Shown here: piece after piece, positions 1 through 9,238 of the stretch
Layout: every line of letters starts with the position of its first letter
How positions within the stretch are numbered: position 1 is the first letter of the stretch
Origin: a virus
Lineage: Duplodnaviria > Heunggongvirae > Uroviricota > Caudoviricetes
DNA: 9,238 nucleotides
Strand: one strand, 5' to 3'
Virus record (IMG/VR): IMGVR_UViG_2703718854_000002
Position numbers and translations under genes: made by a program
The notes under the pieces: generated by a model
Databases searched by the model: none
The model's input: the letters and a program-made list of their open reading frames with translations, nothing else
Told to the model about the DNA's origin: nothing

Positions 1-798
1 TTAATGAACATTCGTCGCCGAAAACGAGTCTGTATCATTAGCGTGATGCAGTCTCTGCAAAGGATCTTGTTGATAAAATTGGCAGAAACGTTGCCACAAT
101 GAAGGGAAACGAGGAGCAAAAAGTTCTGGGGCGCTAAAGAAATATTCAGAAAGTACGGCAAAACATTCAGCAGGATCGCTGGCTGCATAAGCATCAATGC
201 TCGCCGCATTCTCGCCAACCAATTCGATTTCTTCCTGAATGTTGTTCATTGCAGCATGAAGATCGTGTTCCCAGCCAGCAACCTCACGCAACGGAATAAA
301 GGGAACTCCGCTGGCGCGATCGCCGTTACGGGTGTCCAGCTTATGAGCGACTTCATGAATAATCAGGTTAAAACCAGAAGCATCAAAAGAATCTTGTATA
401 TCCAACCAGTTCAAAACGATAGGCCCTTGCTGCCAGCTCTGACCTGACTGAACAATACGTTGGTTATGCACCAGACCGATATCGTCTTCCCATTCATCAT
501 CGACCACAAATGGCGCAGGATAAATTAAGACTTCATGAAAACCATCCAGCCATTCCAGTCCTAACTCCAGAACGGGTAGGCAAAATAGAAGTGCTATCCG
601 GCAGCTTCTTAATGAATCCAGTTCAAAGCCCTGTAAAGGAACAAGCCGCTTTTGCTGTAAAAAACGTTCGGCAAGAGTGACTAATTTGCTTTGTTCCTGT
701 TCCGTCAGACACGTTAAAAGGGGGATCGATAGTGCTTCCTGCCAGGGAAGGGCAGTTTGATGTGCTGATTCTTGTACTTTCCAGGGCCACTTAATCAT
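1..798 (-). CDS. mtfA: MtfA (Mlc titration factor A), zinc-dependent peptidase
   Basis: Minus-strand ORF with TAA stop at 1-3. Product begins [11 protein letters not shown] and carries an HEVAH (HExxH) zinc-peptidase motif; recognised from memory as enterobacterial MtfA/YeeI. The ORF track extends to 837 ([13 protein letters not shown]-), but the conserved N-terminus starts at the ATG at 796-798. Confidence 0.85.
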
Positions 799-891
799 CG
801 TTTTGCTCGCAAACTCGTCACTTGAACAAAATTGCACGGACAGGGACTGTTAAAATGCCAAATTTCCTGGCATCATGGCAACCATCTGAAC

Positions 892-981
892 GGAGAGATG
901 CCGGAGCGGCTGAACGGACCGGTCTCGAAAACCGGAGTAGGGGAAACTCTACCGGGGGTTCAAATCCCCCTCTCTCCGCCA
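892..981 (+). tRNA. serU: tRNA-Ser (anticodon CGA), class II tRNA with long variable arm
   Basis: 90 nt. 7-bp acceptor stem GGAGAGA (892-898) pairs with TCTCTCC (971-977). Anticodon stem CCGGT/ACCGG encloses loop CTCGAAA, giving anticodon CGA. T-arm is GGGGG-TTCAAAT-CCCCC, followed by discriminator G and encoded CCA (979-981). Confidence 0.9.
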
Positions 982-1027
982 CTATTCAATCACTTACAGT
1001 GTTTCGATTCAGTGACCAACATCCCGT

Positions 1028-1061
1028 TGAGAAAAAATGAGAAAATCCACTGAGAAAAAAT
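1028..1061. repeat. Short direct repeats TGAGAAAA(AA)T, three copies starting at 1028, 1038 and 1051, between tRNA 3' end and integrase stop
   Basis: Read directly: tgagaaaaaat at 1028-1038, tgagaaaat at 1038-1046, tgagaaaaaat at 1051-1061. Location fits an attL-proximal arm region; function not established. Confidence 0.3.
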
Positions 1062-1096
1062 AACGCCAGATTTGCACCCGGCGCTGTATCTCAAAC

Positions 1097-1777
1097 TCAC
1101 ATTTTTCTGTTTAAAGTTGGGCTAATTTTTACTTTCCTGTCGTATACCAACACCTGTGATTCAGTTTTGTGACCACTGAATTTTTGCTTATCACGGCCAC
1201 TTCCTTCATAGTCAGAAATGCCTTTCGCCTTCAGATCATGGAACGTGCAGTCTAACGGTCTGCCAATTTTTTCAGCAGCCGCATTCCTAGCCTTTCTCCA
1301 GGCTTCATTGAAACCTTTATAGGAATATCGCTCTCCGTACATGGTTTTGATGACAGCGCCATCTTCCCCTGATTTCCTGCAAAGATTGACAGCGGAGTGC
1401 AAGCGGTCTGTCCACGCTTTAATCTGCTTAACTCCAGTTTTACCCTGTTGAATGAAAATTCCTTTATCCATTATCTGATTCCAGTCCATTTTCAGAACAT
1501 CGGAAACCCTCGCTGCACAGAGATAAGCAATTTCCATTGCGGCTTTTACCGGATCAGTAGCACAGTCATAAATTGCTAAATACTCTTCATCCGTAATGTA
1601 TCGGTCGCGCTGAGGTTTAGGGTATTTATCGACGCCTACGCATGGGTTGCCTGGCACAAATCCACGTTGATATCCCCACCTGTAAACGCGTGACATCGAA
1701 CTATGCTCATGGTTAGCCTGTACGGATGCAATGAAAGAGTTCGGCATCACTGAACCAAAAGATAAGGCGATGTTCAT
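1097..1777 (-). pseudogene. int: Lambda-family tyrosine integrase, C-terminal catalytic domain only (N-terminally truncated remnant)
   Basis: Product aligns by eye to the lambda Int catalytic domain: RDRYITDEEYLAIYDCA, CAARVSD (Arg I), GKTGVK (Lys), FHDLKAK (His present, Arg II position is Lys), GHKTES (His II), LVYDRK (Tyr). An in-frame stop (tca at 1781-1783) lies two codons upstream of the ORF-track Met. The first ~27 residues (1697-1777) are antisense to the endolysin 5' end, so integrase-derived sequence begins near 1696. No room for arm-binding or core-binding domains. Confidence 0.7.
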
Positions 1778-2261
1778 TGCTCAGGTAGGACATGAATCGG
1801 CGGGATTCTCTGCGCTGGTGGAGAACTTCAACTACACGCCTGCCGCATTACTGACGACGTTTGGACGCCGGGTAACGAACTACCAGGCCTCAATGCTTGG
1901 ACGTGCCAACGGTAAGCCAGCAAGTCAGGAAGCTATCGCGAACCTGGTATACAGCAACCGCCTGGGTAATAAAGCTGCTGGTGATGGCTGGAAATACCGT
2001 GGGCGCGGATTAATTCAGATTACCGGTCTCACCAATTACCGTGATTGCGGCAATGGTCTGAAGCTTGACCTGGTTACTAACCCTGAACTGCTGGAGAAAG
2101 ACATCAATGCTGCGCGTTCTGCTGCATGGTTCTACGCCTCCAAAGGTTGCCTGAAGTACACCGATGACCTGGTGCGCATCACTCAGATTATCAATGGCGG
2201 TCAGAACGGCATTAACGACAGACGCGTGCGTTACGGCAAAGCGAAAGCGGTGATTGCATGA
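1731..2261 (+). CDS. Phage endolysin, glycoside hydrolase family 19 (chitinase-like lysozyme)
   Basis: FIAQVGHESAGFSALVENFNY carries two Glu spaced as in the GH19 catalytic pair, and YRGRGLIQITGLTNY follows. It closely resembles Salmonella phage SPN1S-type endolysin as I recall it. The frame is open only from 1686 (stop taa at 1683-1685), so ~25-30 N-terminal residues of the full-length family member appear lost. Stop overlaps the next start (ATGA at 2258-2261). Confidence 0.75.
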   Translation: MKEFGITEPKDKAMFIAQVGHESAGFSALVENFNYTPAALLTTFGRRVTNYQASMLGRANGKPASQEAIANLVYSNRLGNKAAGDGWKYRGRGLIQITGLTNYRDCGNGLKLDLVTNPELLEKDINAARSAAWFYASKGCLKYTDDLVRITQIINGGQNGINDRRVRYGKAKAVIA

Positions 2262-2530
2262 GCATTGTAGAAATCATCATTGGTGTCATTGGTGCTATCT
2301 GTGTTGCCGCTGCTGGTGGGTTTGGTCTTGGCCATATTCGCGGAACCAGCAAAGCAGAAGCGAAAGCCGATCAACAACGCACTGAAGAAAACGCAGCGGC
2401 GAAGGTTGCAGTGGCAGAACGTCAGGCAGAAGTCACCAGAGAGGCCAGTAATGTACAGCAGAAAGTTAATCATATGCCTGGCGACGACGTTGATCGCGAG
2501 CTGCGCACAAACTGGACCCGTAAGGGTTGA
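2258..2530 (+). CDS. Rz-like i-spanin (N-terminal TM helix plus charged coiled-coil region)
   Basis: ATGA overlap with endolysin stop. Hydrophobic N-terminus IIIGVIGAICVAAAGGFGLG followed by Ala/Glu/Lys/Gln-rich segment. Position immediately after endolysin is typical for Rz. Confidence 0.5.
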   Translation: MSIVEIIIGVIGAICVAAAGGFGLGHIRGTSKAEAKADQQRTEENAAAKVAVAERQAEVTREASNVQQKVNHMPGDDVDRELRTNWTRKG

Positions 2531-2681
2531 GGTAGTCGATACGGCGTGCGACTGGGTTCATCCTATCTATGCAACAGATAATGACTGGGATGTGTTGGAT
2601 AAGCAGACCAAGCGCGACATCCTGACGCATAACAAAGCGTGGCAGGCAAATTGTCAGAAGGAGAAACTCGAAATCAAGTAG
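2451..2681 (+). CDS. Rz1-like o-spanin lipoprotein, +1 frame, overlapping and extending beyond Rz
   Basis: ATG at 2451 preceded by GAGAGG (2439-2444) with 6-nt spacer. Signal peptide MYSRKLIICLATTLIASC with lipobox IAS|C. Starts inside Rz and ends 151 bp after it (overlapped, not embedded, architecture). The ORF track's longer 2280 start is a TTG in the same frame. Confidence 0.5.
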   Translation: MYSRKLIICLATTLIASCAQTGPVRVEVVDTACDWVHPIYATDNDWDVLDKQTKRDILTHNKAWQANCQKEKLEIK

Positions 2682-3049
2682 CAAAGCGGTTAGACCGCAG
2701 CCGAAAGGCAATGCAGCAGTAATGATGCTGCCCTGAGTCGCCATTGAGCGAGCCTGTATAGCGACGGGTCAAGGTTCTTATATCAAAATAAGCTCCGGTA
2801 GAGCAGCGCGAACGCCAGACGCGCACCGGTTATAAGCGGCGATGAAGCGACAGCAACTCAAGGGCATGAGCGTGGCCACTCCGGGAAGTGGTGAGGCATT
2901 TAAATGCAGCCTAGATAATTAGAATGGGAATGTTTTATGAAAAACTTATTCAGTACATCAGATGAAATGCTAATGAAACGATCGTCTAATGTTAAAAGAC
3001 AAGAGCTGCTTGAGATTTGCAACCGATTCGTATGTTTCTCGTTTGTTAA

Positions 3050-3067
3050 GCCGGGTGCAACCCCGGC
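3050..3067 (-). terminator. GC-rich hairpin (GCCGGG-tgcaac-CCCGGC) just downstream of the Cys-cluster gene stop
   Basis: Perfect 6-bp inverted repeat with 6-nt loop, 8 nt beyond the stop at 3076-3078 on the minus strand. Only a weak U tract follows, so termination is uncertain. Confidence 0.3.
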
Positions 3068-3075
3068 ATCGGATG

Positions 3076-3609
3076 CTAATTTAAAGGAGCAATCGGGTCT
3101 GTCTTCGAATTCGCAGCGAATTGAATTAATCCAATCATAGTTGCACGAATCTTATCAAACTCTCTGGTTTTAACTACCTCGGTCATAGCTGCTGTAACGT
3201 CGACATTTGAAGAGCAAAAGCCTTCTTTTGTCGGAATCGAAATCTGAACGGTCATCCCATTTGCAATTGAACTGCTTAAAACACGTAAAGGCTCTGGATC
3301 AAGCAATGTAGTAACTTGACCATCATTTACTGGCTGAAAGCACAGAGCTTTGCCATCGAAGCGAATAAGAACACCACAACGATCAGGCCTCATTTCCGGA
3401 CCGATACCTAAAACTCTCCATCCGCAGTACCACGTACGACATAGAGATGGGCGATCATTATAAATCGAACATCCGCCCTGTGCTTTAAGATGCTGACATG
3501 GCACTCCAGCAAATTTTTTAAGCTCTGGCTCTTCGATTCTCAGGGATTTACAACAAACAGAACATGAACCACATTTTCTATCTTTGATTAGCAATTTTTC
3601 CAGACTCAT
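3076..3609 (-). CDS. YkgJ/UPF0153-family cysteine-cluster protein (CxxCxxCC putative Zn/Fe-chelating domain; FliB-like)
   Basis: N-terminal CGSCSVCC (exact CxxCxxCC), then C-QHL and GGCSIYNDRPSLCRTWYCGW, matching the YkgJ-family pattern as I recall it. Strong SD AAGGAGG 8 nt upstream of the ATG at 3609. The C-terminal ~90 residues have no motif I recognise. Confidence 0.55.
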   Translation of the reverse strand: MSLEKLLIKDRKCGSCSVCCKSLRIEEPELKKFAGVPCQHLKAQGGCSIYNDRPSLCRTWYCGWRVLGIGPEMRPDRCGVLIRFDGKALCFQPVNDGQVTTLLDPEPLRVLSSSIANGMTVQISIPTKEGFCSSNVDVTAAMTEVVKTREFDKIRATMIGLIQFAANSKTDPIAPLN

Positions 3610-3811
3610 TTCCCATGCCTCCTTTTTGAGGTGTCACTCAACAAAATGAACAAAGATAATTTTGTAATTTGATACTTACTGGCATTGCTGGCGGCTATTG
3701 CTGGAGTATAAAGCGCATCTCACGCGCACTTCAAAGAAAGTCTTTCAGCTGTGAGCCTGGGCACGCCGTTAGCCGGAATTGGCGATTTAGCAATGCAGAG
3801 GGAGATTAACC

Positions 3812-4108
3812 ATGGCATCCAATTCACCTTGGCATAGCCTCTACAATTCCAAGCGTTGGTACCGACTCCGCTATCACCAGCTTCAGAAGCAACCTCTTTG
3901 TGAGTTCCACCTCCGGCGCAATCAGGTGATAGCGGCAACGATCGTTGACCATGTCATCCCGCACAAAGGAGACGATAGGCTCTTTCATGATCCGGATAAT
4001 CTTCAGTCACTTTGCAAACGTTGCCACGACTCGGTAAAGCAGAGGATGGAGAAGGGCGGAACGGTCATGGACAGCTACAAGGCGCTCATTGTCAGGAACA
4101 AAGCTTAA
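3812..4108 (+). CDS. Phage HNH endonuclease
   Basis: C-x-F-H ... VDHVIPH ... N-LQSLCKRCH pattern (HNH beta-beta-alpha metal finger with flanking Cys/His). RBS-like GAGGGAG upstream of ATG 3812. Small HNH proteins are typical of lambdoid packaging modules. Confidence 0.6.
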   Translation: MASNSPWHSLYNSKRWYRLRYHQLQKQPLCEFHLRRNQVIAATIVDHVIPHKGDDRLFHDPDNLQSLCKRCHDSVKQRMEKGGTVMDSYKALIVRNKA

Positions 4109-4763
4109 TATTAATAATTCAGGTGGTTTAGGCCAAATATCATTTACAACGTCAATAGGAAAAGAAGTTGGCATCGCTCAAATAAACTATACCGGAACCT
4201 CTACGCCTCTTGTTATCGGCTCAGGGGGTACTTTAAACCCTAATGCTATTTTCTTCTTCACAAACCCGACAGTGACAAGTGAAAATGGAGGAGTTCAATC
4301 TTTTCAGATTTACAATAATCAGGTATTACCTGGTGTTGCAAGTTCACAGTCACTAGGGAGCGCGTCGTTTAGATGGACACAGCTGTACGCAGATACAGCA
4401 ACAATCAGTACATCTGATATAAGAAACAAGACCGATATTGTTGATATAAATGATATAGAAAGGAGGGTCGCAATAAGACTGAAAGGACTCATTCGGCGAT
4501 ATAAGCTTAAAAATGCCGTGATGAGCAAGGGAAATGACAAAGCTCGTTACCATATTGGAATAATTGCGCAGGAAGTTGAGAAAGCCTTTGCAGAAGAAGG
4601 ACTAAATGGTTTTGATTATGGATTGCTTTGTTATGACTCATGGGGCCATGAATCTGTGCTTTACTCTGAAGATGGGGTGATACAGAAGCCAGAAATTATT
4701 GCCGGAGAGGGGTATTCAGTTCGCTATGAAGAATTGCTTTGTTTTATAATATCAGCCATTTAG
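4089..4763 (+). pseudogene. Tail fibre/tailspike C-terminal fragment with intramolecular chaperone (peptidase S74-like) domain
   Basis: STSDIRNKTDIVDI...RYHIGIIAQEVEKAFAEEG resembles the autoproteolytic C-terminal chaperone domain of phage tail fibres. The frame is open only from 4038 (stop taa at 4035-4037) and the only start is a TTG at 4089, which overlaps the HNH gene, so the N-terminal part of the fibre is absent. Confidence 0.5.
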
Positions 4764-4808
4764 CTATTAATTGTCATTGAATGCGGCGTAAATTTACGCG
4801 CATAAATA

Positions 4809-5795
4809 TTAGACGACTCTTCGCAAAATCGGTATTGCAGTAAATATTTTAACAATGATAATTGAAGATGCAATGTAAAATACTGCTGCCAGAGGAATAC
4901 CCCATACATAATTTGTAATTGGTAGGTACTTCCATGAAGTGAAAATAATTATTGGGTGAACTAGATAAATGCCAAATGCATGCTTTGAAATTATTTTTAT
5001 TATTGGGCTTGTCAAATCAGCTAAATTCTTAGCATAACCAATGCAAGCAAATGTAGTACTTATCGCCGTAATAGCTACCATTGGGCTGAAGTTCTTCAAG
5101 CTCATTCCTTGGTATTCACCATGAACTATCCCTTTATTAACATAAATGGTAACAACGGAAAGTGTCAATGAAAGGAGAGCAAATACAATCCTGTACTTAA
5201 TTATTAAATCTTCCTTGCGTGCAGCTATGTAACCTGCAAAAACATAGAGCATTAAATAACTTGCAAATGGAACGTTTATCTTCGGAGCGGGTATTCCTAT
5301 TGCATTAAGCTCTGGGTATAAGGATGTGCTGTAAAACAGAACTGCGAATATCAAAAGGCTATAGCGCGTTCTTATTTCTCTACATCCCATAACTATCATT
5401 GGAACAAAAAGATAAATTGCAATGTAATCGTACATAAACCAAAGGTGTATGCTTGATGGTTTCATAGGGCTAAAACTATCTATGCCTGCATTTTTAAAAA
5501 GTATCAAATATGCTGCGTAAATTACCCACCAAAACGCCAGTGGAATTACAAGGAGATTTATTCCTTTAAGGATGAAGCCTTTAAACTCAATTTCTTTATT
5601 TGCATAGAGAAAGCCAGTTATGACAATGAAAATACCAATGCATTGTTTCGATATTGCGCTGTAAATATTGGCCCACTCCCAGTCAGGAGCGAGTTTAGCC
5701 CCGAAAGGTCCGGCACTGGCATGTAGTAAAACTACCAGCAATATAGCAATAAAACGTGCAACTACAACTCCGTTATTAATGTCTGTTTTTGCCAT
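4809..5795 (-). CDS. Acyltransferase-3 family integral membrane O-acetyltransferase (Oac-like O-antigen acetylase)
   Basis: 328-aa polytopic membrane protein. N-terminus VVVARFIAILLVVLLHASAGPF carries the R-x(n)-H motif of the acyltransferase-3 family. Same strand as, and immediately downstream of, the gtr cluster. Visibly AT-rich coding sequence. Confidence 0.7.
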   Translation of the reverse strand: MAKTDINNGVVVARFIAILLVVLLHASAGPFGAKLAPDWEWANIYSAISKQCIGIFIVITGFLYANKEIEFKGFILKGINLLVIPLAFWWVIYAAYLILFKNAGIDSFSPMKPSSIHLWFMYDYIAIYLFVPMIVMGCREIRTRYSLLIFAVLFYSTSLYPELNAIGIPAPKINVPFASYLMLYVFAGYIAARKEDLIIKYRIVFALLSLTLSVVTIYVNKGIVHGEYQGMSLKNFSPMVAITAISTTFACIGYAKNLADLTSPIIKIISKHAFGIYLVHPIIIFTSWKYLPITNYVWGIPLAAVFYIASSIIIVKIFTAIPILRRVV

Positions 5796-5827
5796 TTAGA
5801 TCAGCCCACTAATGAGTTTGCAAAGGT

Positions 5828-5851
5828 GATGCCAACAAAAGTGTTGGCATC
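5828..5851. repeat. Perfect 24-bp palindrome GATGCCAACA-aaag-TGTTGGCATC in the gtr-type/acetyltransferase intergenic spacer
   Basis: Read directly from the sequence: 10-bp arms, 4-nt loop, 8 nt downstream of the glucosyltransferase stop and 33 nt upstream of the acetyltransferase start. Confidence 0.6.
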
Positions 5852-5858
5852 AAAATAA

Positions 5859-7277
5859 TTAGTTCACTATAACAATTGCTTGTCCATTTCGCTCTTTCAA
5901 TATCATGTTTTGAGCGTTGAATCTCACAGTTCCATCTGATTCTATTTTTTTACAACCAGAATCGCACGGGTAGATACTATACCCCAGTTTTAAATGGGAG
6001 ACTTTATCCATGAAAGGATTGCCAGTATAGAAGTATCTATTCATATTGTATATGAAAGGAAATGCTTTTCTGTATGGTTCTGATGCTGAACTGGGTTTGT
6101 TTATTTTTAGATAAATTTTCTGGTAATCTTTATTTTGCAGCGATAAGACTGCATTTGTACGCATTAAGACATTATCAATTCTGGAATAATTTATATTTTG
6201 AAGCATGAAGAAACAGCTTACAAAAATAAATGATATTACCATCGGCACAACTGATACCCAATCAAGCCTTTTAAAGGTGATATTAGTAAAAATAATCATT
6301 GTCGATGCCATGATTATCACTCCGCCCGAAACCATAGAACGACTGGTCACTGGTGGATTTTTTAGAATCAGTAGCATGCCAAAGGAAAGGAAGATAATAA
6401 ACAAGTAAAAAACAACACTCGTTAATTTTACAGGCAAGCTTAATCCTTTTTTTAATAAAATCACAGCAAAAGGAAGCGTAACATACAAAAGTAAAATTTT
6501 TCCTATAAACCCATGGAATAAATCATAAAAGATTTCCTTGAATTTAAGATAGGAGGTGAACATGTTTTTTAACGTATACATGTCAATGCCCAGCATTTCA
6601 GAGCGCATCTTTGTATACTCACTCATATCATCGGGGTTAAAAATCACCTTCTTGTATAGTGCGTATGCAACAAGCATTAGAACGCCAGCAATGACGCAAA
6701 ACTTAATAGCACTAAAAATAGTTGCTTTACCTGACATCATGCTGTGTATGGCTAGTATCAATATAATTGATAAGTATACTGCAATAGATGACTGATAAGA
6801 TGAAATTGCCAGTATTAGCAGAATGAATGCTGTAGCATAAAAGAGCTTTGAAGAAACTCCGAGATAACAGTAGTACGCTGCCATCGCAGCCATGCCTACA
6901 GATGCGGACATCAAAATTGCATCATACTGATAGGCAAGATTATTTATAAAAAATGGGGATAGTAAAAGTGATAAAGAAAATGATGCTTTCGCAAAACTCA
7001 ACTCGCTACCAAAAAATACACTGCTGATTTTGTGTGCAGGGTAAATGAGGAACAGCGCTGCAATCATCATAGTAAATGGAGATAATATTAGAATATGACC
7101 GTTGCCAATGAGATTAGACAGGACTGTTGAAAAATATCTACCATTATGATCCCATCCATATGGTATCTCTATACGCAAAAAATCATCTACGTATAAATGT
7201 CCACCGATAATGAAAGGGAGCACATATAAAAAACCAACAAACAGTAAAATTCCTAAATTTTTAGAATCGTTAGTCAT
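5859..7277 (-). CDS. Serotype-specific O-antigen glucosyltransferase (GtrC/Gtr-type family), polytopic membrane protein
   Basis: Large, AT-rich multi-TM ORF immediately downstream of gtrB in a gtrA-gtrB-gtr(type) arrangement. Start chosen at ATG 7277 (MTNDSKNLG-), which has AGGA 9 nt upstream; the ORF track's longer start is ATG 7295 (MSGKTAM-), which lacks an SD. Either way it overlaps the gtrB 3' end. Confidence 0.65.
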
Positions 7278-8202
7278 TGCTGTCTTTCCTGACATTTTTT
7301 AGAACATATTTTGGACGTTGTTTGGTTTCAATATAAATTCTGCCGATATATTCACCTAACACACCGATTCCAATCAACTGTATTCCGCCAAGGAAAAGGA
7401 TTGAAACAAGGAGCGAAGGGTAACCACGAACTGGGTTGCCAAAGGCAAGAGTGTTTACAATCATCCACGCGCCATATAAAAAAGATAGACCGGCAACAAA
7501 CAATCCAATGTATGTCCACATCCTCAGCGGGAATGTGGAGAAACTTGTTATACCTTCAAGTGCTAGGTTCCACAACTTCCAGCCGTTGAATTTAGAATCA
7601 CCTGCGACACGTTCAGCACGCACGTATTCTACAACATCAGTTTTTCCGCCAACCCACGAAAGAACCCCCTTCATAAATAGATTTCTTTCGGGTAGCTGTT
7701 TGATATTCTCTACGACCTCTCGTGACATCAGACGGAAGTCACCAACATTCTCTTCAATTTTTGGATTGCTGATTTTATTATGCAGCTTATAAAACCACTC
7801 AGCAGATTTCCGCTTTAAGCGGCTGTCAGTTGAACGGTCTGAGCGCTTAGCCAACACCATATCTGCACCAGCCTGCCATTTTTCGATCAGATTAGGAATG
7901 ACCTCTATTGGATCCTGAAGGTCGACATCAATCGGGATAACCGCTTCACCAGTGGCATGATCAAGGCCAGCGAAAAGAGCTGGTTCTTTACCGAAGTTTC
8001 TGGTGAAGGATAAAGGCATAACAAGCGGATCAGCAACGGCAAGTGCATTAATAATAGATTCGGTCGCATCTTTGCTGCCGTCATTGATGAATACTATCTC
8101 TACTTCATGATTTTGAAGTTCTTCAAATTCACGAACCGTTTTATAGAAGATCGGTATTGTAGCCTCTTCGTTAAATACCGGAACGACAAGAGAAATCTTC
8201 AT
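7270..8202 (-). CDS. gtrB: Bactoprenol glucosyltransferase GtrB (GT2 family)
   Basis: [14 protein letters not shown]-terminus, DVDLQDP (DxD) motif, two C-terminal TM segments. ATGA start/stop overlap with gtrA at 8199-8202. Confidence 0.9.

Positions 8203-9238: not shown

Follow-up and report, generated by a model that had tools for sequence, protein, structure and literature searches.

A truncated ST64B-type integrase gene in a prophage remnant at serU of Escherichia coli, and the lysine that its clade carries at the Arg II position

The DNA considered here, called the window throughout, is the whole stretch of 9,238 nucleotides that was analysed, and it corresponds to the mtfA-serU-yodB region of Escherichia coli. 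It opens with mtfA (1-837, minus strand, identified by its open reading frame and by Pfam), followed by the tRNA-Ser(CGA) gene serU (892..981, plus strand, found with ARAGORN), which is the integration target of the element described below; a tRNA-Ser gene beside mtfA is likewise annotated in E. coli genomes. The window matches contig ABRPMI010000001.1 of GCA_038018135.1 (L008 in the following) at 100% identity, and none of the complete RefSeq E. coli genomes searched has the whole arrangement, so that the genomic context of the element was taken from draft assemblies. In L008, the element is delimited by a direct repeat, whose two copies (10795-10861 and 2345-2411) are 97% identical over 67 nt at a spacing of 8450 nt, and share a 39-nt identical block where the tRNA has its 3' end. 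The left copy, attL, lies at 917..983 of the window and overlaps the 3' part of serU, while attR falls about 130 nt past the window end, next to yodB, at the extrapolated window coordinates 9367-9433. The element is an 8.45-kb prophage remnant that carries gtrABC and oac and has both att repeats intact.

From left to right, the element reads attL-int'-'lys-Rz-HNH-tail fibre'-oac-gtrC-gtrB-gtrA-attR, and the endolysin, spanin-like, HNH and tail-fibre fragments found between the att repeats identify it as the remnant of an integrated prophage. As judged from the sequence, this order fits a lambdoid prophage minus its early region, a stretch extending from int over the immunity, replication and holin genes. 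The cargo occupies 4809..8561 on the minus strand and consists of intact genes, each recognized by its reading frame and a Pfam match: an oac-like AT3 acyltransferase, i.e., an O-acetyltransferase (4809-5795, PF01757), a GtrII-type glucosyltransferase (5859-7295, PF14264), gtrB (7270-8202, PF00535), and gtrA (8199-8561, PF04138). Regarding the phage-derived genes, a GH19 endolysin (1725..2261, plus strand, PF00182) lacks its first 25 codons, is callable from an internal ATG at 1731, and has 92% protein identity to a 203-aa full-length homologue (L014 2424-3035); an HNH endonuclease is located at 3812-4108 and a tail-fibre fragment, which includes an S74 chaperone domain, at 4089-4763.

The element also contains some smaller reading frames. 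Located 3' of the endolysin, two overlapping frames of 90 and 133 aa (2258-2681, plus strand) have an Rz/Rz1-like layout and are about 84% identical to genes labeled "Rz-like spanin" in the Escherichia phages Fostie and SaltyDalty; the holin genes, found 5' of the endolysin in intact relatives (L014), are deleted in the window. Between the lysis and HNH genes, a 177-aa frame (3076-3609, minus strand) gives a weak match to the CxxCxxCC zinc/iron-chelating domain (PF03692), and may be a moron. Between gtrA and attR, there are two small overlapping frames on the plus strand (8677-8916 and 8903-9238), whose homologues bear the RefSeq labels "S24/S26 family peptidase" and "DNA polymerase V"; for the 111-aa frame near attR, the likeness to UmuD/HumD is restricted to the first 22-44 residues or so and is far under the family cut-offs.

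The integrase reading frame, which is the main subject of this report, runs from 1097 to 1777 on the minus strand, encodes 226 aa, and is placed 115 nt from serU. It is composed of two parts of different origin. The larger one (1097..1724) comprises codons 122-329 and the stop codon of an ST64B/Sb28-type tyrosine integrase, as established by alignments to relatives of 329-330 aa, by Pfam, and by comparison with lambda Int structures in the PDB; the smaller one (1725..1777) is a leader of 18 codons unrelated to integrases, including the chance ATG, and is the antisense of the endolysin fragment. Full-length relatives are available in E. coli CUWW10 and XJW9B277, with integrases of 329 and 330 aa encoded at an equal distance from serU, and residues 19-226 of the stub correspond to residues 122-329 of the CUWW10 protein without a single amino-acid difference over these 208 residues. 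According to Pfam, the full-length protein has its core-binding domain at about 65-150 and its catalytic domain at 163-317; hence, the stub retains the final 29 or so core-binding residues and the whole catalytic domain, and is devoid of the arm-binding domain and of about two-thirds of the core-binding domain. The PF00589 match spans stub residues 60-214 and profile positions 2-167 of 172, with 45.2 bits against a gathering cut-off of 27.1. The residues at the catalytic positions are all present (R90, K113, H180, K183 at the Arg II position, H203, and Y212), and a terminator-like hairpin, called by a consensus scan only, lies just 3' of the stop codon (1062..1085, minus strand). The first-pass annotation had described this frame as the lambda-Int-like catalytic domain and nothing else, which agrees with the Pfam match and overlooks both the core-binding residues that are kept and the antisense leader. 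It was accurate about the borders: a minus-strand TGA at 1781-1783 is separated by one codon from the ATG of the stub (1775-1777), i.e., it lies two codons before the Met, and the frame overlaps by 47 nt with the endolysin frame on the plus strand (1731-2261), with the addition that the endolysin is itself truncated at its 5' end.

With respect to classification, the stub falls in the ST64B/Sb28-type clade of serU integrases by its sequence identity, its HD[LI]KAK box II, and its location at the 3' end of a tRNA-Ser gene, while neither the integrase nor the stub was assigned to a specific family by NCBIfam. Measured against a heterobivalent lambda-type integrase, it starts at residue 122 of 329 and so has neither the N-terminal arm-binding domain nor a complete core-binding domain, and the window has no partner excisionase next to int; in intact relatives, a DUF4224 or excisionase gene is found upstream of it. 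A tblastn search of the window with the missing N-terminal 121 aa gave only noise (E >= 7), and one with the Xis-like protein (DUF4224) from an intact relative gave no significant match. The possibility of a full-length integrase hidden in a frameshifted upstream frame, which the first-pass annotation had named as what would overturn its reading, can be discarded: the upstream DNA is a lysis gene on the opposite strand. When the int gene alone was compared to E. coli genomes by megablast, 3 records only were retrieved; matches at about 90% owe their score to mtfA and serU, and hence provide no basis for the prevalence of the integrase at serU.

The boundary between the two parts of the frame is a deletion junction at 1724..1725, defined by homology breakpoints, that joins int codon 122 on the minus strand to endolysin codon 26 on the plus strand. 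DNA homology to the full-length int stops at base 1724, that to the endolysin begins at about 1725-1727, and the microhomology amounts to one or two bases at most. The same junction occurs in 15 contigs from independent assemblies, and for this reason an assembly artefact was rejected as its source.

Taken together, these data are very probably explained by a truncated ST64B-type int remnant left by deletion, in an island that would no longer be self-excisable and with a lysine that is the normal state of its clade. According to this scheme, a lambdoid prophage with an ST64B (Sb28)-type, lambda-like integrase entered the 3' end of serU. One illegitimate deletion, from int codon 121 to endolysin codon 25, took away the arm-binding domain and some two-thirds of the core-binding domain, as well as xis, the native int promoters, and the immunity, replication and holin genes. 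The fusion supplies an in-frame ATG by chance, with the result that gene callers report a 226-aa "integrase", and later deletions reduced the element to its present 8.45 kb. Devoid of its DNA-binding domains, of Xis and of a promoter, the stub should be unable to carry out attL x attR recombination, and the gtrABC/oac island should not be able to excise itself. The frame itself is a fusion pseudogene, an ordinary product of prophage decay.

The contigs that share the junction allow the order of events to be read. One of them, L010, is identical to the window from 1 to 4067, the int/lys junction included, and then continues into terS and the TerL, portal, protease, capsid and connector genes; thus, where the window has a second deletion junction, between the 3' end of the HNH endonuclease and the tail-fibre fragment (4067..4068, from blastn of the window against L010), L010 has no junction and retains the head genes terS-to-gp10. 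In turn, L010 is missing the tail-fibre fragment, and its oac is truncated, with the 3' part lost (L010 1-739). Another contig, L009, matches the window, but an IS (DDE_Tnp_1) splits its specific gtr gene, gtrC (L009 4111-5319). Because contigs with different later deletions, or with an IS insertion, have the int/lys junction in common, the int/lys deletion came first; because the stub-bearing contigs are 99.98-100% identical to one another, with at most one base difference in several kilobases, it is recent. Other E. coli strains carry the same int allele at serU, cut at other points or left whole. Z142-3 keeps the last 370 nt (123 codons), fused to a ymfL fragment (L015 20001-20691), PK5 keeps the last 151 nt (50 codons) beside IS3 and group II intron debris (L016 9001-9153), and in CUWW10 int is whole, abutted by an IS1, and gtrB is IS-disrupted (L001 7097-8869). 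In Z142-3 and CUWW10 there are gtr genes nearby, while in PK5 acyltransferase genes are found beyond mtfA. The cuts in Z142-3 and PK5 are independent of that in the window, and represent routine, repeated prophage decay.

The first-pass annotation had predicted an element that can no longer excise, on account of both the truncation and the lysine. Lambda-type integrases require arm-site binding and Xis for recombination between attL and attR. The element is therefore very unlikely to excise autonomously, the reason being the truncation rather than the lysine, and that prediction can be kept as far as the element on its own is concerned. The island could, however, be mobile in trans, if a superinfecting or co-resident ST64B-type phage supplied Int and Xis. 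Apart from the close similarity of the att repeats and their 39-nt identical block, this possibility is favoured by three TGAGAAAA repeats (1028..1058, plus strand) between attL and the int stop codon, which are candidate arm-type Int-binding sites. Of the six TGAGAAAW matches in 20.7 kb of L008, five adjoin one or other att copy, those next to attR being TGAGAAAA at 2448-2455 and 2511-2518, and TGAGAAAA also surrounds the attP core of ST64B (L017 1826-1860, 2006-2016, and 2068-2077). On these grounds the repeats are likely the arm-type binding sites of this integrase clade, and their presence at both att copies supports an integrase of the heterobivalent kind. Moreover, related full-length integrases are common in prophages and phages of Enterobacterales. 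Against mobility in trans, no empty sites or circles are in evidence, a circle of 8.45 kb, once excised, would lack the functions for replication and packaging and be lost, and the cross-reactivity of an Int at 84-88% identity with these arm and core sites is conjectural. Overall, we consider this route unlikely, and the phrase "fixing the O-antigen genes", used in the first-pass annotation, plausible but overstated: both att repeats survive, and the cargo itself is eroding in the sister contigs with the IS in gtrC and the truncated oac.

A second alternative is that the stub is an expressed and retained protein, either an arm-less catalytic fragment that poisons or blocks recombination at serU by incoming ST64B-type phages or a topoisomerase-like enzyme. 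Several observations count against the view of an inert remnant: the frame is intact, as are the six residues at the catalytic positions, the native stop codon and the terminator-like hairpin, NCBI annotates the stub (P0063) as a protein and not as a pseudogene, and the isolated catalytic domain of lambda Int (C170) is known to keep its cleavage and topoisomerase activity. In addition, over 1097-1724 the stub differs from the CUWW10 allele (L001 7097-7724) at 15 of 628 bases, with all 15 differences synonymous and none non-synonymous. Alone, the 15 synonymous differences could hint at continued selection; most likely, they predate the deletion and stem from the time when both alleles were complete genes, and the near-identity of the carriers leaves too little time for visible selection. 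As for expression, int of lambdoid phages is transcribed from promoters in or beyond xis, and the region on the xis side that holds them is deleted in the window; a scan of 950-2400 found no sigma-70-like promoter, and no Shine-Dalgarno sequence was evident for the stub ATG. The start codon is itself an accidental product of the fusion, and other strains cut int at places that leave 123 or 50 codons, as random decay would. An expressed, retained stub is in our judgment highly improbable. Its most specific form, in which read-through or a cryptic promoter would yield an arm-less, domesticated exclusion factor against ST64B-type phages at serU, would account for the intact frame and for the conserved residues at the catalytic positions, and we give it a slimmer chance still.

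The remaining point regards the lysine. Motif FHDLKAK occupies stub residues 179-185, and the AAG codon at 1229..1231 (minus strand) encodes the residue at the position of lambda Int R311, i.e., Arg II. As the first-pass annotation had noticed, the H-x-x-R box has Lys in place of Arg: MAFFT alignments to lambda Int and an HMMER alignment to PDB 1z1b set this Lys opposite lambda R311 in the ungapped block TFHDLKAK / TFHELRSL, so that H180 corresponds to lambda H308 and K183 to R311. The strict catalytic motif is thus canonical at 5 of 6 positions (R90, K113, H180, H203, and Y212), with K183 as the exception; this departure is shared by a whole active clade, and counts against conformity to the motif and not against activity.

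The lysine is invariant in the full-length relatives. Among the 120 closest database homologues, 108 have HD[LI]KAK and the other 12 are C-terminally truncated or frameshifted fragments that do not include the region, so that Lys is found in 108 of 108 informative sequences. Widening the comparison to the best 150 representatives of 50%-identity clusters, the lambda R311 column has K in 98, R in 36, other residues in 3 and a gap in 13, while R212, K235, H308, H333, and Y342 are each conserved in 130-142 of the 150. A neighbour-joining tree of 119 near-full-length sequences, with lambda as root, assigns Arg to the root and needs only two changes, and it groups 84 of the 85 Lys-bearing near-full-length sequences in a single clade that includes the query, at 31-55% identity to it. 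More distant relatives read HD[LI]RAKA. The clade includes isolated or induced phages of several hosts, namely Klebsiella KpF5 and the Kp488x-3 set, Salmonella ST64B and 118970_sal3, Stenotrophomonas BUCT708, and Pectobacterium ZF40; mEp390 gave a tblastn match only, at 47% identity. Sb28, the integrase of ST64B, shares 84.5% identity with the full-length E. coli allele as well as its HDLKAK box II, and in S. Typhimurium the excision of ST64B was measured through qPCR of attP (PMC12455584). The temperate phage ZF40 came from a lysogen after induction (PMC3391216), and in our alignment its integrase also has Lys at the Arg II position. Since the residue is spread clade-wide in homologues and tree, and phages that bear it excise or lysogenise, it is a conserved character of long standing in this clade rather than a mark of decay, and it has no part in the stub's loss of function. 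The IntKX subgroup of Smyshlyaev et al., considered as a possible "K" family, is unrelated.

Two independent lesions, truncation plus an Arg-to-Lys mutation of the catalytic site acquired during decay, are what the first-pass annotation had in effect proposed. Such a reading has a rationale in the literature: tyrosine recombinases conserve Arg II at about 99%, with Lys in its place in about 0.5% of them according to Gibb et al. (PMC2943603), the R292K mutant of Cre recombines in vivo and in vitro yet accumulates the covalent intermediate, as a ligation defect would have it (PMC2943603), and of two natural Lys-bearing integrases assayed, one failed to integrate (PMC12884075), the other, from a different subfamily, achieving integration in 18.7% of plasmid-receiving cells (PMC12884075). 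We find the two-lesion reading hardly credible, given that Lys is present in every informative full-length relative, defines a deep clade down to 31% identity, occurs in ST64B and ZF40, and belongs to an int-derived segment identical in protein to the full-length CUWW10 enzyme; a decay mutation is accordingly rejected as its origin. In this way, the comparison with full-length integrases that the first-pass annotation had suggested as a check bore out the truncation, with residues 122-329 left, and overturned the role given to the lysine.

At the sequence level the finding holds up; biologically it is ordinary, and its practical value lies mainly in annotation: the 226-aa "integrase" present in public records is a fusion pseudogene, and any prediction of island mobility based on the number of integrase genes will get the gtr/oac island wrong. 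The case further cautions that departure from the R-H-R-Y motif need not mean inactivation. The only mildly noteworthy by-product is that Lys at Arg II is natural to a large and active clade of lambda-like integrases, and the ST64B-type clade offers a natural system in which to study how recombinases offset the ligation defect of engineered R-to-K mutants. Finally, the sister loci form a small, clean decay series around an O-antigen-modifying cargo, with a shared first deletion, differing later deletions, an IS insertion, and independent truncations of int.

Among known systems, the closest is Salmonella phage ST64B. Its integrase Sb28 (NP_700401), together with those of 118970_sal3, KpF5 and Kp488x-3, which are near-identical to Sb28, is 84-89% identical in protein sequence to the full-length E. 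coli allele, and its box II, HDLKAKGISDYEG, is identical to that of the query. The ST64B attP core is similar to the 3' part of a tRNA-Ser gene, with TGAGAAAA repeats on its flanks, and int adjoins the att site, as it does here. The difference is one of completeness: Sb28 has 329 aa and an excisionase gene (sb29) upstream, whereas the copy in the window is without residues 1-121 and without xis.

The closest solved structure is that of lambda Int (PDB 1z1b, 1ae9, and 5j0n), with E = 1e-12 for 1z1b. The full-length relatives have the same layout of arm-binding, core-binding and catalytic domains, with counterparts of R212, K235, H308, H333, and Y342, although the identity is only about 23-29% and lambda has Arg at 311 where the clade has Lys. 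The stub begins at about lambda residue 137, and is therefore nearer to the isolated catalytic fragment than to the whole Int; the lambda fragment C170 cleaves DNA and does not recombine att sites.

At the level of the whole element, the best parallels are the gtr-bearing cryptic remnants, such as CPS-53/KplE1 of E. coli K-12 (intS-gtrABS) and the serotype-converting remnants of Shigella flexneri. These are tRNA-anchored, and in them gtrA, gtrB, the specific gtr and sometimes oac persist while phage functions are deleted. The element in the window differs from them in that it uses serU, and not argW or thrW, and has an integrase of another clade; the PAI-serU of UPEC, which figures in the literature on this tRNA gene, was considered and is unrelated to this island. 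KplE1 retains a full-length, active IntS (PMC2951348), whereas int in the window is cut in half. As for the lysine, Cre R292K and Pal_Y-Int_1 indicate that recombination can proceed with Lys in place of the box II arginine (PMC2943603; PMC12884075); the former is a point mutant and the others are single integrases of other subfamilies, while here Lys marks a clade of lambda-like integrases of enterobacterial phages.

Follow-up and report, generated by a model that had tools for sequence, protein, structure and literature searches.

Recent deletional decay very probably explains a holin-less GH19 endolysin and spanin remnant in a gtr/oac-carrying prophage at Escherichia coli serU

The DNA analysed (9,238 nucleotides, hereafter the window) contains the remains of a lambdoid prophage inserted at the tRNA-Ser gene serU of E. 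coli, in which a truncated GH19 endolysin gene is followed by Rz and Rz1. Very probably, this arrangement arose when a prophage with gtr/oac genes recently decayed by deletion, and its lysis genes are most likely silent and harmless passengers. This is ordinary gene decay, and not a new system. The original prediction described an N-terminally clipped endolysin with both catalytic glutamates, coupled to Rz and followed by an Rz1 with a good Shine-Dalgarno (SD) sequence and lipobox, the 5' end of the endolysin being cut at a deletion junction, with an integrase remnant and no holin upstream. This anatomy was confirmed in every element and the proposal of simply recent decay was upheld, while the suggested domestication found no support and the description of the arrangement as unusual was too strong.

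The prophage attachment site is tRNA-Ser(CGA), serU (892-981, + strand), as identified by ARAGORN and the Rfam tRNA model. An att repeat of about 81 bp was found, positions 917-996 recurring at 93.8% identity about 130 bp past the right end of the window (attR, 17637-17717 of comparison locus L005). The serU att repeat, the truncated integrase, genes in phage order and fuller relatives at the same site identify the element as a cryptic prophage. Beyond the lysis genes it carries a gene for a 177-aa CxxCxxCC-motif protein (3076-3609, - strand; phrog_9155), which lies between lysis and packaging genes in the sibling alleles too, and an HNH endonuclease gene of the packaging-associated type (3812-4067, + strand; Pfam HNH, phrog_2323). 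The last 12 or so codons of the latter are replaced at deletion junction 2, which has the microhomology GGTCA (4063-4067); the window equals sibling locus L016 up to 12418 as far as 4067, and sibling locus L017 from 12888 onwards as of 4063. The deletion has taken out the head and tail genes that lay between HNH and the tailspike. The C-terminal 233 or so codons of the 812-aa tailspike follow, including the Peptidase_S74 chaperone domain (4063-4763, + strand). The O-antigen modification cargo (4809-8561, - strand) is intact, as assessed from its ORFs and the Pfam labels of the identical L005 genes, and comprises acyltransferase_3 (oac, 4809-5795), a GtrC-like glucosyltransferase (5859-7295), GtrB (7270-8202) and GtrA (8199-8561), all on the - strand. 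This cargo is likely the reason for the persistence of the remnant.

The gene upstream of the endolysin (1097-1724, - strand) matched Pfam PF00589 (Phage_integrase) and corresponds to the C-terminal 209 or so codons of a 329-aa tyrosine recombinase. Up to position 1724 it is 98.4% identical to the intact integrase of E. coli CUWW10. The called ORF has 226 aa (1097-1777, - strand), its first 17-18 codons being antisense endolysin DNA (1725-1777). Blastn against L017 and direct reading of the sequence placed deletion junction 1 at a 4-bp microhomology, TACG (1721-1724). Window positions 1-1724 match L017 6083-7806 and positions 1721-2534 match L017 10072-10885, both at 100% identity, and 2,269 bp (L017 7807-10075) are missing. 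On the integrase side the deleted DNA comprises the last 23 nt of the truncated integrase of L017, a DUF550-like remnant and a truncated DUF968 gene; the rest consists of a Q-like antiterminator gene, the late leader/terminator, holins of 131 aa and 93 aa and endolysin codons 1-24. In L017 the integrase is already cut, just 23 nt further on, and fused to the DUF550-like gene. One deletion at this microhomology linked endolysin codon 25 to an integrase that had been truncated before.

Carrier loci were collected by exact match to the truncated protein, and 24 contigs with it, taken from assemblies at NCBI, ENA and Logan, were read. The junction DNA was identical in 10 of 10 comparison loci. The 46-nt junction had no exact match in the species-representative genome collection, and the arrangement was absent from all 5,426 complete E. 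coli genomes searched. The truncated allele is a strain-level one.

The endolysin ORF (1731-2261, + strand; 176 aa) was assigned to the SPN1S-type GH19 enzymes by Pfam, PHROGs and sequence comparison. It matched Pfam Glyco_hydro_19 (PF00182) with E = 2.8e-10 and 40.8 bits, above the cut-off of 25.5, and phrog_181 endolysin with E = 2.3e-75. Relatives at 90% identity or more are 203 aa long and begin with MNQSQFQQAAVISAGLAARWFQPITDA-MKEFGIT; therefore the ATG at 1731 is the native Met28, and residues 1-27 are absent from the product. In the DNA, codons 25-203 are kept (tblastn of these residues matched 1722-2258 at 100%) and codons 1-24 are gone. The frame is open upstream to 1686, with no ATG, GTG or TTG in that stretch, and the SD-like sequence upstream of the 1731 start is limited to GGA. 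MKEFGIT as a natural start was rejected on the length of these relatives and on the solved-structure alignments, which extend N-terminally. GH19 lysins of 182-194 aa do exist among PDB entries.

The window ORF has an incomplete GH19 domain, the N-terminal helices (residues 1-27 of 203-209) being affected. Residues 16-27, approximately, align in three of five solved GH19 endolysin structures and residues 22-27 in a fourth; the fifth, 7r6s, aligns from residue 27 only. W20 is invariant in the endolysin family alignment (A1). It appears that a conserved N-terminal helix of the endolysin has been lost. The catalytic residues E49 and E58 (SPN1S numbering) are E22 and E31 of the 176-aa ORF, placed in the motifs GHES (residues 20-23) and VENFNY (residues 30-35), and they align with E51 and E60 of the Pseudomonas aeruginosa endolysin PaGH19Lys. 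E49 is the proton donor and E58 the base (PMC8547705, for SPN1S roles and numbering; roles also in PMC12329726). None of the 26 shared GH19 core positions (40-196 in SPN1S) has been lost. The 176-aa endolysin could be active, if made and folded.

The Salmonella phage SPN1S endolysin (PDB 4OK7) represents a GH19 subfamily with an inserted 3-helix peptidoglycan-binding module. Identity to it is about 66% over the whole 176-aa ORF, and the full-length sibling protein matched 4OK7 in phmmer with E = 1.5e-81, with the same E49/E58 pair and the same core positions. Unlike SPN1S, the window gene has lost codons 1-24, the native start, the ribosome-binding site and the holin, and it lies in a dead prophage.

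The endolysin stop and the Rz ATG overlap in the sequence ATGA (2258-2261), which confirms the coupling described in the original prediction. Rz (2258-2530, + strand) encodes an i-spanin of 90 aa, which is full length for its family (homologues of 89-92 aa; phrog_1026, E = 3.3e-31, covering 1-89 of 90 aa). Its N-terminal hydrophobic segment shows a hydropathy peak of 2.43 at residue 0, in MSIVEIIIGVIGAICVAAAGGFGLG; this membrane segment, a helical periplasmic part and the position of the gene directly after the endolysin agree with an i-spanin. Rz1 (2451-2681, + strand) encodes an o-spanin of 76 aa in the +1 frame (phrog_1275, E = 9.8e-31, profile positions 4-73 of 81), shares 80 nt with the 3' end of Rz and extends 151 nt beyond it. 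An SD sequence, GAGAGG, is found 6 nt upstream of its start, and a lipoprotein signal was read from the sequence as MYSRKLIICLATTLIAS/C (...LIAS/C). The lipobox cysteine, the +1 frame and the start within Rz are those of an o-spanin. Rz and Rz1 form a predicted two-component spanin of overlapped architecture. Summer et al. (2007) reportedly divided spanins into embedded, overlapped and separated classes. Overlapped spanins are of the P2 LysB/LysC type. As in that pair, the +1-frame Rz1 gene begins within Rz and reaches past its end, with a membrane segment in Rz and a lipobox in Rz1. The two proteins differ from the spanins of lambda or P2 in their short length (90 and 76 aa) and in their PHROG families (1026 and 1275), which are not those of the lambda or P2 proteins.

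When Q and both holins of the sibling allele were used as tblastn queries, none was found in the window (best E 0.5-7), and no fragments of the deleted DNA were detected elsewhere in it. Nor was a displaced holin found in the window, adjacent to the endolysin or at a distance, by tblastn, by PHROGs or by scanning every small ORF for hydropathy; the hydrophobic small ORFs were all Rz, GtrA or shadow ORFs. The holins are located in the segment of the sibling alleles that is deleted here. Compared with a canonical holin-endolysin-spanin cassette, the adjacent holin is missing, and so are the Q-type antiterminator and the late promoter/leader, both of which are deleted. A scan for the sigma70 consensus gave no such site on the + strand between 800 and 2258, and a hairpin at 1062-1085 has a T-run on the - strand only. 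Read-through from serU, which is on the same strand, into the lysis genes may occur.

The alleles at the same mtfA-serU locus were compared. Loci L015-L020 contain Q (DUF1133), a 131-aa holin, a 91-93-aa holin, the 203-aa GH19 endolysin (e.g. EEW1607143.1) and Rz, and strain MLI106K4 contains a complete related prophage at serU (int ... Q, holin, holin, GH19, Rz, Rz1, HNH, terminase ...). The sibling alleles are 100% identical to the window at the nucleotide level from endolysin codon 25 through Rz, and have the mtfA-serU-int left flank in common with it; L015 and L017 also share the tailspike-oac-gtrCBA right flank. The siblings retain what the window lacks, namely the Q-like gene and late leader, the pair of holins and the first 24 endolysin codons; some of them have lost the 3' end of Rz1 or have other deletions. 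L015 and L017 lack the Rz1 3' end and the head genes instead, and other siblings show independent losses of Rz1, head genes or part of the tailspike. Two loci, L007 and L012, have the int-lys junction of the window and yet keep the head genes, and therefore junction 1 predates the deletion at junction 2.

Divergence among these loci was minimal: 0-1 SNPs were found across 16 loci in 1,301 bp around the lysis module, and no more than 2 SNPs over 5-9 kb between loci. For L005-L014 the endolysin identity is partly by construction, since these loci were fetched by exact protein match. Differences of 0-1 SNPs in 1.3 kb across alleles are too few to give power to detect selection, and the intact ORFs most likely reflect recency and not selection. 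The truncated allele was indexed in 57 blocks of the assembly collection, and the full-length sibling protein was read on 24 contigs. The former is not rare, and it has persisted through at least three later rearrangements.

Based on these observations, the following course of events is proposed. The immunity/replication region and part of the integrase were already missing from the ancestor. Then 2,269 bp went in one microhomology-mediated step, which fused the integrase remnant to endolysin codon 25 and took away the Q-like antiterminator with the late promoter/leader, the two holins and the start of the endolysin. Left over were codons 25-203 of the endolysin together with Rz and Rz1, and these ORFs are very probably intact only because the deletion is very recent. 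The lysis genes would no longer be transcribed from a phage promoter, the endolysin would have neither a proper start site nor its conserved N-terminal helix, and without a holin the cytoplasmic enzyme and the spanins would be unable to act. With holin, promoter and proper start gone, the lysis genes would thus be neutral passengers beside the plausibly selected gtr/oac cargo. Points against this reading are the retained GH19 core, the possible read-through from serU and the frequency and persistence of the truncated allele.

The loss of Q and the holins may itself have been favoured, as it would remove the lethal part of a cassette that was no longer under repressor control. The stronger version of this idea is that the deletion spread by selection and not by neutral decay, Q and the holins being the sole lethal parts of a repressor-less late operon and the endolysin and spanins being spared as harmless. 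This is considered improbable. It would agree with an L017-like ancestor, in which the integrase remnant and short DUF550-like and DUF968 fragments are followed by Q-holin-holin-lys with no immunity region, with a deletion whose extent is exactly that of Q and the late leader, the two holins and the start of the lysin, and with a deleted allele that is seen in no fewer assemblies than the undeleted one. However, undeleted Q-holin alleles persist in several strains and so are not strongly deleterious, the other deletions at the locus strike non-lethal genes equally, and a single event cannot tell selection from drift.

It is very unlikely that the host has domesticated the truncated endolysin (residues 1-27 missing), Rz and Rz1 and uses them for lysis or vesiculation, in response to envelope stress or to a trans-acting holin of another prophage. 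Such a role would be compatible with three intact ORFs, with the retention of the catalytic pair and the core positions, and with an allele that occurs in many assemblies and has outlasted later rearrangements. There is also a precedent in the P. aeruginosa pyocin cluster, where a GH19 prophage lysin is used by the host (PMC12329726). PaGH19Lys (PA0629 / PA14_08160 region, R/F-pyocin cluster) is likewise a GH19 endolysin accompanied by putative spanins, and the chromosomal element that encodes it is not a phage; it is full length and regulated, acts together with the holins Hol, AlpB and CidA, and its phenotypes have been demonstrated (PMC12329726). None of these properties applies to the window lysin, and the Pseudomonas case retains its holins and its regulation. 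Moreover, the near-zero divergence from holin-bearing alleles accounts for the intactness, and no conservation beyond recency was seen. Q, the late promoter, both holins, the native start, the ribosome-binding site and the conserved N-terminal helix are all gone, with no promoter-like site upstream. Siblings lose the Rz1 3' end instead, which shows that Rz1 is dispensable there and that the module is not retained as a unit; in addition, none of the 5,426 complete genomes has the arrangement. A more specific version, in which the genes are transcribed (e.g. by serU read-through), the enzyme folds and the three products constitute a holin-less, stress-dependent device for lysis or vesicle release, is still harder to credit. 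The same low expectation applies to such a device acting when a co-resident prophage supplies a holin or pinholin in trans, or when the inner membrane is damaged. Finally, there is next to no chance that misassembly produced the int-lys junction or that the short ORF is a naturally occurring short form in this family, which apart from the shorter GH19 lysins in the PDB is a formal possibility only, as the same junction occurs in independent NCBI, ENA and Logan assemblies on contigs of up to 2 Mb, the close relatives reach 203 aa and integrase antisense precedes codon 25 in the DNA.

Calling the arrangement unusual was an overstatement. A cytoplasmic endolysin and spanins do no harm when the holin is missing, and cryptic prophages often contain orphan lysis genes, as exemplified by rzpR/rzoR in the Rac prophage of E. 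coli K-12. The lysis remnants in the K-12 cryptic prophages include essD-rrrD-rzpD/rzoD in DLP12 and rzpR/rzoR in Rac, and Qin contains others. As in the window, they are lysis genes of defective lambdoid prophages, including spanins without a working holin-endolysin pair, and are passively retained. In contrast to the window, they encode lambda R-type or T4-type lysozymes and are older and point-mutated. The window remnant is free of mutations because it is recent.

The lysis finding carries little weight in itself, but it offers a clean and datable case of prophage decay by microhomology deletions, in which Q and the holins, as the lethal parts in control, are lost and the harmless parts stay, together with the useful gtr/oac O-antigen cargo. 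It also calls for caution, as in a remnant this young intact ORFs are uninformative on function. Among the serU sibling alleles the stages of decay are covered with unusual completeness and all junctions are known to the base, so that the series could be of use in population studies of prophage erosion.

A conserved structured-RNA candidate of about 218 nt (2683-2900, + strand) was observed directly 3' of Rz1, outside the lysis module. A protein-coding reading of this element was rejected on account of 1-nt indels between copies. It had no match in Rfam 15 at gathering thresholds or at E ≤ 1, and no HK022 or HK639 record was among the BLAST matches. By description, it differs from the Pas sRNAs, which occur in Escherichia/Shigella only and nearly always beside capsid or tail genes. 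Its single-sequence folding energy was unremarkable on both strands (z = -1.04 and -0.85), and the case for an RNA therefore comes from covariation only, the support for which was strong. The candidate is present in many lambdoid phages, at three operon positions, and is a by-product of more value than the lysis finding.

The left end of the window is E. coli chromosomal DNA carrying mtfA (1-837, minus strand), followed by the tRNA-Ser(CGA) gene serU (892-981, plus strand), and all the DNA to the right of serU is a prophage remnant integrated at this gene. The attR repeat, an 81-bp copy of window 917-996 with 93.8% identity, was located in identical loci approximately 130 bp past the right end of the window. 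The leftmost gene of the remnant was called as an integrase fragment (1097-1777, minus strand). It is followed by the GH19 endolysin ORF, Rz and Rz1, a 177-aa CxxCxxCC protein (3076-3609, minus strand), an HNH endonuclease gene (3812-4108), the C-terminal third of a tailspike gene (4089-4763), and an acyltransferase plus gtrC-gtrB-gtrA O-antigen modification cluster (4809-8561, minus strand). This layout fits a defective prophage. Orphan lysis genes in remnants of this kind are a familiar finding, for instance in E. coli K-12.

The 176-aa ORF at 1731-2261 was identified as a GH19 endolysin (Pfam PF00182, E=2.8e-10; phrog_181, E=2.3e-75), 65-73% identical to the enzymes of Salmonella phages 118970_sal3, ST64B, epsilon15 and SPN1S. 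It is of the same type as the SPN1S endolysin (PDB 4OK7), but lacks the complete N-terminus of that family. In the 203-aa members of its 90%-identity cluster, MNQSQFQQAAVISAGLAARWFQPITDA precedes MKEFGIT, where the window ORF begins. MKEFGIT is thus not the family start, ATG 1731 corresponds to the native Met28, and the predicted product is short by 27 residues (13%), which puts a figure on the N-terminal clipping claimed in the original prediction. No stop interrupts the frame upstream as far as 1686, the position from which that prediction had counted the module, and this stretch has no ATG, GTG or TTG; further upstream than 1724 the DNA is not endolysin. The only SD-like sequence ahead of ATG 1731 is GGA. 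Within the lost part, residues ~16-27 (LAARWFQPITDA) align in three of five solved GH19 endolysin structures, and residues 22-27 in a fourth, and W20 is invariant among close relatives. Both catalytic residues were indeed found to be retained: E22 of the ORF corresponds to the proton donor E49 and E31 to the base E58, in the numbering and with the roles given by the GH19 Engineering Database (PMC8547705). They align with E51 and E60 of Pseudomonas PaGH19Lys, in which the E60Q replacement abolished activity (PMC12329726). The shared GH19 core, 26 positions between 40 and 196, falls wholly within the retained part and, since this conserved core is complete, some residual activity of the truncated enzyme is conceivable. 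The truncated protein has already been deposited under the name 'glycoside hydrolase family 19 protein' (e.g. CDP75436.1).

The endolysin is coupled to Rz through an ATGA overlap of stop and start codons (2258-2261). Rz (2258-2530, 90 aa) matched phrog_1026 'Rz-like spanin' over its full length and its relatives have 89-92 aa, showing that it is not truncated. Rz1 starts at ATG 2451 in the +1 frame, 6 nt downstream of GAGAGG, and ends at 2681, 151 nt beyond the Rz stop. It carries the lipoprotein signal MYSRKLIICLATTLIAS/C, and its phrog_1275 match begins at profile position 4. At the sequence level, the pair has the features of an overlapped two-component spanin, including the SD and lipobox anticipated for Rz1.

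The 5' end of the endolysin gene is cut at a deletion junction. In complete E. coli genomes, the left-flank match ends at window 1720-1724, inside an integrase gene, and endolysin homology begins at 1727-1728. A look-up of the exact 203-aa sibling led to other E. coli in which the yeeJ-mtfA-serU site is likewise occupied, by loci encoding a Q-like DUF1133 protein, holins of 131 aa (Phage_holin_8) and 91-93 aa (Phage_holin_3_7), the 203-aa endolysin and Rz. One of these holin-bearing alleles, L017, matched the window with 100% identity in two arms, L017 6083-7806 corresponding to window 1-1724 and L017 10072-10885 to window 1721-2534. The arms overlap by TACG, a 4-bp microhomology with mismatches on either side as read at both L017 sites; therefore, the window allele is an L017-like ancestor minus one 2,269-bp deletion. 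The lost segment contained the 3'-terminal 23 nt of an integrase gene that had been truncated before, a DUF550-like early-gene remnant, a fragment of DUF968, the Q-like gene, the Q-to-holin spacer with a strong terminator-like hairpin (late leader), both holin genes and endolysin codons 1-24. The called 226-aa 'integrase' (1097-1777) is a chimeric ORF whose first 17-18 codons are antisense to endolysin DNA; of the 329 codons of the integrase gene it retains about 209, without those for the arm-binding N-terminus. The integrase truncation and its fusion to the DUF550-like gene predate the 2,269-bp deletion. As the integrase N-terminus and the excision genes are lost, the remnant is presumably locked in place.

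When the holins and the Q-like protein of the sibling allele were compared with the window by tblastn, noise only was obtained (E 0.5-7), and no piece of the deleted DNA was found elsewhere within the window. Its hydrophobic small ORFs are, without exception, Rz, GtrA or shadow frames. The orphan module was thus confirmed in every structural detail, including the missing holin; it is real, correctly described and ordinary. The window lacks Q and the late leader as well as the holins; with neither holin nor late control, the unit is not a canonical lysis cassette. A consensus scan of the plus strand detected no sigma70-like site at 800-2258. The hairpin at 1062-1085 has a T-run on the minus strand only, and weak read-through into the module from serU may occur. 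A non-secreted endolysin gains access to the wall only through a holin, and spanins have no effect as long as the wall is intact. From this established phage-lysis biology, the endolysin, Rz and Rz1 genes would be harmless and could persist neutrally.

Domestication and recent decay had both been proposed to explain the module. The nearest model for the former is a domesticated GH19 lysin from the pyocin cluster of Pseudomonas, which, in contrast, retains its own holins and regulation (PMC12329726). Over 1,301 bp around the module, 10/10 junction-bearing loci were identical, the six holin-bearing loci varied by 0 or 1 SNP, and alleles were at most 2 SNPs apart over 5-9 kb. The endolysin identity among the junction-bearing loci (L005-L014) is partly by construction, as they were fetched by exact protein match; this does not apply to the identity in Rz/Rz1, in the flanks or with the holin-bearing siblings (L015-L020). 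Since nearly no substitutions have occurred after the deletion, ORF integrity is uninformative on selection. The deletion itself might have been favoured by removing the lethal part, given an ancestral remnant that still had Q and holins yet lacked an immunity region; undeleted alleles persist as well, however, which makes this a minority view.

Decay at serU is not limited to this event. Strain MLI106K4 carries a complete related prophage there, in the order int, xis-like gene, early genes, Q-like gene, two holins, GH19 endolysin (209 aa), Rz, Rz1, HNH, terminase, and head and tail genes. Q, the holins and the entire endolysin are still present in L015 and L017, in which a deletion starts in the middle of Rz1 (window 2534) and stops shortly before the tailspike. 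L016, L019 and L020 have a different left junction and are preserved from Q to the head genes, and in L019 the connector genes are also joined straight to the tailspike. In these three loci the integrase homology ends at window 1648, followed by a block of ~786 bp (L016 7451-8236) without match in the other alleles or related prophages examined. L007 and L012 have the int/lys junction of the window, yet terminase, portal, protease, capsid and connector genes are present, joined to the acyltransferase by another deletion. The window type (L005, L008, L009, L010 and L014) carries a second deletion, between HNH codon ~85 and tailspike codon ~580, at the 5-bp microhomology GGTCA (4063-4067). The int/lys deletion is the earlier one, because L007 and L012 share it without the second. 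This second event removed all head and tail genes, and fused the HNH gene, whose final ~12 codons were replaced, to the C-terminal part (~233 codons) of the 812-aa tailspike gene. The serU locus is eroding independently in several sublineages.

The acyltransferase_3 (oac-like), gtrC, gtrB and gtrA genes are all intact, which suggests that the remnant is retained for this O-antigen modification cargo. The cargo is also disrupted elsewhere, by an IS within gtrC (L006) and by IS1 in gtrB (strain CUWW10). The 177-aa protein has a CxxCxxCC metal-binding motif, a Pfam PF03692 match slightly below cut-off and a phrog_9155 match (unknown function). Its moron-like gene opposes the late operon between lysis and packaging genes, and is reduced to 105 aa in L006, L011, L016 and L019. 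At the right end (8677-9238, plus strand), between gtrA and attR, there are two small ORFs: one of 79 aa (phrog_3893, unknown function) and another running off the window end, of at least 111 aa here and called as 106 or 111 aa in fetched loci. A related region is labelled 'DNA polymerase V' in E. coli annotations.

Two bases past the Rz1 stop begins an element of ~218 nt (2683-2900, plus strand), a candidate new structured RNA with strong covariation, possibly described earlier in the wider literature. A search of Rfam 15 found nothing, also with the cut-off relaxed to E<=1. Fifty-six copies sharing less than 94% identity were aligned with MAFFT, from which RNAalifold derived 8 helices with 36 pairs; 98.3% of the cells hold standard pairs. 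Compensatory double changes were found in 17 pairs, compared with 5.9 +/- 1.5 in column shuffles (0/500 reached the observed count) and 4-5 when partners were slid, the structure being scored on the same alignment that yielded it. Many G-U pairs are valid on the plus strand only. The single-sequence folding energy is unexceptional (z about -1), and the invariant CACCGGTTAT.AGCGGC stretch is a consequence of the search pattern. A protein-coding element was ruled out, since one-base indels separate the copies.

The element is 80-93% identical to unannotated DNA of unrelated phages, namely vB_EcoS-733R5, two Stx2c phages, Hafnia yong1, mEp213, Klebsiella RothC/D and Providencia PSTCR7lys. Among 5,426 complete E. 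coli genomes, 115 carry it. In IMG/VR, at least 120 contigs matched a 16-base pattern taken from the element, and a profile search recovered it, mostly full length, in 119 of the 120 matches listed. It was never annotated where found, and its carriers include several cultured lambdoid phages of Escherichia, Klebsiella, Hafnia and Providencia. Always co-oriented with the surrounding operon, it occupies three kinds of position: directly past Rz1 in GH19 cassettes, as in the window; in the interval from Q to the lysis genes; and past cI (or cI/rexAB), directly upstream of the next early gene (annotated N-like in mEp213). These positions fit operon leaders as well as classic moron insertion spots, and the leading guesses for its role are a cis-acting transcript element or a phage-borne trans-acting RNA.

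Follow-up and report, generated by a model that had tools for sequence, protein, structure and literature searches.

A mobile two-gene cassette of lambdoid prophages carries a YkgJ-like cysteine-cluster gene and a small convergent partner

INTRODUCTION

What does a small cysteine-cluster gene do on the strand opposite to the lysis genes of a prophage, and how did it come to lie there? The locus belongs to a stretch of 9,238 nucleotides from a Caudoviricetes virus record (IMG/VR IMGVR_UViG_2703718854_000002), which we analyzed whole and call the window. An earlier note on this DNA had read the gene as prophage cargo of the YkgJ/FliB type, possibly connected with neighboring surface-modification genes. 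To our knowledge, the CxxCxxCC/YkgJ superfamily is very large, and its only characterized members are FliB and DpdM, both methyltransferases of an unconventional kind.

RESULTS

An intact gene with abundant homologues

3076..3609, minus strand: gene for a 177-aa cysteine-cluster protein (ORF list, ATG start)

The 177-aa ORF is a real, intact gene. It is far beyond chance because full-length homologues are abundant: those of 170-200 aa form 140 clusters at E<1e-30, homologue clusters number 3653 at E<1e-10, and the identical protein occurs in 404 collection blocks. Full-length homologues span 24% to 73% identity and keep the cysteines and other key residues, which argues that the gene is under selection; purifying selection is strong at ≥20 positions of the family. 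The product is a soluble protein of 19.5 kDa and pI 8.7 in which no hydrophobic segment was found.

NCBIfam and PADLOC-DB 2.0 models each gave 0 families at E≤1 with this protein, and for want of a PADLOC match a known defense protein is rejected. Profile searches of family members gave no match to methyltransferase or SAM-binding models, a contig scan of genomes found no confirmed relatives, and Rfam on the window returned tRNA-Ser only.

A YkgJ-type cysteine domain joined to a family-specific module

3418..3576, minus strand: YkgJ-type CxxCxxCC domain, residues 12-64 (PF03692, phrog_9155, hhalign)
3379..3390, minus strand: R-P-D linker motif between the domains, residues 74-77 (98-99% conserved)
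3079..3378, minus strand: family-specific alpha/beta domain, residues 78-177 (predicted structure, pLDDT about 86-97)

The N-terminal domain holds eight cysteines, C13-x2-C16-x2-C19-C20 and then C38, C47, C57, and C62, each 97-99% conserved among 172 family members (C13, C16, C19, and C20 at 97-98%). The second half-motif, C...G-C-x-I-Y-x-x-R-P-x-x-C-R, is also present, with C38, G46, C47, I49, Y50, R53, P54, and C57 conserved, and the conserved positions in or near residues 12-64 further include R11, K32, W64, and R65. When the family profile is compared with a profile of YkgJ orthologues, hhalign reports 95.9% probability (E=5.8e-9, 53 columns) and pairs C13/16/19/20/38/47/57 with YkgJ C7/10/13/14/58/71/81, seven of the eight cysteines; the single K-12 YkgJ sequence in place of the orthologue profile gives just 21% over 15 columns. 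This profile alignment shows homology between residues 12-64 and the cysteine-cluster domain of YkgJ, as the earlier note had held, and NCBI likewise uses the name “YkgJ family cysteine cluster protein.”

Pfam is less decisive. PF03692, titled CxxCxxCC, “putative zinc- or iron-chelating domain,” scores 22.5 bits against the protein (E=1.9e-4), below its gathering cutoff of 23 bits; it is matched at E<1 by 21 of 22 close members, and across 148 representatives the best value is E=7.1e-5, with E≤0.01 in just 29. The Pfam/HHpred-type check that had been suggested is thus borne out by hhalign and falls short of the Pfam threshold, and on these scores the family is a borderline, divergent branch relative to PF03692. 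Its best library match is phrog_9155 (E=1.4e-16, residues 9-84). Metal binding is predicted because the eight cysteines are invariant and because FliB and DpdM offer precedents (PMC8598068, PMC10516641); by that analogy, the domain most probably binds two metal centers, Fe-S and/or Zn.

Beyond the linker, in which R74, P75, and D76 are conserved across the family, residues 78-177 are nearly without invariant residues apart from G130 and a loose S-x-P-T/G motif. The C-terminal ~100 residues match nothing among Pfam, NCBIfam, PADLOC models, PDB sequences, or a fold search, and the domain alone as query returned fragments of the same protein only and no other architectures. The extension is therefore of an unrecognized type, as first described, and the structure prediction proposed for it yields a confident alpha/beta model with no fold match. 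So few invariant residues would fit binding or scaffolding better than catalysis.

This composition bears on one alternative, namely that the protein is a non-enzymatic zinc-cluster regulator whose basic Cys domain would bind nucleic acid or a host protein and tune prophage maintenance, late expression, or packaging, the C-terminal domain serving to oligomerize or to bind a partner. The N-terminal domain is basic (pI 9.0, with conserved R11, K32, R53, R65, and R74), and the C-terminal domain has no catalytic-looking invariant residues; in many loci the gene is placed immediately upstream of that for the small terminase. One member out of 22 also gives a weak Pfam hint (E=0.12) toward the lysogeny-maintenance family PflM (DUF5447), which we take as noise. 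We consider such a regulator unlikely.

A discrete mobile cassette with sharp borders

2901..3708, unstranded: inserted cassette proper, two genes, about 808 bp (homology breaks, GC)
2792..2900, unstranded: left “linker,” intergenic, common to many lambdoid phages without the cassette (sequence comparison)
3709..3758, unstranded: right “linker,” also in intergenic DNA of unrelated lambdoid phages (sequence comparison)

A block of ~967 bp is near 100% identical in the window and four independent prophages; outside it, identity drops to 72-85% or homology vanishes, and phages without the cassette genes have only the block's two short ends. The cassette has a GC content of 41.0%, whereas that of the lysis and HNH genes on either side is 50-52%. 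Optional presence, sharp homology borders, and deviant GC, three of the marks of a moron, are found here. The chromosomal flank of the window is 99.7% identical to E. coli, and the host of another prophage, at locus L005, has a pncB just 78.7% identical to E. coli, yet the gene copies in the window and L005 differ by 1 nucleotide in 534. Since the L005 host belongs to another genus, this near identity indicates mobility across genera.

Thus, the 177-aa gene and the small ORF beside it form a discrete mobile accessory cassette of lambdoid prophages, whose carriers reside in Enterobacter, Klebsiella, Citrobacter, and E. coli. The cassette is optional and not core, being rare in E. coli (a homologue in only 5 of 5426 complete genomes) and absent from the deposited enterobacterial phages searched. 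We hold it very probable that it is an optional accessory cassette for a metal-binding protein, the metal binding being predicted.

A conserved antisense slot between lysis and packaging genes

1731-2261, plus strand: GH19 endolysin fragment
2258-2530, plus strand: Rz
Embedded in 2280-2681, plus strand: Rz1
3812-4108, plus strand: HNH
4089-4763, plus strand: tail-fiber fragment
4809-8561, minus strand (that of the 177-aa ORF): gtrABC and acyltransferase genes

All 10 loci with the exact protein have lysis genes 3′ and/or terminase/portal genes 5′, in every case on the opposite strand, and so do the loci of homologues at 42-52% identity and 32 of the 35 classifiable IMG/VR viral contigs, whose homologues reach down to 40% identity. 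The slot recurs across lambda-, HK97-, and P22-type packaging modules. These counts confirm the reading of the gene as optional prophage cargo between lysis and packaging genes, and with it the recurrence in the corresponding slot that the earlier note had proposed to check.

Within the window, the statement that the gene runs opposite to its surroundings is true of the lysis, HNH, and tail-fiber genes on the plus strand and not of the gtrABC and acyltransferase genes, which share its strand. Deletions have reduced the prophage in the window heavily: its integrase and endolysin are truncated, holin, head, and tail genes are missing, and homology to intact prophages stops at about 3771. The gtr and acyltransferase genes are adjacent because deletions created the remnant; in intact prophages, lysis genes flank the cassette on one side and HNH, terminase, or other late genes on the other, which rules out a functional tie to gtrABC and the acyltransferase and removes the suggested link to surface modification.

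Both cassette genes are whole despite the decay around them, a retention that we count in favor of the moron reading and that could be chance. The gene might accordingly be viewed as a decaying passenger, functionless in this host and intact just because the remnant is young. The deleted state of the prophage, with its integrase and endolysin truncated and its holin, head, and tail genes gone, would suit this, as would the loss from the remnant of the late promoter for the small ORF. However, neither cassette gene is broken, the main gene is 1 nucleotide from intact-prophage copies, and the strong purifying selection at 20 or more positions speaks for function, so that we regard a mere passenger as extremely improbable.

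The antisense slot does not extend to all relatives. In two distant ones (L018 and L064), the gene lies on the same strand as the structural genes, between portal and protease, and the cyanophage S-CAM3 relative lies on the same strand between the gp45 clamp and gp44 clamp loader. Lysogen-specific expression is therefore no property of the whole family. More generally, strictly lytic cyanophages also have relatives, and others are found inside head and replication modules, where the small partner is absent; in lytic phages, early or replication genes surround the relative, with DNA methyltransferases next to it.

A convergent small gene overlapping the 3′ end

2937..3140, plus strand: convergent small ORF, 67 aa, MKNLFSTSDEMLMKRSS... 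(ORF list; S-D-x-x-L-M motif)

The cassette's second gene, which the earlier note did not mention, converges on the main gene and overlaps its 3′ end by 65 nucleotides. In about 45 loci, an S-D-x-x-L-M motif is found 103-121 nucleotides past the stop codon of the main gene, with Ser encoded by both TCN and AGY and Leu by both CTN and TTR. These codon switches rule out a nucleotide element in place of a protein. An HMM of the small ORF matches only at the partner position, including in loci on which it was not trained (L011 and L060). Searches against PHROGs and Pfam gave no match, and source annotations say “hypothetical protein” only; as far as our searches show, the partner gene is new here, no prior description having been found. 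It is linkage alone that suggests a functional tie to the main gene.

That linkage raises the possibility of an anti-phage effector expressed in the lysogen (superinfection exclusion or abortive infection), with the Cys-cluster protein blocking a late step of incoming phages. At the phage's own induction, the effector would be neutralized by antisense late transcription together with the small S-D-x-x-L-M protein, a built-in antidote. Such a role would suit opposite-strand cargo in a known accessory slot, a strictly linked late-strand gene that converges on and overlaps its 3′ end, high mobility between phages and genera, and an intact state in a decayed remnant. It is harder to square with the absence of any PADLOC match at E≤1, the lack of a toxic-domain signature, and the partnerless relatives in strictly lytic cyanophages and head/replication modules. 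We judge this reading rather unlikely.

Signals for expression

3618..3623, minus strand: Shine-Dalgarno AGGAGG, 8 nt upstream of the ATG
3705..3734, minus strand: candidate sigma-70 promoter TTGAAG-18-TATACT (consensus scan, 9/12 matches)
3050..3067, minus strand: GC-rich hairpin GCCGGG/CCCGGC, 8 nt after the stop codon (terminator-like, weak T tract)

The consensus Shine-Dalgarno sequence reported earlier is indeed present, and GAGG-type sites likewise precede the gene in divergent homologues. The candidate promoter straddles the junction of the insert and the right linker. Promoter matches are weak, and they are inconsistent among divergent homologues, with none in several, and in P22-like contexts the upstream intergenic DNA of the gene is just 24 nucleotides. 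Terminator-like hairpins are common past the stop codon in homologue loci, and clearer hairpins with T runs stand at the corresponding place in L028, L035, L041, L015, and L011.

The upstream region also matters to a reading by analogy with lambda, in which the right genome end enters the cell first: the gene could be among the first injected and be expressed at once against host restriction or other immunity. In cos-type phages, the slot is at this right end; lambda- and HK97-type prophages have it 0.5-5 kb from the terminase/cos side, and the position of lytic-phage relatives among early or replication genes beside DNA methyltransferases would be in keeping with anti-defense. Yet the same slot is used by P22-like phages, whose headful packaging gives no fixed DNA end, the promoter evidence is weak, and the order of entry is extrapolated from lambda. 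An anti-defense role of this kind seems to us very unlikely.

DISCUSSION

Proposed mechanism

Our best guess at function is a modifying enzyme or regulator with two metal sites that acts in the lysogen. As an explanation of the whole locus, we lean, by a little, toward a mobile two-gene moron with a metal-dependent product expressed in the lysogen. The moron is inserted in a bor-like slot that runs from the lysis genes to the terminase genes. Its main product is a soluble, presumably cytoplasmic protein. The basic N-terminal domain of this protein carries the eight-cysteine cluster of the YkgJ/FliB/DpdM type, which would hold two metal centers, and the R-P-D linker connects it with the alpha/beta domain, a putative module for recognition of a target or partner.

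Its own ribosome-binding site, candidate promoter, terminator-like hairpin, and antisense orientation suggest that the main gene can be expressed in the lysogen. During lytic growth, late transcription would oppose it, because it would read through the small gene and continue antisense across the main gene, and the small late S-D-x-x-L-M protein may be a partner or antagonist of the 177-aa protein. For the activity itself, the mechanism we prefer is that of a small metal-dependent modifying enzyme acting on a host or phage macromolecule. It is proposed because both FliB and DpdM are reported to N-methylate primary amines, FliB on flagellin lysine and DpdM on DNA-borne preQ1 (PMC8598068, PMC10516641). 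An enzyme of the FliB/DpdM type, by this analogy, is tentative, a possibility short of an expectation. More doubtful still is the fullest version, a two-gene module in which a FliB/DpdM-like two-metal protein made in the lysogen would be switched off or redirected by the small late protein, so that modification or immunity is toggled between lysogeny and lysis, and which would spread between genera by recombination in the linkers.

With a product of just 177 aa, thousands of clusters at 50% identity, and a cleanly bounded cassette as its carrier, this phage subfamily offers a tractable route to the role of the CxxCxxCC/YkgJ fold. Its carriers are clinically relevant prophages of Enterobacter, Klebsiella, Citrobacter, and E. 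coli, and the linked convergent gene provides a concrete regulatory or antagonist hypothesis. Should the protein modify a host or phage macromolecule or confer immunity, lysogenic conversion would gain a function of a new kind; failing both, the cassette is still a well-defined case of moron exchange across genera.

Comparison with known systems

Among phage proteins, phrog_9155 places the 177-aa protein together with relatives from cyanophages and other phages; the match to this family of unassigned function spans the Cys domain and linker only, not the C-terminal domain. YkgJ of E. coli shares CxxCxxCC followed by C...GCxIYxxRPxxCRx(F/W), and eight cysteines are invariant in both families. 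However, the insert from CC to the next Cys is 17 residues in the 177-aa protein versus about 43 in YkgJ, the 177-aa protein has an extra 100-residue alpha/beta domain, and it is phage-borne, whereas YkgJ is chromosomal. YkgJ is uncharacterized, so the shared name says nothing of the function of the phage protein.

FliB is about 400 aa, and its gene lies next to fliC. In Salmonella, it is a flagellin lysine N-methyltransferase with eight conserved cysteines, whose N-terminal Cys motif was shown to bind a [4Fe-4S] cluster that methyl transfer requires (PMC8598068). What the two proteins have in common is the general type of their Cys-rich N-terminal motif and the eight conserved cysteines. The spacing is CX4CX3CC in FliB versus CX2CX2CC here, and the 177-aa protein lacks FliB's long additional C-terminal region. 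No flagellin gene was found in the window; L005 has one some 4 kb distant, adjacent to an IS, and 9 of the 10 exact-protein loci have none. Size, Cys spacing, neighbors, and the absent NCBIfam match rule out a FliB-like flagellin methylase, and the kinship with flagellin lysine N-methylase to which the earlier note had pointed does not amount to orthology.

DpdM (DUF3109), a phage dPreQ1 methyltransferase and YkgJ homologue with a CxxxCxxCC motif, has eight cysteines that, by prediction, make up two metal pockets of four Cys each (PMC10516641). Compared by description, it resembles the 177-aa protein as a small, phage-encoded Cys-cluster protein with further cysteines. DUF3109 is not among the Pfam matches of 22 members at E≤1 or of 148 members at E≤0.01, and dpdA, queC/D/E, and queF are found neither in the window nor among the Pfam-annotated neighbors of 20 loci. 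By these profile matches, motif spacings, and gene neighborhoods, the 177-aa protein is neither FliB nor DpdM/DUF3109.

The closest parallel in position is lambda bor, which follows Rz on the opposite strand, is expressed in the lysogen, and encodes an outer-membrane lipoprotein; the moron concept is reportedly due to Juhala/Hendrix. Unlike Bor, the 177-aa protein is predicted to be cytoplasmic, is unrelated in sequence, and is accompanied by a convergent small gene. What the cassette shares with bor is the slot after Rz/Rz1 and before cos/terminase in antisense orientation and, with bor and other morons, GC below that of the flanks, optional presence, and a hairpin that is terminator-like.

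The remnant at serU

The window covers a lambdoid prophage, now decayed, that sits at serU, a tRNA gene of an E. coli-type chromosome. Its features, given below, include the main gene, which encodes the 177-aa cysteine-cluster protein.

Features of the window
1-837, minus strand: mtfA, chromosomal flank
892-981: tRNA-Ser(CGA), serU, chromosomal flank
1097-1777, minus strand: truncated integrase, overlapping the endolysin ORF
1731-2261, plus strand: GH19 endolysin, N-terminally truncated (176 aa versus 209 aa in intact relatives)
Between the GH19 endolysin and the main gene: Rz and Rz1 spanins
2937-3140, plus strand: small ORF, 67 aa, with a 65-nt overlap with the main-gene 3' end
3050-3067, minus strand: GC-rich hairpin, 3' of the main-gene stop codon
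3076-3609, minus strand: main gene, ATG start, 177 aa
3618-3623, minus strand: Shine-Dalgarno AGGAGG, 8 nt upstream of the main-gene ATG
3812-4108: HNH endonuclease, overlapping the start of the tail-fibre ORF
4089-4763: tail-fibre fragment, only the C-terminal (Peptidase_S74) part
4809-8561, minus strand: O-antigen modification module (Acyl_transf_3 acyltransferase, gtrC, gtrB, gtrA)
Beyond gtrA in gene order: UmuD-like gene

The window lacks holins as well as the early, head, and tail genes, and the integrase/endolysin (1097-1777/1731-2261) and HNH/tail-fibre (3812-4108/4089-4763) overlaps are two apparent deletion joints. The 3' part of tRNA-Ser(CGA) (917-996) is repeated with 94% identity at 4163-4243 of L004, a locus with the same remnant, ~130-210 bp past the window's right end; given this recurrence ~8.4 kb further on, the island at serU is bounded by att-like direct repeats. 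The flanking mtfA and tRNA genes match E. coli at 99.7% identity, yet none of the 5426 complete E. coli genomes searched contains the whole island.

Homology of the window to intact prophages runs from ~1728 to 3771 and then stops; therefore, adjacency to the O-antigen modification genes is a deletion product and not a conserved linkage, and the connection that the earlier note drew to neighboring surface-modification genes falls away. The module itself is intact (GtrC-type glucosyltransferase, GtrB, GtrA, and acyltransferase; very low GC, 34-44%) and has been kept alongside the cassette formed by the main gene and the small ORF.

A divergent YkgJ-type domain joined to a novel domain

The main-gene ORF is real, and its product is a selected, soluble protein that combines a YkgJ-type eight-cysteine domain with a novel C-terminal domain. 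In the public assembly collection, 404 blocks contain the exact protein, and full-length relatives (170-200 aa), clustered at the 50% identity level, give 140 clusters below E=1e-30, 3653 below 1e-10, and 6798 below 1e-3. The cysteines are laid out as C13-x2-C16-x2-C19-C20, followed by C38, C47, C57, and C62; a hydrophobic segment is absent (maximum Kyte-Doolittle 19-residue mean, 0.83), and the N-terminal half is basic (pI 9.0) and the C-terminal half acidic (pI 5.2).

Pfam PF03692 (CxxCxxCC) matches residues 12-59 at E=1.9e-4; the score of 22.5 bits falls short of the cut-off of 23. Of 22 close homologues, 21 match it at E<1, but E<=0.01 is reached by only 29 of the 148 family representatives scanned. 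Thus, the family is a divergent branch formally outside Pfam coverage. The only other match is phrog_9155, of unknown function (residues 9-84, E=1.4e-16), with none in NCBIfam or PADLOC. In a direct homology test with hhalign, the family profile aligned to a YkgJ ortholog profile over residues 12-64 (probability 95.9%, E=5.8e-9), pairing C13/C16/C19/C20/C38/C47/C57 with YkgJ C7/C10/C13/C14/C58/C71/C81; at the level of profile comparison, this probability and the seven aligned cysteines establish that the Cys domain is homologous to YkgJ. The main difference is the insert after the CC pair, which is ~43 residues in YkgJ but 17 in the 177-aa protein. The protein belongs to the CxxCxxCC/YkgJ superfamily, as public annotation already says. 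It belongs to neither the FliB family nor the DpdM/DUF3109 family, lacking the defining features that were tested.

One rival reading holds that the gene is a functionless passenger. Among 172 members, nearly all family conservation falls in the Cys domain and an R-P-D linker, the strongly conserved positions being R11, C13, G14, C16, C19, C20, I25, K32, C38, G46, C47, I49, Y50, R53, P54, C57, C62, W64, R65, R74, P75, D76, and G130.

Conservation in the C-terminal domain amounts to essentially one glycine and a loose S-x-P-(T/G) motif. AlphaFold2, run on a 22-sequence alignment, gave a mean pLDDT of 81, with 86-97 across residues 70-177, where it predicts a beta-beta-alpha-alpha-beta-beta-alpha-alpha fold; confidence is lower in the Cys domain, which was modeled metal-free. 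Sequence and profile searches of the PDB found no match, and Foldseek against viral models returned only uncharacterized cyanophage and metagenomic phage proteins; therefore, the C-terminal domain is of unknown type, as had been claimed from the sequence alone. One sequence search with this half alone found it in no other domain context. The sole extra Pfam domain among scanned members is a SEC-C zinc tail (1 of 22 and 2 of 148). By eye, such a zinc-binding tail (CPCGSG..Y/FK.CHG) follows the alpha/beta domain in three family members, P0023, P0062, and P0069.

A recurrent slot between lysis and packaging genes

The earlier note placed the gene between lysis and packaging genes, and homologues do recur in this slot, as seen in exact-protein loci, in more diverged homologues, and in an IMG/VR census. 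In all 10 exact-protein loci, the main gene and the late genes are on opposite strands, and in all eight that have both modules the main gene sits between a holin-holin-GH19-Rz-Rz1 lysis cassette and the packaging genes; the remaining two (L004 and L007) are the window's own serU remnant with packaging genes deleted. Homologues at 42-52% identity keep the same position and orientation despite quite different prophage modules, with GH19 or Phage_lysozyme lysozymes and Nu1/GpA, DUF1441/GpA, Terminase_4/TerL, Hendrixvirinae TerS, or P22-type terminases beside them. In IMG/VR, a relative is found in 282 viral contigs. Among the 41 contigs with a near-full-length match, 26 have lysis genes 3' and terminase or portal 5', all on the opposite strand; truncated contigs show lysis genes only (4/41) or terminase only (2/41), two have another arrangement, and seven were left unclassified by the reference set used; in one of these seven, L064, the relative shares its strand with terminase and portal.

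More distant relatives depart from this pattern. In locus L018, a 34%-identical relative is on the same strand as the portal and protease genes that flank it, and L064 has a comparable same-strand arrangement in its head module; in cyanophage S-CAM3, the genes on either side of a short version encode the gp45 clamp and the gp44 clamp loader. A Rhizobium phage relative is located among early genes, near a DNA methyltransferase; a first-injected anti-defence gene is another rival reading.

Five complete E. coli genomes have a homologue. In the one examined, SCU-124, it lies in a P22-like prophage 24 bp from the terS start and is called 'YkgJ family cysteine cluster protein' by RefSeq. Among 50,697 deposited phage genomes, no enterobacterial phage has the main gene, and the distant relatives are limited to cyanophages, one Rhizobium phage, and one marine virus. 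The 282 IMG/VR contigs and hundreds of bacterial assemblies with the gene contrast with this gap, which may reflect sampling bias or that such prophages are rarely isolated as plaque formers. Plasmids essentially never carry it. One plasmid-deposited Shigella flexneri record, NZ_CP012733.1 (41,686 bp, equal in length to the IMG/VR viral contig of locus L052), has a homologue in three tblastn pieces, possibly frameshifted, and is probably an excised or mis-assigned prophage genome.

In Enterobacter-type prophages (L001 7646-9103, L003 8330-9787, L012 8658-10115, and L046-L055), the cassette often has as its immediate neighbor, on one side or the other, the ORF of a 485-aa protein without a Pfam family; this ORF is absent from the window and may be a further accessory gene in the slot. 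In one of 10 loci (L005, a degraded prophage), a 358-aa flagellin gene (Flagellin_N and Flagellin_C; 4983-6059) lies ~4 kb from the cassette, beside an IS605-type OrfB; flagellin is the substrate methylated by FliB, a relative of the Cys domain.

A convergent small gene

Neighborhood analysis revealed a 59-68-aa ORF, not mentioned in the earlier note, that recurs across loci on the late-operon strand. It converges on the main gene, and in most cases the two overlap by 34-65 nt at the main-gene 3' end. The N-terminal motif of the small ORF, S-D-x-x-L-M, is followed 10-15 residues on by h-L-x-K-h and an aromatic residue and always lies 103-121 nt past the main-gene stop, even where main proteins are only 40-46% identical. 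The motif is conserved over ~45 loci, and its codons show that the protein rather than the DNA sequence is kept: depending on the locus, serine has TCA/TCT or AGT/AGC codons, leucine CTN or TTR, and aspartate GAT or GAC. Several small ORFs have a GGAG-type ribosome-binding site upstream. An HMM built from 15 training sequences and searched against every ORF of at least 25 aa in all loci matched at this position only, including two loci outside the training set (L011, E=1e-3; L060, E=3.5e-4); no partner ORF was found near the most distant relatives (L018, L019, L059, and L064). Neither PHROGs nor Pfam has a family that matches the small proteins; where annotations exist, they read 'hypothetical protein'. 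The C-terminal third of the small ORF is not conserved and overlaps the terminator hairpin and the main-gene end, and function probably resides in the first ~45 residues.

A mobile cassette with sharp boundaries

The cassette, with its small convergent gene, is a mobile, low-GC, optional element of the lysis-to-packaging slot, antisense to the late operon. The main gene differs by 1 nt in 534 from copies in eight independent, intact-looking prophages. In these prophages, identity is 72-84% over the 200 bp upstream and ~78% over the 400 bp downstream. A block of ~967 bp (~2792-3758) is essentially identical in five aligned sequences, with divergence or loss of homology immediately outside. In a sensitive DNA search of the 50,697 phage genomes, only the block ends (2792-2900 and 3709-3758) matched, as short unannotated intergenic sequence in many lambdoid phages that lack the interior, including mEp213, HK639, vB_EcoS-733R5, Stx2c phages, and Hafnia and Klebsiella phages; the true insert is therefore ~2901-3708. 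Its GC is 41%, versus 50-52% in the adjoining lysis and HNH genes.

Common linker sequences flanking the insert would permit exchange through homologous recombination. In many lambdoid phages the linkers turn up at unrelated sites: the left linker (GC 62%, with a CCACTTCCCGGAGTGG hairpin) is found in mEp213 ~100 bp ahead of an N-like antiterminator gene and in vB_EcoS-733R5 after the lysis genes, and the right linker follows the major tail gene terminator in HK639; the linkers may be recombination joints or a regulatory site. Compared with E. coli, the pncB gene of the L005 host reaches only 78.7% identity; the identical protein carries the NCBI label 'MULTISPECIES [Enterobacteriaceae]', and close variants are mostly named from Enterobacter hormaechei. 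On this comparison, the same cassette, 99.8% identical, occurs in different genera.

Possible function and comparison with known systems

In FliB, lysine methylation requires an oxygen-sensitive [4Fe-4S] cluster, which is bound by the equivalent N-terminal motif (PMC8598068). DpdM, which has been described as a phage homologue of YkgJ, acts on DNA-borne preQ1, methylating its aminomethyl group; its eight cysteines are predicted to lie in two metal pockets, one formed by three motif cysteines and a distant one and the other by the fourth motif cysteine and three others (PMC10516641). FliB likewise has eight conserved cysteines (PMC8598068), the number found in the phage family, and DpdM is also phage-encoded. 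By analogy, the eight invariant cysteines most likely build two metal sites, around which conserved residues, described as basic and aromatic (R11, K32, Y50, R53, W64, R65, R74, and D76), would form an active or binding surface, and the variable C-terminal domain would provide target or partner specificity. Since both characterized relatives N-methylate a primary aliphatic amine (PMC8598068, PMC10516641), we put a FliB/DpdM-like modifying activity first, tentatively, among the readings; a non-enzymatic zinc-cluster regulator is a rival reading of the same cysteine cluster.

The way the two genes are arranged suggests how they may be regulated. Transcription of the main gene could proceed independently of the late operon. 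Late transcription would cross the small gene and then run antisense into the main gene, so reciprocal expression of the two would be expected. Promoter evidence is weak: there is one 9-of-12 match at 3734-3705 (minus strand), inconsistent in homologues, and P22-like contexts have only 24 nt of intergenic DNA upstream of the main gene. Terminator hairpins are clearer than promoter matches. The small protein is a candidate antagonist or partner of the main protein; the remaining rival reading, an exclusion effector with a self-antidote, would likewise involve a product that counters the effector.

We found no paper on the phage subfamily, the relevant studies of relatives being those of FliB and DpdM only. 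Apparently undescribed are the phage-specific two-domain subfamily, whose C-terminal domain lacks a family or structural neighbor, the strictly linked convergent S-D-x-x-L-M small gene, and the sharp cassette boundaries with linkers and near-identity across genera. The system is compact and testable, with nothing paradoxical in it. Its slot and orientation are those of bor in phage lambda, and as a genetic element the cassette has the optional presence, sharp boundaries, and distinct base composition of a textbook moron.
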